Part shown: in pieces, positions 1 to 64,000 of the stretch | Position numbering within the stretch: the first letter of the stretch is position 1 | Layout: each line of letters opens with the position of its first letter | From: Janthinobacterium sp. | GTDB taxonomy: Bacteria; Pseudomonadota; Gammaproteobacteria; Burkholderiales; Burkholderiaceae_D | DNA: 64,000 nucleotides | Direction: 5' to 3' (one strand) | NCBI RefSeq assembly: GCF_025356595.1 | Contig: NZ_JANXSQ010000167.1 | Position numbers and translations under genes: made by a program | Notes under the pieces: generated by a model | Databases searched by the model: none | The model's input: the letters and a program-made list of their open reading frames with translations, nothing else | What the model was told of the DNA's origin: nothing

Positions 1-1108
1 GAGCGCCGCCTACGAGCGCTACAGCCACGATGCCGAATTCCTCGCCGAGTACCGCTACGAGCTGAAGCATTTCGTCGGCCGGCCCTCGCCGATCTACCAC
101 GCCAAACGCTGGTCGGAGATGATGGGCGGCGCGCAGATTTATTTCAAGCGCGAGGATCTGAACCACACCGGCGCGCACAAGATCAACAACGTCATCGGCC
201 AGGCCCTGCTGGCCAAGCGCATGGGCAAGCCGCGCATCATCGCCGAAACGGGCGCCGGCCAGCACGGCGTGGCGACGGCGACCATCTGCGCCCGCTTCGG
301 CCTCGAGTGCGTGATTTACATGGGTAGCGAGGACGTCAAGCGCCAGGCGCAGAACGTGTATCGGATGAAGCTGCTGGGGGCCACCGTGGTGCCCGTCGAG
401 TCGGGCTCGAAGACGCTCAAGGACGCCCTCAACGAGGCCATGCGCGACTGGGTGACGAACATCGAAAACACCTTCTACATCATCGGCACCGTGGCCGGCC
501 CGCATCCCTACCCGATGATGGTGCGCGATTTCCAGGCCGTCATCGGCGAGGAATGCCTGGTGCAGATGCCGGAGATGACGGGGCGCCAGCCCGACTACGT
601 GGTCGCCTGCATAGGCGGCGGCTCGAACGCGATGGGGATTTTCTATCCCTACATCGATCAGAAGGACGTCAAGCTGATCGGCGTCGAGGCGGCCGGCGAG
701 GGGCTGGAGACGGGCAAGCATGCGGCCTCGCTGACGGCCGGTTATCCGGGCGTGCTGCACGGCAACCGCACCTATCTGCTGCAGGACGAGAACGGCCAGA
801 TCATCGAGACCCATTCCGTCTCGGCGGGCCTGGATTATCCCGGCGTGGGCCCCGAGCACGCCTGGTTGAAGGACTCCGGCCGGGCCCAGTACGTGTCGAT
901 CACGGACGATGAGGCGCTGCAGGCTTTCCACGATTGCTGCCACATCGAGGGCATCATCCCGGCGCTGGAATCGTCGCACGCGCTGGCCTACGCGGCCAAG
1001 CTGGCGGCCACCCTGCCGAAGGACCGGATCGTGCTGGCCAATCTGTCCGGCCGCGGCGACAAGGACATGCACACGGTGGCCGAACGCATGGGCCTGGATT
1101 TCAGCTGA
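1..1108 (+). CDS. trpB: Tryptophan synthase beta chain, 5'-truncated by the window edge
   Basis: The frame is open from nt 2 ([19 protein letters not shown]..). It contains the PLP-lysine motif HTGAHKINN and the GGGSNAMG loop. It is followed by trpA. Confidence 0.96.
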
Positions 1109-1212
1109 CAGGTCCAGCCGTTTCAAGAGGCGGGGGCGCGCGACCGGGCTCATTGCCCGGAGCGCGCCCCCGCTGTGACCGCACGCCACCAACGATTACA
1201 AGAAAGCCCGCC

Positions 1213-2010
1213 ATGTCCAGAATCCCAGCAACATTCGCCGCGCTCGCGGCACAGAAAAAAACCGCCCTCATCACCTTCATCACGGCCGGCGATCCGGGTC
1301 CCGATGCAACGCTGCCGCTGATGCACGCGCTGGTCGAGGGCGGCGCCGACATCCTCGAACTGGGCGTGCCCTTTTCCGATCCGATGGCCGAGGGGCCGGT
1401 GATCCAGCGCGCCTGCGAAAGGGCGCTGAAGTTCAATATCGGCATCCGCGACGTCTTCGACTACGTGCGCCGCTTCCGCGAAACGAACCAGCACACGCCG
1501 GTGGTGCTGATGGGTTACGCGAATCCCATCGAGCGCATCGGCGCGGCCGCCTTCATCGCCGCGGCGAAGGCGGCCGGCGCCGACGGCGCCATCGTCGTCG
1601 ACTATCCACCCGAGGAGTGCGAGGAGTTCGCCGCCGCGATGCGCGCCAACGAGCTCGACCTGATCTTCCTGCTGGCGCCCACCTCGACCGAGGAGCGCAT
1701 CGCCCAGGTGGCCAAGGTCGGCGGCGGTTTCAGCTACTACGTGTCGCTGAAGGGCGTCACCGGCGCCGGCAATATCGACACCGTCGAGGTGGCCGAGCGC
1801 CTGACGGCGATACGCCGGCATGTCAAGCTGCCCATCGGCGTCGGCTTCGGCATCCGCGACGCGGCCACGGCGAAGGCGGTGGCGGCGATGGCCGACGCGG
1901 TCGTCATCGGCAGCCGCATCATCCAGGAAATCGAGAACGCGCCGCCCGGCGCGGCGCCGGCGGCCGTGCGCACTTTCGTGGCCGGCATCCGCGCCGCGCT
2001 GGACGCTTGA
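1213..2010 (+). CDS. trpA: Tryptophan synthase alpha chain
   Basis: Internal ATG at 1213 of ORF 934..2010. [35 protein letters not shown] is a typical TrpA N-terminus. The Arg/Pro-rich upstream extension overlaps the trpB end and was rejected. Confidence 0.94.
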
Positions 2011-2221
2011 GCGGACGCAATACGCGGCCCGGAAACGGGGCCGGCGCCCCGGCGCGGCCGATATTATCAAAGGGCAATGTTCGACAGCCGGGCGCTAAAC
2101 GGCTACACTACGGCCACAGAACATAGCCGCAACTGGTGAAGCAGGGGGCGCAGCGGGCCGGAAACAGCGGCCGGCCGCCCGCCCGAGTAACCGTCTGCCC
2201 TAGCGGGCCATAGGAGAAATA

Positions 2222-3094
2222 ATGAGTTGGTTGGAAAAATTGCTGCCCCCGCGGATTCAGCGTTCGGACGCCGCGGCGCGCAAAACCATGCCGGAAGGCC
2301 TGTGGGTCAAGTGTCCGTCGTGCGAAGCCGTGCTGTATCGCACCGACCTGGAATCGAACCTGCATGTATGCCCGAAGTGCGACCATCACATGCGCATCCG
2401 CGCCCGCGCCCGCCTCGACGGCTTGCTCGACGCCGGCGGCCGCTATGAAATCGGCCAGGAAATCCTGCCCGTCGATACGCTCAAGTTCAAGGACAGCAAG
2501 AAGTATCCGGACCGCCTGAAGGCGGCCATGGAGGCGACCGGCGAAACGGACGCGATGATCGTCATGGGTGGCGCCATCATGAGCCTGCCTGTGGTGGTGG
2601 CCTGCTTCGAATTCGAATTCATGGGCGGCTCCATGGGCTCCGTGGTCGGCGAGCGCTTCGTGCGCGGCGCCCAGACGGCGCTGGAGCAGAAGGTGCCCTT
2701 CATTTGCATCACCGCCACCGGCGGCGCGCGCATGCAGGAGGGGCTGCTGTCGCTGATGCAGATGGCCAAGACGACGGCCATGCTGACCAAGCTGTCGGAG
2801 AAGAAGCTGCCCTTCATCAGCATCCTGACCGATCCGACCATGGGCGGCGTGTCCGCCTCCTTCGCCTTCATGGGCGACGTGGTGATCGCCGAGCCGAAGG
2901 CGCTGATCGGTTTCGCCGGCCCGCGCGTGATCGAAAACACCGTGCGCGAGAAACTGCCGGAAGGCTTCCAGCGCGCCGAGTTCCTCGTCACCAAGGGCGC
3001 CGTCGACATGATCGTCGACCGCCGCAAGATGCGCGACGAGATCGCCCATCTGCTGGCGCTGCTGCAAAACCAGGCCGTCGAAGTCATCGCCTGA
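2222..3094 (+). CDS. accD: Acetyl-CoA carboxylase carboxyltransferase beta subunit
   Basis: N-terminal Zn ribbon CPSC..CPKC. Carboxyltransferase region [22 protein letters not shown] lies upstream. Confidence 0.96.
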
Positions 3095-3245
3095 TACCGC
3101 CGGCGCGCACCGGGCCCAGCGGGTCGGGTGCGCGCCGCCGCTTTGCCGGACGCCCGCGTCCGGCCCACGGAATATCAACGGCGCGCCGTCGGAACCCGCT
3201 TCCGGCGGCGCGCCGCTTTCGCGTCTTTCACGAAGAAGTCCCGCC

Positions 3246-4544
3246 ATGTCAAACCTACCCACCACCCTGCCAGCCTGGCTGGCCCTGCTCGAAAACCGCC
3301 ATTCGGAAACCCAGATCAATATGGGCCTGGAGCGCGTGCAAGCGGTCAAGGCGCGCATGGGCCTGCGCTTCGCCTGTCCCGTCATCATGGTGGCCGGCAC
3401 CAACGGCAAGGGTTCGACCTGCGCGATGCTGGAATCGGTGCTGCTGCGCGCCGGCTACAAGGTGGGCCTGTACATCAAGCCGCATTTCCTCGACTTCAAC
3501 GAGCGCGCCCGCGTCGGCGGTGAGCTGGCCAGCGACGCCGAACTGGTGGCCAGTTTCGCCGCCGTCGAGGCGGTGCGCGGCGATACGCCGCTGACCTATT
3601 TCGAATTCACCACGCTGGCCATACTGCACCTGCTGGCCGGCGCCGGGCTCGACGTCGCCATCCTCGAGGTCGGCCTGGGCGGGCGCCTGGACGCCGTCAA
3701 CGTCATCGACGCCGATGTCGCCATCGTCACCAGCGTCGACATCGACCACACCGATTACCTGGGCAGCACGCGCGAGGCGATCGGCTTCGAGAAGGCCGGC
3801 ATCTTCCGCGCCGGCAAGACGGCCATCTGCAGCGATCCGGTGCCGCCGGCCTCGCTGGTGGCGCACGCCGAAGCGATCGGCGCCGACCTGTGGTTGATGG
3901 GGCGCGACTTCAATTATTCGGGCGACAAGCAGCAATGGAACTACGGCGGCCGCCTGCAGCGGCGCAATTCCCTGGCCTATCCGAGCCTGCGCGGCGCCAA
4001 CCAGATCCTCAACGCGGCGGCCGTGCTGGCCGCGCTGGAGGCGCTGAAGATGGTCTTGCCGGTGGGCGCGCAGGAAGTGCGCACCGGCCTCGTCACGGTG
4101 GAACTGCCGGGCCGCTTCCAGGTCATGCCGGGCCTCCCGGCGGTGATCCTCGACGTGGCGCACAATCCCCACGCGGCCTCGGCGCTGAACCAGAACCTGG
4201 GCAATATGGCTTACCACCCCTATACCTACGCCGTGTTCGGTTCCATGCTCGACAAGGACATCGACGGCGTCATGGCGGCGATGGGCGAGCACGTCGACCA
4301 CTGGTGTGTGTGCGACCTGCCGTCGCCGCGCGCGGCCAGCGCCTCCGAGCTGGCGGCGAAGGCGCAATCGATGCTGGCCGGGCGCGCCGACAGCGACGGG
4401 CGCAGCGTGGCTATTTTCCCCGATCCGGCCCTTGCTTATGCAAATGCGCTGAGCCGGGCCGGCGAGAATGATAGAATTGTGGTCTTTGGCTCCTTCCTGA
4501 CCGTCGCCGGCGTGATGGTGGCCCGAAAATCCGCACTTCACTGA
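3246..4544 (+). CDS. folC: Bifunctional folylpolyglutamate synthase / dihydrofolate synthase
   Basis: Mur-ligase P-loop VAGTNGKGST. Length is 432 aa. Conserved accD-folC synteny. Confidence 0.94.
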   Translation: MSNLPTTLPAWLALLENRHSETQINMGLERVQAVKARMGLRFACPVIMVAGTNGKGSTCAMLESVLLRAGYKVGLYIKPHFLDFNERARVGGELASDAELVASFAAVEAVRGDTPLTYFEFTTLAILHLLAGAGLDVAILEVGLGGRLDAVNVIDADVAIVTSVDIDHTDYLGSTREAIGFEKAGIFRAGKTAICSDPVPPASLVAHAEAIGADLWLMGRDFNYSGDKQQWNYGGRLQRRNSLAYPSLRGANQILNAAAVLAALEALKMVLPVGAQEVRTGLVTVELPGRFQVMPGLPAVILDVAHNPHAASALNQNLGNMAYHPYTYAVFGSMLDKDIDGVMAAMGEHVDHWCVCDLPSPRAASASELAAKAQSMLAGRADSDGRSVAIFPDPALAYANALSRAGENDRIVVFGSFLTVAGVMVARKSALH

Positions 4545-4570
4545 CCGAATTCCACCGAAAAGTATCACGC

Positions 4571-5632
4571 ATGGGCTTGTTCTCAATATTCCGTAAAAAC
4601 AAGCAGGACGGCGCGTCCGTCGACAGCGGTTTTTATAACGCCGACGACCAGGCGGCAGGGGCGAAAGCTCGCTCCAAGCGCGCCAGCAACGCCGGCGCCG
4701 GCGCCGCGCCCCGGCGCGCCGCGAAGGAGGCCGCCGATCCCGTCTTGCCGGAAAAGAAACGCGCGCGCCGCCGCCTGATGGGCGCCATCGCGCTCGCCCT
4801 CGGCGTCGCCGTCGGCCTGCCGATGCTGCTCGATTCCGAACCGAAACCGCTGGCCTCGGACATCGCCTTCCAGATTCCCTCGAAGGACAAGCCGGCCGCC
4901 GCGCACGCGGCCCCGGCCGCCGCCCCGAGCTCCAGCGTGGCGGCCAGCGCCGCCCTGGACCAGTCCGAGGAAATCGTCACGGCGGCGGAGGCCAGGCCGA
5001 AGCCGGCCGCCCCGATCGCGCCCGTCCCGGCGGCCGCGCCGCAGGTGGCCGAAGTACGGACTTACACGGAACCGAAGCCGGAGGCGCCGGCCAAGGTGGC
5101 GGCCAAGCCCGACACCAAGTCGGACGAGCTCAAGGCGCACGAGGCGAAACTGGCCGAGGCCAGGGCGCGCGAGGCGAAGCTGGCCGAGGCCAAGGTTCGC
5201 GAGGCGCGCGAGGCGCGCGAAGCGAAGCTGCTCGAGGCCAAGGCGGCGCACGAGGCGAAGCTGGCCGAAGCCAAGGCGGCGCACGAGGCCAAGCCGGTCG
5301 AGGCCAAGCCCGCCGCCAAGCCTGCGCAGTCGGCCGACGACGCCACGCGCGCCCTGTCCATCCTGGAGGGCAAGGCGGCCGCCAAGCCGGCCGAGGCGGC
5401 CGCCGGCAGGTTCGTCGTGCAGGTCGCCGCGCTGGCGACGCAGGACAAGGTCGACGAGTTGCAGGAAAAGTTGCGCGACGCGGGCATCCATTCCTTCACT
5501 CAGAAAGTGCCAACCCCGGCCGGCGAGCGCATCCGCGTGCGCGTCGGTCCCTTCGGCAGCAGGGAAGACGCCGAGAAGGCGCGCGCCAAGCTGAACAAGC
5601 TGGGCCTGGGCGGCAGCCTGGTGCCGGTGTGA
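4571..5632 (+). CDS. SPOR domain cell-division protein (DedD-like)
   Basis: N-terminal basic region plus one TM segment (LMGAIALALGVAVGLPMLL). Ala/Pro/Lys/Glu low-complexity linker. C-terminal SPOR-like FVVQVAAL..RVRVGPF..AEKARAKL. Sits in the position folC-dedD-cvpA. Confidence 0.85.
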   Translation: MGLFSIFRKNKQDGASVDSGFYNADDQAAGAKARSKRASNAGAGAAPRRAAKEAADPVLPEKKRARRRLMGAIALALGVAVGLPMLLDSEPKPLASDIAFQIPSKDKPAAAHAAPAAAPSSSVAASAALDQSEEIVTAAEARPKPAAPIAPVPAAAPQVAEVRTYTEPKPEAPAKVAAKPDTKSDELKAHEAKLAEARAREAKLAEAKVREAREAREAKLLEAKAAHEAKLAEAKAAHEAKPVEAKPAAKPAQSADDATRALSILEGKAAAKPAEAAAGRFVVQVAALATQDKVDELQEKLRDAGIHSFTQKVPTPAGERIRVRVGPFGSREDAEKARAKLNKLGLGGSLVPV

Positions 5633-5657
5633 CGCCGCGGAGCGGGGCAGGGCGGGC

Positions 5658-6146
5658 GTGACGATTTTCGATTATCTGGTGCTGTTCGTCCTGATCTGCT
5701 CGGTCGTCATCAGCACCATGCGCGGCCTGGTCAAGGAAATGCTTTCGCTGGTGAGTTGGGTGGTGGCCTTCGTCATCGCCAACGCCTACGGCGCGGCGCT
5801 GGCCAAGCTCCTGCCGGCCGTGATCCCGGGCGAAGTGATACGCCTGATGGTGGCCTTCGTGGTGCTGTTCATCGGCGTGCGCCTGTTGATGGGCTTGTTG
5901 ACCCTGGCGGTCGACGCCCTCGTCACGGCCACCGGACTGAGCCTGGCCGACCGGGGCCTGGGCGGCCTGTTCGGCCTGGCGCGCGGACTCGTACTTGTAT
6001 TGGCAGCAGTCATATTGTGTGGGATGACGTCGATTCCGCAGCAGGCTTTCTGGAAAAACGCGTTGCTCAGCCCCTTGGCCGAGAGCGGCGCGCGCACCAT
6101 CAAGCCCTATCTGCCGACGGCCTACGCCCAGTATGTGCAGTTTTGA
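5658..6146 (+). CDS. cvpA: Colicin V production membrane protein CvpA
   Basis: GTG start. Four predicted TM helices. Lies between the dedD-like gene and purF, as in many proteobacteria. Confidence 0.88.
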   Translation: MTIFDYLVLFVLICSVVISTMRGLVKEMLSLVSWVVAFVIANAYGAALAKLLPAVIPGEVIRLMVAFVVLFIGVRLLMGLLTLAVDALVTATGLSLADRGLGGLFGLARGLVLVLAAVILCGMTSIPQQAFWKNALLSPLAESGARTIKPYLPTAYAQYVQF

Positions 6147-6185
6147 ATTTCTTTAAAATCAGTAGCACCAGTTTAGGAGCACACC

Positions 6186-7709
<1,524 letters not shown>

Positions 7710-7715
7710 TGGCGT

Positions 7716-7741
7716 GCCCGGCTTGCGCCGGGCTTTTTTTT
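7716..7741 (+). terminator. Rho-independent terminator after purF
   Basis: GCCCGGC-TTGC-GCCGGGC hairpin followed by a T8 run. Confidence 0.8.
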
Positions 7742-7801
7742 GCTCCGCGCGGACGCCTCGTCGTCGCCTCGCGCCGCGCGGACAGTTTTCGGATAAACAC
7801 C

Positions 7802-9046
7802 ATGAGCGATAAAAAACACTACGGTTTCACCACCACCATCCTGCACGGCGACCGCCAGAAGCCGATCGAATACGGCTCGCTGCACCGCCCCATCCACACC
7901 TCGGTGGCCTTCGGCTACAGCGACGCGCGCCAGCTCGCCTCGGTGTTCCAGGGCAAGGAGCCGGGCTTCCGCTACGGCCGCCAGGGCAACCCGACCGTGT
8001 CGGCGCTGGAGGAAAAAATCAACAAGATGGAAGACGGCGTGGCCACGCTGTGCTTCGCCACCGGCATGGGCGCCATCGGCGCCGTGTTCCAGTCGCTGCT
8101 GCGGGCGGGCGACCACGTCATCTCCTCGTCCTTCCTGTTCGGCAACACCAACAGCCTGTGGCAGACGGTGGCCGGGCAGGGCGTCGACGTCGCCTTCGTC
8201 GACGCCACCGATGTGGATCTGGTCGCCGCCGCCATCACGCCGGCGACGCGCATGGTCTTCGTCGAAACCATCGCCAACCCGCGCACCCAGATCGCCGACC
8301 TGAAGCGCATCGGCGAGCTGTGCCGGGAGCGCGGCATCCTCTACATCGTCGACAACACGATGACCACGCCCTACCTGTTCCGCCCGAAAGCGGTGGGCGC
8401 CGGCCTGGTCGTGAACGCCCTGACCAAGGCGATCGGCGGCCACGGCAACGCGCTGGGCGGCAGCCTGACCGACACCGGCGCCTACGACTGGAGCGCCTAC
8501 CCCAACATCTTCGACAACTACAAGAAGGCGGCGCCGGCGCAGTGGGGCATCGCGCAGATCCGCGCCAAGGGCTTGCGCGACTTCGGCGCCTCGCTGGGGC
8601 CGGAGGCGGCGCACCACATCGCCGTCGGCGCCGAAACGCTGGCGCTGCGCCTCGAGCGCAGCTGCGCCAACGCGCTGGCGCTGGCGCGCTTGCTGGAGGC
8701 CGATCCGCGCGTCGCCGCCGTCCACTACCCGGGCCTGGCCTCGCACCCGCAGCACGCCATCGCCGGGCAGTTGTTCCGCTCCTACGGCATGCTGCTCAGC
8801 TTCGAGCTGAAGGACGGCATCGACTGCTTCGACTTCCTGAACCGCCTGAAACTGGCGATCTCGGCCAGCAACCTGGGCGATACGCGCACCTTGGTGATTC
8901 CGGTCGCGCACACCATCTTCTACGAGATGGGCGCCGAGCGGCGCGCCTCGATGGGCATCGCCGAATCGCTGATACGCGTCTCGGTCGGCATCGAGGACAC
9001 GGCCGATCTGCTGGAGGACTTCGGCGCCGCGCTGGCCGGCGCCTGA
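7802..9046 (+). CDS. metZ: O-succinylhomoserine (or O-acetylhomoserine) sulfhydrylase, Cys/Met-metabolism PLP enzyme
   Basis: Internal ATG at 7802 of ORF 6758..9046 (MSDKKHYGFTTTILHGD..). Cys/Met gamma-family sequence throughout. purF-metZ adjacency is recalled from Pseudomonas and Burkholderiales. Confidence 0.9.
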   Translation: MSDKKHYGFTTTILHGDRQKPIEYGSLHRPIHTSVAFGYSDARQLASVFQGKEPGFRYGRQGNPTVSALEEKINKMEDGVATLCFATGMGAIGAVFQSLLRAGDHVISSSFLFGNTNSLWQTVAGQGVDVAFVDATDVDLVAAAITPATRMVFVETIANPRTQIADLKRIGELCRERGILYIVDNTMTTPYLFRPKAVGAGLVVNALTKAIGGHGNALGGSLTDTGAYDWSAYPNIFDNYKKAAPAQWGIAQIRAKGLRDFGASLGPEAAHHIAVGAETLALRLERSCANALALARLLEADPRVAAVHYPGLASHPQHAIAGQLFRSYGMLLSFELKDGIDCFDFLNRLKLAISASNLGDTRTLVIPVAHTIFYEMGAERRASMGIAESLIRVSVGIEDTADLLEDFGAALAGA

Positions 9047-9143
9047 GCGCGGGCGCGGCGCCCCTGCAATCGGAGGCGCCGCGCTGCCCCTGAGCATGCC
9101 CATCCCGCGCCGCCCGTGGTCTGCGCGCCGGATTCGGGGCAAC

Positions 9144-9172
9144 AAAAAACCGGCTCGCGAGCCGGTTTTTTT
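9144..9172. terminator. Bidirectional terminator between convergent metZ and lexA
   Basis: A6-CCGGCTCGCGAGCCGG-T7. The stem is perfect and flanked by A and T runs. Confidence 0.8.
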
Positions 9173-9194
9173 ATTGAAGCATCAAGCGCGCGCC

Positions 9195-9833
9195 TCAGTG
9201 CCAGCTGCGCATCAGGCCCACCGCCAGTCCCTCGATGGCGAATTCGTCCGCCTCCGGATTGACCTTGATGACCTTGAAGTCCGGATTCTCCGGCAGCAAC
9301 TCGATCAGCGCGCCGGTCTTGCGGTAGCGCTTGACGGTGACGTCGTTGCCGATGCGCGCGACGACGATCTGGCCGTTCTTCGCGCTGTCGACCTTCTTCA
9401 CGGCCAGCAGGTCGCCGTCCATGATGCCGGCGTCGCGCATGGACTCGCCGCGCACCTTCAGCAGGAAGTCGGGGCGGGCGGAGAACATGGCCGGGTCGAC
9501 GTTGTAGGTCGCCTCGACATGCTCCTGCGCCAGCATGGGCGAGCCGGCGGCGACGCGGCCGATCAGCGGCAGCGCCATCATCAGCAGCGCCGCCGGCACG
9601 CGCGCGGGCGCGTCGAGCGAGGCGCCGATCAGGCGTATGCCGCGCGAGGTGCCGGGCGAGATCTCGATGGCGCCCTTGCGCGCCAGCGCCTGCAGATGCT
9701 CCTCGGCCGCGTTGGCGGACTTGAAGCCCAGTTCGTTGGCGATCTCGGCGCGGGTCGGCGGGAAGCCGGTGTTCTCAATCGCATCCTTGATCAGATTCAA
9801 AATTTGTTCCTGCCGTGCTGTGAGCTTGATCAT
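9195..9833 (-). CDS. lexA: LexA repressor
   Basis: [12 protein letters not shown].. wHTH. Ala-Gly cleavage site (VAAGSP). S24 peptidase Ser/Lys region (GESM..VKR). Confidence 0.97.
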
Positions 9834-9853
9834 TGGTCGCGCATAGTCAAATG

Positions 9854-9886
9854 CTGTCTATATAAACAGACTGTATTTTTGTACAG
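9854..9886 (-). promoter_or_regulatory. Two tandem SOS (LexA) boxes in the lexA promoter
   Basis: CTGTCTATATAAACAG (9854-9869) and CTGTATTTTTGTACAG (9871-9886). Both are exact CTGT-N8-ACAG. They lie 21-53 nt upstream of the lexA ATG. Confidence 0.85.
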
Positions 9887-9983
9887 TATCGGCGCCAGCG
9901 CAAGGGCATTTCCCCCTTTTCGCGAAATATATTCCGGGCCGGCCCCGGGCGCGGCGGCCGGCGGCCGGCGGCGGCGATGGGGC

Positions 9984-10012
9984 TTGAGTATTGACAAAAT
10001 CCCCGTTATAAT
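9984..10012 (+). promoter_or_regulatory. Putative sigma70 promoter of the rpsF operon
   Basis: TTGAGT (9984-9989), 17 nt spacer, TATAAT (10007-10012), about 75 nt upstream of rpsF. Confidence 0.5.
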
Positions 10013-10086
10013 CTTCGGCTGACCACTTCCCACACTCGTCTTGACGCCGAGGTGGGCGATTATCAATCCGTCCTTAAGGAGTTTGC

Positions 10087-10479
10087 ATGCGTCACTATGA
10101 AATAGTATTTATCGTCCATCCGGACCAGAGCGAGCAAGTGCCCGCTATGATCGAACGTTACAAAGCCAGTGTTTCGACACGCGGCGGTTCGGTTCACCGC
10201 GTTGAAGATTGGGGCCGCCGTCAAATGGCTTACTCGATCCAGAAGCTCGCCAAAGCACACTACATCTGCATGAACATCGAATGCGACAATGAGACCCTGG
10301 TCGAATTGGAAACAGCATTCAAATTCAATGATGCCGTGTTGCGTCACCTGACCGTTAAGATGAAAAAAGCTGAAACAGCTCCATCGCCGATGATGAAATC
10401 GGTTCAACGTGAAGACGCGGCCAAAAGCCATCGTACCGAAGCACCAGCTCCTGCAGCAGCCGCTGCCGTTGCAGCTTAA
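10087..10479 (+). CDS. rpsF: 30S ribosomal protein S6
   Basis: [18 protein letters not shown] is a canonical S6 N-terminus. First gene of rpsF-priB-rpsR-rplI. Confidence 0.97.
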
Positions 10480-10498
10480 TTGTTGACGGGATCGTGAG

Positions 10499-10798
10499 CT
10501 GAACCAGCTTCAGGTTGTCGCCATCATTGCCGAGCGCGAAGTATTGCGCTACACCCCGGCAGGCATGCCGATTGTGAATGCAGTATTGCAGCACAGTTCG
10601 CAGCAAATGGAGGCCGGCATCGCCCGCTTGACCGAGTTTGAAGTCGCCGCGCTCGCCGCTGGCGAGATTTCGGGCCGGTTCAGCGAGGCAGCCTTGGGCG
10701 GGGTCTATCAGTTCACCGGTTTCATGGCCCGCAAGAGCCGCAACAGTAAAAGCCTGGTGTTTCACATCATTGATTTTAGTGCTGTCAATTCAGACTAG
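10499..10798 (+). CDS. priB: Primosomal replication protein N (PriB), start uncertain
   Basis: OB-fold sequence LRYTPAGMPIVNAVLQH.. lies between rpsF and rpsR. The frame is open from 10487. The track start is TTG 10544. Homologous N-termini (recalled as MNRLQL..ER..RYTPAG) would need CTG 10499. Confidence 0.75.
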   Translation: MNQLQVVAIIAEREVLRYTPAGMPIVNAVLQHSSQQMEAGIARLTEFEVAALAAGEISGRFSEAALGGVYQFTGFMARKSRNSKSLVFHIIDFSAVNSD

Positions 10799-10825
10799 CG
10801 CATTTATTAGATACAGGAGCCTCAC

Positions 10826-11116
10826 ATGGCATTCGGTAAAAAGTTCGACAAAAACAAGCTCAAGCTTAAAGAAAAGCGCAAACAGCAAAATCCGCTGTTC
10901 AAACGTAAGAAGTTCTGCCGCTTCACCGCAGCGCACGTTGAACAAGTCGACTACAAAGACGTCGATACGCTGAAAGATTTCGTCCAGGAAAACGGCAAGA
11001 TCATGCCAGCACGCCTGACCGGTACCAAAGCGCATTACCAGCGCCAAGTTGACACCGCAATCAAGCGCGCTCGCTTCCTCGCGCTGCTGCCTTACACCGA
11101 TCTGCACCACGCTTAA
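10826..11116 (+). CDS. rpsR: 30S ribosomal protein S18
   Basis: [29 protein letters not shown] is a canonical S18 sequence. Confidence 0.97.
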
Positions 11117-11148
11117 TTGCCTGAGTCAGAGAATTCCTGGAGAGAAAT

Positions 11149-11601
11149 ATGCAAATCATTCTGTTAGAAAAAGTCGCTAACGTCGGCAACCTGGGCGAAG
11201 TCGTCAAAGTCAAAGACGGTTACGCTCGTAACTTCCTGATCCCGCAACGCATGGCCCGCCGTGCTACCGCAACCGCTATCGCTGAATTCGAAGTCAAGCG
11301 CGCGGAACTGGAAAAAGCTGCCGCCGCTAAACTGGCCGCATCGCAAGCTCAAGGCGAAAAACTGAACGGCATGACGGTTCAAGTCGCTCAAAAAGCTGGC
11401 GTCGATGGCCGTTTGTTCGGTTCCGTCACCAACTTCGACATCGCTGAAGCGTTGACGAAACAAGGTTTCGCAGTCGACAAAGCCCAAGTGCGCATGCCTA
11501 CGGGTCCTTTGAAAACCACCGGCGAACACGCCGTGTCGGTTTCGCTGCACACCGACGTCATCGTCGAAGTGACGATCGCTGTCGTCGCCGCCCACGCATA
11601 A
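11149..11601 (+). CDS. rplI: 50S ribosomal protein L9
   Basis: [32 protein letters not shown] is a canonical L9 N-terminus. Confidence 0.97.
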
Positions 11602-11642
11602 ATTGCCGGCGGGCTTCACCGCCCGCACGCAGTCTGTGTCGT

Positions 11643-11671
11643 AAAAAAAGCCGGGTCCGCCCGGCTTTTTT
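11643..11671 (+). terminator. Rho-independent terminator after rplI
   Basis: A7-GCCGGG-TCCG-CCCGGC-T6 hairpin. Confidence 0.75.
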
Positions 11672-11719
11672 ATCGCCGATTTTTTTTGCCGCGGCGCCGA
11701 AGCGGGTATAATTCGCGCC

Positions 11720-13105
11720 ATGAACGCCCCCTCAGATCCGCAACTAGATTCCCTCCGTATTCCGCCGCACTCGATCGAAGCAGAACAGTCCGTCATCGGC
11801 GGTTTGCTGCGCGACAACGCCGCGTGGGACCGCATCGCCGACTTCATGCACGCGGAGGATTTCTACCGCTACGACCACCGCATCATCTTCGAGCAGATCG
11901 TCAAGATGATCAACGCCTCGCGTCCGGCCGACGTGATCACCGTCTACGAGACGCTGACCCAGTTGGGCAAGGCCGACGAAGTGGGCGGCCTGGTGTACCT
12001 GAACGCGATGGCGCAGAACACGCCCTCGGCCGCCAACATCCGCCGCTACGCCGAGATCGTGCGCGACCGCGGCGTGCTGCGCAAACTCATCACCGTTGCC
12101 GACGACATCTCCGGCACCGCCTTCAGCCCGCAGGGCAAGGAAGTCAAGCAGATGCTCGACGAGGCCGAGTCGAAGATCTTCGCCATCGCCGAGGAGGGCG
12201 CCCGCGGCGCCCAGGGCTGGACCGCGATCCAGCCGCTGCTGACCCAGGTGGTGGAGCGCATCGACGAACTCTACAGCCGCGACAACCAGAGTGAAATCAC
12301 CGGCGTGCCGACCGGTTTCATCGACCTCGACCGCATGACCTCGGGTTTGCAGCCGGGCGATCTGGTCATCGTCGCGGGCCGCCCGTCGATGGGTAAGACT
12401 GCGTTTTCCGTCAACATCGGCGAGAACGTCGCCATCGACAGCGGCCTGCCGGTCGCCATCTTCTCGATGGAGATGGGCGGCTCCCAGCTGGCCATGCGTA
12501 TGCTCGGCTCGGTCGGCCAGCTCGACCAGCACCGCCTGCGCACCGGCCGCCTGAACGACGAGGATTGGCCGCGCCTGACCCACGCGATCCAGAAGATGAA
12601 CGACGCCCAGTTGTACATCGACGAGACGCCGGCCCTGAACTCCATCGAGCTGCGCGCCCGCTCGCGGCGCCTGTCGCGCCAGTGCGGCAAGCTCGGCCTG
12701 ATCATCGTCGATTACTTGCAACTGATGTCGGCCAACAGTCCCGGCGACAACCGCGCCACCGAGATTTCCGAAATCTCGCGCGGCCTGAAGGGCCTGGCCA
12801 AGGAGCTCGGTTGCCCGGTGATCGCGCTGTCGCAGCTGAACCGCTCGCTCGAGCAGCGTCCCAACAAGCGTCCGGTGATGTCCGATTTGCGCGAATCGGG
12901 CGCTATCGAGCAGGATGCCGACGTGATCCTGTTCATTTACCGCGACGAGGTTTACAATCCCGACTCGCCCGACAAGGGCACCGCCGAAATCATCATCGGT
13001 AAGCAACGTAACGGACCGATCGGCAGCATCCGCCTCACCTTCATGGGGCAATACACCAAATTTGGCAATTACAGCGGTGGTCTGGCGCTCTATCAGGGCG
13101 ACTAA
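11720..13105 (+). CDS. dnaB: Replicative DNA helicase DnaB
   Basis: IPPHSIEAEQSVIGGLL N-terminal domain. Walker A GRPSMGKT. 461 aa, so no intein. Confidence 0.97.
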   Translation: MNAPSDPQLDSLRIPPHSIEAEQSVIGGLLRDNAAWDRIADFMHAEDFYRYDHRIIFEQIVKMINASRPADVITVYETLTQLGKADEVGGLVYLNAMAQNTPSAANIRRYAEIVRDRGVLRKLITVADDISGTAFSPQGKEVKQMLDEAESKIFAIAEEGARGAQGWTAIQPLLTQVVERIDELYSRDNQSEITGVPTGFIDLDRMTSGLQPGDLVIVAGRPSMGKTAFSVNIGENVAIDSGLPVAIFSMEMGGSQLAMRMLGSVGQLDQHRLRTGRLNDEDWPRLTHAIQKMNDAQLYIDETPALNSIELRARSRRLSRQCGKLGLIIVDYLQLMSANSPGDNRATEISEISRGLKGLAKELGCPVIALSQLNRSLEQRPNKRPVMSDLRESGAIEQDADVILFIYRDEVYNPDSPDKGTAEIIIGKQRNGPIGSIRLTFMGQYTKFGNYSGGLALYQGD

Positions 13106-13167
13106 CACCGGCGATGCCATCGGCAGCCCCCGTCGCGGGGCGCCTTCCCGCAGTAAGGAGCCGTGCA

Positions 13168-13190
13168 GACATGACTGAGATAGTCATGTC
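13168..13190. promoter_or_regulatory. Perfect 9-bp inverted repeat (candidate operator or RNA hairpin) upstream of the DUF47-pit operon
   Basis: GACATGACT-gagat-AGTCATGTC, 47 nt upstream of the ATG at 13237. No T-run follows. Confidence 0.35.
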
Positions 13191-13236
13191 CGCGCGGCTT
13201 CTAAATAACACGACGCAATGTTTAACGGAGAATGAC

Positions 13237-13863
13237 ATGTTTGGACGCTTGATGCCCACCGAGGGCAAATTTTTTGATTTGTTTAACCAGCACGCCGAAC
13301 TGTGCGTCAAAGGCGCCAAAGAAATGTTGGGTCTGATGACCAACTTCGACGATCTGGAAAATCGCGTGCACGCGATCGAAAGCATCGAAAAACAGGCCGA
13401 CAAGGTCACCTACGCGACGGTCGAAATGCTGCACAAGACCTTCATCACGCCGATCGACCGCGACGACATCCACCAGCTGATCACGCGCATGGACGACATC
13501 CTCGATCTGATGGAGGACGCCGCCCAGACCGTCTCGCTGTACGACTTGAAAGCCGTCACGCCGGAAGCCAAGCGGCTCGCCGAACTGGTGCTGGCCTGCT
13601 GCGAGAAGGTGCGCGATGCCGTCGCCATGCTGCACAATATGGACAATTCGCGCAAGATCGTCGCCATTTGCGAAGAGATCGACCGGCTTGAGTCGGACGC
13701 CGACCATGTGATGCGCGCCGCCATGTCGAAGCTGTTCCGCGACGAACCGGACGTGCGCAACCTGATCAAGCTGAAAGCCATCTACGAAATTCTGGAAACG
13801 GTCACCGACCGTTGCGAGGACGTCGCCAACATCATCGAAGGCATCATCGTCGAAAACGCGTAA
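13237..13863 (+). CDS. DUF47 / TIGR00153-type PhoU-like phosphate transport regulator
   Basis: Internal ATG at 13237 (MFGRLMPTEGKFFDLFNQHAE..). Helical-bundle PhoU-like sequence. Immediately upstream of a Pit transporter, which is the usual pairing. Confidence 0.88.
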   Translation: MFGRLMPTEGKFFDLFNQHAELCVKGAKEMLGLMTNFDDLENRVHAIESIEKQADKVTYATVEMLHKTFITPIDRDDIHQLITRMDDILDLMEDAAQTVSLYDLKAVTPEAKRLAELVLACCEKVRDAVAMLHNMDNSRKIVAICEEIDRLESDADHVMRAAMSKLFRDEPDVRNLIKLKAIYEILETVTDRCEDVANIIEGIIVENA

Positions 13864-13913
13864 GGCCTTGATACGCCCGTCCTGAAATAGCCAGAAATCG
13901 AAAAGAAAAATCC

Positions 13914-14927
13914 ATGCAAACCCTACAAATCAGCATCTACGCGCTGGGCCTGTTGATCGCACTCGCGCTGCTGTTTGACTTCATGAACGGCTTCCACGAC
14001 GCCGCCAACGCCATCGCGACGGTGGTCTCGACGGGCGTGCTGAAGCCGCAGACGGCGGTCGCCATGGCCGCCTGCTTCAACTTTGTCGCCATCTTCATCT
14101 TCCACCAACTGACCGTGGCGACCACCGTCGGCAAGGGCACCATCGACCCCACCGTGGTGGACCAGTACGTCATCTTCGGCGCCCTGATGGGCGCCATCGT
14201 GTGGAATCTGTTCACCTGGTACTACGGCATTCCATCGTCCTCCTCGCACGCCCTGATCGGCGGCCTGGTCGGCGCCGCCGTCGCCAAGTCCGGCACCGGC
14301 GCGCTGGTCTCGGCCGGCCTGCTGAAAACCGTGCTGTTCATCGTCGTCTCGCCGCTGCTCGGCTTCGTCTTCGGCTCCATCATCATGCTGATGGTGTCGT
14401 GGATCTTCGTGCGCTCGACGCCGCGGCGGGTCGACAAGTGGTTCCGCCGCCTGCAACTGCTGTCGGCGGCCGCCTACAGCCTGGGCCACGGCGGCAACGA
14501 CGCACAAAAAACCATCGGTATCATCTGGATGTTGTTGATCGCCGCCGGTTACTCGCAGGCCACCGACGCGATGCCGCCGCTGTGGGTCATCATCTCCTGC
14601 TACACGGCGATCAGCTTCGGCACCCTGTTCGGCGGCTGGCGCATCGTCAAGACCATGGGCCAGAAGATCACCAAGCTGAAACCGGTCGGCGGCTTCTGCG
14701 CCGAAACGGGCGGCGCCATCACGCTTTTCATCTCGACGGCGCTGGGCGTGCCCGTGTCGACCACGCACACCATCACCGGCGCCATCGTCGGCGTCGGTTC
14801 GGCGCAACGCCTGTCGGCGGTGCGCTGGGGCGTCGCGGGCAACATCGTCTGGGCCTGGATCTTCACGATTCCCGCTTCGGCCTTCGTCGCCGCCGTGGCC
14901 TGGTGGGTTGGCCATCACATCATGTAA
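13914..14927 (+). CDS. pit: Inorganic phosphate transporter, PiT family
   Basis: FDFMNGFHDAANAIATVV and GHGGNDAQKTIG duplicated PiT signatures. Multi-TM protein. Confidence 0.95.
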   Translation: MQTLQISIYALGLLIALALLFDFMNGFHDAANAIATVVSTGVLKPQTAVAMAACFNFVAIFIFHQLTVATTVGKGTIDPTVVDQYVIFGALMGAIVWNLFTWYYGIPSSSSHALIGGLVGAAVAKSGTGALVSAGLLKTVLFIVVSPLLGFVFGSIIMLMVSWIFVRSTPRRVDKWFRRLQLLSAAAYSLGHGGNDAQKTIGIIWMLLIAAGYSQATDAMPPLWVIISCYTAISFGTLFGGWRIVKTMGQKITKLKPVGGFCAETGGAITLFISTALGVPVSTTHTITGAIVGVGSAQRLSAVRWGVAGNIVWAWIFTIPASAFVAAVAWWVGHHIM

Positions 14928-14944
14928 GACAGTCACGCTGTCCG

Positions 14945-14985
14945 AAAAAAAGCCGCCCGCCGCCAAGCCGGGCGGCTTTTTTTTT
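14945..14985 (+). terminator. Rho-independent terminator after pit
   Basis: A7-GCCGCCCG..CGGGCGGC hairpin followed by a T9 run. Confidence 0.8.
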
Positions 14986-15104
14986 GCCCTTGTCGAGCGT
15001 GCGGCGGCTGAACTGCCTTATTGGTTGTAATTGCCTTGTGGAAATTAAATATGTACACTTGTCTGTATGTATATTTTGCATTTCCAATCAAGAGAGTCCG
15101 TACC

Positions 15105-16025
15105 ATGACAATGCAACACCGAATTTTCAGTTCGACCAAACTGGCTAAAGGCTTGGCCGCGCTGCTGCTGGCAAGCGCGGCATGCTGCGCCCATGGCGCC
15201 GAGAACTTTTTGAAGGCTCAGCACGAGAGCTCTCTGGTCCAAGCCAGGGCGGAAGAAAAATCCGCCAAGACGCCCATGGAGCAAGCTTTCGCGCTACAGG
15301 CGCAGGCGGCCAGACTCAACTCCCTCGGTCGGTCCGAGCAGGCGCTGGCCCTGATCAACCGCGCCGTGGACCTGCTGGAGCCGTCGACGAATAAGGATGT
15401 GCTCGCCACCAAGGCCGGGGTTCTGTTCGCCCTGAACGACCCGCAGGGTGCGCTGGCAGTGCTGGCGCCAAAAATCAAGGAGACGCGCGATTTCGCCGCC
15501 GGCAAGTCGCCGGGGGAGAGTATGGGGGCCCTGGCAACGTACTCGGAAGGATTCGTCACGGCGACCTTCGCGCACATGCAACTTGAGCAATGGCACGAAG
15601 CGCTCGGCACCCTGGCCGATGCCCAGGCTCCTCTGGAGGGGCCGTCCTTCTATGCCTACAAAAGTCTGGTGTACCGTTACATCATGGCGCGGGCGCAAGA
15701 CCCGTCGCTGGCGCAGGCGGAACTGGAACGCAGCGCGGTCTATTACGCGTCGCACGACAAGAGTCACTACGGCGCGCTGCTGCGCATGTGGCAGGGCGAA
15801 GACACGCTGGCGGAACTGGCAAAAATCCTTGCCGACCTGCCCGGACTGGAACAACAGGACGCTTTCGCGGAAAGCTTGTTCCACGGCGCGGCGTACGCCA
15901 AATTCGTCAAGGGCGATGCCGCCCGTAGCCAGGGCTTGCTGACTATGATGAACACGGTCGCGCCCTACGGCAGCGTGGAGTGGATTTATGGCCGGCGCGT
16001 GCTGGGCAAGGACGCCGATAAGTAG
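15105..16025 (+). CDS. Secreted helical-repeat (TPR-like) protein of unknown function
   Basis: Internal ATG at 15105. Signal peptide LAALLLASAACCAHGAENF. Ala/Leu-rich helical sequence. I recognised no family. Confidence 0.65.
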   Translation: MTMQHRIFSSTKLAKGLAALLLASAACCAHGAENFLKAQHESSLVQARAEEKSAKTPMEQAFALQAQAARLNSLGRSEQALALINRAVDLLEPSTNKDVLATKAGVLFALNDPQGALAVLAPKIKETRDFAAGKSPGESMGALATYSEGFVTATFAHMQLEQWHEALGTLADAQAPLEGPSFYAYKSLVYRYIMARAQDPSLAQAELERSAVYYASHDKSHYGALLRMWQGEDTLAELAKILADLPGLEQQDAFAESLFHGAAYAKFVKGDAARSQGLLTMMNTVAPYGSVEWIYGRRVLGKDADK

Positions 16026-16139
16026 CATCCCAACATTTCTGCACCGCTCGGTCGGGGAAATATTCCACAATTCAATATTGCATCGTGCTACATTCACGCC
16101 TGAAAAAAACGGGGCCGCTGGCGTCCCGCGTCTGAGGCG

Positions 16140-17747
16140 ATGAGAAAAGTGATGAGCGGGATGAATGAGTTAGGTATGGATGGGTTGTTGCTGCGCCATT
16201 TCGACGTCGACGGGGCGGCGCTGCCGCCGGCCGCGCTGGAGACGGCGCTGGACATGATGCGCGACTGGCTGGCGGCCGGGCGGGCGAACCCGTATCCGAC
16301 GGCGCCCTTCAGCCAGCTCAAGCGCGACTTCGCCGACCTGCCGCTGCCCGACGAAGGCATGGAGATCGAGGTCTTGCTGGCCGGCCTGCGGCGCGAGGTC
16401 TTCGCCAACACGGCGCAACTGAACCATCCGAAGTACATCGGCCACATGACCCAGGCCCTGCCGTGGATCGCCGTGCTGGCCGAGGCCTTCATCGCCACGC
16501 TGAACCAGAACCAGGTGAAGATCGAGACGGCCTACGTCTCGACGCTGATCGAAAACAAGGTGCTGGGCTGGTTGCACCAGCGCGTCTACGGGCGCAGCGA
16601 CGCCTTCTACGCCGAGGTCTTCGCCGACGGCGACACGCCCTTGGGCAATATGGTCGGCGGCGGCACGATGGGCAATCTGACGGCGCTGGCCGTGGCGCTG
16701 GAACGCCAGTTGCCGGGCGCGCGCAAGGCCGGCCTGTATGCGGCGCTGCAGCAGGCGCAATGCAGCGGCGTGGCCGTGCTGGGTTCGGCGCGCACGCACT
16801 ACTCGCTGAAGAAGGCGCTCGCCACCCTGGGGCTGGGCGAGGACGCCCTGCAACTGATTCCGGTCGACGCCGAGAACCGCATCGACCTGGCCGCGCTGGA
16901 ACGCCGCATCGCCGAGCTGAAGGAGCGCGGCGTGAAGATCCTCGCGCTGGTCGGCCTGGCCGGCAGCACCGAGACGGGCAGCATCGATCCGCTCGCCGAA
17001 CTGGCGGCGATCGCGCGGCGCGAGCAACTCTGGTTCCACGTCGACGCGGCGTGGGGTGGGGCGCTGCTGCTGGCGGACCGGTACAAGGCCCTGTATCGCG
17101 GCATCGAGCAGGCCGATTCGGTGGTCATCGACGGCCACAAGCTGTTCTGGGTGACGATGGCGCAAAGCATGGTGCTGTTCAAGGACAGCGCCAGCCTGGA
17201 CGCGCTCAAGCACAACGCCAACTACATCATCCGCGCCCGCTCGGGCGACCTGGGCCAGACCTCGCTGGAGGGCTCGCGCCGCTTCGACGCGCTGAAGCTG
17301 TGGATGTCCTTCAAGCTGCTCGGCATGCGCGGCTATGCGACGCTGCTGGGCCAGGCCGGCGTGCTGACCGAACAGATGCGCGTGCTGATCGTTGCGGACG
17401 GGGATTTCGAGTTGATCTCGGCCTCGCCGACCTTCATCCTCACCTACCGCTACGCGCCCGCCGGCGTGCAGGCGACGCTGCGCGAGCTGCTCGCCGCCGG
17501 CCGCCTGGAGGAGGCGGCCGCCGCCAACCTGCGCCTGAACGACTTGAACGCGGCGCTGCAGACGCGGCAAAAAGAGGCCGGCCAGAGTTTCGTCTCGCGC
17601 ACGGTGCTGGAATCGACCCCGTATGAAGGCGAGATCGTCGTGCTGCGCATCATCCTGACGAACGTGAAGACGACGCCGCGCCACCTGCGCGAAATCCTCG
17701 ACGAGCAAAGGCAGTTGGCGGCGGAGCTGTCGCCGCCATGCGGCTGA
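16140..17747 (+). CDS. Pyridoxal-dependent decarboxylase (group II, Glu/Tyr/Asp decarboxylase-like)
   Basis: HVDAAWGGALLL and the PLP-lysine context SVVIDGHKLFW. About 535 aa, fold-type I. Substrate not assignable by eye. Confidence 0.85.
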   Translation: MRKVMSGMNELGMDGLLLRHFDVDGAALPPAALETALDMMRDWLAAGRANPYPTAPFSQLKRDFADLPLPDEGMEIEVLLAGLRREVFANTAQLNHPKYIGHMTQALPWIAVLAEAFIATLNQNQVKIETAYVSTLIENKVLGWLHQRVYGRSDAFYAEVFADGDTPLGNMVGGGTMGNLTALAVALERQLPGARKAGLYAALQQAQCSGVAVLGSARTHYSLKKALATLGLGEDALQLIPVDAENRIDLAALERRIAELKERGVKILALVGLAGSTETGSIDPLAELAAIARREQLWFHVDAAWGGALLLADRYKALYRGIEQADSVVIDGHKLFWVTMAQSMVLFKDSASLDALKHNANYIIRARSGDLGQTSLEGSRRFDALKLWMSFKLLGMRGYATLLGQAGVLTEQMRVLIVADGDFELISASPTFILTYRYAPAGVQATLRELLAAGRLEEAAAANLRLNDLNAALQTRQKEAGQSFVSRTVLESTPYEGEIVVLRIILTNVKTTPRHLREILDEQRQLAAELSPPCG

Positions 17748-17895
17748 CTCGTGAACCGGCGGCGGGGCACCGCTGGGCTCACGTCATTGAGCGCTGAGCC
17801 CCGCTGCCCGCCCGAGTTTTCCTGCCGCCCCCGCTGCCTTTTTCCTCGGGCATTGGCGCCGTTCTGTAGGCGCCGCGCACGCTTGAAAATTCCGC

Positions 17896-17926
17896 TTGAC
17901 CTTCCCATCATTGGATAGTCGATCCT
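17896..17926 (+). promoter_or_regulatory. MerR/CueR-type copA promoter-operator with a 19-bp spacer
   Basis: TTGACC (17896-17901), 19 nt spacer, GATCCT (17921-17926). The spacer carries the dyad ACCTTCC-N7-GGATAGT. It closely parallels my recollection of E. coli PcopA (TTGACCTTCC..GGAAGGT..TAACCT). Confidence 0.75.
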
Positions 17927-17958
17927 TGACGTATCGTGCAATCACAGGATACGTCGCC

Positions 17959-20387
<2,429 letters not shown>

Positions 20388-20391
<4 letters not shown>

Positions 20392-20798
20392 TGAATATCG
20401 GACAGGCGGCGAAGGACAGCGGCGTCACGGCGAAAATGATACGCTACTATGAAAGCATCGACCTCATCAAGGCCAGCGCCCGCAGCGAGGCCGGGTATCG
20501 CACCTACACCGAGGCCGATCTGCACGCGCTGCGCTTCATCAAGCGCTCGCGCACGCTGGGCTTCTCGCTGGAACAGATCCGCGAACTGCTCTCGCTGTGG
20601 CACAACAGCGAACGGGCCAGCGCCGACGTGAAAAGCATCGCCCTGGCCCACGTGGCCGAACTCAACGAACGCATCGCCGAACTCAGCGCCATGCGCGACA
20701 CCCTGAGCCAGCTGGCCGGCGCCTGCCAGGGCGACGACCGCCCCGACTGCCCCATCCTGCGCAACCTCAGCCTGCCCGGCGCGCCCTGCTGCCGCTGA
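20388..20798 (+). CDS. cueR: Cu(I)-responsive MerR-family regulator CueR
   Basis: [23 protein letters not shown]-terminal C-x7-C metal loop (CQGDDRPDC). ATGA overlap with the copA stop. Confidence 0.92.
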
Positions 20799-20810
20799 AT
20801 AAGCGTTTCT

Positions 20811-21572
20811 TTAGCGCAGGAACATCCAGACGGTGAGCAGGGCGCCGATGAGGACCACGAAGCCGCGCATGATGCGCTCGGGCAGGCGGTGGATCAGCCA
20901 GGCGCCGCAGACGCCGCCGGCGATGCCGCCGGCCGACAGCGCGAACGCGGCCGGCCAGCTGATCATGTTGGAGAAGGCGAAGATGAGCGTGGCGGCGGCG
21001 TTCATGGCCATCGCCAGCATGTTCTTGGTGGCCGTCGCGGCGCGCACCTGCATGCCGGCGATGGTCAGCGCGGCCAGCATCAGGAAGCCGATGCCGCCGC
21101 CGAAGTAACCACCGTAGATGGCGATGCAGCTTTGCACGCCGACCAGCACCGGCAGCGGCATGGCGGCGGCCGCGTGCAGCGGTTTGCGGCGGAAGGTGCC
21201 CCAGGCGAAGACGCTGGTGGCGAACAGCACCAGCCAGGGCACGATACGGGCGAAGAAGGTGGCCGGCGTGCTCAGCAGCAGCAGCGCGCCCAGCACGCCG
21301 CCGCCCAGGCTGATGAGGAACATGGCGCGAAAGCTCAGCGGGCCGACGTCGTCGACCAGTTTGCGGCCCGCCACCGCCGACGTGGTCTGGCTGGGGAACA
21401 TGGCGATGGTCGAGGTGATGTTGGCGGCCAGCGGGTTCAGGCCGGCCAGCAGCAGGGCCGGGAAGGTGATGAAGGAACCGCCGCCGGCCAGCGCGTTCTG
21501 CACGCCGGCGATGAAGCCGGCTGCGGCGATGAGGAGGATGACGGGCAGGTCGAGCGGGGGAATCGGGGTCAT
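20811..21572 (-). CDS. TauE/SafE family sulfite/anion exporter membrane protein
   Basis: Duplicated 4-TM pattern. AGFIAGVQNALAGGGSFITFPALL signature. Confidence 0.88.
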   Translation of the reverse strand: MTPIPPLDLPVILLIAAAGFIAGVQNALAGGGSFITFPALLLAGLNPLAANITSTIAMFPSQTTSAVAGRKLVDDVGPLSFRAMFLISLGGGVLGALLLLSTPATFFARIVPWLVLFATSVFAWGTFRRKPLHAAAAMPLPVLVGVQSCIAIYGGYFGGGIGFLMLAALTIAGMQVRAATATKNMLAMAMNAAATLIFAFSNMISWPAAFALSAGGIAGGVCGAWLIHRLPERIMRGFVVLIGALLTVWMFLR

Positions 21573-21738
21573 GTGGGTCCGGCGGCTTGCGTGGTGGAAA
21601 GGGTACGCTGAATTATAACCGTCGCAATCGCGCCGGCGCGGCCGCGGCCCGGCTTTGGCCGTTTTGCGACAAGCTGTGGCGGCGGCTGGGTTATGATGGT
21701 CTCGAATGTTAAAAATAAACCATGTTTCCGGAGGCGCG

Positions 21739-22464
21739 ATGCTCTACGAACTGTATTACTGGCCGACCATCCAGGGACGCGGCGAGTTCATCCGTCTGGC
21801 GCTGGAGGAGGCGGGCGCCGCCTATGTCGACGTCGCGCGCATGCCGGCGAGCAAGGGCATGGGCATGCCGGCGCTGCTGGCCCGCCTGGACGGCGGCGCC
21901 GCCCACGCGCCGTTCGCGCCGCCGCTGTTGCGCGCCGGCGAGACGCTGATCGCGCAGACGGCGAACATCCTGCTGTTCCTGGGGCCGCGCCTGGGCCTGG
22001 CGCCGCGCGCCGAGGCGGGCCGCTTGTGGGCCCACCAGTTGCAGTTGACCATGGCCGATTTGCTCACCGAGGTGCACGATAGCCACCACCCGATCTCCGG
22101 CAATCTGTATTATGAGGACCAGAAGCGGGAAGCGAAGCGGCGCGCCGCCGATTTCACCGGCCAGCGCCTGGCCAAGTTCCTCGATTATTTCGAACTGGTG
22201 CTGGCGAACAATCCGGGCCGCGGCGCGTATCTGGTCGGCGCCCGCCTGTCGTATGTCGACTTGTCGATGTTCCAGATGATGGCCGGCCTGCGCTACGCCT
22301 TCCCGAAGGCGATGGCGCGCCTGGAGCGCGACTATCCCGGCCTGAGCGGCTTGCACGCGCGCGTGGCGCGGCGGCCGAACATCGCCGCCTACCTGGCCTC
22401 GAAGCGGCGCCTGCCGTTCAGCGAGGAGGGCATCTTCCGCCACTACCCCGAACTCGATAATTGA
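21739..22464 (+). CDS. Glutathione S-transferase family protein
   Basis: Internal ATG at 21739 (MLYELYYWPTIQGRGEFIRLALEEAG..). GST N- and C-domain pattern. Confidence 0.85.
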   Translation: MLYELYYWPTIQGRGEFIRLALEEAGAAYVDVARMPASKGMGMPALLARLDGGAAHAPFAPPLLRAGETLIAQTANILLFLGPRLGLAPRAEAGRLWAHQLQLTMADLLTEVHDSHHPISGNLYYEDQKREAKRRAADFTGQRLAKFLDYFELVLANNPGRGAYLVGARLSYVDLSMFQMMAGLRYAFPKAMARLERDYPGLSGLHARVARRPNIAAYLASKRRLPFSEEGIFRHYPELDN

Positions 22465-22787
22465 TGGTTTTTTTGAAAGATAGTACCGTGAGCATAGCGT
22501 CAGAATTGCAACGCAAGATCGTCACCGCCCGCCTGATCGGCTTCGGATTTTTCGGCCTGTTCGTCGTCGGCCTGTTCCTGCCCAAGGGCAGCCTGACCCA
22601 GGCGCTGCGGCTGGTGCCCTTCATCGGCGTGGCCGCGACGGCCTTGTACATCAACGCCAAGGCCGTCTGTCCGAAGTGCAAGCAGCGCCTGCCGCAGGAA
22701 CGCTACGGCCTCGGCCTGGACAAGAATCTGCACCGCTGCCCCGGCTGCGGCCTGGATCTGGACGCCGCCGCCGCGCCGAAGGAATAG
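22464..22787 (+). CDS. Small membrane protein with a C-terminal zinc ribbon (hypothetical)
   Basis: ATG overlaps the GST stop (TGATG). Two hydrophobic helices, then CPKC..x17..CPGC. No family recognised. Confidence 0.55.
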   Translation: MVFLKDSTVSIASELQRKIVTARLIGFGFFGLFVVGLFLPKGSLTQALRLVPFIGVAATALYINAKAVCPKCKQRLPQERYGLGLDKNLHRCPGCGLDLDAAAAPKE

Positions 22788-22933
22788 GGGCCTCCCGGAA
22801 TTCGGAAAACAAGGCTCTAAGCGGGTACGGGCTGCTTTTATCCGCCGGCTATGAGCGTGCTCCGGTCGGCGAGACGCTCCGCTGTGAGCGGATCGACAGC
22901 ATGCTAAGTACCCCATCAAAAACAAAGCCGCTT

Positions 22934-23650
22934 ATGTCTCGCACCGAAAGATTGTTCGATCTGATTCAGACCCTGCGAAGCCATCGTTTTCCAGTTACTG
23001 GCGCGCATCTGGCTAAAGAACTGGGAATAAGCCTTCGTACGCTTTACCGGGATATCGCCACCCTGCAGGGGCAAGGTGCCAACATTGAAGGCGAGCCCGG
23101 GCTTGGTTATGTTTTGCGCCCCGGATTTATGCTGCCACCATTGATGTTTACTGAGGAGGAAATAGAGGCGCTCGTCCTGGGTTCCCGCTGGGTGGCCGAA
23201 CGGGCCGACCTACAGCTGAGCAAGGCTGCCAAAGGAGCGTTAGCAAAGATCGCCTCTGTTTTGCCCCAAGACCTGCGCAATACAATTGACGCCAATTCAT
23301 TGGTGGTCGGTAAAGGCGAGAAAACCGAATCCGAGGCAATCGATCTGTCGCAGATTCGCAGGGCCATCCGAGTCGAGCATAAGGCTGTGATCCAGTATCT
23401 CGATCTCAAGGGGAATATTTCTGAGCGAACCATTTGGCCGCTTGCGCTAGCTTATTTTGATCATGTCCGGATGCTCGCCGGGTGGTGTGAACTACGGCAA
23501 GAGTTCCGTCATTTCAGGACCGACCGTATATCTGCTGTGACGGTCAAGCCAGAGCGCTATCCTCGTCGTCGCTGTGTCTTGCTTAAAGAGTGGCGCGAAG
23601 TGGACGTTCTTCAGCGACATCATGCGCAAGGGAGCCGGCTGGGAGTGTAG
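22934..23650 (+). CDS. YafY-family transcriptional regulator (HTH + WYL domain)
   Basis: Internal ATG at 22934. MSRTERLFDLIQTLRSHRFPVTGAHLAKELGISLRTLYRDIATLQGQG is a typical YafY/DeoR-type HTH. WYL-like C-terminal half. Confidence 0.9.
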   Translation: MSRTERLFDLIQTLRSHRFPVTGAHLAKELGISLRTLYRDIATLQGQGANIEGEPGLGYVLRPGFMLPPLMFTEEEIEALVLGSRWVAERADLQLSKAAKGALAKIASVLPQDLRNTIDANSLVVGKGEKTESEAIDLSQIRRAIRVEHKAVIQYLDLKGNISERTIWPLALAYFDHVRMLAGWCELRQEFRHFRTDRISAVTVKPERYPRRRCVLLKEWREVDVLQRHHAQGSRLGV

Positions 23651-23767
23651 CGGGTTTCACCAAGGCTGGTGAGGAGGGCTTGTTGTTGATCTGCGTCACT
23701 GCTGACACTTTCTGACAGTATGCAGAACGACAATGACAGCATTCTCACTAAGCAAGGAGTTTGAACC

Positions 23768-24391
23768 ATGCGTCTTTATTACCATCCTGTATCAACGTGC
23801 AGCCGCCGAGTCCTGATGACGGCGCATCACCTCGACATCAAAGTCGACCTCGTGCGGGTAGACCTGTTCAAAGGAGAGCAAAACTCAGCGGAATTCCTGA
23901 AGCTGAACCCGAATCATCGGGTCCCGGTTCTCGAACACGAGGGATTCGTTCTTTGGGAATCTTACGCAATTATGCAGTACTTGGCGGACATGACACCCGG
24001 CCAGACACTTTATCCCATCGATATCCGGGGCCGCGCGGATGTCAACCGCTGGCTCTTTTGGTGCGGGCAATACTTCATGGCTGGCATCGGCATTCTGAAC
24101 TGGGAGAACTCGATCAAGTCTTTGGCTGGCATCGGCCCGGCCGATCCGCTTGAGCTTGCGCGCGGCGAACGCCTTCTGATTGACGCTGCGAGTATTCTTG
24201 ATGAGCACCTCAACAAGCGGGAGTGGATTTGCGACACGGGCCTCTCGCTCGCCGATCTCGCCATGGCCGCACCGCTCGCCGATCAGCACCGCGCCAAACT
24301 TCCCATAGCCGACCTGCCCAACCTTCAGCGATGGTTCAAACAAGTCCAAGCTCTCGATTCATGGAAGAGCACGGAGGCGGCTTCCGCTTAA
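23768..24391 (+). CDS. Glutathione S-transferase
   Basis: MRLYYHPVSTCSRRV..KLNPNHRVPVLEHEGFVLWESYAIMQYL is a canonical GST N-domain. RBS AAGGAG lies upstream. Confidence 0.92.
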   Translation: MRLYYHPVSTCSRRVLMTAHHLDIKVDLVRVDLFKGEQNSAEFLKLNPNHRVPVLEHEGFVLWESYAIMQYLADMTPGQTLYPIDIRGRADVNRWLFWCGQYFMAGIGILNWENSIKSLAGIGPADPLELARGERLLIDAASILDEHLNKREWICDTGLSLADLAMAAPLADQHRAKLPIADLPNLQRWFKQVQALDSWKSTEAASA

Positions 24392-24572
24392 ACGGTGATG
24401 AGCGATGGCGCGGCGGCGCCAAGAGCGGCGCCGAAGTTCAGGCCATTGCGACTGTCGCCGCCGGCTTTGTGTGCTTTATTACCCGTTTCTGGGACGCCCC
24501 CGAACAGGCGCGCGGCGAAGAAACGGGCCCGGGCCCTTCGGCGCCGAGCCCGCGCTTGCGGCGGCGTTGGAA

Positions 24573-24776
24573 TCAGGCGGCGACCGGGTAGCCGGCTTCC
24601 TCGATGGCGCCGCGCACGCGCGCCAGTTCAACGCCGGTTTCGACCTTGACGGTCTTGCCGGCCAGGTCCACTTCGACCCGCGCCTGCGGGTCCAGCGCCT
24701 GCACCGCCTTGGTGACGGCGCCCACGCAATGGCCGCAACTCATCTTCTCGACTTGTAATTCATACATGACCGGCAC
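24573..24776 (-). CDS. copZ: Heavy-metal-associated (CopZ-like) metallochaperone
   Basis: MSCGHCV metal-binding loop. 64-67 aa ferredoxin-like HMA domain. The alternative start is 24767. Confidence 0.9.
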   Translation of the reverse strand: MPVMYELQVEKMSCGHCVGAVTKAVQALDPQARVEVDLAGKTVKVETGVELARVRGAIEEAGYPVAA

Positions 24777-24834
24777 TCCTCGTTAATATTGAAATCCCAT
24801 GGTGGGCCTTGCCACGGTGGGAAGGTCAAGCCCC

Positions 24835-25776
24835 TCAGGTCAGGCAGAAATCGATCGGACCCACGGGCGCCGGCAAGTCGGTCTCGCCCAGCGATTCGCG
24901 CAGATTGACCTCGATGGTGTGGCAGATGGCGTCCAGCGGCAGATCGTTGCTGTCGACGCCGAACGGTTCCTCGATCTCGTCGCCCAGGGCGTCCAGGCCG
25001 AAAAAGGTGTAGGCGACGATGCCGACCACGAAGGGCGTCATGAAGCCCAGCGAGTCGACCAGGCCGAAGGGCAGCAGGAAGCAATACAGGTAGGCGGTGC
25101 GGTGCAGCAGCAGCGAATACGAGAAGGGGATGGGCGTGCCCTTGATGCGTTCGCAGGCGGCGGCCGCGCCGGCCATCTGCGACAGGGTCAGGTCGATGCC
25201 GGAACCGAGGCAGCCCTCGAGGCGCTTTTCATTCAGGCACAGGCGCAGGTCCAGGCCCATCTGCAGCATCAGGTAGTCGGAGGGATTCGAGGCCTTGCCG
25301 GCCCGGCGCCACTCGTCCGCCCGCAGGAAGGGCTTCAGTTCCTCGGGACGGCGCAGGTCGCGCAATTGATGGCGCAGGGCGTGGGCGAAGGCGATGGTGC
25401 GGTAAATCATGCGCACCCGCACATCCTCCAGGCCCAGCGCCGCCGTGGCCGGTCCCTCGCCCTGGATCAGGCTCTGGCACTGGCGCGACAGGCTGCGGCT
25501 GCGGTGTACCAGTTCGCCCCACAGCTTGCGTCCTTCCCAGTAGCGGTCGTAGGCGGCGTTGTTGCGGAAGCCGAGGAAGATGGCCAGCGGCAGGCCGATC
25601 AGCGTGAAGGGAATCGTCGTCAGCGTCACCTTCTGGCTGAACAGCACGCCGTGCGACACGGTGACCAGGGTGGCGATGAGGATGTTGACGAACAGCGTCA
25701 GGCGGATGCGCGGCAGCACGGAGCCGCGCAGGACGAGGAACAGGCGGGGGCCGGAAGGGCGGTCGCGGACGATCAT
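24835..25776 (-). CDS. Bestrophin-family (UPF0187/YneE-like) anion channel
   Basis: Internal ATG at 25776 (MIVRDRP..). FLGFRNNAAYDRYWEGRKLWG signature. TM helices present. Confidence 0.88.
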   Translation of the reverse strand: MIVRDRPSGPRLFLVLRGSVLPRIRLTLFVNILIATLVTVSHGVLFSQKVTLTTIPFTLIGLPLAIFLGFRNNAAYDRYWEGRKLWGELVHRSRSLSRQCQSLIQGEGPATAALGLEDVRVRMIYRTIAFAHALRHQLRDLRRPEELKPFLRADEWRRAGKASNPSDYLMLQMGLDLRLCLNEKRLEGCLGSGIDLTLSQMAGAAAACERIKGTPIPFSYSLLLHRTAYLYCFLLPFGLVDSLGFMTPFVVGIVAYTFFGLDALGDEIEEPFGVDSNDLPLDAICHTIEVNLRESLGETDLPAPVGPIDFCLT

Positions 25777-26199
25777 CCGGCCTCCCCCCGCCGCCGGGGG
25801 CGCCGCGCCTCCCTTGCCGAATGGTGGGAGGGCGGCGTCGGCCGGAGACACAAAACCCGTTCAGGACACGGGTTGAAATCGATCTGCATGGGGAGAGGCG
25901 TAGATTGGAGCGCCTTAGTATAGGGCATCGCGGCGCATCTTGCCGGCGGGACGCTTTTTTTTGCCCGCTTTTCCGCGATGCCGTAATGATCCCGCGCAAA
26001 TCTTGTCGCGGCGGCATTATTGCCTGTTGTTGGATTGCGCCGCGGCGGGGATGATGATTGCATAATATTGGGAATCATCGGAAGATGTTGGCGTGACACT
26101 GGTTACCAACTGGTGCGCCATATTGATTGGGGACGGCATGATCCATGCCCGCAATTCAATGTTCACGCACACTTTCCGCCCACAACCAAGTCACCGACT

Positions 26200-28150
<1,951 letters not shown>

Positions 28151-28320
28151 CTAGCGCGCATAGCCTCCGGCGCGTGCGCGCCAGCGTCGCCGGCTGCCCC
28201 CTTGCGGGCTGGGCGGGCCTGCCGCTGGCGCTGGTGGCCGACAACACCTGGGAGGCCAGCGTCAACTTCGACGGCCAGGCGCGGCAGCGCTTCAAGTCGC
28301 GCCCAAAAACGGTCCCCCCA

Positions 28321-28343
28321 AAAAAAAGCCCCGCGTGCGGGGC
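28321..28343 (-). terminator. Rho-independent terminator downstream of the PhoH2 gene
   Basis: On the minus strand: GCCCCGC-acgc-GCGGGGC followed by T7. Confidence 0.7.
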
Positions 28344-28406
28344 AGGCGGGGCTTTCGGATGATGCGCGGGCCGTTGCCGGCCGCTACGCGGGTACGGGCA
28401 AACCTG

Positions 28407-30350
28407 TTACAACACTTCGCTGGCGTGATCGGCCAGGCGCGAACGCTCGCCGCGGGCCAGGGTGACGTGACCGCTGTGCGACCAACCCTTGAAGCGGTCG
28501 ACCACATAGGTCAGGCCGCTCGAACCTTCGGTCAGGTAAGGCGTGTCGATCTGCGCGATATTGCCCAGGCAGAGGATCTTGGTGCCGGGACCGGCGCGCG
28601 TGACCAGGGTCTTGACCTGTTTCGGCGTCAAGTTCTGCGCTTCGTCGATGATCAGGAACTTGTTGACGAAGGTGCGCCCGCGCATGAAGTTGAGCGATTT
28701 GATCTTGATGCGCGAACGGATCAGGTCCTGCGTCGCCGCGCGGCCCCATTCGCCGCCGTCGGAGTCGGACTTGTTGAGCACTTCCAGATTGTCGTCGAAG
28801 GCGCCCATCCACGGCGACATCTTCTCTTCCTCCGTGCCCGGCAGGAAACCGATGTCCTCGCCGACCGGCACCGTCACGCGGGTGACGATGATCTCGTTGT
28901 AGAGCTTCGTCTCCAGCACTTGCGCCAGGCCGGCGGCGAGCGCCAGCAGGGTCTTGCCGGTGCCGGCCTGGCCGAGCAGGGTGACGAAGTCGCATTCCGG
29001 ATTCATCAACAGGTTCAGCGCGAAGTTCTGCTCGCGGTTGCGGGCGGTGACGCCCCACACATTGTTCTTCGTGTGGCTGAAGTCGCGCAGCGTTTGCAGC
29101 ACGGCCGTCTTGCCGGTGATTTGCTTGACCTGGCCGTAGAACGACGCTTCGCCGTTCTTCGGTTCCAGGTAGATGAACTGGTTCACCAGCATCGAGGGCA
29201 CGAAGGGACCGGTGACGCGGTAGAAGGTCGAGCTGACGCCGCCCTTGTTTTCCTGCCAGGATTCCATGTCCTTGCCGTGCTTGTTCCAGAAATCGTCCGG
29301 CAATTGCACGATGCCCGAATACAGCAGGTCGGTGTCCTCCATCACATGGTCGTTGAAATAATCTTCAGCGGGCAGACCCAGGGCGCGGGCCTTGATGCGC
29401 ATGTTGATGTCCTTCGACACCAGCACCACCGGACGCTCCGGTTGCTCGGCTTCGAGCGAACGGACCACGGCCAGGATCTGGTTGTCGGCCTTGCCGACGG
29501 GCAGGCCCATCGGCAGGTCGGCGCTTTGCAGGCGGGTCTGGAAGAACAGACGGCCCTTGGCGTCCTTGTTGCCCAGTTTCGACAGCGGGATGCCGCTCTC
29601 GATGGCGTCGTCGTCCGTGTGGCCGACCAGGGCGTCGAGGGTGCGCGAAACCTGGCGGGCGTTGCGCGCCACTTCGGTCATGCCCTTCTTGTGGTCGTCC
29701 AGCTCTTCCAGCGTCATCATCGGCAGATAGACGTCGTGTTCCTCGAAGCGGAACAGCGATGAAGGGTCGTGCATCAGCACGTTCGTGTCGAGCACGAACA
29801 GCTTGGTCACGCCGCTCTGGTCGGCGGCGCGGCTGGCCGAGGACTTGAGCGGCACTTCGACCGGCTTGTGCTTGGCCGGATGCGGTTTCTCGACCGGCGC
29901 GCTCGGCGCGCTCGGCGCGATCGGCGTGACCTTGGCGCGCACGGCGGGCGCCTTGGCCTTGGCGGCCGGCGCGGCGACCGGCGCCACGGCGACCGGCGCC
30001 ACGGCAAGCGGTGCCACCGCGACCGGCGCGAGCGGCGCGGCGACCGGCGCGACCGGCTTGGCCACCATCAGGGCGGCGACTTGCTTGATCTTGGTGGCGG
30101 CGTTGCCGCGCGGCTTAGGCGCGGCGGCAGGCGCGGCGGCGACCGGCGCGGGCGCTGGCGCCGGCACGGCTTTCGGACGCGCGGCCGGGGCCGGCGCGCT
30201 CTTGGCCTGGGCGACGGCTTGCACCGCCGCCTTGCGGGCGGCAGGGGCAGGGGTGGCGCGCGCGCTGTCGGCCGTCGGGTAATCTTCCGCCAGCAGTATG
30301 GTGGCGGGCTTGCTAGGTAATTTTGGCAGTGGCATCAGGATCTCAATCAA
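28407..30350 (-). CDS. PhoH2-type protein: N-terminal PIN domain fused to a PhoH-like ATPase, with an Ala/Pro-rich leader
   Basis: FVLDTNVLMHDP (PIN). Walker A GQAGTGKT. DEAQN box (IIDEAQNLT). About 190 aa of low-complexity N-terminus, so the true start is uncertain. Confidence 0.9.
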   Translation of the reverse strand: MIEILMPLPKLPSKPATILLAEDYPTADSARATPAPAARKAAVQAVAQAKSAPAPAARPKAVPAPAPAPVAAAPAAAPKPRGNAATKIKQVAALMVAKPVAPVAAPLAPVAVAPLAVAPVAVAPVAAPAAKAKAPAVRAKVTPIAPSAPSAPVEKPHPAKHKPVEVPLKSSASRAADQSGVTKLFVLDTNVLMHDPSSLFRFEEHDVYLPMMTLEELDDHKKGMTEVARNARQVSRTLDALVGHTDDDAIESGIPLSKLGNKDAKGRLFFQTRLQSADLPMGLPVGKADNQILAVVRSLEAEQPERPVVLVSKDINMRIKARALGLPAEDYFNDHVMEDTDLLYSGIVQLPDDFWNKHGKDMESWQENKGGVSSTFYRVTGPFVPSMLVNQFIYLEPKNGEASFYGQVKQITGKTAVLQTLRDFSHTKNNVWGVTARNREQNFALNLLMNPECDFVTLLGQAGTGKTLLALAAGLAQVLETKLYNEIIVTRVTVPVGEDIGFLPGTEEEKMSPWMGAFDDNLEVLNKSDSDGGEWGRAATQDLIRSRIKIKSLNFMRGRTFVNKFLIIDEAQNLTPKQVKTLVTRAGPGTKILCLGNIAQIDTPYLTEGSSGLTYVVDRFKGWSHSGHVTLARGERSRLADHASEVL

Positions 30351-30596
30351 AAAATTTCTGGAATGGTCCGCCCACGGCCCGCCCGATTGCTGCGGCGGCG
30401 CGCATGGGTTGGATGCGATGGATAATGGGGTTAAAGGACTGCCTGCAGGCCTTGGTGTGGCCCGATGCGGATACCGTGGGCGGGCGCGCGGCCCGCCTGG
30501 TGGAGATGGTTAAGAACGCTCTTCGGTGACTCAATGGGCTGGTTCGGACTCTGTTTTACTACGGTTGATCAACTCTCCGGAAGCCGGCAACGCGCA

Positions 30597-31067
30597 TTAC
30601 TTCAGACGCGCTACGAATTCCAGCACTTCATCGACGTGGCCTGCGACTTTCACGCCTCTCCATTCTTTCACCAACCTGCCCTCAGCGTCAATCAGAAACG
30701 TGCTGCGCTCGACGCCACGGACAGTCTTACCATACATCTGTTTCATCTTCATGACGCCGAACTGCAGGCAGACCGCTTCGTCGCCGTCGGAGATGAGTTC
30801 GAACGGCAAGCCCAGCTTGGCCTTGAAGCCTTCGTGCGAGCGCAGCGAGTCGCGGCTGATGCCGTAGATCTCCACGCCGGCCTGCTGGAATTGCGGATAC
30901 AGGTCGCGGAAAGCCATGCTTTCGGTGGTGCATCCCGGAGTGTTGTCTTTCGGGTAGAAATACAGCACCGTGTACTTGGCCGCGCGGCCGCCCAGCTGGA
31001 AGCCGGCGGGGCCGGTCATGGCGGCGGAAAAATCGGGCACTACGGTTAAGGTTTGGCTATCAGCCAC
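30597..31067 (-). CDS. bcp: Thioredoxin-dependent peroxiredoxin Bcp
   Basis: YFYPKDNTPGCTTE peroxidatic Cys motif. Length is 156 aa. Confidence 0.94.
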   Translation of the reverse strand: MADSQTLTVVPDFSAAMTGPAGFQLGGRAAKYTVLYFYPKDNTPGCTTESMAFRDLYPQFQQAGVEIYGISRDSLRSHEGFKAKLGLPFELISDGDEAVCLQFGVMKMKQMYGKTVRGVERSTFLIDAEGRLVKEWRGVKVAGHVDEVLEFVARLK

Positions 31068-31139
31068 AGGCTCTCTCCTGAAGGGGCACGTCGGCGCTGC
31101 TGGATTTCCTGCCAGCGCAAGCAGGTCGGCGGGCGCGTT

Positions 31140-32114
31140 TCAGCGCGCCTTGCCCTGGATCATCAACTGGCCGGAGCGTCCCGGCACTTCGCCCCAGGCG
31201 ATGGGGCAGACGGGCAGGGCGCTGTCCTTGACCTTGTCGAAGTAATCGCCCATCGAGGCCAGTTGGTAACCCTGCTCGCGCCAGCCGGCCAGCAGTTGCT
31301 CGAAAATGGGGGCGAGTTTCTGTCCTTCAAGCTCGGCGTGCAAAGTATAGACGTGGTCGCGCGCGGCGCCGGCCGTCAACGCCAGCAGATGGGCGGCGAT
31401 GTTGCCCGTCGTGATCAGCTTGCCGTCGATTTCCCGGCCCAGCAATTCGTCCAGCGTCGGCAGCGTCGTCGGCAGCTGGATGCAGGACAGCGCGGCGGCG
31501 CCGTCGCCCAGGCGGTGCGGGCCGCTGGCGGCGTTCTGCAGGGCGCCGTCCTCGCGCAGCGGGGCCCGGCTGTCCGAGGCGTAGCGGTAGCCGGCCGTGT
31601 CGTGCTCGGCGAAGGCGGCGGCGTTCATCTGCCAGCCGGCCGCGCCTATGGTGCGCGGCGCGGCGCCGAACACTTCATGGTAGCGGGCGGCCGCCTTGCG
31701 CATCATCGCCAGGGTCCAGGCCGCGCCGCGTTTGGCGACGTTGTCCTGCCACAGCACATGGTCCCAGGTGTGGATGCCGCACTCGAAGCCGGCGTCGCGC
31801 ACGGCGCGCAGCTCGGCCGCGCACTGCTTGCCGATGTCCGGTCCGGGCAGCAGGGTGCCGTACATCAGGGTTTTGAAACCGTAATGCTCGACCACGGAGG
31901 TGCGCGAAACCTTGCTGAAGAAGCCGGGTTTCAGGGCCCGCCGCAGCGCCCAGCCGGTGTGGTCCGGACCCAGCGAGAACAGGAAGGTGGCGTGGGCGCC
32001 GTGCGCGCCCAGCATGCGCACCAGATTGCCCACGCCTTCGCGCGTGCCGCGGTAGGTGTCGACGTCGATCTTCAGCGTCAGCAGCGGGCCCTGGGGTGTC
32101 GTGCTTGGCGTCAA
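31140..32114 (-). CDS. arnD: 4-deoxy-4-formamido-L-arabinose-phosphoundecaprenol deformylase (polysaccharide deacetylase family)
   Basis: LTLKIDVDTYRGTREGV and HTWDH motifs. Sits at the end of the arn cluster. Confidence 0.88.
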   Translation of the reverse strand: MTPSTTPQGPLLTLKIDVDTYRGTREGVGNLVRMLGAHGAHATFLFSLGPDHTGWALRRALKPGFFSKVSRTSVVEHYGFKTLMYGTLLPGPDIGKQCAAELRAVRDAGFECGIHTWDHVLWQDNVAKRGAAWTLAMMRKAAARYHEVFGAAPRTIGAAGWQMNAAAFAEHDTAGYRYASDSRAPLREDGALQNAASGPHRLGDGAAALSCIQLPTTLPTLDELLGREIDGKLITTGNIAAHLLALTAGAARDHVYTLHAELEGQKLAPIFEQLLAGWREQGYQLASMGDYFDKVKDSALPVCPIAWGEVPGRSGQLMIQGKAR

Positions 32115-32118
32115 ATGA

Positions 32119-33171
32119 TCAATCCATCAAGGCTTTGGCTTCGGCTACCTGGCTGCGGTAGGCGTCGAAGATGTTGCGCAGGGAATCGGCCATGGTCGTG
32201 CTCGGCGCCCAATCCAGCTCCGCGCAGGTGTTGGTGATCTTCGGCACGCGGTTCTGCACGTCCTGGTAGCCGGCGCCGTAGTAGGCGCCCGAGGTCGTTT
32301 CGACGATCTGCACTTGCTTGGCGCCTTCGGCGTATTCCGGATATTCGGCCGCCAGAGTCAGCATCATGCCGGCCAGTTCGCGGATCGAATAGTTGTTGGT
32401 CGGGTTGCCGATGTTGTAGATCTTGCCGCTGGCGATGCCGTCCTTGTTGGCGATGATGCGGATCAGCGCGTCGATGCCGTCGTCGATGTAGGTGAAGGCG
32501 CGTTTCTGGGCGCCGCCGTCGACCAGCGAGATGTTCTCGCCGCGCACGATGTGGCCGAAGAACTGCGTGACCACGCGCGAGGAGCCTTCTTTCGGCGTGT
32601 GGATGGAGTCGAGGCCGGCGCCGATCCAGTTGAAGGGACGGAACAGGGTGAAGTTCAAGCCTTCCATGCCGTAGCCCCAGATCACGCGGTCCATCAATTG
32701 CTTGGCGTTCGAGTAGATCCAGCGCGGCTTGTTGATCGGGCCGCAGATCAGTTCCGAGTTTTCCGGATCGAATTCCTCGTCGTGGCACATGCCATACACT
32801 TCAGAGGTCGACGGGAACACCAGGTGCTTGCCGTACTTGGCGGCCGAACGCACGATCGGCAGGTTGGCCTCGAAGTCCAGCTCGAACACGCGCAATGGCT
32901 GCTTGACGTAGGTCGATGGCGTGGCGATGGCGACCAGCGGCAGGATCACGTCGCACTTCTTGACGTGGTACTCGACCCATTCCTTGTTGATCGTGATGTC
33001 GCCTTCGAAGAAGTGCATGCGCGACTTGTAGCTTTCATTGTCGAGCAGATCGCTGATGCGGTCGGACATCATGTCCATGCCATACACGTGCCAGTCGGTC
33101 GTTTCCAGGATGCGTTTCGACAGGTGGTGGCCGATGAAGCCGTTGACGCCGAGGATGAGGACTTTTTTCAT
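32119..33171 (-). CDS. arnA: UDP-glucuronate decarboxylase, equivalent to the ArnA C-terminal dehydrogenase domain, as a stand-alone protein
   Basis: [17 protein letters not shown] Rossmann motif. SDR-extended fold. Strong resemblance to the ArnA C-terminal half. Confidence 0.9.
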
Positions 33172-33193
33172 TTGATATTCTCTTGTGTAATGT

Positions 33194-34117
33194 TCATTGT
33201 GCGCGGGCAGGGGCGGCCAGACGGTCGCGCAATTGCGCCGCCGACACGGCCGCGCCGCCTGCCGTCAGGGCGGAAATCGCCAGCATGCGGCCATCGCCGC
33301 AGACGCCAAAGATGCAATTATCCACTACTGCCAAGCCCGGTGGCAAACTTCCCGCGCCCCGCGGGCTCAATCGGGCCCGTTCTATGGTGTAAACGATATC
33401 ATTTACTTCGGTGAAGGCGCCCGGATACGGCGGCGCCACCGCGCGGTGCAGGTTATACACCGTCTGCGCCGGCAGCGTCCAGTCGATGCGGCCATCGGCC
33501 GGCTTGCGCCCGCCGAAGTAGCCTCCCTGCGTCAAGTCGTTGGGCAGCTCCGGCGCCGTGCCCGCCAGCAGGGCCGGCAGCACCGTCCACAGCGTCTGTT
33601 CGGCAGCCACCGTGACCTTGCCGAAGACCTCGAAGGCGGTGTCGTCGGGCAGGATGGGCACGGCCGTCTGCGCCACGATGGCGCCGGCGTCCGGCTTCAC
33701 CGTCATGCGGTGCAGGGTGGCGCCGGTCCGCGCCGCGCCGTGCAGCACGGCCCAGTTGACGGGCGCGCGGCCGCGGAACTGCGGCAGCAGGGAGCCGTGC
33801 ATATTGTAGGCCGGCGCCACCTCCAGCAGCCCGGCCGGCAGCATGTTGCGGTAGTAGAAGCTGAACAGGAAATCCGGCCGCGCCGCTTGCACGCGGGCCA
33901 GCAGCTCGGGCGACCTGGCGTCGTCCGGCGTGACATAGGGAATGCCCTCGGCCCGGCACAGCGAGACCACCGACTCGAACCAGATGGCCTCGTCCGGATT
34001 GTCCTCGTGGGTGACGACCAGTTTGACGTCGACGCCGCCGGCCAGCAGCACCTTCAGGCAGCGCACGCCGACGTTGTGGTAGGCGAAGACGACGGCGCTT
34101 TGCGCGGCGGCGCGCAT
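33194..34117 (-). CDS. arnA: UDP-L-Ara4N formyltransferase, equivalent to the ArnA N-terminal domain, as a stand-alone protein
   Basis: Internal ATG at 34117 ([17 protein letters not shown]..). ATGA overlap with the arnC stop. Formyltransferase motifs [16 protein letters not shown]. Confidence 0.88.
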
Positions 34118-35121
34118 CAGCGGCCCACCTTGCGTTTTTCCGGCGCGTCGACGGGCAGTTCCCGCTGGTTCGGACCCTGCTGCTGCAGGATGGTCTGCAC
34201 CACGTAGCGGGGCCGCGCGCGCACCTGCTGGAAGATGCGTCCGACGTATTCGCCGAGCAGGCCGATGCCGAACAAGATCACGCCCATGAAGAAGAAGGCG
34301 ATGGCGAACAGGGTGAACACGCCCTCGGCCTCGGCGCCCAGCACGAAGCGGCGCACCAGCAGGAACAGCACCAGCAGGGCCGAGCCGGCCGACAGCGCCA
34401 TGCCCAGCATGGAGAACATTTGCAGCGGGATCAGCGAAAAGCCGGTGACGAGGTCGAAATTGAGGCGGATCAGGCTGTACAGGGAATACTTCGATTCGCC
34501 CGCCGAGCGCTCCTCGTGCTCGACCGTGATCTCGGTCGGCTTGCGCGAGAAGGTGTAGGCCAGCGCCGGCACGAAGGTGTTCACCTCGGCGCACTGGTTG
34601 ACCAGGTCGATGACGTTGCGGCCGTAGGCGCGCAGCATATTGCCCTGGTCGGTGATCTTGATGTTGGTGATTTTTTCGCGGATGCGGTTCATCATCTTCG
34701 AGGCGACGGTGCGCCAGGCCGAATCCTGGCGCTTGCGGCGGATCGAGCCGACGTAGTCGTAGCCTTCGCGCATCTTCGCCACCAGGTGCTTGATCTCCTC
34801 CGGCGGATTCTGCAGGTCGGCGTCGAGGGTGACCATGATCTGCCCGCGGGAGGCCTCGAAGCCGGCCAGGATCGCCATGTGCTGACCATAGTTGCCGTTG
34901 AACAGGACCACGCGGGTGACGTCGGGGCGCAGGCGGAACTGCTCGGCCAGGATGGACACCGAGTTGTCGCGGCTGCCGTCGTTGACGAACAGGATTTCGT
35001 AGGACATGTGCAGGGCGTCGAGGGCCGGGTAGAGGCGCGCGAACAGCGCGGCCAGGCCGGCCTGCTCGTTGTAGATCGGAATGACGACGGACAATTCTGG
35101 TTTCATCGGCGCGCCCGTCAT
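34117..35121 (-). CDS. arnC: Undecaprenyl-phosphate 4-deoxy-4-formamido-L-arabinose transferase (GT2)
   Basis: LSVVIPIYNE..NDGSRD..LDADLQ GT2 motifs plus two C-terminal TM helices. ATGA overlap with the arnB stop. The alternative start is 35106. Confidence 0.92.
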   Translation of the reverse strand: MTGAPMKPELSVVIPIYNEQAGLAALFARLYPALDALHMSYEILFVNDGSRDNSVSILAEQFRLRPDVTRVVLFNGNYGQHMAILAGFEASRGQIMVTLDADLQNPPEEIKHLVAKMREGYDYVGSIRRKRQDSAWRTVASKMMNRIREKITNIKITDQGNMLRAYGRNVIDLVNQCAEVNTFVPALAYTFSRKPTEITVEHEERSAGESKYSLYSLIRLNFDLVTGFSLIPLQMFSMLGMALSAGSALLVLFLLVRRFVLGAEAEGVFTLFAIAFFFMGVILFGIGLLGEYVGRIFQQVRARPRYVVQTILQQQGPNQRELPVDAPEKRKVGR

Positions 35122-36254
35122 TTGATCAGGATGGTTTTGACGGCGGCCACGGCGCGCTCGACGTCGGCGATGGTCATGGCGTAGAACATCGGCAGGGTCA
35201 CGGTCAGGCGGCCGATTTTCTCGGCGACGGGGAACATGCCCTCGCGGAAGCCGCGCTCCTTGTACATCGTGAACAGGTGTATGGGCGCGTAGTGGTAGCC
35301 GGTGCCGATGTTGTGCGTCGCCATCTCGGTCATGAAGGCGGCGCGCGTGCCGGGGCCGCGGTCGGGCAGGATGATCTGGAACAGGTGGCAGTTGCTGTGC
35401 TCGAGATCGGCCAGCGGCAGTTGCGCGCCGCTGGCCGCCTCGAAGCCGGCGCCGAACTGCTCGAAGTAATGGCGCGCCAGGGCGCGGCGGTGCGCCGTGA
35501 TGGCCTCGACATTGGCCAGCTGGCCGATGCCGATGGCGCCCATGATGTCGCTCATATTGTACTTGCCGCCCAGGACGTCGACATCGATGCCGTCGACGCC
35601 GCTGCGGGTGACGCCCTGCAGGCGGTACTTCTCGGCCAGGCGGGCCTCCTCGGCGTTGTTGAGCACCAGGCAGCCGCCTTCGCCGGTGGTGATGTTCTTG
35701 TTGGCCTGGAAGCTGAAGGAAACGAAGTCGCCGAAGGAGCCGATGCGCTTGCCCTTCCAGCTCGAGCCGATGGCCTGGGCCGCGTCCTCGACCACGCGCA
35801 GCTTGTATTTGTCGGCGATGGCGTACAGGCGGTCCATGTCGACCGGCAGGCCGGACAGGTGGACCGGGATGATGGCCCTGGTGCGCGGCGTGATGGCCGC
35901 CTCCAGCTTGTCGAGGTCGATGTTGCGGGTCAGCGGGTCGATGTCGGCGAAGACCGGCGTGGCGCCCACCTCGATGATGACGTTGGCCGTGGCGACCCAG
36001 GAAATGGGTGTCGTGATGACCTCGTCGCCGGGGCCGATGCCGGCGATGCGCAGCGCGATCTCCATCGTGCAGGTGCCGGAATTGAAGGTGCGCACGGGGC
36101 GCCCGCCGAAGTATTCGGACAGTTGCGCCTCGAAGGCTTGCACTTTCGGGCCGCTGGTGATCCAGCCGGAGCGCAGCACCTCGCCGACGGCGGCGATGGT
36201 CGCTTCATCGATGGTGGGTTTGGAAAAGGGCAGGAAAGGCAGTGCAGAAGTCAT
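35118..36254 (-). CDS. arnB: UDP-4-amino-4-deoxy-L-arabinose--oxoglutarate aminotransferase (DegT/DnrJ/EryC1 family)
   Basis: Internal ATG at 36254 (MTSALPFLPFSKPTIDE..). PLP-lysine context SFQANKNITTGEGG. Confidence 0.92.
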   Translation of the reverse strand: MTSALPFLPFSKPTIDEATIAAVGEVLRSGWITSGPKVQAFEAQLSEYFGGRPVRTFNSGTCTMEIALRIAGIGPGDEVITTPISWVATANVIIEVGATPVFADIDPLTRNIDLDKLEAAITPRTRAIIPVHLSGLPVDMDRLYAIADKYKLRVVEDAAQAIGSSWKGKRIGSFGDFVSFSFQANKNITTGEGGCLVLNNAEEARLAEKYRLQGVTRSGVDGIDVDVLGGKYNMSDIMGAIGIGQLANVEAITAHRRALARHYFEQFGAGFEAASGAQLPLADLEHSNCHLFQIILPDRGPGTRAAFMTEMATHNIGTGYHYAPIHLFTMYKERGFREGMFPVAEKIGRLTVTLPMFYAMTIADVERAVAAVKTILIK

Positions 36255-36420
36255 AGGTTTCTCGACGTATTCTATTCGGTAAGGCTGCCCGCGCCGCGCG
36301 CGGGTGACATGGCCCCGGCGACGGGGCCGGGGCGGGTAGCGCATATTTTAAATCTTAATCGAATTGCCAGTGCTACTAATTCAAACCGGCAAGGCCCGGG
36401 GCCGCCGCCGGCGCTCGCGT

Positions 36421-38079
36421 TCAGCGGTTGGCGACGACGATGCGGCGGCTGTCCTGCGCCACCAGGCGCAGCGGCACGCCGCGCCGCTGCAGGTCCGCGT
36501 AGACCTCGTCGCTGACGATGGCGAGGTCGCGCACGCCGGCCTGGGCGTCGCGCGTCCATTGCACGACGAAGGCGTCGACGGTGGGAATGGACAGCTCCGG
36601 TTGTTGCTGCAGGCCGAAGGTGAACTCATCCCGGTAATCGACCAGCGTGACGGTGCGGCGCAGATAGAAGGTCAGCGACTGCTCGTAGGTGCCGACCGAG
36701 TAGATCTTGGTGTCCGGCGCCAGTTCGGCCTGGATACGCTCGACCAGCGCGACGCCGGCGCGGTGCTTGCCGTAGGGCTCGAAGCCGGCCAGTATCAACT
36801 GGGTGGCGAGGAAGCCGGCGCAGGCCAGGGTCAGCACCGTCATGTCGCGGCGCAGATGGCGCGCGTGCAGCAGGGCCAGCGCGCCGCCGGCCAGGGCGAC
36901 GAAGGCGGCCGCCAGCACCCAGGGCTGGTAGGCCTGCAGCAGGACCAGCTCGGAGGCGTGCTTGGTGGAGATCTTGACGATCTGCGGCACGAAGGCCAGG
37001 CCGGCCGCGCCGACGACGAGCAACAGGGCGGCCGCGCCGACGCGGTTCGGCCGCGAGGCCGTTTCCAGGTAGGCCGCCAGCAGCAGGGCCAGGGCCGGGA
37101 AGATCGGCAGGATGTAGCCGGGCAGCTTGGAGCTGGAATAGCTGAAGAAGAAGAAGATGAAGACGGCCCAGACCAGCAGCATCAGCTTGGGCTGGAAGGC
37201 GCCGGGGGCGCGCCGCAGGGCGCCGGCCAGGCTTTGCGGCAACAGGCCGAGCCAGGGCATGATGCCGGGAATGAGCATCGCGAAGAAGTAGTACCAGGCG
37301 CCTTCGCGGTGGTGGGTCTTCAGCAGGAAGCGCTCGAAATGCTCGTGGATGAAGAAGAAGTGCGGCTGCTCGGGATTCTTCAGCCCAACCAGCACGAACC
37401 ACGGCGCGGCGACGGCGAAGAAGAGCAGCAGGCCCTTGCCCAGGTGCAGGCGGCCCCAGATGGCCCAGTCGCGCGCGGCCAGGGTGTACAGCACCAGCAC
37501 GGCGCCCGGCAGCACCAGGCCGATCAAGCCCTTGGCCAGCACCGCCAGCGCCATGCCGGCCCAGCACACCAGCATCCAGTTGCGCCGTTCGCCCGGCGCG
37601 GCGTCGTCGCGCTGGGCGATGAGCAGCGCGCACAGGCAGATCGCCATCATGCCCGACAGGCTCATGTCGAGCGAATCGATCTGCCCGGAGGCGACCCAGA
37701 ACAGGCTGGAGCCGAGGATCAGGCCGGCGTACAGGCCGACGCGCGGGCCGAACACCTTGCGCCCGGCGTGCGCCGTCAGGACCACGCCGAGCAGGCCGCA
37801 GACGCCGGTCCACAGGCGCGCCTGCCAGTCGCCCAGGCCGAAGGCGGCGAAGGAGAGGGCGTTCATCCAGGTTTGCAGGGGCGGCTTCTCGAAATACTTG
37901 ATGCCGTTCAGGCGCGTCGTGATCCAGTCGCCGCTGGCCAGCATCTCGCGGGCCATTTCGGCGTAGCGGCCCTCGTCGGGCGGCACCAGCGTGCGGTAGC
38001 CCAGCATGTACAGGGAGATCAGGATGAGGGCCGCGAGCAGCGACCAGACCAGGGTTTTATTGTTGTGCAGGTCGTTCAT
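36421..38079 (-). CDS. arnT: 4-amino-4-deoxy-L-arabinose transferase (GT39/GT83-type, ArnT-like)
   Basis: Internal ATG at 38079 (MNDLHNNKTLVW..PPDEGRYAEMAREM..FEKPPL). Polytopic membrane protein. ATGA overlap with the upstream gene's stop. Confidence 0.88.
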   Translation of the reverse strand: MNDLHNNKTLVWSLLAALILISLYMLGYRTLVPPDEGRYAEMAREMLASGDWITTRLNGIKYFEKPPLQTWMNALSFAAFGLGDWQARLWTGVCGLLGVVLTAHAGRKVFGPRVGLYAGLILGSSLFWVASGQIDSLDMSLSGMMAICLCALLIAQRDDAAPGERRNWMLVCWAGMALAVLAKGLIGLVLPGAVLVLYTLAARDWAIWGRLHLGKGLLLFFAVAAPWFVLVGLKNPEQPHFFFIHEHFERFLLKTHHREGAWYYFFAMLIPGIMPWLGLLPQSLAGALRRAPGAFQPKLMLLVWAVFIFFFFSYSSSKLPGYILPIFPALALLLAAYLETASRPNRVGAAALLLVVGAAGLAFVPQIVKISTKHASELVLLQAYQPWVLAAAFVALAGGALALLHARHLRRDMTVLTLACAGFLATQLILAGFEPYGKHRAGVALVERIQAELAPDTKIYSVGTYEQSLTFYLRRTVTLVDYRDEFTFGLQQQPELSIPTVDAFVVQWTRDAQAGVRDLAIVSDEVYADLQRRGVPLRLVAQDSRRIVVANR

Positions 38080-38465
38080 CAGGCGCTCGCGCCCGTCTCT
38101 ATGATCAGGGCCAGCGTGGCGCGGCGGCCCTCGCCCATGAGGATGTTGTAGGTGCGGCAGGCGGCCTTGTTGTCCATGCACTCGACGCCGATGCGCGCCA
38201 TGGTCAGGGCGGCGCTCAGTTTCGGGTGGACGAAGCGCTGGCGCGCGCCGGTGCCGAGGATGACGACGTCGGGCTTGTCGGCCAGGATCTGCGCGAAGTG
38301 GGCTTCGGTCAAGTCGTCGAAGGCGGCCACGTTCCAGTCGCGCGGCGGCGTTTCGGGCATGACGAGCAGGCTTCTGGCGAAATGCTTGGCGTTGATTTCA
38401 ACCCCGCTGTCGTCGTAGCCGGTGACGGTCTGATACTGTTTGGTGGTGCTGGGATGGAGCTTCAT
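38079..38465 (-). CDS. Mth938-like (DUF498) domain protein
   Basis: 128 aa. VILGTGARQRF..GVECMDNKAACRTYNIL is typical of the Mth938/NDUFAF3-like family. Translationally coupled to arnT. Confidence 0.8.
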   Translation of the reverse strand: MKLHPSTTKQYQTVTGYDDSGVEINAKHFARSLLVMPETPPRDWNVAAFDDLTEAHFAQILADKPDVVILGTGARQRFVHPKLSAALTMARIGVECMDNKAACRTYNILMGEGRRATLALIIETGASA

Positions 38466-38735
38466 GGGCGTGTCCGTGCGTGAAGTGGTCGTCGATGCTT
38501 GGGCGGCCCCGACGTGCGGAGGCCGCGCCGAAGGGCGTCAGCATGCCATAAATGGCGAAAAAGCGCGAATTGCGGGCGATAAGTGCGCATATCGGCCGGC
38601 GGCGTCATTGTAGCGTTTTTCGCGGACGCTACTATTAAGGTTGATAAAATCGAAGGCTTTCGGCAGAATGGTCATTTCTGCATTGCAGCATGCGCTTGCC
38701 GAGCGCCGCCACGCCCATCACGACAGGATTATATT

Positions 38736-39965
38736 TTGCGACTGATTCAGAAATCGAACAAACTGGCGGATGTCTGCTACGACATCCGCGGCCCGGTCTT
38801 GGAGAAGTCCAAGCAGATGGAGGACGAGGGCCACAAGATCATCAAGCTGAATATCGGCAACCTGGCCGTGTTCGGCTTCGATCCGCCGGACGAGATCGTC
38901 CACGACATGATCGTCAACCTGCCCAACGCGGCCGGCTACACGGATTCGAAGGGCATGTTCGCGCCGCGCAAGGCCGTCATGCACTACACGCAGAGCAAGA
39001 ACATCGCCGGCGTCACCATCGACGACATCTACCTGGGCAACGGCGCCTCGGAACTGATCGTGATGGCCATGAACGCCCTGCTCAACGACGGCGACGAGGT
39101 GCTGGTGCCGGCGCCCGACTATCCGCTGTGGACGGCGGCCGTCAGCCTGTCCGGCGGCAGCCCGGTGCACTACGTGTGCGACGAGCAGGCCGACTGGTAT
39201 CCCGACATCGACGACATGCGCCGCAAGATCACCGCCAACACGCGCGCCATCGTCGTCATCAACCCGAACAACCCGACCGGCGCGCTGTACCCGGTCGAAG
39301 TGCTCGAGCAGATCATCGAACTGGCGCGCCAGCACCAGTTGATCATCTTCGCCGACGAAATCTACGACAAGACCCTGTACGACATGGCCGAGCACGTGTC
39401 CATGGCCTCGCTGGCCGACGACGTGCTGTTCATCACCATGAACGGCCTGTCGAAGAACTACCGTTCCTGCGGCTACCGCGCCGGCTGGATGGTGGTGTCG
39501 GGCGAGAAGCGCCACGCCAAGGACTACATCGAGGGCCTCAACATGCTGGCCTCGATGCGCCTGTGCGCCAACGTGCCGGGGCAGTTTGCGATCCAGACTG
39601 CGCTGGGCGGCCACCAAAGCATCGCCGAGCTGGTGGGGCCGGGCGGGCGCCTGCTGAAACAGCGCGACCTGGCGCACAAGCTGCTCACCGACATCCCCGG
39701 CGTGACGTGCGTGAAGCCGAAGGCGGCGCTGTACATGTTCCCGCGCCTGGACCCGAAGATCTACCCGATCGCCGACGACCAGCAATTCGCCTACGAACTG
39801 CTGGCCGAGGAAAAAGTGCTGATCGTCCAGGGCACCGGCTTCAACTGGATCGCGCCGGACCATTTCCGCGTCGTCTTCCTGCCCAACTCGGACGATCTGA
39901 CCGAAGCCTTCGGCCGCATCGCGCGCTTCCTCGACGGCTACCGCCGCCGCGCCAGCCTGGGCTAA
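38736..39965 (+). CDS. alaA: Alanine/glutamate-pyruvate aminotransferase (class I PLP aminotransferase, AlaA-like)
   Basis: TTG at 38736 with AGGA 7 nt upstream gives MRLIQKSNKLADVCYDIRGPV, matching recalled AlaA N-termini. NPNNPTG and SKNYRSCGYR motifs. The upstream part of ORF 38583 was rejected. Confidence 0.9.
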   Translation: MRLIQKSNKLADVCYDIRGPVLEKSKQMEDEGHKIIKLNIGNLAVFGFDPPDEIVHDMIVNLPNAAGYTDSKGMFAPRKAVMHYTQSKNIAGVTIDDIYLGNGASELIVMAMNALLNDGDEVLVPAPDYPLWTAAVSLSGGSPVHYVCDEQADWYPDIDDMRRKITANTRAIVVINPNNPTGALYPVEVLEQIIELARQHQLIIFADEIYDKTLYDMAEHVSMASLADDVLFITMNGLSKNYRSCGYRAGWMVVSGEKRHAKDYIEGLNMLASMRLCANVPGQFAIQTALGGHQSIAELVGPGGRLLKQRDLAHKLLTDIPGVTCVKPKAALYMFPRLDPKIYPIADDQQFAYELLAEEKVLIVQGTGFNWIAPDHFRVVFLPNSDDLTEAFGRIARFLDGYRRRASLG

Positions 39966-40023
39966 CCCAATTAACCTGGCGCCGGCCGGCCCAATGCGGG
40001 CCGGCGCCGCAGAAAAGAAGACT

Positions 40024-41346
<1,323 letters not shown>

Positions 41347-41361
41347 TTGTTGGATGTTCAG

Positions 41362-41394
41362 AAAAAAAGCGGCGATCTGATCGCCGCTTTTTTT
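41362..41394 (+). terminator. Strong (bidirectional-looking) terminator after hom
   Basis: A7-GCGGCGA-tctga-TCGCCGC-T7. Confidence 0.85.
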
Positions 41395-41647
41395 GTGCCT
41401 GGGGGGGGCTACGCAACTGACCCAAAGGCATACGAATCAATAGCTTGCGATGCTAATGAGTTTGACTCGTTCAAGTCAGCCACTTACTCTTCGCTCCCCG
41501 GCTCGACCACGGGAGCAGAAAGTTAGCCTAATCGGACAAGCACCGTCTCAAATGCGTTCGTCACTTGGTGACAGAACGTTACCCGTGGGGTGAAGTTAAT
41601 TTTTGGGGCTGCATGAGTCGAGTTCGCGAAATAAATACGGCGCTACC

Positions 41648-43189
41648 CTAACCGCGAGGCAAGGGGGTCTTCGTCTGCTCACGAACTAAGTCAGCGAAGA
41701 ACTTCGCAAGTGGCTGGACATTCTGGTAGGAGCTGGCCTGTTCAAGGGCAGCCATGTAGGGGCTGCGCTGTTGCAGCGGTACGATAGTCCAGACGTAGCC
41801 GCCCGTAACGAGCATCGCATTGAAAATGAAACGAGCCAGGCGCCCGTTTCCATCCATATACGGGTGAATGTAGACAAAGAAAAAGTGCCCTAGGACTGCG
41901 CGCACCGCCGAGTGTGGTTCGGATGCGAGGAGTTCGAAAAAGACTGGCATGCAATCGCGTACTGCCTCTTTGGACAATGGCACATGCAAAGCGCCACGAA
42001 TAAACACTTGGTCGTTCCGCCAGCCGGCCAGGTCCGAAGGCTTCAGAATGCCCGCTGTGACGCTTGGGCTAAAGAGTGCCCGATACCAGGAGCTCAACGC
42101 CTCATGGAGTGGCCAATTCGAGGGTTTTGTTCGAATGGCCGTTTCAATGTAATCCTTGAGCTTGAGGTGCGCTTCGAAGTAGCCTTTCGCCGCCATCGCG
42201 TCTCGGGCCTTTATGTCGTCTCCGTCTGGCTGCCATTGTCCATTCCGTACCTTCTCTATGAGATCGGGGGTGACTCGATAGCCCTCGATAGAAAGCGAAT
42301 GATAGGCGTCTGTAAGGTATCGCTCCTCCACCTGCGCCAGCGTGTCTTGAACGTTCCCGGGAGCCTTATCTGGAGCAGGGAACTCGTCGATGACTGTCTG
42401 CCGCATTTGTTGCCACATCAAACGCAAACGTTGAACGTACGGTGATTCAGGACGGCCGGCTGGAAGTTGCGCGGGTGCAACTTCAAACGGCATCGACTCA
42501 GTCACAGTTATGTTCACTGAGCGCATGGTCTCCAGAATCTCGTCTGCGACTTGGCTGCGGCCAATGGCGCGCATTCCGCCGGCAAGCCGTCCTGCGATGT
42601 GGGCGTGACCGCCATCGAGAAGAGGACGAAGTAGCTCAGTAAGGTCTTCGAGGCTTGCAAGCGCGATGCGCGCCGCCAATGGCTGCTGAGTAAAAAATGC
42701 AGGACCTACCGCCATGAGTGCTGCTGCTAAGGTGGCAAGGCGCAGCCCTCCGGCATCATGCGAGTCCTTGGAGTCGCACAGTTTTGGCGCTCGATATAAG
42801 AAAAGAGAGCAGCCATGGGGAAGTTTGACCAGCTGATTATTAGCGGCAAATGCCCATACCTGCAGCTGTTGCGGCAAACTGCGTTCGCCGGTTCTGAGCA
42901 TCAGCGATTGGTCCGGGGAGAGGTGCCAATCGGCTCCAAATCGCTCCTCGCAGTAGCCGGCGATGAACTCTCGCATGCGTGCGAACCACGCTGATGAGCT
43001 TCCGGCCTTCTCATCCGGACGGGATGCAAGATACCAGCCGCGAACGACCTCCTGAATAAAGCCCGATGCCTGCAGCCGCTGGCGGTCCATGCGCGGTAAG
43101 TCAGCGCTACGAAGTACGTGTTTGCCAGCCTTCTGCAGATCTGCCAGGAGTGTCAGTGATTTCGCAAGCAATTCCTGCTGGGTAGCCAT
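41648..43189 (-). CDS. Fic/Fido-domain protein with an N-terminal AbiEi-like wHTH region
   Basis: Fic motif HPYMDGNGRLAR. Class II inhibitory motif SLSIEG lies upstream in the same chain. The N-terminus ..HVLRSADLPRMDRQRLQASGFIQEVVRGWYLAS resembles AbiEi_4-type antitoxin HTHs. GC is lower than in the flanks. Confidence 0.88.
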   Translation of the reverse strand: MATQQELLAKSLTLLADLQKAGKHVLRSADLPRMDRQRLQASGFIQEVVRGWYLASRPDEKAGSSSAWFARMREFIAGYCEERFGADWHLSPDQSLMLRTGERSLPQQLQVWAFAANNQLVKLPHGCSLFLYRAPKLCDSKDSHDAGGLRLATLAAALMAVGPAFFTQQPLAARIALASLEDLTELLRPLLDGGHAHIAGRLAGGMRAIGRSQVADEILETMRSVNITVTESMPFEVAPAQLPAGRPESPYVQRLRLMWQQMRQTVIDEFPAPDKAPGNVQDTLAQVEERYLTDAYHSLSIEGYRVTPDLIEKVRNGQWQPDGDDIKARDAMAAKGYFEAHLKLKDYIETAIRTKPSNWPLHEALSSWYRALFSPSVTAGILKPSDLAGWRNDQVFIRGALHVPLSKEAVRDCMPVFFELLASEPHSAVRAVLGHFFFVYIHPYMDGNGRLARFIFNAMLVTGGYVWTIVPLQQRSPYMAALEQASSYQNVQPLAKFFADLVREQTKTPLPRG

Positions 43190-43303
43190 TGCACTATTCT
43201 TAAGTAATTTATTGCACTAGTTAGATGTATTGAGCTTCACTATTTTAATGCAATGTATCACACTAATTTTGAGTATTCAATTTCACTAGTTTGGCGTAGC
43301 TCG
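43189..43303. repeat. Five tandem degenerate direct repeats with an exact 23-bp period (consensus TTnCACTAnTTTnnnGTAnT)
   Basis: CACTA occurs at 43192, 43215, 43238, 43261 and 43284. T at column 10, G at column 16 and A at column 18 are invariant. The array starts at the fic start codon and extends 115 bp upstream. Confidence 0.85.
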
Positions 43304-43472
43304 CGGCGCGTGGGGCGCCAATGCCGGGCGGCCCTGACTCCGACCACCGCCCCGTCGCATACAGGCAACGGGTCCCATTCTGCTTCCCGACAGGGGCCGC
43401 AGGTTCAGCCCTCGTTGCCGGCACGGCCCTGGCTTGCGGCCGGACGGCGCAAACCCGCATGAGCGGGCGCTG

Positions 43473-43958
43473 CTATTTTTTCGCAGCCGCCTCGCCCTTG
43501 GCACCCGCGCGCCTGGCGAGCAATGGGATCCGTTCAGTCGCGCTCACATCGCGGATCGCGACATCCCACGCGCCATGCGGAGCGGCGGCGAAAGAAACCG
43601 TGTAGACGTGACCCGCCTCGACATCGATGATTTTTTTCAGCGGGAAGCGCGAGCTCGAGCTCGAGGTAGTCAGGTCTATGTGATACGTGTATTCGACGAC
43701 ATGCTTGCCCGGCAAGATCTCTATTTCTCTACCGCCCAGCGTGACCGGAAATTCCGACCGGACGTAGTCGTCCACGAGAATGCCATCGACGCTATACATG
43801 TTAATTGCCTGACTATTCAGAAAGACGCCCACGTCGTCGAGTGCGTGCAGATTTCCCGCGTAAACGGGAATCCGCCGGGGAGTCATTGTTGCTGAGCAGG
43901 CACTGAGTAAAAGCAATGCGGTGACGCATGCAACAGTGCGAAGTTGATGTTTGAGCAT
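43473..43958 (-). CDS. Hypothetical lipoprotein
   Basis: MLKHQLRTVACVTALLLLSAC signal peptide with lipobox. Beta-rich mature part. No family recognised. The alternative start is 43982. Confidence 0.65.
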   Translation of the reverse strand: MLKHQLRTVACVTALLLLSACSATMTPRRIPVYAGNLHALDDVGVFLNSQAINMYSVDGILVDDYVRSEFPVTLGGREIEILPGKHVVEYTYHIDLTTSSSSSRFPLKKIIDVEAGHVYTVSFAAAPHGAWDVAIRDVSATERIPLLARRAGAKGEAAAKK

Positions 43959-44060
43959 TTGAAAACCAATTAGTTGATGCATGGAAACATTATTGTAGCA
44001 TCATCTGACTTCACGCCGTCCCAAAAACACCGGCCCGCGACCGCGCGCCGACCCTCGTCC

Positions 44061-45542
44061 TTAAGCCTGCGGCCGCGTTTCCTGCGCGGCGGCGGGGAAG
44101 CTGACCGTGACGCGCAGGCCGCGTCCGCCTGCGCCGTCGGCCAGGCTGACGGCGGCGCCGTGCAGGGCGGCGATGTCGCGCACGATGGCCAGGCCCAGGC
44201 CGGCGCCGCCGGGGTTGCGCTCGAGCGCGGCGGCGGCGCGGTAGAAGGGCGCGAAGACGCGCTCGCGCTCGGCGGCGGCGATGCCGGCGCCGTTGTCCTC
44301 GACCTCCAGGATGGCGGCTTCGCCGTCGCGCGCCACGCGCAGGCTGACGCTGCCGCCGTCGGCCGTGTAGCGCAGCGCGTTGTCGACCAGGTTGGCCACC
44401 AGTTCGTGCAGCAGCAGCGCCTGGCCGTGCACGAGGGCGTCGTCGGCGCCGTCGAGCGACAGGTCGATGCCGCGCGCCACGGCGAGCAGGGCCATCTCCA
44501 GTCCCACCTGCTGCAGCACGGCGCGCAGCGACACCGGCGCCATGCCGGCCGCCACGCCGCCGTGTTCGACGCGCGCCAGCGTCAGCAGGCGGTTCGCCAG
44601 ATGCACGGTGGCGTCGGTGGTGGCGGCGATGGAGCGCACGATGTCGGCCAGCGCGGCCGGGTCGCCGGCGCCGCGCCGGAATTCGCGCTGCGCCAGTTCG
44701 GCCTGGGTCTTCAGCACCGTCAGCGGCGTGCGCAACTGGTGCGAGGCGTCGGCGATGAAGCGGCGCTGGCTGGCGATCAGGTCCTGCAGGCGCGCCATCG
44801 AGCCGTTCATGGCCGTCACCAGCGGGCGCATCTCGCGGTGCACCAGCGCCGGGTCGACGTCGGACAGGTCGGCCGGGGTGCGCGTCTCGAGCGCGCTTTT
44901 CAGGCGCATCAGCGGGCGCAGTACCAGGCGCACGGCGAACCAGACCAGGGTCGCCACGGCCAGCACCATGCCGGCCTGCCACAGCAGCGTGTCGAACAGG
45001 ATCTGGTTCGACAGGCCGCGCCGCGCGTCCAGCGTTTCGCCCACCTGGATCAGGGCGATGCCGCGCATCGAGTCGTCGTAGACCGGCTGCAGCAGGGCGG
45101 CGATGCGGATCGGCTCGCCGTTGTAGTTGGCGTGGTAGAAGCGCACCAGCGCCGGGTAGGCTTCCGAGCGCGGCACGTTGGCGGGCACCGCCGGCAGGTC
45201 GTCGTAGCCGGACACCAGTTCGCCGTGGATGCCGGTGACCTTGTAGTAGATGCGCCCCAGGGTGTCGGTCTCGAAGCTGTCGAGGGCGACGTAGGGCACG
45301 TCGGCGACGACCTTGCCGCCGACGATGGAGACGCGCTCGGCCAGCGCCCGCGTCGAGGCCAGCAGCGAGCGGTCGTAGGCCATGTCGGCCGCGTCGAGGG
45401 CGTTGCGGTAGACCGAGACGGCGTTCAGCGCCACCAGCATGACGAGGGGGATCAGCAACCAGCGCAGCAGTTCGTTGCGCAGGCTGCCCAGCGGCGCGCC
45501 GCCGCCCAGGCGGCTCTTCAGGCGCGCCAGCGCGCCGCCCAT
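44061..45542 (-). CDS. tctE: Two-component sensor histidine kinase (TctE-like)
   Basis: Two TM segments around a periplasmic domain. H-box ASHQLRTPLT. N, G1 and G2 boxes (DNALRY, DNGAGI, GGAGLGLAIV). Confidence 0.88.
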   Translation of the reverse strand: MGGALARLKSRLGGGAPLGSLRNELLRWLLIPLVMLVALNAVSVYRNALDAADMAYDRSLLASTRALAERVSIVGGKVVADVPYVALDSFETDTLGRIYYKVTGIHGELVSGYDDLPAVPANVPRSEAYPALVRFYHANYNGEPIRIAALLQPVYDDSMRGIALIQVGETLDARRGLSNQILFDTLLWQAGMVLAVATLVWFAVRLVLRPLMRLKSALETRTPADLSDVDPALVHREMRPLVTAMNGSMARLQDLIASQRRFIADASHQLRTPLTVLKTQAELAQREFRRGAGDPAALADIVRSIAATTDATVHLANRLLTLARVEHGGVAAGMAPVSLRAVLQQVGLEMALLAVARGIDLSLDGADDALVHGQALLLHELVANLVDNALRYTADGGSVSLRVARDGEAAILEVEDNGAGIAAAERERVFAPFYRAAAALERNPGGAGLGLAIVRDIAALHGAAVSLADGAGGRGLRVTVSFPAAAQETRPQA

Positions 45543-45543
45543 C

Positions 45544-46245
45544 TCAGCGCGCCGCCGTCGCGCCGCGCGGCTGCAGCAGGTAGCCGATGCCGCGCAGGGT
45601 GGTGATGGCGGCCGCGTCGGGGGCGCCGCTTTCGAGCTTCTTGCGCACGCGGTGGATGTACAGTTCGATGGCGTCGAGGTTGGCGTCGTCCTCCAGCGCG
45701 AAGACTTCGTCGAACAGCTTTTCCTTCGACACGGCGCGCCCCGCGCGGGTGATCAGGGCCTCCAGCACGGCGTGCTCGCGCGGCGTCAGCGCCAGCGCCG
45801 CGCCGGCGTAGGTGAACATGCGCGTGATGGTGTCGAAGCTGAGCGCGCCGCACTGGTGCACCAGCGCCTCGTTGCCCTGGCTGCGGCGCAGCAGGGCCTT
45901 CACGCGCGCCTCCAGTTCGGCCAGTTCGAAGGGCTTGGCCAGGTAGTCGTCGGCGCCCAGGTTGAGGCCCTGCACGCGCTCGTCCAGGCCGCCGCGCGCC
46001 GTGAGTATCATCACCGGCGTCTTGGCGCGCGGGCCGCCGCGCGCGCGCAGGCGCTTCAGCACGTCGAGGCCGTCCATGCGCGGCAGCGTCAGGTCGAGCA
46101 GCACCAGCGCGTAGTCCTGGGTGTGCAGCAGGGCGTCGGCGTCGGCGCCGTTGTTGACCGTTTCGACCGTCAGGTGGGTGTCGCGCAGGGCCTTGGCCAG
46201 CCAGCGCGACAGTTCCAGATGGTCTTCGACTAAGAGTATTCGCAT
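45544..46245 (-). CDS. tctD: OmpR-family response regulator (TctD-like)
   Basis: MRILLVEDH..LDLTLP receiver domain plus a winged-helix output domain (TLRGIGY). Confidence 0.9.
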   Translation of the reverse strand: MRILLVEDHLELSRWLAKALRDTHLTVETVNNGADADALLHTQDYALVLLDLTLPRMDGLDVLKRLRARGGPRAKTPVMILTARGGLDERVQGLNLGADDYLAKPFELAELEARVKALLRRSQGNEALVHQCGALSFDTITRMFTYAGAALALTPREHAVLEALITRAGRAVSKEKLFDEVFALEDDANLDAIELYIHRVRKKLESGAPDAAAITTLRGIGYLLQPRGATAAR

Positions 46246-46360
46246 AAATCCCCGCCAGCGCCTTGAAAATCATGCAGTGTAAGCCCAGACGCGGGCGCCC
46301 GGCGGGGCCGGCGCCGAATATCGCCGCCGCGACTGTGGCGCGGCGGCGACAGGGCCGCCT

Positions 46361-46379
46361 TTGAAAGGCAATTGAAAGG
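46361..46379 (+). promoter_or_regulatory. Direct repeat TTGAAAGG-N3-TTGAAAGG (11-bp period), a candidate OmpR-family binding site
   Basis: Exact 8-mers at 46361-46368 and 46372-46379 in the tctD/porin divergent region, 77 nt upstream of the porin ATG. Confidence 0.4.
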
Positions 46380-46455
46380 TGGCCGGCCCTATAGTCGGGG
46401 CCTGATTCATGAGAATGATCAGGCATATCACTAATAACTATATCTGGAGACCCGC

Positions 46456-47523
46456 ATGAAAAAAACCGCAATGTCGCTGGCCGCCGTGGCCGCCCTGGGC
46501 GCCGCCTTCGGCGCGCAGGCGCAATCGAACGTCAGCGTCTACGGCTTGCTCGACGCCGGCATCGACAACACCAGCAACGCCAGCGCCGGCAAGGGCTCGA
46601 TGTCGCGCGTCACCTCGGGCGGCATGAACACCTCGCGCTGGGGCATCCGCGGCAATGAGGATCTGGGCAACGGCCTGAAGGCGGTCTTCCAGCTGGAGGG
46701 CGGCATCCTGCTCGACACCGGCGCGGCCGACGGCGCGCTGTTCAAGCGCCAGGCCAACGTCGGCCTGGAGGGCGGCTTCGGACGCGTCGTCGTCGGCCGC
46801 TCCTTCACTTCGGTGTACGACTTCGTGCTGCCTTTCGATCCGATGGGTTACGCGCCTTCGTACTCGTGGGCCACCTCGGCAAACGCCACCACGGCGCAGG
46901 GCAAGTTGGGCATGACGACCGCCTTCGACAACATGATCAAGTATAGCGGCGAAGCGGGCGGCTTCAAGTTCGGCGCCTCCTACGGCTTCGGCGAGCAGGC
47001 CAGCGGCGCGGCCGACGGCGCCAGGTTCGCGCTGGCTTCCTCGTACAGCTTCGGTCCGGTCAGCCTGATGGCGACGTATGAAAAAGCCAACGGCAACACC
47101 GTCGCCCCGCTCACCGAGCGCGACAAGACCACCGTCTACCATCTGGGCGCGATGTACTCGAACGGCCCGCTGAAGGTGCAGGCCGCCATGCGCGACTACA
47201 AGATGGATCCGGCCAAGCTGGGCGTGGCCGACATCAAGGGCAGCACCTACTGGGGCGGCGTGAGCTACCAGAGCGCGCCTGCCGTGACGCTGACCGGCGC
47301 CGTGTATTACCTGAACGTGAAAAACGTCGCCAGCAACGCCGACGCCGATCCGATCATGTACGTGGCCCGCGTCAAGTACGCGCTCTCGAAACGCACCGAC
47401 CTGTACGTCGCCGCCGCCTACGCCAAGGCCAAGCACGATCTGCTGGTCGGCCTGTCGCGCGACGACGCCGGTTTCGGCACGACCCAGCGCGGCGTCATCG
47501 CCGGCATCCAGCACCGCTTCTGA
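46456..47523 (+). CDS. Outer-membrane general porin (Gram-negative porin family)
   Basis: Signal peptide ending AQA. SNVSVYGLLDAGI first strand. C-terminal ..GIQHRF aromatic terminus. Confidence 0.93.
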   Translation: MKKTAMSLAAVAALGAAFGAQAQSNVSVYGLLDAGIDNTSNASAGKGSMSRVTSGGMNTSRWGIRGNEDLGNGLKAVFQLEGGILLDTGAADGALFKRQANVGLEGGFGRVVVGRSFTSVYDFVLPFDPMGYAPSYSWATSANATTAQGKLGMTTAFDNMIKYSGEAGGFKFGASYGFGEQASGAADGARFALASSYSFGPVSLMATYEKANGNTVAPLTERDKTTVYHLGAMYSNGPLKVQAAMRDYKMDPAKLGVADIKGSTYWGGVSYQSAPAVTLTGAVYYLNVKNVASNADADPIMYVARVKYALSKRTDLYVAAAYAKAKHDLLVGLSRDDAGFGTTQRGVIAGIQHRF

Positions 47524-47622
47524 GCGTAGCTCGGGTATAGTCGTGGCAAAGCGCCGGCGCAGGCCACGGCCCGCAGCCGTCCGGTGCGGGTCCGCCTCCC
47601 GCCCGCGCTTTGCGTAACAGTT

Positions 47623-47648
47623 CCGGCCACCCCGGTGGCCGGCGTTTC
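47623..47648 (+). terminator. Putative terminator after the porin gene
   Basis: CCGGCCAC-cccg-GTGGCCGG hairpin followed by a weak T tract (CGTTTC). Confidence 0.5.
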
Positions 47649-47668
47649 ACACCTTTCACGGAGTCGCG

Positions 47669-48640
47669 ATGGCGCAACGATGGAGCAAGACGGCGGCGGC
47701 CCTGCTGCTGGCGGCGGCGCTGCCGGCCGGCGCCACCACGGTCGAGTGCATCGTGCCGTCCAAGCCGGGCGGCGCCATGGACCTGACCTGCAAGCTGGCG
47801 CAGCAGGGCTTCGCGCTGCAGCCCGAGGCGGCGCCGAAACAGGTGCACATCAGTTATCTGCCGGGCGGCATCGGCGCCGTGGCCTGGCATTCGATGGTCT
47901 CGCAGCGCCGCCGCGCCGAGCCGGACACGCTGGTGGTGTTTTCCGGCGGTTCGCTGCTCAATCTGGCGCAGGGCAAGTTCGGCAAGGCCAGCGCCGCCGA
48001 CGTGCGCTGGGTCGCCGCGCTGGGCGCCGACTACGGCATGATCGCGGTGCGCAAGGATTCGCCCTACAAGACGCTGGCCGACCTGGTCGCCGCCCTGAAG
48101 CGGCATCCCGAGCAGGTGCTGATCGGCGTCTCCGGCACCATCGGCAGCCAGGACTGGGTGAAGATGGCGCTGGTGGCGAAGCAGGCCGGCGTCAACCCGC
48201 GCGCGCTGCGCTTCGTCGCGCTCGAGGGCGGCGGCGAAGCCTTCACGGCGCTGCAGGCCAGTTATGTGCAGGTGGTGCCGGGCGACGCCTCGGAGGCCAC
48301 CCTGAACTACGGCCGCGGCAACACGCGCGTGCTGGCGGTGCTGTCGGAACAGCGCCTGCCGGGCGTGCTGGCCGACGTGCCGACGGCGCGCGAGCAGGGC
48401 GTCGACGTGGTCTGGCCCATCATCCGCGGCGTCTGGATGGGGCCGCAGGTCAGCGAGGCCGACTACCAGCGCTGGGTGGCGACCTTCGGGCGCATGTTGG
48501 AGAACAAGCAGTTCGCGCAATTGCGCGCCGCCCACGGCCTGTATCCCTTCGGCCTGACGGGCGCGGCGCTGACCGAGTATGTCAGGAAGGCCGTGGACGA
48601 TTACGGCAAACGCGCCAGCGAACTGGGGCTGGTGCGCTGA
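47669..48640 (+). CDS. Bug-family (TctC-like) tripartite tricarboxylate transporter substrate-binding protein
   Basis: Signal peptide. IVPSKPGGAMD motif typical of Bug/TctC proteins. About 323 aa. Confidence 0.88.
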   Translation: MAQRWSKTAAALLLAAALPAGATTVECIVPSKPGGAMDLTCKLAQQGFALQPEAAPKQVHISYLPGGIGAVAWHSMVSQRRRAEPDTLVVFSGGSLLNLAQGKFGKASAADVRWVAALGADYGMIAVRKDSPYKTLADLVAALKRHPEQVLIGVSGTIGSQDWVKMALVAKQAGVNPRALRFVALEGGGEAFTALQASYVQVVPGDASEATLNYGRGNTRVLAVLSEQRLPGVLADVPTAREQGVDVVWPIIRGVWMGPQVSEADYQRWVATFGRMLENKQFAQLRAAHGLYPFGLTGAALTEYVRKAVDDYGKRASELGLVR

Positions 48641-48741
48641 GGGGCGCCGCCGGGCGGCGCGGCAGCGGGCCCGGTGCCTGGTGTTGGGTAGTGAACAAGC
48701 CGCTCAGGCGGATAAAAAATCAACGATAACGGAGATACGAC

Positions 48742-49827
48742 ATGCTGAAAAAAACCATCCTCGCCACGGCGCTGGCAACCCTGGCCTCGGCCGCGCTGGC
48801 GCAGGTGCCGGCCGGCTATCCGGCCGATTACCAGAAGATCATCGACGCGGCCAAAAAAGAGGGCAAGGTGGTGATCTACGGCGCCACCGACAGCAAGGCC
48901 GCCGCGCCGCTGATCAAGGATTTCAGCGCCCTGTATCCGGGCATTTCGGTCGAGTACAACGACATGAATTCGACCGAGGTGTACAACCGCTTCATCTCCG
49001 AGGTGGCGGCCGGCGGCAACACCGCCGACGTCATGTGGTCGTCGGCGATGGACCTGCAGATGCGCCTGGCCTCGGACGGCTACGCGCTGAAATACAAATC
49101 GGTGGAATCGTCCAAGATCCCCGGCTGGGCGCTGTGGGACGACATGGCCTACGGCACCACCTTCGAGCCGGCCGCCATCGTCTACAACAAGCGCCTGGTC
49201 GACGCCAAGGAGGTGCCGCAGACGCACGCCGACTTCGCCAAGCTGATCGCGCTGCCGAAGTTCAAGGACAAGGTCACCACCTACGACATCGAGAAATCCG
49301 GCGTCGGCTTCATGTTCATGACCCAGGACGCCAAGGAATTCGGCAAATTCCTCGAGCTGGAGAACGCCTTCGGCGCGGCCAAGGTGCGCGTGCAGTCGTC
49401 CACCGGCACGATGATGGAGCGCATCTCCTCGGGCGAGAACCTGATCGGCTACAACGTGCTGGGCTCCTACGCGCTGGTGCGCGCCAAGACCGATCCCTCG
49501 ATCGGCGTGGTGCTGCCGAAGGACTACACGCTGATTTTGTCGCGCGTCCAGTTCATCAACAAGGCGGCCAAGAACGTCAACGCCGCCAAGCTGTGGATGG
49601 ACTACCTGCTCTCGCACCGCGGCCAGACCGTCATCGCCAACGGCTCGAAACTGTTCGCCATCCGCGCCGACGTGACGGGCGAAACCACCTCGGCCGACCT
49701 GATCAAGCAGATCGGCGCGGCCAACGTCAAGCCGGTGCCGGTGCATCCGATCATCCTGCAGTTCCTCGGCCCGGCCAAGCGCATGGCCTTCCTGAAACAG
49801 TGGAAAGAAACGGCCGGCAAGAAGTAA
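48742..49827 (+). CDS. ABC transporter periplasmic substrate-binding protein (Fe3+/FbpA-AfuA-like family)
   Basis: Signal peptide. KEGKVVIYGATD..FxxxYPGI pattern typical of the iron(III)-type SBP family. Confidence 0.85.
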   Translation: MLKKTILATALATLASAALAQVPAGYPADYQKIIDAAKKEGKVVIYGATDSKAAAPLIKDFSALYPGISVEYNDMNSTEVYNRFISEVAAGGNTADVMWSSAMDLQMRLASDGYALKYKSVESSKIPGWALWDDMAYGTTFEPAAIVYNKRLVDAKEVPQTHADFAKLIALPKFKDKVTTYDIEKSGVGFMFMTQDAKEFGKFLELENAFGAAKVRVQSSTGTMMERISSGENLIGYNVLGSYALVRAKTDPSIGVVLPKDYTLILSRVQFINKAAKNVNAAKLWMDYLLSHRGQTVIANGSKLFAIRADVTGETTSADLIKQIGAANVKPVPVHPIILQFLGPAKRMAFLKQWKETAGKK

Positions 49828-49944
49828 ATCGCGTCGGCCAGCCGCCACGCCCATAGCCTTATTGCGGGGCCGGACCCAGCCGGTCCGCCCCGCGCCCGGC
49901 GCCGTGTTCCCGCGGCGCAGGGCCCCCTCACGATCGGATTTTTC

Positions 49945-51720
49945 ATGCACACTGCAACCCTTGCGCGCCCCAGCCGGCTGCGCCTGAACTGGCCGCGCGG
50001 CGTCGTGGTGACGCTCACCTGCGTCGCCATCTTCCTGCCGCTCTTCCTGATTTTCTACCAGAGCTTCCTGTCCGCGCCCTTCTTCATGCCGGTCAAGGAG
50101 TTCGGTTTCGATTCCTACCGCTTCATCTTCGACGACCCCGACTTCGGCATGGCCTTCAAGAACGGCATGATCCTGGCCACCGGCCTGGCCGTGATCGCCG
50201 TGCCGCTGGGCGGCATGCTGGCCTTCCTGATGGTGCGCACCGATCTGCCGGGACGGGGCTGGATCGCGCCCATGCTGCTGGTGCCGATCTTCGTCTCGCC
50301 GATGGTGATGGGCTTCGGCTACGTCGTCTCGATGGGGCCGGTGGGCTTCTACTCGCTGTGGGCCAAGCAGCTGCTCGGCTTCATCCCGTGGAACATCTAT
50401 TCCTTCACCAGCATCGTCATCATCGCCGGCCTGACCCACGTGCCGCACGTCTACCTGTACGCCTCGTCGGCGCTGAAAAGCCTCGGTTCGGACGTCGAGG
50501 AGGCGGCCCGCGTGGCCGGCGCCTCGCCGATCCAGGTCATGCTCAACGTCTCGCTGCCGATGATCATGCCGGCCCTGGCCTACGCCGGCGTGCTGGTGTT
50601 CTTCCTCGGCTTCGAGGTCTTCGGCCTGGTGCTGGTGCTGGGCGATCCGGAGGGCCACCTGGTGCTGGCCACCTATCTGTACAAGCTCACCAACAAACTG
50701 GGCACGCCGTCCTACCACCTGATGGCCGCCGTCGCCGTCTGCCTGGTGATGGTGACGATGCCGCTGGTGATGCTGCAGCGCTGGTTGCTGAAGTCGGCCA
50801 ACAAATACGTCTCGATCAAGGGCAAGGGCGCGCGCAGCAAGGCCATGCCGCTGGGCCGCTGGAAGTGGTTGGCCTTCGCCCTGCTGGCCGGTTGGCTGCT
50901 GTTCACCATCATCCTGCCGATCTCCGGCATCGTGCTGCGCTCCTTCGTCGAATACTGGGGCGAGGGCGTCAGGCTGGCCGACGTGCTGACCCTGCAGCAC
51001 TTCCGCGACATCCTCGACCAGCCCTCGCTGATGCGCGGCATCCTCAACACGGTCCTGATCGGCGTCGTCGGCGGCGCGCTGGCCGTGGTCTGCTACTGCG
51101 CCATCGCGCTGGCCATGCACCGCAAGCCGGACGGCATCACCCGCCTGCTCGACTACAGCGTGCTGGTGCCGCGCGCCATTCCGGGCCTGCTGGCCGGCCT
51201 GTCCTTCCTGTGGGTCTTCCTGTTCGTGCCGGCCTGGCTGGACGGTTTCCTGAAGACGATGGACAACGGCGTCGCCGTCTGGCTCAGCGGGCATGTGATT
51301 CCGCTGCTGCGCGAGGTGCGCTCGACCATCTTCGCGCTGTGGTTGGCGTATTCGGTGGTGTGGTTGGCCTACGGCATGCGCCTGATCTCGACGGCGCTGC
51401 TGCAGGTCGGCCCCGAGCTGGAGGAGGCGGCGCGCGCGGTCGGCGCCAGCCGCGGCCAGGTGACGCGCGACGTCACGCTGCCGCTGGTCAAATTCGGCCT
51501 GCTGGGCGCCTGGCTGATGGTCTTCCTGATCTTCGAGCGCGAGTATTCGACCGGCGTCTACCTGCTCTCGCCGGGCACCGAGGTGATCGGCGCGATGCTG
51601 GTCTCGCTGTGGGCGGGCGGTTCGACCGACCTGGTGGCGGCGCTGTCCTTCATCAACATCTCCCTGGTGGCCATCGGCCTGGGCCTGGCCCTGCGTTTCG
51701 GCGTCAAGCTGCACAACTAA
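49945..51720 (+). CDS. ABC transporter permease with two fused BPD-type permease domains (FbpB-like)
   Basis: 591 aa. About 12 TM segments. Two EAA-like loops (EEAARVAGAS and EEAARAVGAS). Confidence 0.9.
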   Translation: MHTATLARPSRLRLNWPRGVVVTLTCVAIFLPLFLIFYQSFLSAPFFMPVKEFGFDSYRFIFDDPDFGMAFKNGMILATGLAVIAVPLGGMLAFLMVRTDLPGRGWIAPMLLVPIFVSPMVMGFGYVVSMGPVGFYSLWAKQLLGFIPWNIYSFTSIVIIAGLTHVPHVYLYASSALKSLGSDVEEAARVAGASPIQVMLNVSLPMIMPALAYAGVLVFFLGFEVFGLVLVLGDPEGHLVLATYLYKLTNKLGTPSYHLMAAVAVCLVMVTMPLVMLQRWLLKSANKYVSIKGKGARSKAMPLGRWKWLAFALLAGWLLFTIILPISGIVLRSFVEYWGEGVRLADVLTLQHFRDILDQPSLMRGILNTVLIGVVGGALAVVCYCAIALAMHRKPDGITRLLDYSVLVPRAIPGLLAGLSFLWVFLFVPAWLDGFLKTMDNGVAVWLSGHVIPLLREVRSTIFALWLAYSVVWLAYGMRLISTALLQVGPELEEAARAVGASRGQVTRDVTLPLVKFGLLGAWLMVFLIFEREYSTGVYLLSPGTEVIGAMLVSLWAGGSTDLVAALSFINISLVAIGLGLALRFGVKLHN

Positions 51721-51742
51721 TTCAACTATAACGAGACCGAAT

Positions 51743-52816
51743 ATGAACGAATTATCCGTCAATGAGCTGTACCTCGATTACGGCACGGGCGCCTCCGCCA
51801 ACGCCATCCTGAAGGGTGTCTCGATGCACCTGAAAAAAGGCGAAGTGGTGGCCTTGCTGGGCCCCTCGGGCAGCGGCAAGACCACCCTGCTGCGCGCCGT
51901 CGCCGGCCTGGAAAGCCCGAAGCAGGGCAGCATCCACATCGGCGAACGCCAGGTCTTCGACGGCGCGCGGCGCTTCGAGATGCCGGCCGAACAGCGCAAC
52001 CTGGGCCTGGTGTTCCAGTCCTACGCCCTGTGGCCGCACAAGACCGTCTTCGACAACGTCGCCTACGGCCTGAAGCTGCGCAAGATGGCCAGCGGCGAGA
52101 TCGCCAACCGCGTCAACGAGGTGCTGGGCCAGCTCGGCCTGGGCCACCTGGGCGAGCGCTTCCCGCACCAATTGTCCGGCGGCCAGCAGCAGCGCGTGGC
52201 GATCGCCCGCGCGCTGGTCTACAACCCGCCCGTGATCCTGCTCGACGAACCGCTCTCGAACCTGGACGCCAAGCTGCGCGAAGAGGCGCGCGCCTTCCTG
52301 CGCGAGCTGATCGTGCGCCTGGGCCTGTCGGCGCTGATGGTCACGCACGACCAGGCCGAGGCGATGGCGATCTCCGACCGCATCCTGCTGCTCAACAACG
52401 GCAAGATCGAGCAGCAGGGCGCGCCGCAAAGCATGTACGAGACGCCCGACACCCTGTTCACGGCCGAGTTCATGGGCAGCAACAACCGCCTGCCGGGCCA
52501 GGTGATCCAGCGCGACGGCAGCAGCGTGCGCCTGAACGTCGACGGCGTGACGATGCAGGGCACGGCGCGCGGCCTGAACACGGGCGCCGACGTGGCCACC
52601 GTGATCCGCGTCGAGGAGGTCAAGATCAGCGCCACGCAGGTGGACAACGCGCTCGAATTGCCGCTGCTGACCTGCATGTATCTGGGCGACCGCTGGGAAT
52701 GCCTGTTCCACCGCAGCGGCCACAACGAGATCAGCCTGCGCGCCTACTCGAAGCACAAGCTCGAGGCCGGCAAGTACTGGTTGCACATGCCGGCCGACAA
52801 GCTCTGGGTTTTTTAA
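51743..52816 (+). CDS. ABC transporter ATP-binding protein (FbpC/PotA-like)
   Basis: Walker [10 protein letters not shown]. Signature [15 protein letters not shown]. Walker B ILLDEP. C-terminal TOBE-like domain. Confidence 0.95.
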
Positions 52817-53223
52817 AGACCGCCGACGCGGTCCGGATAACGCCACGCTCATCCGGGCCGCGCATGCGCCGGCAATAACAGCGGCGCTCCCATTCTCCCT
52901 TCCCCGCAAGGCGGCGCAATTAACTTCGCGCGCCGCCGCCTATTCCCTGGCGTCCCGCCATAACCTCCCGCTATCGCCGTTGCTGTAACGCAACGCCGCA
53001 TGGATGCTCGCTTGCTGGCCCATCGGCGCCCGGCGCGGCGGGCGGACGCCGTCCCGGCCGTGGCTGGTTTAAGATAAAAATTAATAAAAGTTGCCGTGCA
53101 GGTATTTTATTCGGACGAATCCTACACCGTTCGTTTATAATTTAAAAAGAACACCGGCTGAAAATCGCGCTACCATCGGGCGGATTCGGCCATTTTTATT
53201 TTGGGCTCGGGGAAATATTTATA

Positions 53224-53958
53224 ATGCGCACTCAGGGCGTCAGTTTTTCGATCGCCAGGCACGCGGCCTGGGCCCCCGGCCTGGACACGCCGGAAGCGTG
53301 GCGGGAATGGGCGCGCGCGCCATTCCCCATCGTCGCCGGGGCCGAGGCGGGCGTGCGCGGGATGGCGCCCATGTTGCGCCGGCGCGCCGGCGCGCTCGGC
53401 AAGATGGCGCTGGAGGTGGCCTATGAGTGCCTGGAAGAGCGCCGCGACGTGCCGACCGTGTTCTGTTCGCGCCACGGCGAGGTGGCGCGCGCCGTCGATT
53501 TGCTGGGCGCCCTGGCGCGCGGCGAGTTGCTTTCGCCGACGGCCTTCGGCATGGCCGTGCACAACGCCAGCGCCGGCCTGTTCTCGATCGCCCGCGCCGA
53601 CCGGGCCAACCATGTCGCCCTGGCCGGCGGCGCCAGCACCATCGAACACGCGGTGATCGAAGCCTGCGGCCTGCTGGCCGACGGCGCGCCCATGGTCTTG
53701 CTGGTGGCCTGCGACACGGCCTTGCCGGCGCCCTTCGGCGCCTTCGAGGATTGCGCCGAACAGCCGCACGCCTGGGCCTGGCTGATGGTGCCGGCCGGCG
53801 CCGCGCCGTTCACGCTCAGCTGGAGCGCCGACGCGGCGCCCGCGCCGGCGCGGCAGCAGCCGGGCGGCCTGGAGGTGCTGCGCTTCCAGCTGGGCGGCGC
53901 GGCCGAACTGGAGCGCCGCGCCAGCGGACGGCGCTGGCGCTGGTCGCGCCATGCGTGA
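53224..53958 (+). CDS. Beta-ketoacyl synthase N-terminal-like protein (chain-length-factor-like, ApeC-type)
   Basis: 244 aa truncated KS-like sequence. First gene of the cluster, with the same content and order as recalled aryl-polyene (ape) clusters. Confidence 0.75.
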   Translation: MRTQGVSFSIARHAAWAPGLDTPEAWREWARAPFPIVAGAEAGVRGMAPMLRRRAGALGKMALEVAYECLEERRDVPTVFCSRHGEVARAVDLLGALARGELLSPTAFGMAVHNASAGLFSIARADRANHVALAGGASTIEHAVIEACGLLADGAPMVLLVACDTALPAPFGAFEDCAEQPHAWAWLMVPAGAAPFTLSWSADAAPAPARQQPGGLEVLRFQLGGAAELERRASGRRWRWSRHA

Positions 53959-54724
53959 ACGGCTCTCGCGCGGCTGGCGCCTGTGCGCCACCGGCCTGAG
54001 TTTCGTCCTGTTCGGCATCGGCGGCCTGGCGCTGCGGCTGCTCGTTTTCCCGCTGCTGAATCTGCTGATCCGGCACACGCAGCGGCGCATCGCCGTCGCG
54101 CGCACGGTGATACGCCTGACCTTCCGCGCCTATATCGGCGTGATGCGCGGCCTGGGCGTGCTGCGCTACGAGATCAGCGGCCTGGAAAAGCTGGAGCGGG
54201 GCGGTTTGCTGATACTGGCCAACCACCCGACGCTGATCGACACGATTTTCCTGATGGCCTTCGTGAAGCGCGCCGATTGCGTCGTCAAGGGCGCACTATG
54301 GGACAATCCGTTCACGCGCGGCCCGGTGCGCGCGGCCGGCTACATCAACAACGCCAACGGCGTCGACCTGGTGGCCGATTGCATCGCCTCCTTGCGGCGC
54401 GGCAACAACCTGATCATCTTCCCGGAGGGCACGCGCACCCCGGCCGACGGGGTCATCAGCCTGAAGCGGGGCGCCGCCAACATCGCCGTGCGCGGCGCGC
54501 GCGACATGACGCCGGTGCGCATCAGCTGCCAGCCCTCGACGCTGGGCAAGGGCGAAAAATGGTGGAAGGTGCCGGCGCGGCGGGTGCAGTTCCGCATCGC
54601 CGTGCAGGACGACCTGGCCATAGCCGGTTTTATCGGCGGCGGCGCCAGCGAAGTGATGGCGGCGCGCGCCTTGACGACTTATTTGCAACATTATTTTACG
54701 GGGACATCAGAGAACCATGCTTGA
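53951..54724 (+). CDS. Lysophospholipid/glycerol-3-phosphate acyltransferase family protein (ApeD-type)
   Basis: HX4D motif NHPTLID and FPEGTRT motif. N-terminal TM segment. Confidence 0.88.
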   Translation: MRERLSRGWRLCATGLSFVLFGIGGLALRLLVFPLLNLLIRHTQRRIAVARTVIRLTFRAYIGVMRGLGVLRYEISGLEKLERGGLLILANHPTLIDTIFLMAFVKRADCVVKGALWDNPFTRGPVRAAGYINNANGVDLVADCIASLRRGNNLIIFPEGTRTPADGVISLKRGAANIAVRGARDMTPVRISCQPSTLGKGEKWWKVPARRVQFRIAVQDDLAIAGFIGGGASEVMAARALTTYLQHYFTGTSENHA

Positions 54725-54971
54725 ACAGGAAGTGAAAGAACTTATCATCGAGGCCTTGCAGCTGGAAGACATCGGCGTCGACGACATCGACACCGACGCG
54801 CCCTTGTTCGTCGAAGGACTGGGTCTCGATTCCATCGACGCGCTGGAACTGGGCGTCGCCTTGCAGCAGAAGTATGGCATTTCCCTGTCGGCCGACGCCG
54901 AGGACACGCGGCGCCATTTCGCGTCGGTGCGCGCGCTGGCGGCCATGGTCGTCAGTCTTAGAAAGAAGTAA
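54717..54971 (+). CDS. Acyl carrier protein
   Basis: 84 aa. Phosphopantetheine site LGLDSIDALEL. Confidence 0.9.
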   Translation: MLEQEVKELIIEALQLEDIGVDDIDTDAPLFVEGLGLDSIDALELGVALQQKYGISLSADAEDTRRHFASVRALAAMVVSLRKK

Positions 54972-54981
54972 GGAGTACGGT

Positions 54982-55254
54982 ATGGTAGTGATGAGTGAAA
55001 TGAGCCGCAACGAGTTGTACACCTGGGTGGTCGACCTGCTGGCCGAGATGTTCGAGCTGGACCGGGCGGAGCTGACGCCGCAGTCGAACCTGTATTCGGA
55101 GCTCGACATCGACAGCATCGACGCCGTCGACCTGGCGGTGAAGCTGAAGCAGTTGACCGGCAAGCGCCTGCAGCCGGAAGTGTTCAAGACCATCCGCACG
55201 ATCGACGACGTGGTGAACGCCTTGCTGGGCGTGGCGGCGGAGCAGGCGGCTTAA
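54982..55254 (+). CDS. Acyl carrier protein (second copy)
   Basis: ATG at 54982 with AAGGAG upstream. ELDIDSIDAVDL attachment site. Confidence 0.88.
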   Translation: MVVMSEMSRNELYTWVVDLLAEMFELDRAELTPQSNLYSELDIDSIDAVDLAVKLKQLTGKRLQPEVFKTIRTIDDVVNALLGVAAEQAA

Positions 55255-55255
55255 A

Positions 55256-55804
55256 GTGTGGCTGACCGCGTTGACGGCGTTGATCACGCTGCTGTATCCC
55301 CTGGCGATCTGGTACGGCCAGGGTCAGATCGAACCGCGCTGGCTGGCCGGCCTGCTGTTGCTGGCGGCCGCCACCCGGCTGCCGTCGCTGAAGCTGGGCG
55401 GGGCGGCGCGCTGGTCGGTGGCCGGCGCCATGCTGCTGGTCGGCTGCGCCATCTGGAGCAATCTGCTGCTGCCCCTGAAACTGTATCCGGTGCTGGTGAA
55501 CGGCGCGCTGCTGATCGTCTTCGCCTACAGCCTGGGCGCGCCGCAGTCCATCATCGAACGCCTGGCGCGCCTGCGCGAGCCGGACTTCCCGCCCGCCGCC
55601 GTGGCCTACACGCGCCGCGTCACGCAGGTCTGGTGCGGCTTCTTCCTCGTCAACGGCGGCGTCGCCCTGGGCACCGCGCTGTGGGCCTCGGACGCCGTCT
55701 GGTCGCTGTACACCGGCGTGATCGCCTATCTGCTGATGGGCCTGCTGTTCGGCGCCGAGTATCTCGCGCGCCGGCGCTTCAAACGCTCGCACCATGTCCG
55801 ATAG
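55256..55804 (+). CDS. Small polytopic membrane protein (COG4648/ApeG-like)
   Basis: GTG start 1 nt after the ACP stop. Five or so hydrophobic helices. Position conserved in ape-type clusters. Confidence 0.7.
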   Translation: MWLTALTALITLLYPLAIWYGQGQIEPRWLAGLLLLAAATRLPSLKLGGAARWSVAGAMLLVGCAIWSNLLLPLKLYPVLVNGALLIVFAYSLGAPQSIIERLARLREPDFPPAAVAYTRRVTQVWCGFFLVNGGVALGTALWASDAVWSLYTGVIAYLLMGLLFGAEYLARRRFKRSHHVR

Positions 55805-57545
55805 CCTGAATCTCCTGGCGGCGCGGCTGGCCGCGCGCGGCCCCGATTTCATCGTCGGCTGGCGCGCCGGCGCCGCCGTGCGCAACGACGCCTTCGGCGC
55901 GCGCGCGCGCGCCTGGGCCGCGCTGCTGCGGCGCCGGCCCGGCCGCCACTACGCCCTGTATCTCGAGGACAGCGTCGAATTCGCCGCCGCCCTGCTGGGC
56001 GCCTGGCAGGCCGGCAAGACCGTCTGGCTCAGCGCCGACACCCTGGCCGCCAGTTGCGCCGCGCTGGCCGCCTCGGTGGACGGCTTCCTCGGCGAATTCC
56101 CTGCCGCGCTGGCGCCCCTGGCGCCGGCGCCCGGCGACGGCGACGATGAGGGCGCGCCGCTGGCGCTGGACGCGGACGGCGCCGCGCTGGTGGTGCACAC
56201 CTCCGGCAGCACCGGCGCCGCGCAGGCGGTGCCGAAGCGGCTGGCGCAACTGGCCAGCGAGGTGACGGCGCTGGAAAGCCTGTTCGGCGCCCAGCTGGGC
56301 GACGCCGCCATCGTCGCCACGGTGTCGCACCAGCACATCTACGGCCTGCTGTTCAAGGTGCTGTGGCCGCTGGCGGCCGGGCGCGCCATCGTCGCCCACA
56401 GCGTCAGCTTCTCCGAACAACTGGCCCTGCTGCTGGCCGAGCGCCCCTGCGCGCTGGTGGCCAGCCCGGCCCATCTGAAGCGCCTGCCGGCGCACCTCGA
56501 CTGGCGCGCCGGCGCGGCGCAACTGCGCGCCGTGTTCTCTTCCGGCGGCCCGCTGGCGCCGGACGACGCGCGCGCCACCGGCGCCATGCTGGGACGGGTG
56601 CCGGCGGAAGTCTACGGCAGTTCGGAGACGGGCGGCATCGCCTGGCGCCGCCGCGACGCCGGCAGCGACGAATCCTGGCTGGCCTTCCCGAACGTGGACT
56701 GGCGCGTGGCCGAGGCGGAGGGGGCGCTCGAAGTGCGCTCGCCGCACCTGGCCGACGCCGGCTGGCTGCGCTTGGCCGACCGCGTCCGCGCCGCCGGGGA
56801 AGGGCGCTTCCAGCTGCTCGGGCGCAGCGACCGCATCGTCAAGATCGAAGAGAAGCGCATCTCGCTGGACGGCGTCGAAGCGGCGCTGGCGGCCTCGCCG
56901 CTGGTGGCCGAGGCGCGCGTGCTGCTGTGCGCGCCCGCGCCGGGCCGGCGCCAGACCCTGGCCGCCTTCGTCGTCCTGTCCGCCGCCGGCCGCGCCGCGC
57001 TGGACGGCGCCGGCAAGGCGGCCCTGAACGCCCGCCTGCGCGCCGCGCTGGGCGGCGCCGTCGACGCCGTGGCGCTGCCGCGGCGCTGGCGTTATCTGGA
57101 GCGCCTGCCCGTCAACGCGCAGGGCAAGACCACCCAGGCCATGCTGCTGGCGCTGCTCGACGAGGCGCGCCCGCTGCGTCCGCACCTGCGCCTGCTCGAG
57201 CGCGCGGCGGAGCGCGTGCTGCTGGAGATCAGCGTGCCGGCCAATCTGCTCTACCTGGACGGCCATTTCAGCGAGGCGCCCATCCTGCCCGGCGTGGTGC
57301 AGGTCGACTGGGCCATCGCCTACGGGCGCGAGTACTTCGCGCTGCCGGCGCGCTTCCTGGCCATCCACGCGCTGAAGTTCCAGCACGTGGTGCGGCCCGA
57401 CGCGCCGCTGCGCCTGGAACTGCTGCACGACGCCGCCAAGGGCAGCCTGACCTTCCGCTACCTGTCCGACAGCGGCCAGCACGCCAGTGGCCGCATCCTG
57501 TTCGGCGCCGCCGACGACACCCCAACCGCAAAGACCGCATGCTAG
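55794..57545 (+). CDS. AMP-dependent (acyl/aryl) ligase fused to a C-terminal FabA/FabZ-like hot-dog dehydratase domain
   Basis: Adenylation motifs [15 protein letters not shown] and NAQGKT. The C-terminal roughly 130 aa carry [20 protein letters not shown], a FabZ-like signature. Confidence 0.85.
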
Positions 57546-58627
57546 ATAAAACCTTTTCCCCCGTCCGCCAGAGCGCCTTCGCCGCCCGTTTCGAGGCGCA
57601 GAAAATCGCCTTCGGGCCGGTGGTCTTCCAGTGCGTGCGCTACGCCTGGAAGCGCGGCATGCTGCAGGCCCTGGCCGACGCCGGCAAGGACGGCCTGGCC
57701 GTGGCCGAGATGGCCGCCGGCGGGCAGTGGAGCGAATACGCGCTGAAGGTGACGCTGGAGTCGTGCCTGTCGGCCGGCGTCGTCGCGCTGCGCGGCGGGC
57801 GCTATGTGCTCGACAAGGTCGGCTATTGCGTGCTGACCGACAAGATCACCCAGATCAACCTCGATTTCAACCACGACGTCTGCTACCGGGGCTTGTTCGA
57901 CCTCGACCGCTCGCTCGACCAGGAGGCGCCGCTCGGCCTGCGGACGCTGGGCGACTGGCCGACCCTGTACGAGGGCATGGCGGAACTGCCGGAGCCGGCC
58001 AAGGGCAGTTGGTTCGCCTTCGACCATCATTATTCCGACACCTCCTTCCCGACCATCCTGCCGGACGTCTTCGCCACGGCGCCGCGGCGCGTGATGGACA
58101 TCGGCGCCAACACGGGCAAGTTCAGCTGCGCCGCGCTGGCCTACCAGACTAAGGTGGAGTTGCACCTGGTCGACCTGGCGCGCCAACTGGCCGTGGCCGA
58201 CGCCGCGCTGCGGGAAGCGGGCGTGCGCGAACGGGCCCAGTTGCACGCCGTCGACCTGCTCGACGACGCGGCCGCGCTGGAGGCCGGCATGGACTTGATC
58301 TGGATGAGCCAGTTCCTCAGCTGCTTCAGCGAGGCGGCCATCGCCAGCATCCTGCGCCGCGTCGCGGCCGCGCTGGCGCCGGGCGGCCAGGTGCTGATCA
58401 TGGACACCTTCTGGGACCGCCAGCAGTACGACATCGCCGCCTACTGCCTGATCAACACCTCGCCGTACTTCACGGCCATGGCCAGCGGCAACAGCAAGAT
58501 CTACGAAAGCGCCGACTATGTGCGCCTGGCCGGGGAGGCCGGACTGGAACTGCTGACCAGCCGCGACGGCATCGGTTATTGCCACTCGCTGCTGCGCTTC
58601 GGCCGCGCCGGGGCGGCCGATGTTTAA
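57539..58627 (+). CDS. SAM-dependent methyltransferase (O-methyltransferase-like with an N-terminal dimerisation/wHTH domain)
   Basis: Internal ATG at 57539 (MLDKTFSPV..). Motif I VMDIGANTGKF. Confidence 0.85.
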   Translation: MLDKTFSPVRQSAFAARFEAQKIAFGPVVFQCVRYAWKRGMLQALADAGKDGLAVAEMAAGGQWSEYALKVTLESCLSAGVVALRGGRYVLDKVGYCVLTDKITQINLDFNHDVCYRGLFDLDRSLDQEAPLGLRTLGDWPTLYEGMAELPEPAKGSWFAFDHHYSDTSFPTILPDVFATAPRRVMDIGANTGKFSCAALAYQTKVELHLVDLARQLAVADAALREAGVRERAQLHAVDLLDDAAALEAGMDLIWMSQFLSCFSEAAIASILRRVAAALAPGGQVLIMDTFWDRQQYDIAAYCLINTSPYFTAMASGNSKIYESADYVRLAGEAGLELLTSRDGIGYCHSLLRFGRAGAADV

Positions 58628-59363
58628 ACCCTGCATCGTCGTCCCCGTGTACAACCACGAGCACGCGGTGACGGCCGTGGTGCAGGGCTTGCTGCGGCAC
58701 GGCCTGCACTGCATCCTGGTCGACGACGGCAGCGCGGCGCCCTGCGCGCGCGCGCTGGACGCGCTGGCGCTGGCCGAGCCAAGCCGCATCACGCTGCTGC
58801 GCCACGCCGTCAACCAAGGCAAGGGCGCGGCGGTGCTGAGCGGCTTCGCCGAGGCGGGCCGGCGCGGCTACAGCCATCTGCTGCAGATCGACGCCGACGG
58901 CCAGCACGACGGCGCCGACGTGCCGCGCTTCCTGGCCCAGGCCGGTGCGCATCCGGCCGCCGTCATCGCCGGCTGTCCCGTGTACGACGCCTCGGTGCCG
59001 GCGGCGCGCCTGTACGGCCGCTACGCCACCCACATCTGGGTGTGGATCAACACCCTGTCGCTGCAGATCAAGGATTCGATGTGCGGCTTCCGCGTTTATC
59101 CGGTGGCGCCGGTGCTGGCGCTGGCGCGCGCCGGCGCGCTGGGCCGGCGCATGAATTTCGACACCGACATCCTGGTGCGCCTGTACTGGGCCGGGCTGGA
59201 GGTGCGCAACCTGCCGACCCGGGTCGCCTATCCGGCCGACGGCGTCTCGCACTTCCGCCTGTGGCGGGACAATGTGCTGATCACGCGCATGCACACGCAA
59301 CTGTTCTTCGGCATGCTGTGGCGCTTGCCGCGCCTGCTGGCGCGCCATTGGCGGCGCCCGTGA
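58620..59363 (+). CDS. Family 2 glycosyltransferase
   Basis: VVPVYNHE..LVDDGS..DADGQH motifs. Confidence 0.88.
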   Translation: MFKPCIVVPVYNHEHAVTAVVQGLLRHGLHCILVDDGSAAPCARALDALALAEPSRITLLRHAVNQGKGAAVLSGFAEAGRRGYSHLLQIDADGQHDGADVPRFLAQAGAHPAAVIAGCPVYDASVPAARLYGRYATHIWVWINTLSLQIKDSMCGFRVYPVAPVLALARAGALGRRMNFDTDILVRLYWAGLEVRNLPTRVAYPADGVSHFRLWRDNVLITRMHTQLFFGMLWRLPRLLARHWRRP

Positions 59364-60301
59364 GCGGCGCGCCGCGCCACTGGGCCGCGATCAACGAAGT
59401 GAGCTTCGTGGCCGGCATGCGCTTCCTGTTCTGGGTCTGCCGCGTGTTCGGCCGCTGGCCCTTCCGCGTCCTGCTGTATCCGGTGCTGGGCTGGTATGTG
59501 CTGAGCAAGCCTCGGCCGCGGCGCGCCTCCGCCGACTACCTGCGCCGCGTGCGCCTGGCCGGCGCCGCCCCGGTGCCCGGCGTGCTGCGCCATTTCGCCG
59601 CCTTCGCCGAGAGCATCCTCGACAAGATGCTGCTGTGGGGCGGCCTGTTCGACGCCGCCAGCGTCAGCTTCCACGGCCAGGACACGGTCGAGCGCAGCCT
59701 GGGCCGGGGGCAGGGCGCGCTGCTGATCTGCTCGCATTTCGGCAACCTGGAGCTGTGCCGCGTGCTCTCCCGCCAACGGCCCGGCCTGAGGCTGACGGTG
59801 CTGGTGCACACCAAGCACGCGCAAGCCTTCAACCGCATGCTGGCGCGCCTGAACCCGGACAGCCAGTTGAACCTGATGCAGGTGAGCGAGATGACGCCGG
59901 CCACCGCCATGCTGCTGGCCGAGCGCATCGCCGCCGGCGAATTCGTCGTCATCGCCGGCGACCGCGTTCCCGTCTCGCCCCGTCCGCGCGTGGCCGTGGC
60001 CGATTTCCTCGGCGCGCCGGCGGCCTTTCCGGTCGGTCCCTACGTGCTGGCCAGCATACTCAAATGCCCGGTGTACCTGCTGTTCTCGATGCGCAGCGGC
60101 GCCCGCTCCGAGGTGCATTTCGAGCTGTTCCGCGAGTCGCTGCGGCTGCCGCGCCAGGGCCGCGACGCGGCGCTGGCGGCGCTGGCCGGCGACTACGCGG
60201 CGCGCCTGCAGCACTTCTGCCTGCGCGCGCCGCTGCAATGGTTTAATTTTTTCGATTTTTGGCATTTACCCGAACTGGACACTCCCGATGCTTCCCGCTG
60301 A
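59360..60301 (+). CDS. LpxL/HtrB-like lipid A biosynthesis-type acyltransferase
   Basis: GTG at 59360 (GTGA overlap with the previous stop). N-terminal TM segment. HX4E motif SHFGNLE. About 313 aa. Confidence 0.78.
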   Translation: MSGAPRHWAAINEVSFVAGMRFLFWVCRVFGRWPFRVLLYPVLGWYVLSKPRPRRASADYLRRVRLAGAAPVPGVLRHFAAFAESILDKMLLWGGLFDAASVSFHGQDTVERSLGRGQGALLICSHFGNLELCRVLSRQRPGLRLTVLVHTKHAQAFNRMLARLNPDSQLNLMQVSEMTPATAMLLAERIAAGEFVVIAGDRVPVSPRPRVAVADFLGAPAAFPVGPYVLASILKCPVYLLFSMRSGARSEVHFELFRESLRLPRQGRDAALAALAGDYAARLQHFCLRAPLQWFNFFDFWHLPELDTPDASR

Positions 60302-61844
60302 ACTGAACCATCCCCGCCGCGCCGTGCGCTTCGACCGCGAGCGCCTGTGCATCGAAGACATCGTCGACATCGCCCACGGCCGCGCCGACGCCACCCTGTC
60401 GGACGATCCGGTGTTCCGCGCCGCCATCGCGCGCGGCGCCGACTTCCTCGACCGCCTGCTGCGCGAGGACGGCACCATCTACGGCGTCACCACCGGCTAC
60501 GGCGACTCCTGCACGGTGACGGTGCCGCCCGAACTGGTGGCCGAACTGCCGCACCACCTGTACACCTACCACGGCTGCGGCCTGGGCGAATACTTCAATC
60601 CGGCGCAGACGCGCGCCGTCATGGCGGCGCGCCTGGCCTCGCTGTGCAAGGGTTACTCGGGCGTCAGCGTCGCCCTGCTGGAGCAGATCGCGCGCCTGCT
60701 CGACGCCGGCCTGCTGCCCCTGATCCCCTCGGAGGGCTCGGTCGGCGCCAGCGGCGACCTGACGCCGCTGTCCTACCTGGCGGCGGTGCTGTGCGGCGAG
60801 CGCGAAGTGTGGCGCGACGGCGCGCAGCTGCCGGCCGCGCAGGCGCTGCGCGAGGCCGGCATCGCGCCGCTGCGCCTGCGCCCGAAGGAGGGCCTGGCGA
60901 TCATGAACGGCACCGCCGTGATGACGGCGCTGGCCTGCCTGGCCTACGACCGCGCCGCCTATCTGGCCAAATTGTGCACGCGGATCACGGCCATGGCCTC
61001 CTTCGCGCTGGACGGCAACGCCCACCATTTCGACGCGGTCCTGTTCTCGGTGAAGCCGCATCCGGGCATGCAGCAGGTGGCCGCCTGGTTGCGCAGCGAC
61101 CTGCCCACCGAGCAGTGGGAACGCAACGGCAAGCGCCTGCAGGACCGCTATTCGATCCGCTGCGCGCCGCACGTCATCGGCGTGCTGGCCGACGCGCTGC
61201 CCTGGTTCCGCTCTTCCATCGAGAATGAGCTCAACAGCGCCAACGACAATCCCATCATCGACGCCGAGGGCGAGCGCGTGCTGCACGGCGGCCATTTCTA
61301 CGGCGGCCACATCGCCTTCGCCATGGACAGCATGAAGAACACGGTGGCCAACCTGGCCGACCTGCTGGACCGGCAGATGGCGCTGCTGGTCGACAGCCGC
61401 TACAACCACGGCCTGCCGGCCAATCTGTCCGGCGCCACCGGGCCGCGCGCGGCCATCAACCACGGCCTGAAGGCGCTGCAGATCAGCGCCTCGGCGTGGA
61501 CGGCGGAGGCGCTCAAGCTGACCATGCCGGCCTCGGTGTTCTCGCGCTCGACCGAGTGCCACAACCAGGACAAGGTCAGCATGGGCACCATCGCCGCGCG
61601 CGACTGCCTGCGCGTGCTGGAACTGACCGAGCAGGTGGTCGCCGCGCTGCTGATCACGGTGCGCCAGGGCGTCTGGCTGCGCTGCCGCGAGAATCCCGCC
61701 GTGGCGCCGCAGGCCGCGCTGACGCGCATGATGGAGGCGCTGGGCGCCGACATCGCCCCGGTCGAGGAGGATCGCCGCCTGGAGCCGGACCTGCGCCTGC
61801 TGATCGAGCGCATCCGCGCCCAGGCCTGGGATTTGTATGCGTAA
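60288..61844 (+). CDS. Aromatic amino acid ammonia-lyase (HAL/TAL/PAL family, MIO cofactor)
   Basis: MIO-forming triad in GSVGASGDLTPLSY. YGVTTGYG and NQDKVSMG motifs. Substrate not assignable by eye. Confidence 0.92.
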   Translation: MLPAELNHPRRAVRFDRERLCIEDIVDIAHGRADATLSDDPVFRAAIARGADFLDRLLREDGTIYGVTTGYGDSCTVTVPPELVAELPHHLYTYHGCGLGEYFNPAQTRAVMAARLASLCKGYSGVSVALLEQIARLLDAGLLPLIPSEGSVGASGDLTPLSYLAAVLCGEREVWRDGAQLPAAQALREAGIAPLRLRPKEGLAIMNGTAVMTALACLAYDRAAYLAKLCTRITAMASFALDGNAHHFDAVLFSVKPHPGMQQVAAWLRSDLPTEQWERNGKRLQDRYSIRCAPHVIGVLADALPWFRSSIENELNSANDNPIIDAEGERVLHGGHFYGGHIAFAMDSMKNTVANLADLLDRQMALLVDSRYNHGLPANLSGATGPRAAINHGLKALQISASAWTAEALKLTMPASVFSRSTECHNQDKVSMGTIAARDCLRVLELTEQVVAALLITVRQGVWLRCRENPAVAPQAALTRMMEALGADIAPVEEDRRLEPDLRLLIERIRAQAWDLYA

Positions 61845-62271
61845 GGGCGCGCCGGCCAGCCGCTGGTACGCCGAGGTGGAGATGCAGGTGCAGTTCTTCG
61901 ACCTCGATCCGATGGAGATCGTCTGGCACGGGCGCTACGTCAAGTACCTCGAAGTGGTGCGCTGCGCCCTGCTCGACAAGATAGGCTACAACTACGTGCA
62001 GATGAAGGCTTCCGGCTTCGCCTGGCCGGTCATCGACATGCACCTGCGCTACGTCGCGCCGGCCACCTTCGGCCAGCGCCTGAAGCTGCGCGCCGACCTG
62101 GTGGAGTGGGAAAACCGCCTGAAGATCGACTATCTGATCAGCGACGCCGTGACCGGCAAGCGCCTCAACAAGGCCAGCACGGTCCAGGTCGCGGTCGCCA
62201 TCGGCAGCGGCGAGATGTGCTTCGCCTCGCCGCCCGTCCTGTTTGAAAAATTGGGAGTGGAACCGACATGA
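61837..62271 (+). CDS. 4HBT/YbgC-type hot-dog acyl-CoA/ACP thioesterase
   Basis: VQFFDLDPMEIVWHGRYVKYLE catalytic Asp context. Length is 144 aa. Confidence 0.85.
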   Translation: MRKGAPASRWYAEVEMQVQFFDLDPMEIVWHGRYVKYLEVVRCALLDKIGYNYVQMKASGFAWPVIDMHLRYVAPATFGQRLKLRADLVEWENRLKIDYLISDAVTGKRLNKASTVQVAVAIGSGEMCFASPPVLFEKLGVEPT

Positions 62272-62870
62272 AACGCATCATTTTGAGCCTGGCGCTGCTG
62301 GCCCTGGCGCCCCCGGCGCCGGCCGCCGCGCCGGTGGCGAAGATCCAGTCCCTGCTGGCGAAACCGAAGGTGCTGTGCGGTCGCTTCGACCAGAGCAAGC
62401 AACTGGCCGGCATGAAGAAGCCGCTGGCGGCGAACGGGCGCTTCTGCGTCGTGGCCGGCAAGGGCGTACTGTGGCGCACCCTGCAACCGTTCCCGAACAC
62501 CCTGCGCCTGACGCGCGACGAGATCGTCCACTTCCAGGGCGAGCGCGTGGCCATGCGCCTGGACGCGAAGACCGAGCCGGTGGTGCGCATGATTAACGGC
62601 GTGCTGTTCGCGCTGCTGGCCGGCGACCTGGCGCAGCTGGAGACGCTGTTCGAGGTGGACGGCACGGTGGACGGCGGCAACTGGCAGGTGGCGCTGAAGG
62701 CGCGCGAGCCGGCGCTGGCGAAGGCCGTCGGCAGCATCAGGCTGGACGGCGCCGCCTACGTGAAGAACATCGCCATCAGCGAGGCCAGCGGCGACCGCAC
62801 CAGCATCGTCTTCTCGGCCATCCAGAGCGGCGACGCCGCCATCACGGCGGAAGAGGCGGCGCTGTTTTGA
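62268..62870 (+). CDS. LolA-like outer-membrane lipoprotein carrier family protein
   Basis: Signal peptide. C/F-rich LolA-like N-terminal strand pattern (..GRFDQSKQL..ANGRF). ATGA overlap with the thioesterase stop. Confidence 0.78.
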   Translation: MKRIILSLALLALAPPAPAAAPVAKIQSLLAKPKVLCGRFDQSKQLAGMKKPLAANGRFCVVAGKGVLWRTLQPFPNTLRLTRDEIVHFQGERVAMRLDAKTEPVVRMINGVLFALLAGDLAQLETLFEVDGTVDGGNWQVALKAREPALAKAVGSIRLDGAAYVKNIAISEASGDRTSIVFSAIQSGDAAITAEEAALF

Positions 62871-64000
62871 GGCGCGCCAGAACCTGGGCGGCGCTATGGG
62901 CGGTGGTGGTGTGCCTGCTGCTGGGGCATAACGCCTACCTGTGGTTGGTGCAGCGCATCGTGCCCGACACCGACATCCTGGCCCTGCTGCCGGTGCAGCA
63001 GCGCGACCCGGTGCTGCAGCAATCCTTCGGCCACATGGTCGACGCGGCCCAGCAGCGCCTGGTGATCCTGGTCGGCGCCGAGGACTGGGGCGACGCCCGG
63101 CGCGCCGCCGACGCCTACGGCGCCGTGCTGGCGACCCGCCCCGACCTGTTCCAGGCCACGCCGATCGACGAGAAGACGCAGAACGACTGGTTGTCGGTGT
63201 TCGAGCGGCACCGCCTGACCCTGTTGACGGCGCAGCAGGAGGCGCAGTTGCGCGGGCAGGGCGCGCAGTTCTGGCTGGACGCGGCGCTGAGTAAACTGTA
63301 CAGCCCCTTCGGCGGCCCGAAACTGGGCGCCTGGCAGGACGATCCCTTCGGCCTGTTCGGCGGCTGGGTGCAGGAACGGGCCCAGGAAACCCCGGTGCGC
63401 CCGCGCGACGGCCACCTCTTCGTCGCCGACGCCAAGCGCCAGTACGTGCTGCTGGCGCTGACGCTGAAGGCGCCGGCCTTTTCCATCAGCGCGCAACACG
63501 CCGTACTGCCCCTGCTCGAGCGGGCCGGCGCGGCCGCGCGCAGGACCCTGCCCAAGGTCGAACTGATCAGCGCCGGGGTGATCCTGCACGCCGCCGCCGC
63601 CAGCGAGCAGGCCAGCGGCGAGGTGTCGACCATCGGCATCGGTTCGCTGCTCGGCATCGTCCTGCTGATGTGGTTCAGCTTCCGCTCCTTCAAGCCGATC
63701 GCCCTGATCCTGCTGTCGATCGGCATCGGCTGCCTGGGCGCGCTGTCGGTGTGCTGGTTGTTGTTCGGCCGCGTGCATTTGCTGACGCTGGTGTTCGGCG
63801 CCAGCCTGATCGGCGTGGCCCAGGATTACGGCATCTACTTCCTGTGCAACCGCCTCGGCGCCGACCCCGCGCTCGATTCGCGCGCGCTGCTGAAACGCCT
63901 GCTGCCGGGCCTGTGCCTGACCCTGCTGGCGGCCGTCATCGGCTACATGGGGCTGGCCCTGACGCCTTTCCCCGGCCTGCGCCACATGGCCGTCTTCTCC
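62867..64000 (+). CDS. MMPL/RND-like membrane exporter, 3'-truncated by the window edge
   Basis: Not in the ORF track because it has no stop. TTG at 62867 (TTGA overlap). I translated the 5' part (RRARTWAALWAVVVCLLL..) and a later stretch (..SLLGIVLLMWFSFRSFKPIALILLSIGIG..GVAQDYGIYF) and saw no stop; the rest was not checked. MMPL-like TM bundle. The start is uncertain. Confidence 0.8.
   Translation, partial: MRRARTWAALWAVVVCLLLGHNAYLWLVQRIVPDTDILALLPVQQRDPVLQQSFGHMVDAAQQRLVILVGAEDWGDARRAADAYGAVLATRPDLFQATPIDEKTQNDWLSVFERHRLTLLTAQQEAQLRGQGAQFWLDAALSKLYSPFGGPKLGAWQDDPFGLFGGWVQERAQETPVRPRDGHLFVADAKRQYVLLALTLKAPAFSISAQHAVLPLLERAGAAARRTLPKVELISAGVILHAAAASEQASGEVSTIGIGSLLGIVLLMWFSFRSFKPIALILLSIGIGCLGALSVCWLLFGRVHLLTLVFGASLIGVAQDYGIYFLCNRLGADPALDSRALLKRLLPGLCLTLLAAVIGYMGLALTPFPGLRHMAVFS

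Follow-up and report, generated by a model that had tools for sequence, protein, structure and literature searches.

What is a Fic enzyme doing in one polypeptide with a module that resembles an antitoxin, and what purpose is served by the row of repeats in front of its gene? These questions are raised by a gene in a 64,000-nucleotide stretch of Janthinobacterium sp. DNA (hereafter the window), which a preliminary description had read as a Fic protein fused to an AbiEi-type wHTH domain, located in a lower-GC insertion next to its own repeat operator. Bacterial Fic enzymes are abundant, and the regulation of only few of them is understood. We propose with moderate confidence that the gene represents a solo, mobile and self-repressing single-gene module, in which an AbiEi-fold DNA binder would be combined with a Glu-blocked FICD-like Fic AMP-transferase, and which may act as a fused toxin-antitoxin (TA), addiction or abortive-infection-type element. 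The features of the locus are given in Table 1.

Table 1. Features of the locus in window coordinates; the last column gives the basis of the assignment and further details.
Feature	Residues	Position	Strand	Basis and remarks
Whole gene, AbiEi-fold/Fic fusion	1-513	41648..43189	-	ORF list; 513 aa, ATG start
N-terminal module, predicted two-domain AbiEi fold and linker to Fic domain	1-285	42335..43189	-	AF2, Foldseek
wHTH	1-58	43016..43189	-	DSSP of both models; G51-W52 invariant within 'RGWY' wing
wHTH elements	H1 4-20, S1 25-27, short H2, H3 33-41, S2 45-49, S3 52-55			DSSP
Predicted recognition helix H3, RMDRQRLQA	33-41	43067..43093	-	Translation
AbiEi-like CTD	about 59-230	42500..43015	-	Model secondary structure, Foldseek coverage
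Class II FICD-like Fic domain	286-507	41669..42334	-	phmmer, Foldseek, Pfam
Inhibitory-helix motif SLSIEG	298-303 (S298...E302-G303)	42281..42298	-	Translation
Fic catalytic motif HPYMDGNGRLAR	442-453 (H442...R453)	41831..41866	-	Translation
Putative operator, five head-to-tail 23-bp boxes		43192..43298	-	29% GC, ends at start codon
Lower-GC, low-GC3 islet (~2.7 kb)		41347..44060		GC and GC3; Fic gene and 169-aa lipoprotein-like ORF
169-aa ORF upstream of Fic gene, same strand		43473..43982	-	Signal peptide, lipobox LLLSAC

The complete Fic active-site motif that the preliminary description had reported is indeed present. The protein reaches 41.9 bits with Pfam Fic (PF02661), for which the cut-off is 24, and HPYMDGNGRLAR follows the catalytic signature HxFx(D/E)GNGRxxR with Y in place of F; close relatives show no variation at H442, G447, N448, R450 and R453. 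In a phmmer search against the PDB, human FICD was matched over residues 286-502 (E 9e-17), and Foldseek with the full-length AF2 model (pLDDT 89.2, pTM 0.87) returned FICD (E 6e-8) as well as Fic-1, BT_2513 and CdFic, which places the domain in the Fic fold. The class II motif SLSIEG, likewise correctly recognized, pairs position by position with FICD's inhibitory TVAIEG and lies in a predicted helix (residues 291-301, AF2) that precedes the Fic core within this chain. It does not vary among 56 close relatives, and 48 of 58 divergent representatives have it exactly, while the catalytic motif is intact in 46 of these 58 and degenerate in the remaining 12, which nonetheless keep the N-terminal module. 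Altogether, these comparisons support the classification of the protein as a single-chain class II Fic. By analogy, its Fic domain would be expected to AMPylate and to be blocked in cis by the inhibitory Glu.

With respect to the N-terminal module, the structural evidence extends further than had been anticipated. When residues 1-285 were modelled alone by AF2 (pLDDT 91.4), Foldseek returned AbiEi structures: S. agalactiae AbiEi (6y8q_A, E 5e-4) and M. tuberculosis Rv2827c (1zel_A, E 1.4e-3), both at probability 1.0 and the only significant PDB matches, with modest TM-scores of 0.38-0.51. The strings quoted earlier as AbiEi-like occur in the translation and the fold ascribed to them holds, but its supposed extent of about 130 residues does not: the alignments comprise 233-313 columns (313 for 1zel) and span the whole wHTH and CTD, i.e., about 285 residues. 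The DSSP order in the models, H1-S1-H2-H3-S2-S3, equals the published winged-helix topology of AbiEi/Rv2827c, reported for AbiEi as H1-S1-H2-t-H3-S2-W1-S3 followed by the CTD (PMC3985639). The CTD is built from a beta-rich part and a subsequent helical bundle, with a conserved AGRLAGA at residues 199-205, and the family consensus of H3 is RTHRERLxK; all close relatives have R33 and R38, and nearly all have R36. Furthermore, the module weakly resembles nucleotidyltransferases such as JHP933, ANT(2'') and MenT1 (Foldseek probability 0.2-0.66).

At the level of sequence, no likeness to AbiEi was detected. The PF13338/COG5340 match that had been predicted for residues 1-330 did not materialize: Pfam searches with residues 1-285 and 1-137 returned zero matches even at E<=10, the N-terminal region was unmatched in Pfam, NCBIfam, PHROG and PADLOC scans, and AbiEi_4 was touched by just 1 of 35 relatives (E 0.042). 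An HMM of 35 divergent N-terminal modules, searched against PDB sequences, gave noise only and recovered neither 6y8q nor 1zel. Alignment of the module's profile to genuine AbiEi by hhalign (targets: the AbiEi of L034; a shallow 20-sequence AbiEi alignment, the members of which are all >=85% identical; and the AbiEi_1 protein L087) yielded E-values of 0.14, 0.21 and 0.17, which are not significant. We also considered PDB entry 8uqu ('N-terminal domain of Fic family protein', Bordetella) as a precedent; it matched the whole model and vanished when the N-terminal module was used alone, hence it is a match to the Fic part. Structural comparison thus supports that the module shares the AbiEi fold, and we make no claim that it belongs to the AbiEi sequence family; convergence or very deep divergence could in principle account for the match.

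The islet that carries the gene is placed between hom and a two-component system. That it is a lower-GC insertion is borne out by its composition, as the Fic gene has 56.8% GC and a GC3 of 0.61, compared to 65-73% and 0.91-0.96 for the flanking hom and histidine-kinase genes. No tRNA (window scan), integrase or flanking direct repeats were found for the islet. Its other ORF, of 169 aa, has a GC3 of 0.63, low like that of the Fic gene, gave no Pfam, PADLOC or significant PHROG match, and probably represents co-acquired cargo, not a conserved partner. As to the possibility, raised at the outset, that the architecture sits in defence islands, the copy in the window is a solo islet amid housekeeping genes and outside any such island, yet some relatives do lie in integrative islands or beside TA or AbiE genes: a B. 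cenocepacia copy is located in an integrase/AlpA island beside a large Eco57I-helicase gene, and a 77%-identical relative adjoins VapC and AbiEi_1/AbiEii. Moreover, 80 plasmids carry the family, 41 of them conjugative, often near partition or recombinase genes; the carriers include B. thetaiotaomicron p5482, where the gene is BT_RS24275, and plasmids of Agrobacterium and Rhizobium. The gene has been acquired horizontally, and the family is mobile.

Full-length homologues, 47-93% identical to the 513-aa protein, occur in many phyla. In total, the AbiEi-fold/Fic architecture is found in at least 587 species genomes from several phyla and forms ~1,078 clusters at 50% identity, across which the N-terminal module is essentially always joined to the Fic domain; the sources and records examined name the family just 'Fic family protein' or 'hypothetical protein'. 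In agreement with the preliminary description, we found no characterised example in the literature, although by these numbers the architecture is very common. Many other copies, like that in the window, stand alone between housekeeping genes. A phage genome collection and a viral structure library contained zero relatives. Across 78 loci, no neighbour of >=80 aa is conserved, and a conserved small AS1-like ORF was not found, the apparent upstream 'ORFs' being translations of the array. AbiEii genes near three loci are each paired with their own AbiEi. Two 'standalone' N-terminal modules of ~280 aa, which might have represented two-gene ancestors, both turned out to be frameshifted fusions.

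The adjacent repeat operator that had been noted is matched by five 23-bp boxes in the window and by arrays in 76 of 77 homologous loci. CACTA cores are located at 43192, 43215, 43238, 43261 and 43284 (+ strand) with an exact spacing of 23 bp, abutting the start codon, and the core CACTA[ATG]TT is found nowhere else in the window on either strand; the 120 bp upstream of the gene show a self-identity of 0.56-0.58 at lag 23. In the homologous loci, which come from several phyla, the strongest upstream periodicity is 23/24 bp in the said 76 of 77, compared to 7.2% of background windows (4,838 windows from 78 related loci), and with an identity of >=0.45 at lag 23/24 the figures are 67 of 77 loci versus 0.08%. 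The orientation of the arrays is always the same, the median distance from their end to the start codon is 20 bp, and a core, ACAAC-AnAATAAnCTA, is common to Bacteroidota, Proteobacteria, Acidobacteriota and Vampirovibrio. Equivalent 23/24-bp arrays precede the plasmid copies on B. thetaiotaomicron p5482 and Agrobacterium pAt. Because the core spans several phyla, it is unlikely that the box is a mere host promoter element. Box sequence and period vary together with variants of the recognition helix and wing. L001 has a further array within a cysK-like gene, which is a chance occurrence. AbiEi is an autorepressor for which one monomer per 23-bp box has been proposed (PMC3985639); its characterised operators consist of two inverted repeats, whereas here four to five direct repeats are found, and a sigma-70 scan detected no promoter near the array. 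The array is a putative operator of a conserved, family-wide kind, and by analogy with AbiEi the N-terminal module may bind to it and repress its own gene.

We thus envisage the following mechanism. Each of the 4-5 head-to-tail 23/24-bp boxes, which together run up to the ribosome-binding site/start codon, would be filled by one monomer of the N-terminal module. Box occupancy would keep the gene from being transcribed, in the way that AbiEi acts at its own 23-bp boxes. Some trigger would presumably lift the Glu block and possibly also the grip of the N-terminal module, and the freed Fic domain would AMPylate a cellular target, leading to growth arrest. The gene would in that case serve for addiction or abortive infection, or as a toxin and antitoxin fused in one chain; its part as a toxin or in defence is inferred. 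A more far-reaching version, which we put forward tentatively and regard as rather doubtful, describes a phylum-spanning 'fused type IV-like TA': the number of monomers on the 4-5-box array would set both transcription and the oligomeric/inhibitory state of the FICD-like enzyme, and displacement or a changed DNA state (phage infection, element loss, replication stress) would elicit AMPylation and growth arrest.

Such a module would combine traits that are known from separate systems. With AbiEi (6y8q, 1zel; COG5340), the protein shares the two-domain fold of wHTH and CTD with the same wHTH topology, the location upstream of, and presumably the coupling to, a nucleotide-transferring effector, and ~23-bp boxes upstream of its own gene, which is the length of the proposed 'AbiEi-box' for one monomer each. 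However, sequence or profile similarity is undetectable, the module is fused to its effector while AbiEi is a separate gene in a bicistronic operon, and the effector is a Fic domain instead of the pol-beta-type NTase AbiEii/DUF1814. Residues 286-507 match FICD/HYPE (4u04, 6i7g) best in both sequence and structure. FICD likewise carries the (S/T)xxxE(G/N) motif ahead of the Fic core of one polypeptide, together with a canonical catalytic loop; yet it has a membrane anchor and TPR and targets BiP in the ER, whereas our gene belongs to the mobile accessory genes of bacteria and adds an AbiEi-fold putative DNA binder to the enzyme. SoFic (PMC11514479, PMC12249575) is also a class II Fic encoded by a single gene; it is a defence protein and is reported to cause abortive infection via AMPylation. 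The SoFic model of PADLOC is the best match of our protein in the defence library (E 1e-19), but it is covered only at positions 58-265 of 361, and the 21 bits obtained with NCBIfam SoFic stay below the required 550. Only the Fic core, at which our protein stops, matches; the C-terminal wHTH-type CTD of SoFic is absent, an unrelated N-terminal module is present, and the AS1-like small downstream ORF is not conserved. CccR of Yersinia pseudotuberculosis, a Fic protein and T6SS effector, uses an HTH to repress its own promoter (PMC9755527). It thus unites a Fic enzyme and a DNA-binding domain in one chain, though in reverse order, with the Fic domain N-terminal, the HTH C-terminal and a SoFic-like fold; moreover, it is a T6SS-secreted dimer devoid of an AbiEi-fold module, and a tandem box array has not been reported for it. 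CapRel(SJ46) is a fused single-chain toxin-antitoxin defence protein encoded by a solo mobile gene. Hence, it resembles our protein in combining a toxin and an antitoxin-like regulatory domain in one polypeptide, but the folds are unrelated, its toxin is a RelA/SpoT-type pyrophosphokinase and not a Fic, and its regulatory domain is a sensor of a phage capsid protein instead of an autorepressor that binds DNA.

The same observations have to be weighed against other explanations. The protein may be a one-component regulator, i.e., an autoregulated transcription factor in which the Fic domain is the sensor or regulatory part, acting by auto-AMPylation/de-AMPylation, for which bifunctional FICD is the model, or by sensing nucleotides so as to tune the binding of DNA, and which has no role in growth arrest or defence. 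This is in line with the many copies that stand solo among housekeeping genes and with CccR being a Fic protein that is a genuine transcription factor. FICD, the nearest enzyme relative, is chiefly a regulated AMPylase/deAMPylase and not a toxin. In addition, the degenerate catalytic motif in about a fifth of the divergent representatives, in which the N-terminal module is kept, is no less compatible with regulation than with a toxin role. Nevertheless, the box core is unique in the window, so that a regulon cannot be made out. The gene is also mobile, foreign in composition, patchy in distribution and found on plasmids, which would be unusual in a host regulator, and it occurs repeatedly beside TA/defence genes and in integrative islands. 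We consider this explanation unlikely.

The remaining explanations concern the array and what recognizes it. In ToxIN-type (type III) systems, repeats 5' of the toxin gene are the antitoxin, and the array may similarly work as RNA, i.e., as a transcribed tandem-repeat antitoxin or 5'-leader and not as a DNA operator. It consists of direct repeats immediately 5' of a putative toxin gene in one constant orientation, and its composition is strand-asymmetric, with 43% A in the sense strand. Yet folding of 42 arrays showed no excess over shuffled sequences (mean z -0.58 sense, -0.07 antisense), a terminator is missing between array and start codon, and the Rfam scan of the window was empty. Furthermore, the 23-24-nt units are much below the 34-40 nt known from type III antitoxins, the effector, being a Fic, is not an endoribonuclease, and the wHTH variants of the protein track the box sequence, which together render an RNA role very improbable in our view. 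Nearly as improbable appears a N-terminal module that does not bind DNA and instead recruits targets or regulates, like the TPR of FICD, with the array bound by a host factor or being a feature of promoter architecture. Such a role would agree with AbiEi homology being undetectable by sequence, with the weak fold likeness to nucleotidyltransferases, and with the AbiEi CTD by itself having a protein-level antitoxic role in AbiE (PMC3985639). It is at odds with an array that accompanies the gene across phyla, plasmids and chromosomes and co-varies with the wHTH, with the Arg residues conserved in the predicted recognition helix, and with a core kept from Bacteroidota to Proteobacteria, for which a shared host factor or promoter signal is unlikely. 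Finally, the locus may be a plasmid/ICE maintenance element, with iteron- or centromere-like 23/24-bp repeats and a Rep- or ParB-like site binder. Iterons, i.e., 4-5 head-to-tail repeats of ~22 bp that are bound by monomeric winged-helix Rep proteins, are indeed similar in number, length and arrangement, and the plasmid copies often lie near partition or recombinase genes. However, most copies are chromosomal solo genes devoid of replication or partition partners, the array always abuts the start codon of its own gene, as expected of an operator, and the protein is always fused to an enzyme domain, the catalytic motif of which is intact in most divergent representatives; we give this possibility the least credence.

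In summary, the self-repressing single-gene module, our preferred reading, portrays a family with a regulatory logic that is legible from sequence: a Glu-inhibited FICD-like enzyme, an antitoxin-fold putative DNA binder and a multi-box operator that travels with them. If true, the family would represent a widespread single-gene TA/defence candidate, which PADLOC-DB v2.0.0 matches only via the Fic core, and the AbiEi fold would reach beyond the partnership with AbiEii. The family would also provide a natural set of co-varying protein/operator pairs for the reading of 23/24-bp boxes by AbiEi-type monomers. Should DNA-templated gating of the enzyme prove true as well, it would constitute a new mechanistic class of Fic regulation together with a new, widespread defence/addiction module.

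The Janthinobacterium sp. gene under study encodes a genuine class II Fic protein by every feature that could be tested. The reading frame, the complete catalytic motif (HPYMDGNGRLAR, residues 442–453 of the translation) and the inhibitory motif SLSIEG (residues 298–303) are present exactly as the preliminary description gave them. Fic is the sole Pfam domain in the protein (41.9 bits, gathering score 24), and the closest relative of solved structure by sequence is human FICD/HYPE (E = 9e-17, residues 286–502), in an alignment that places SLSIEG onto the inhibitory TVAIEG of FICD. Both motifs are strongly conserved: neither varies among 56 close relatives, and of 58 divergent representatives 46 keep them intact. 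Together with an upstream lipoprotein-like ORF of 169 residues, the gene forms a 2.7-kb islet of foreign composition, with a GC3 of 0.61 for the Fic gene against 0.91 and 0.96 for the flanking homoserine dehydrogenase and histidine kinase genes. As the ORF, the motifs, this lower-GC islet and the adjoining repeat boxes all check out, the observations first made from the sequence hold in every particular. A tRNA, an integrase and flanking direct repeats were sought for the islet in the window, and none was found. The 169-residue ORF has no Pfam or PADLOC match and is not kept beside Fic homologues at other loci; it seems to be co-acquired cargo. A near-perfect inverted repeat directly after hom has the look of an intrinsic terminator that works in both directions, and it marks where the islet begins on the left.

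Coordinates of the Fic-fusion gene, its repeat array and further features in the window and in homologous loci
Feature	Sequence	Position	Strand	Details
Fic-fusion ORF	Window	41648–43189	−	ATG start, 513 aa
CACTA cores of the array	Window	43192, 43215, 43238, 43261, 43284		exact 23-bp spacing
Lipoprotein-like ORF	Window	43473–43982	−	169 aa; signal peptide and lipobox (…LLLSAC…); GC3 0.63
Inverted repeat	Window	41359–41397		19 bp; A-/T-runs on both sides
GC-rich tandem repeat	Window	5131–5308		30/33-bp units
GC-rich tandem repeat	Window	27706–27966		~26 copies of a 9-bp unit
GC-rich tandem repeat	Window	29972–30029		15-bp unit
Eco57I-helicase gene	L084/L086	2627–7663		1,678 aa; directly upstream of the Fic homologue
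AbiE/VapC neighbourhood	L087	5049–7793		beside a close Fic-gene relative
AbiE/VapC neighbourhood	L034	3161–4689		beside a close Fic-gene relative

In the N-module (residues 1–285, preceding the Fic domain at 286–507), the first 130 residues or so had been described as resembling the wHTH of AbiEi. Pfam, which finds the Fic domain, returned zero matches for residues 1–285 and 1–137 even at E ≤ 10, an HMM built from 35 divergent N-modules found nothing meaningful among PDB sequences, and just one of these 35 touched AbiEi_4 (E = 0.042). Profile comparison with genuine AbiEi proteins, taken from loci where the Fic gene happens to have an AbiEi/AbiEii pair beside it, gave E values of 0.14–0.21, with RGWY/KGLY and SPEQSL..H.G/SLEYALHYHG as in-register pairs. 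These searches do not establish that the protein belongs to the AbiEi sequence families. AlphaFold2 modelled the full-length protein with a pLDDT of 89.2 and a pTM of 0.87, and the N-module alone with a pLDDT of 91.4. Searched against the PDB with Foldseek, the N-module model gave exactly three significant matches, all AbiEi-type and all with probability 1.0: two chains of the S. agalactiae AbiEi antitoxin (6y8q; E = 5e-4 and 7e-4) and M. tuberculosis Rv2827c (1zel; E = 1.4e-3, 313 aligned columns). The next match has an E value of ~0.1, and the TM-scores of the AbiEi link are 0.38–0.51. Rv2827c, the COG5340 structural reference for AbiEi, consists of a wHTH (H1-S1-H2-t-H3-S2-W1-S3) and a C-terminal domain (PMC3985639), and residues 4–55 of our model show the same order of elements. 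Although sequence methods fail, these model-based matches (E 1e-3 to 1e-4) indicate that the AbiEi idea is right at the level of the fold, and the predicted likeness extends beyond the wHTH to the whole architecture of ~285 residues. PDB entry 8uqu ('N-terminal domain of Fic family protein', Bordetella) matched the whole model and is no precedent, because the N-module search does not retrieve it. Foldseek hits 4–10 of the N-module are nucleotidyltransferases (probability 0.2–0.66), with H. pylori JHP933 (a putative nucleotidyltransferase), ANT(2'')-Ia, MenT1 and CCA-adding enzymes among the weak neighbours, which hints that the AbiEi-type C-terminal domain may be a distant relative, or a mimic, of that fold.

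Directly upstream of the start codon lies a 29%-GC stretch with five CACTA-core boxes, and this core has no further copy in the 64-kb window. Self-similarity of the 120 bp upstream of the start codon was measured in 77 homologous loci and compared with 4,838 background windows drawn from these loci; it peaked at lag 23/24 in 76 of the 77 against 7.2% of the background, and did so with identity ≥0.45 in 67 of the 77 against 0.08%. Units of 24 bp occur in 66 loci and units of 23 bp in 10; an array has ~3–5 of them, a constant orientation relative to the gene and a median gap of 20 bp to the start codon. A 24-bp consensus, approximately AT.G.AC(A/G)ACA(C/T)AATAA(G/A/C)CTA(A)T, is common across phyla, and plasmid copies also have the array, which is a property of the whole family and co-inherited with the gene. 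Furthermore, the canonical helix and wing (RTHRERL...KGWYIP) go with the canonical box, clades in which helix or wing is altered show cores of their own, and the D35/R50 clade, including the query, has 23-bp units; this co-variation, confounded by phylogeny, points in the expected direction. AbiEi is an autorepressor of its operon, and each 23-bp 'AbiEi-box' has been proposed to take a single monomer (PMC3985639), a footprint that the array's period matches. A sigma-70 scan located no promoter near the array.

Three further interpretations of the array are disfavoured. A coding sequence is hard to reconcile with a 23-bp period, which is not a multiple of three. Against a structured RNA stand mean folding z-scores of −0.58 (sense) and −0.07 (antisense), the lack of a terminator between array and gene, and an Rfam search with no match. 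A host-specific promoter element would hardly fit a core that recurs from Bacteroidota to Proteobacteria. The GC-rich repeats at ~5.2, 27.7–27.9 and 30.0 kb are unrelated to the array and probably lie inside coding sequence, because their periods are multiples of three.

The fusion of N-module and Fic domain is a fixed and very widespread architecture. At least 587 genomes, scanned at one per species, encode a relative; the best 80 of these nearly all match from about residue 1 to about 500–512, and this set spans Beta-, Gamma-, Alpha- and Deltaproteobacteria, Bacteroidota, Acidobacteriota, Myxococcota and Vampirovibrio. Used by itself as the query of an exhaustive HMMER search, the N-module drew 1,078 clusters at the 50%-identity level, of which those that are complete are Fic fusions of ~500–530 residues. 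Two seeming standalone N-modules with a separate Fic gene were frameshifted fusions. P0207, a representative of 454 residues without a detected Fic domain, has pentapeptide repeats ahead of its N-module (residues 176–403); a different fusion, a truncated contig or a mis-called gene could account for it. No neighbour of ≥80 residues is conserved (the top family occurs in 7 of 78 loci), AbiEii-like ORFs lie within 4 kb in 3 of the 78, and no small ORF is conserved beside the Fic gene, unlike AS1 reported for SoFic. Eighty plasmids carry the family (75 full length, 41 conjugative), among them B. thetaiotaomicron p5482 and plasmids of Agrobacterium and Rhizobium, while none of the phage records searched holds a member. 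The chromosomal surroundings differ from copy to copy. The B. cenocepacia copy lies in an integrase/AlpA/primase island and adjoins a gene for a 1,678-residue Eco57I-helicase protein, and a 77%-identical relative lies between a VapC gene and capsule genes, ~1.2 kb downstream of an AbiEi_1/AbiEii pair; other chromosomal copies are, like that of the window, solo insertions amid housekeeping genes. In loci L084/L086 the 1,678-residue protein has Eco57I-like, WH_1, DUF8437 and helicase domains, and its gene, flanked by integrase, AlpA, Toprim primase and DUF932 genes, probably belongs to the defence cargo that an integrative element carries. In L087 and L034, AbiE systems (AbiEi_1/AbiEii or AbiEi/AbiEii pairs) and VapC (PIN) share small islets with the fusion.

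Altogether, the query is a solo mobile gene in which a predicted AbiEi-fold wHTH and C-terminal domain are joined to a FICD-like class II Fic domain. We propose that N-module monomers aligned along the boxes would repress their own transcription, and that E302 in the protein's own inhibitory helix, perhaps together with the N-module, would keep the Fic domain inactive. A trigger would release AMPylation of a host target and arrest growth, making the element akin to a fused toxin-antitoxin, addiction or abortive-infection element. That the protein is an autoinhibited AMP-transferase we consider very probable, DNA binding and autoregulation nearly as probable, and a toxin or defence role a possibility held somewhat short of even. 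The main rival is a non-toxic one-component regulator, favoured by the many solo copies among housekeeping genes and by the degenerate catalytic motifs seen in a fifth of the divergent members. In these 12 of 58 representatives (P0129, P0133, P0141, P0164, P0176, P0199, P0216 and P0220 among them) either Q, K, R, Y or A stands in place of the His or the loop is disrupted; all retain the AbiEi-fold N-module, some also lack the inhibitory Glu, and they may be pseudo-enzyme regulators or decaying copies.

Precedents exist for autorepression in AbiE (PMC3985639), for abortive-infection defence by a class II Fic protein in SoFic (PMC11514479, PMC12249575) and for a Fic protein repressing its own promoter via an HTH in CccR (PMC9755527). 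The query shares the predicted AbiEi fold and may be likened to an AbiEi-regulated module, but it is not to be classed as an AbiE system, since it fails the AbiEi sequence test and has no AbiEii partner; nor is it a SoFic-family member, because only the Fic core matches and the C-terminal domain of SoFic is absent. In full-text literature searches we met no account of an AbiEi-Fic fusion or its operator array, in keeping with the initial impression that no example had been characterised, and the records consulted name members 'Fic family protein', 'cell filamentation protein Fic' or 'hypothetical protein'. A widespread family that is annotated yet not understood now has a specific mechanism open to test.

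Follow-up and report, generated by a model that had tools for sequence, protein, structure and literature searches.

A periodic repeat array abutting the start codon of an AbiEi-like/Fic fusion gene is a candidate autoregulatory operator

Overview

Directly upstream of a fic gene in a Janthinobacterium contig, we found five contiguous 23 bp repeats that probably form a multi-site autoregulatory operator. By analogy with AbiEi antitoxins, each unit would be bound by one monomer of the fic product through its AbiEi-like region, and we put the probability of this reading at roughly 0.7. Arrays with a period of 23 or 24 bp accompany related fic genes in at least six phyla, and the repeat-plus-fic module appears not to have been described to date. 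Fic enzymes are potent protein-modifying toxins whose restraint in bacteria is partly understood. To our knowledge, three routes of restraint are known, namely an inhibitory helix, separate antitoxins and, in the single case of CccR, autorepression. The family described here, large and unstudied, joins a Fic domain to an AbiEi-type regulator and travels with a putative operator array; it offers a directly testable model of transcriptional control for a Fic toxin.

The array adjoins the fic start codon

The window, which is the whole 64,000 nucleotide stretch of DNA that was analysed, carries the fic open reading frame on the minus strand (41648..43189; 513 aa), and the array therefore lies directly 5' of the fic ATG. 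On the same strand, the array occupies 43190..43304 as five head-to-tail units of 23 bp, numbered from the fic-proximal end (unit 1, 43190-43212; unit 2, 43213-43235; unit 3, 43236-43258; unit 4, 43259-43281; unit 5, 43282-43304). An earlier note on this DNA had the array begin at the first base of the ATG. It does adjoin the start codon, but 43189 is part of that codon, and the array itself starts at 43190 and ends at 43304. The five copies of CACTA that the note had placed 23 bp apart on the plus strand were recovered at 43192, 43215, 43238, 43261 and 43284, and the columns listed as invariant (T10, G16 and A18, with units counted from 43189) are the same in all five units. In fic orientation CACTA reads TAGTG, and these invariant cores (43192-96, 43215-19, 43238-42, 43261-65 and 43284-88, minus strand) are at -7, -30, -53, -76 and -99 relative to the start codon. 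As all five share one strand, the repeats are direct and not inverted. AAn precedes each core, and a second conserved block, TAC, is found approximately 10 bp upstream of it in each unit. Across the 27 units that make up a profile of the six closest loci, T7, A15 and A18-G19-T20-G21 are invariant, and A8, C9 and T17 are nearly so. The region is AT-rich, with 36% GC against approximately 67% for the genome.

The array is far beyond chance. Four adjacent CACTA-N18-CACTA pairs were observed where shuffles of the whole window gave an expectation of 0.01, and when the 121 bp AT-rich region was dinucleotide-shuffled 5,000 times, periodic 5-mer chains reached no more than three members, compared with five in the real sequence. 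A repeat finder independently returned one family with spacings of 23/23/23. Tandem Repeats Finder, for which units about 60-70% alike are too divergent, reported no repeat here and was replaced for array detection by tests of exact spacing and autocorrelation. When the array was scored with a matrix built from relatives' units only (22 units from five relatives), its five units reached 18-29 bits. Apart from these five, no site in the 64 kb reached the matrix threshold, which favours the operator reading.

A sigma-70-like promoter is predicted within the array, and a repeat core falls in the spacer of this promoter. The best sigma-70-like match upstream of fic in a custom scan was TTGAAT-17-TACATT plus an extended -10 TG. 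The predicted -35 hexamer, TTGAAT, is in unit 4 (43275..43280, minus strand), and the predicted extended -10, TGaTACATT, is at 43252..43260 on the same strand (hexamer 43252-57, TG 43259-60), its TG being the final two bases of the unit 4 TAGTGTG. A consensus promoter scan with a threshold of 9 of 12 called no promoter upstream of fic. Approximately 14 of 20 proteobacterial relatives have predicted promoters of like geometry, whose 17 bp spacer has a repeat core at its 3' end, and close relatives conserve TAGTGTGATACAtT. Hexamers resembling a -10 are present in every array unit. From the predicted promoter, transcription would begin approximately 56 nt 5' of the ATG; the alternative would be a leaderless transcript driven by the AAGAAT/TAAAAT element at -12..-7.

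Related fic genes carry periodic arrays

The earlier note had named orthologous loci lacking any conserved periodic motif as one observation that would speak against an operator. Instead, periodic arrays were found upstream of fic at 77 of 79 related loci, representing at least six phyla. The period is 24 bp in 69 of these arrays and 23 bp in the remaining 8, and each array contains three to six head-to-tail units. The 3' edge of the array is no more than approximately 30 bp from the ATG in nearly all loci, and polarity relative to fic is kept in 72 of 75. The best autocorrelation lag was 23, 24, 46 or 48 in 75 of 78 fic-upstream regions, but in only 9.3% of 3,942 control windows. Those that gave strong 24 or 48 bp signals are coding DNA with codon periodicity and were rejected as second arrays. 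The units share a common scaffold, ACAcAATAA..AT.G.ACA, and have lineage-specific cores (TAGTG, TCGTG, TCTTG, AAGCGA, AAGCTA, AACCTA, AATCTAGC and AAACTA). In the clade with the 23 bp period, the last core adjoins the ATG and no Shine-Dalgarno sequence is visible, a combination that the operator model leaves unexplained.

Sequence comparison places the array and the fic gene in a single inherited unit. In close relatives with 80-93% DNA identity, similarity has its limits precisely at the array edge and the fic stop codon, and these relatives occupy unrelated genomic contexts. No neighbouring gene was conserved around fic in the 81 loci compared. The locus examined here lies on the chromosome, flanked by hom and a two-component system, and in relatives the genes nearby (HipA, AEP primase, AAA_21 and HTH_17) are characteristic of mobile or defence islands.

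The N-terminal 275 aa region was found essentially only in Fic fusions of approximately 510 aa (1,073 clusters). The family amounts to approximately 1,000 clusters at 50% identity, spread over many phyla, and members are present in 141 plasmid records. When metagenome contigs were scanned from the DNA side, for four copies of TAGTG at 23 bp intervals, at least 80 stretches were returned. Among the matches listed, these were unrelated, near-identical 23 bp satellites and a few uninterpretable arrays; no Fic gene accompanied them, which has no bearing on exclusivity.

The fic product joins an AbiEi-like fold to a class II Fic domain

The start methionine of the fic product is conserved across homologs. 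A fold search with the full-length model was swamped by Fic matches, and aa 1-275 (42365..43189, minus strand) were modelled separately instead (AF2, pLDDT 89). The model predicts a winged helix-turn-helix at aa 1-62 (43004-43189, minus strand), with a putative recognition helix, RMDRQRLQA, at aa 33-41 (43067-43093, minus strand). Its N-terminal elements (helix 4-20, strand 25-27, short helix 28-30, helix 33-41, strands 45-49 and 52-55) follow the topology published for AbiEi (PMC3985639). When this model was used to query the PDB with Foldseek, the sole significant matches were two AbiEi antitoxins, Rv2827c (1ZEL_A; E 5.7e-5, TM 0.51/0.48, 303 columns) and Streptococcus agalactiae AbiEi (6Y8Q_D; E 1.7e-4), and nothing else fell below E 0.001.

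Sequence profiles did not connect this region with AbiEi. Pfam gave no match at E up to 10 for the N-terminal 280 aa or 100 aa and none at E up to 1 for the N-terminus in any of 34 family members, an NCBIfam scan of the N-terminus returned nothing, and AbiEi was also missing from the results when PDB sequences were searched with a profile. As AbiEi matches were missing from Pfam and NCBIfam, kinship to the AbiEi family (COG5340) rests on predicted structure, with a TM of approximately 0.5. The AbiEi-like N-terminus proposed in the earlier note is thus supported at the level of the modelled fold, and not by sequence profiles.

The Fic domain is C-terminal and forms the end of the protein. From its profile matches and motifs, it is a FICD-like class II domain and a putative AMP-transferase. 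The Pfam Fic match has an E value of 1.8e-10 and the FICD profile matches aa 274-503 at 7e-23. The active-site motif HPYMDGNGRLAR, in which Y replaces F, is at aa 442-453 (41831..41866, minus strand). N-terminal to it in the same chain is SLSIEG (aa 298-303; 42281..42298, minus strand), which is invariant in the family and fits (S/T)xxxE(G/N), the inhibitory helix that marks class II Fic proteins in the definition quoted in PMC9755527. The VbhA model matched weakly at this position in 22 of 34 family members. The PADLOC SoFic defence model was matched at 1e-19, with coverage of the Fic part alone (model positions 58-265 of 361).

Comparison with known regulators

The earlier note had described AbiEi as autoregulating through 23 bp repeats in its promoter. 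This is correct, though the published repeats are inverted and gapped (PMC3985639, PMC7319586). S. agalactiae AbiEi binds two such repeats in its own promoter and Mycobacterium tuberculosis Rv2827c binds four, in both cases as monomers with one per repeat; the repeats overlap the promoter, lie no more than approximately 130 bp from the start codon and bring about repression (PMC3985639, PMC7319586). The antitoxicity domain of AbiE is the C-terminal domain of AbiEi (PMC3985639). AbiE operators and the fic array are alike in repeat size (approximately 23 bp), number and position, the fic promoter being placed within the array by prediction, and the modelled Fic N-terminus appears to share the two-domain fold of AbiEi and Rv2827c, a winged helix and a C-terminal domain. 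However, AbiE sites are inverted pairs 3, 4 or 13 bp apart, whereas the 4-6 putative sites of the fic family are direct repeats that follow one another without gaps at a strict period of 23 or 24 bp, and this difference counts against the operator reading. If the modelled kinship is right, one DNA-binding module may have switched from sites in inverted pairs to sites in a head-to-tail array. The AbiE toxin is a DUF1814/AbiEii nucleotidyltransferase encoded by a separate gene in a bicistronic operon, whereas here the Fic domain is fused to the regulator; a second class of nucleotidyl-transferring toxin, unrelated to the first, would then have acquired the AbiEi module. AbiEi and the AbiEi-Fic proteins are unconnected by sequence profiles, and the published AbiE 23 bp sites had no significant match to the fic-family unit profile (0.50 and 0.07) in what is a low-power test.

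CccR of Yersinia pseudotuberculosis belongs to class II of the Fic proteins; it has the (S/T)xxxE(G/N) helix and a DNA-binding domain, and represses its own promoter (PMC9755527). This precedent favours autoregulation at fic, as AbiEi-Fic is also a class II Fic protein with a DNA-binding domain, albeit a putative one. The arrangements differ. The helix-turn-helix of CccR and SoFic-type proteins is C-terminal, after the Fic domain, whereas the AbiEi-like module is N-terminal, and CccR acts as a dimer on one inverted repeat, AGATAATCAT-N26-ATGATAATCT, whereas the fic operator would be a direct array.

OmpR/PhoB winged helices bind tandem direct repeats head-to-tail, often at several boxes that cover a promoter. 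The proposed binding of AbiEi-Fic would resemble this, with winged-helix domains head-to-tail on direct repeats. However, OmpR/PhoB half-sites are approximately 10-11 bp, their dimers are phosphorylation dependent, and the protein family is unrelated to AbiEi-Fic.

A model for autoregulation

Several findings underlie the operator model: the array is non-random, it keeps its period, orientation and place across the family and is inherited together with fic, and the protein combines an AbiEi-like fold with a class II Fic domain. The model also draws on a promoter whose place within the array we infer from its sequence. Each 23 bp unit would be the site for one N-terminal region (the winged helix and the domain that follows it) of the gene's own product. 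As the units are contiguous and in the same orientation, the bound proteins would form a head-to-tail row that extends from approximately 115 bp upstream to the start codon. With the whole promoter (-35, spacer and extended -10) and the leader hidden beneath such a row, transcription of a potentially toxic AMP-transferase would be shut off.

Other explanations for the array

The Fic protein could bind the array as a DNA-bound oligomer that controls the enzyme, through sequestration or an activity switch, and not as a simple repressor. In that case a single gene would make up a toxin-antitoxin or defence switch, with the operator DNA as its cofactor. The strict period, polarity and 4-6 contiguous sites exceed what is needed to occlude one promoter, the AbiEi C-terminal domain that carries the antitoxicity of AbiE has its counterpart fused here to a toxin-type domain, and both the SoFic match and the island-type neighbours of relatives agree with a role in defence. 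However, one chromosomal array holds just five molecules or so, and autoinhibition is already supplied by the fused helix SLSIEG. We regard this reading as fairly unlikely, and as unlikely a more specific form, in which the array is a nucleation track for polymerisation of AbiEi-Fic and the promoter DNA is both operator and cofactor in silencing the AMP-transferase. If the protein then came off the DNA, for instance because it was diluted or because of DNA damage or phage attack, fic would be derepressed and the enzyme unleashed at once, in a one-gene toxin-antitoxin or abortive-infection switch whose 'antitoxin' is the fused domain together with its own operator.

Binding by another factor, such as a host regulator or nucleoid protein, would leave the Fic N-terminus with some other task, as would a role for the repeats as tandem promoters or UP-like AT-rich elements. 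The low GC content, the -10-like hexamers in every unit and the failure of mutual information and a partial Mantel test to single out the winged helix in covariation with the cores (see below) are consistent with this. However, AT-richness alone yields no exact period, the array moves with the fic gene into unrelated contexts, and lineage-specific cores co-diverge with the Fic protein over at least six phyla, which a shared host factor could not follow. We consider a foreign binder or such elements improbable. A role in the mRNA leader, with UAGUG motifs bound by protein or a structure controlling translation, would suit an array that reaches to 2 nt before the ATG in a clade without Shine-Dalgarno sequences, and units 1-3 would be transcribed if the predicted promoter is right. 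However, the RNA folds no better than shuffles (z = +0.43) and has no Rfam match, the units upstream of the predicted -35/-10 are conserved equally with those downstream, and the associated domain is modelled as a winged-helix fold with DNA-binding relatives. RNA readings, which we judge very improbable, were rejected for want of an Rfam match and of excess folding.

The iterons of theta plasmids (pPS10, R6K, RK2 and F) are 4-7 direct repeats with a period of approximately 22-23 bp that adjoin the gene of the protein that binds them, and are bound by winged-helix Rep monomers. The fic array resembles them in form only, as direct repeats of this length with a putative winged-helix monomer on each, and the family is present on plasmids. 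The earlier note had called the array 'iteron- or operator-like'. The operator half of this description is upheld by the conserved arrays; the iteron half is not, as there is no Rep protein or other origin hallmark, no DnaA box was found anywhere in the 64 kb window, the locus is chromosomal, and an array that keeps its place and orientation with respect to the fic ATG in 72 of 75 loci suits a promoter element. An alternative in which the repeats are a protein-binding end of a mobile element would account for similarity among relatives starting exactly at the array edge. However, similarity stops at the fic stop codon, leaving one repeat-bearing end only, and no rep, transposase or integrase gene adjoining fic is conserved in the 81 loci. 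Both the origin reading, with neither a conserved rep-like neighbour nor DnaA boxes, and the mobile-end reading, with no recombinase in the similarity block, were rejected as extremely unlikely.

Divergence of cores and proteins

If the operator reading holds, the family provides a natural series of matched protein and operator pairs with differing cores, which could show how AbiEi-type winged helices read DNA. Divergence of the array units correlates with that of the proteins (r approximately 0.6), and a partial Mantel test likewise found joint divergence of array and protein, but no signal for the core specific to the winged helix-turn-helix. Mutual information between protein columns and core positions averaged 0.53 for the N-terminal and 0.49 for the C-terminal part, with phylogeny dominating. 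When recognition helices were tabulated against cores, covariation was partial, and the single helix RTHRERL was paired with several different cores.

A 23 bp repeat array directly upstream of fic

The five CACTA pentamers at a 23 bp period reported in the earlier note were confirmed by re-reading the window sequence. They start at 43192, 43215, 43238, 43261 and 43284 on the + strand, exactly 23 bp apart, and the further columns described as invariant (T10, G16 and A18) hold in the array units on re-inspection. As the sole long ORF at this locus is the minus-strand fic gene (41648..43189, 513 aa), the array lies directly upstream of the fic ATG, and on the fic strand its TAGTG core is found at -7, -30, -53, -76 and -99 relative to that ATG. 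The array region is AT-rich (121 bp, 36% GC). In the window, 4 adjacent CACTA-N18-CACTA pairs were observed against 0.01 expected, and the longest periodic 5-mer chain, 5, compares with 3 or fewer in 5,000 dinucleotide-preserving shuffles of the array's 121 bp. An independent repeat finder returned a single family at the array, with 23/23/23 spacing and no systematic inverted symmetry. The pair counts, shuffles and repeat finder together exclude chance as the source of the periodicity. Tandem Repeats Finder did not detect the array because its units are just 60–70% alike (approximate range).

An imperfect inverted repeat (TTGGCGTAGCTCGCG and CGCGTGGGGCGCCAA, 1 nt apart, 43291–43321) falls exactly on the array's GC-rich distal edge, overlapping unit 5; it could represent a boundary or what is left of a terminator. 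In the autocorrelation control, the strongest short-period self-similarities in the window outside the array were at 5051–5350 (lags 30/33, identity 0.57–0.68) and 27651–27950 (lags 9/18/54, identity 0.55–0.68), and both are probably repetitive coding sequence.

Arrays accompany fic relatives in many phyla

We examined 80 loci with fic relatives (48–75% identity) from species-representative genomes, with record names that include Beta-, Gamma-, Alpha- and Deltaproteobacteria, Myxococcota, Bacteroidota, Acidobacteriota, Verrucomicrobiota and Vampirovibrio. When periodic 5-mers were sought without bias, a short word turned up in 3–6 copies at a 23 or 24 bp period upstream of nearly every relative. 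The best autocorrelation lag was 23, 24, 46 or 48 in 75 of 78 usable fic-upstream regions, and the same lags were best in just 9.3% of 3,942 other 150 bp windows from these loci. The strongest of the control windows lie inside GC-rich coding sequence, and they peak at 24 and 48 because both lags are multiples of three in coding DNA. The earlier note had named the absence of a periodic motif from related fic loci as refuting its reading; a segment caller found arrays in 77 of 79 loci (period 24 in 69, period 23 in 8), typically of 3.5–5 copies and nearly all terminating within approximately 30 bp of the ATG.

The units share one scaffold in a single register, ACAcAATAA-(variable 10-15)-..AT.G.ACA, with lineage-specific cores (TAGTG, TCGTG, TCTTG, AAGCGA, AAGCTA, AACCTA, AATCTAGC and AAACTA), and TAGTG in the window falls at the unit positions that it has in TAGTG-type relatives. 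Relative to the fic gene, units keep their polarity in 72/75 loci; in the remaining three, scores are close to zero whichever way the unit is read. In the upstream 150 bp of 11 loci (L002, L003, L006, L027, L029, L030, L036, L049, L072, L078 and L079), lag 48 was stronger than lag 24, with alternate units more alike than adjacent ones, as in L003. Such a pattern suggests a super-repeat of two units, which may be bound in pairs.

The array and fic form one module

No conserved flanking gene was found, the best-shared neighbour cluster being present in 6/81 loci. Five metagenomic relatives (86–93% protein and 80–93% DNA identity) are in unrelated contexts, with neighbours that include a GGDEF gene, an AEP primase with an AAA_21 ATPase, a sigma/anti-sigma pair and VIT1. 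All five have 4–5 units at exactly 23 bp, with cores at -7/-30/-53/-76(/-99), and the core is TAGTG except for CAGTG in the distal unit of two of them (L081 and L084). BLASTN similarity to the window has its start at the array's distal edge (-76 to -122). In the closest relative it runs on to +151; in the others it breaks off a few bases from the fic stop codon. The 27 units of these five loci and the window all share T7, A15 and A18-G-T-G21, and nearly all share A8, C9 and T17, while the remaining positions drift. Invariant blocks amid drifting positions are a signature of selection, and judged from this alignment the units are under selection as a putative bipartite site, TAC ... AAnTAGTG. 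The five relatives' 22 units, without those of the window, were used to build a matrix. It scored the window's five units at 18–29 bits, and no further site reached its threshold on either strand of the 64 kb.

In the window, fic lies in a lower-GC island (41347–44000, GC 0.48–0.61 versus 0.65–0.80 in the flanks) bordered by a homoserine dehydrogenase gene (39994..41346, + strand) and a two-component system (44061..45542 and 45544..46245, both - strand). The island also holds a 169 aa ORF (43473..43982, - strand) with a lipoprotein-like signal, LLLSACS, and no match in Pfam, NCBIfam or PADLOC. As close fic relatives are without this ORF, it is outside the fic module. Members of the family occur on plasmids (141 records), with virtually none in phage genomes.

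Relatives are frequently in toxin-antitoxin, defence or mobile-element contexts. In L087, a second, divergent 270 aa Fic gene (617–1429, - strand) and HipA (1–616) are directly upstream; in L013 (2503–3756), L082 and L086 the neighbours are a HipA-like gene, an AEP primase with NTase_sub_bind and an AAA_21 ATPase, and an HTH_17 excisionase-like gene with SSB. A DNA-first metagenome scan for four TAGTG at 23 bp returned, among the matches listed, unrelated satellites only. These contigs (L088–L167, many from termite-gut samples) carry near-identical 23 bp tandem satellites of up to 22 copies (e.g. L114, unit GTCGTGTTCTAGTGCAGGTAAnG) that contain TAGTG by coincidence, and none of the matches listed has a Fic gene nearby.

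The Fic protein has a predicted AbiEi-like N-terminal fold

Pfam recognized the Fic domain alone (aa 388–460), and a family profile matched human FICD over aa 274–503 (7e-23). The Fic motif, HPYMDGNGRLAR, is at aa 442–453 and the inhibitory-helix motif, SLSIEG, is N-terminal to it in the same chain (aa 298–303). Therefore, by the definition in PMC9755527, the fic product is, on its sequence motifs, a class II Fic protein. The Pfam model of VbhA, a class I Fic antitoxin, matched weakly at the inhibitory helix in 22/34 family members (aa 292–312 in the window protein, 42254–42316), which fits the fused helix being homologous to free Fic antitoxins.

Residues 1–275 had no match in Pfam, NCBIfam or PDB sequences, using permissive thresholds and also trying 34 family members. 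Used alone as the query in an exhaustive search, this region returned 1,073 clusters at 50% identity. All of its full-length matches were Fic fusions of approximately 500–530 aa, so the region is specific to this architecture. Homologs retain the start methionine. AlphaFold2 models were confident (pLDDT 84 for the full length, 89 for aa 1–275) and predict a winged helix at aa 4–55 (helix-strand-helix-helix-hairpin), then a beta-rich module and a helical module. A fold search with the full-length model was swamped by Fic structures. With the N-terminal model alone, only two PDB targets were significant, Rv2827c (1ZEL; E 5.7e-5, TM approximately 0.5 over approximately 300 columns) and Streptococcus agalactiae AbiEi (6Y8Q; E 1.7e-4). 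Thus, the AbiEi-like N-terminus proposed in the earlier note stands at the level of predicted fold but not by sequence profile. Ranking below these, aa ~66–275 gave weak fold matches (E 0.05–0.6) to the nucleotidyltransferases MenT1, JHP933 and ANT(2'')-Ia, and no nucleotidyltransferase catalytic motif is visible in that sequence.

A predicted promoter within the array

A generic promoter scan found none at its threshold. The best sigma-70-like match in a custom scan falls inside the array (- strand), with a predicted -35, TTGAAT, at 43275–43280, a 17 bp spacer ending in the unit-4 core, and a predicted extended -10, TGaTACATT, at 43252–43260 whose TG is the last TG of the unit-4 core region. 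The TAGTGTGATACAtT string is kept in close relatives. Matching promoter/core geometry is predicted in approximately 14/20 proteobacterial relatives, among which a perfect TTGACA is frequent (e.g. L004, L007, L008, L014, L049 and L072). The predicted start site would leave approximately two units upstream and three in a leader of approximately 56 nt. In the 23 bp clade, no Shine-Dalgarno sequence is visible and the last core is fixed as TAGTG-NN-ATG. Comparison of positions -12..-1 (43190–43201 in the window) with L081–L085, the close relatives, revealed TAAAAT at -12..-7 in three and AAGAAT there in the window. A -10 at this place would yield a leaderless mRNA beginning at the A of the ATG, and TAAAAT could be an alternative promoter for such a transcript.

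Proposed autorepression

We put at about 0.9 the probability that the array acts in cis as a protein-binding element linked to the fic gene, and consider it probable, with less confidence, that the product of fic itself binds the array and represses. Each unit would bind one protein copy through the AbiEi-like region. With units that adjoin one another and all face the same way, the bound copies would form a head-to-tail row covering -35, spacer, -10 and leader, and transcription of the AMP-transferase, a potentially toxic enzyme, would be repressed by the occupied array. A less likely variant is that the array serves as a track for assembly and governs the activity of Fic as well.

The repeats are unlikely to act at the RNA level: Rfam gave no match, folding had a z-score of +0.43, and conservation is as good in units upstream of the predicted promoter as in those downstream. 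We also doubt that the array consists of iterons or marks a transposon end: there is no rep or recombinase gene, a DnaA box is absent from the window, only one end bears repeats, and the array is in a fixed relation to the ATG. Reading of the array by a host factor fits poorly with a phylum-wide spread and lineage-specific cores that co-diverge with the protein.

That AbiEi autoregulates through 23 bp promoter repeats, as the earlier note stated, agrees with the literature. AbiEi and Rv2827c are monomers that bind one 23 bp repeat each and repress their own operon, for which they must be full-length; PabiE has two repeats, inverted and 3 bp apart, and Prv2827c has four, which overlap the promoter and fall between -1 and -131 relative to the start codon (PMC3985639, PMC7319586). 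The unit length here is therefore that of the known monomer footprint, and we propose that the array works like an AbiEi operator. However, the fic family has no AbiEi sequence-profile match, no separate DUF1814 partner is present at the fic locus, and the co-oriented, contiguous arrangement differs from the inverted PabiE repeats. Similarity between published AbiE site sequences and the family unit was not detectable. Autorepression has a precedent among class II Fic proteins in CccR, which uses a C-terminal HTH, together with an inverted repeat, to repress its own promoter (PMC9755527). No paper on the AbiEi-Fic fusion or its array was found in a search whose scope left most subscription journals outside, and databases name the family no more specifically than 'Fic family protein' or 'hypothetical protein'.

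Raw mutual information between protein and DNA was dominated by phylogeny. Unit divergence and protein divergence are correlated (r approximately 0.6), with no domain-specific signal that would pin the covariation to the winged helix, and one recognition-helix sequence, RTHRERL, is found with several cores. Some pairings are suggestive: AATCTAGC cores pair with R-M/L/I-Q-R-E-S-L, and 23 bp loci have R50 in 8/8 and D35 in 7/8.
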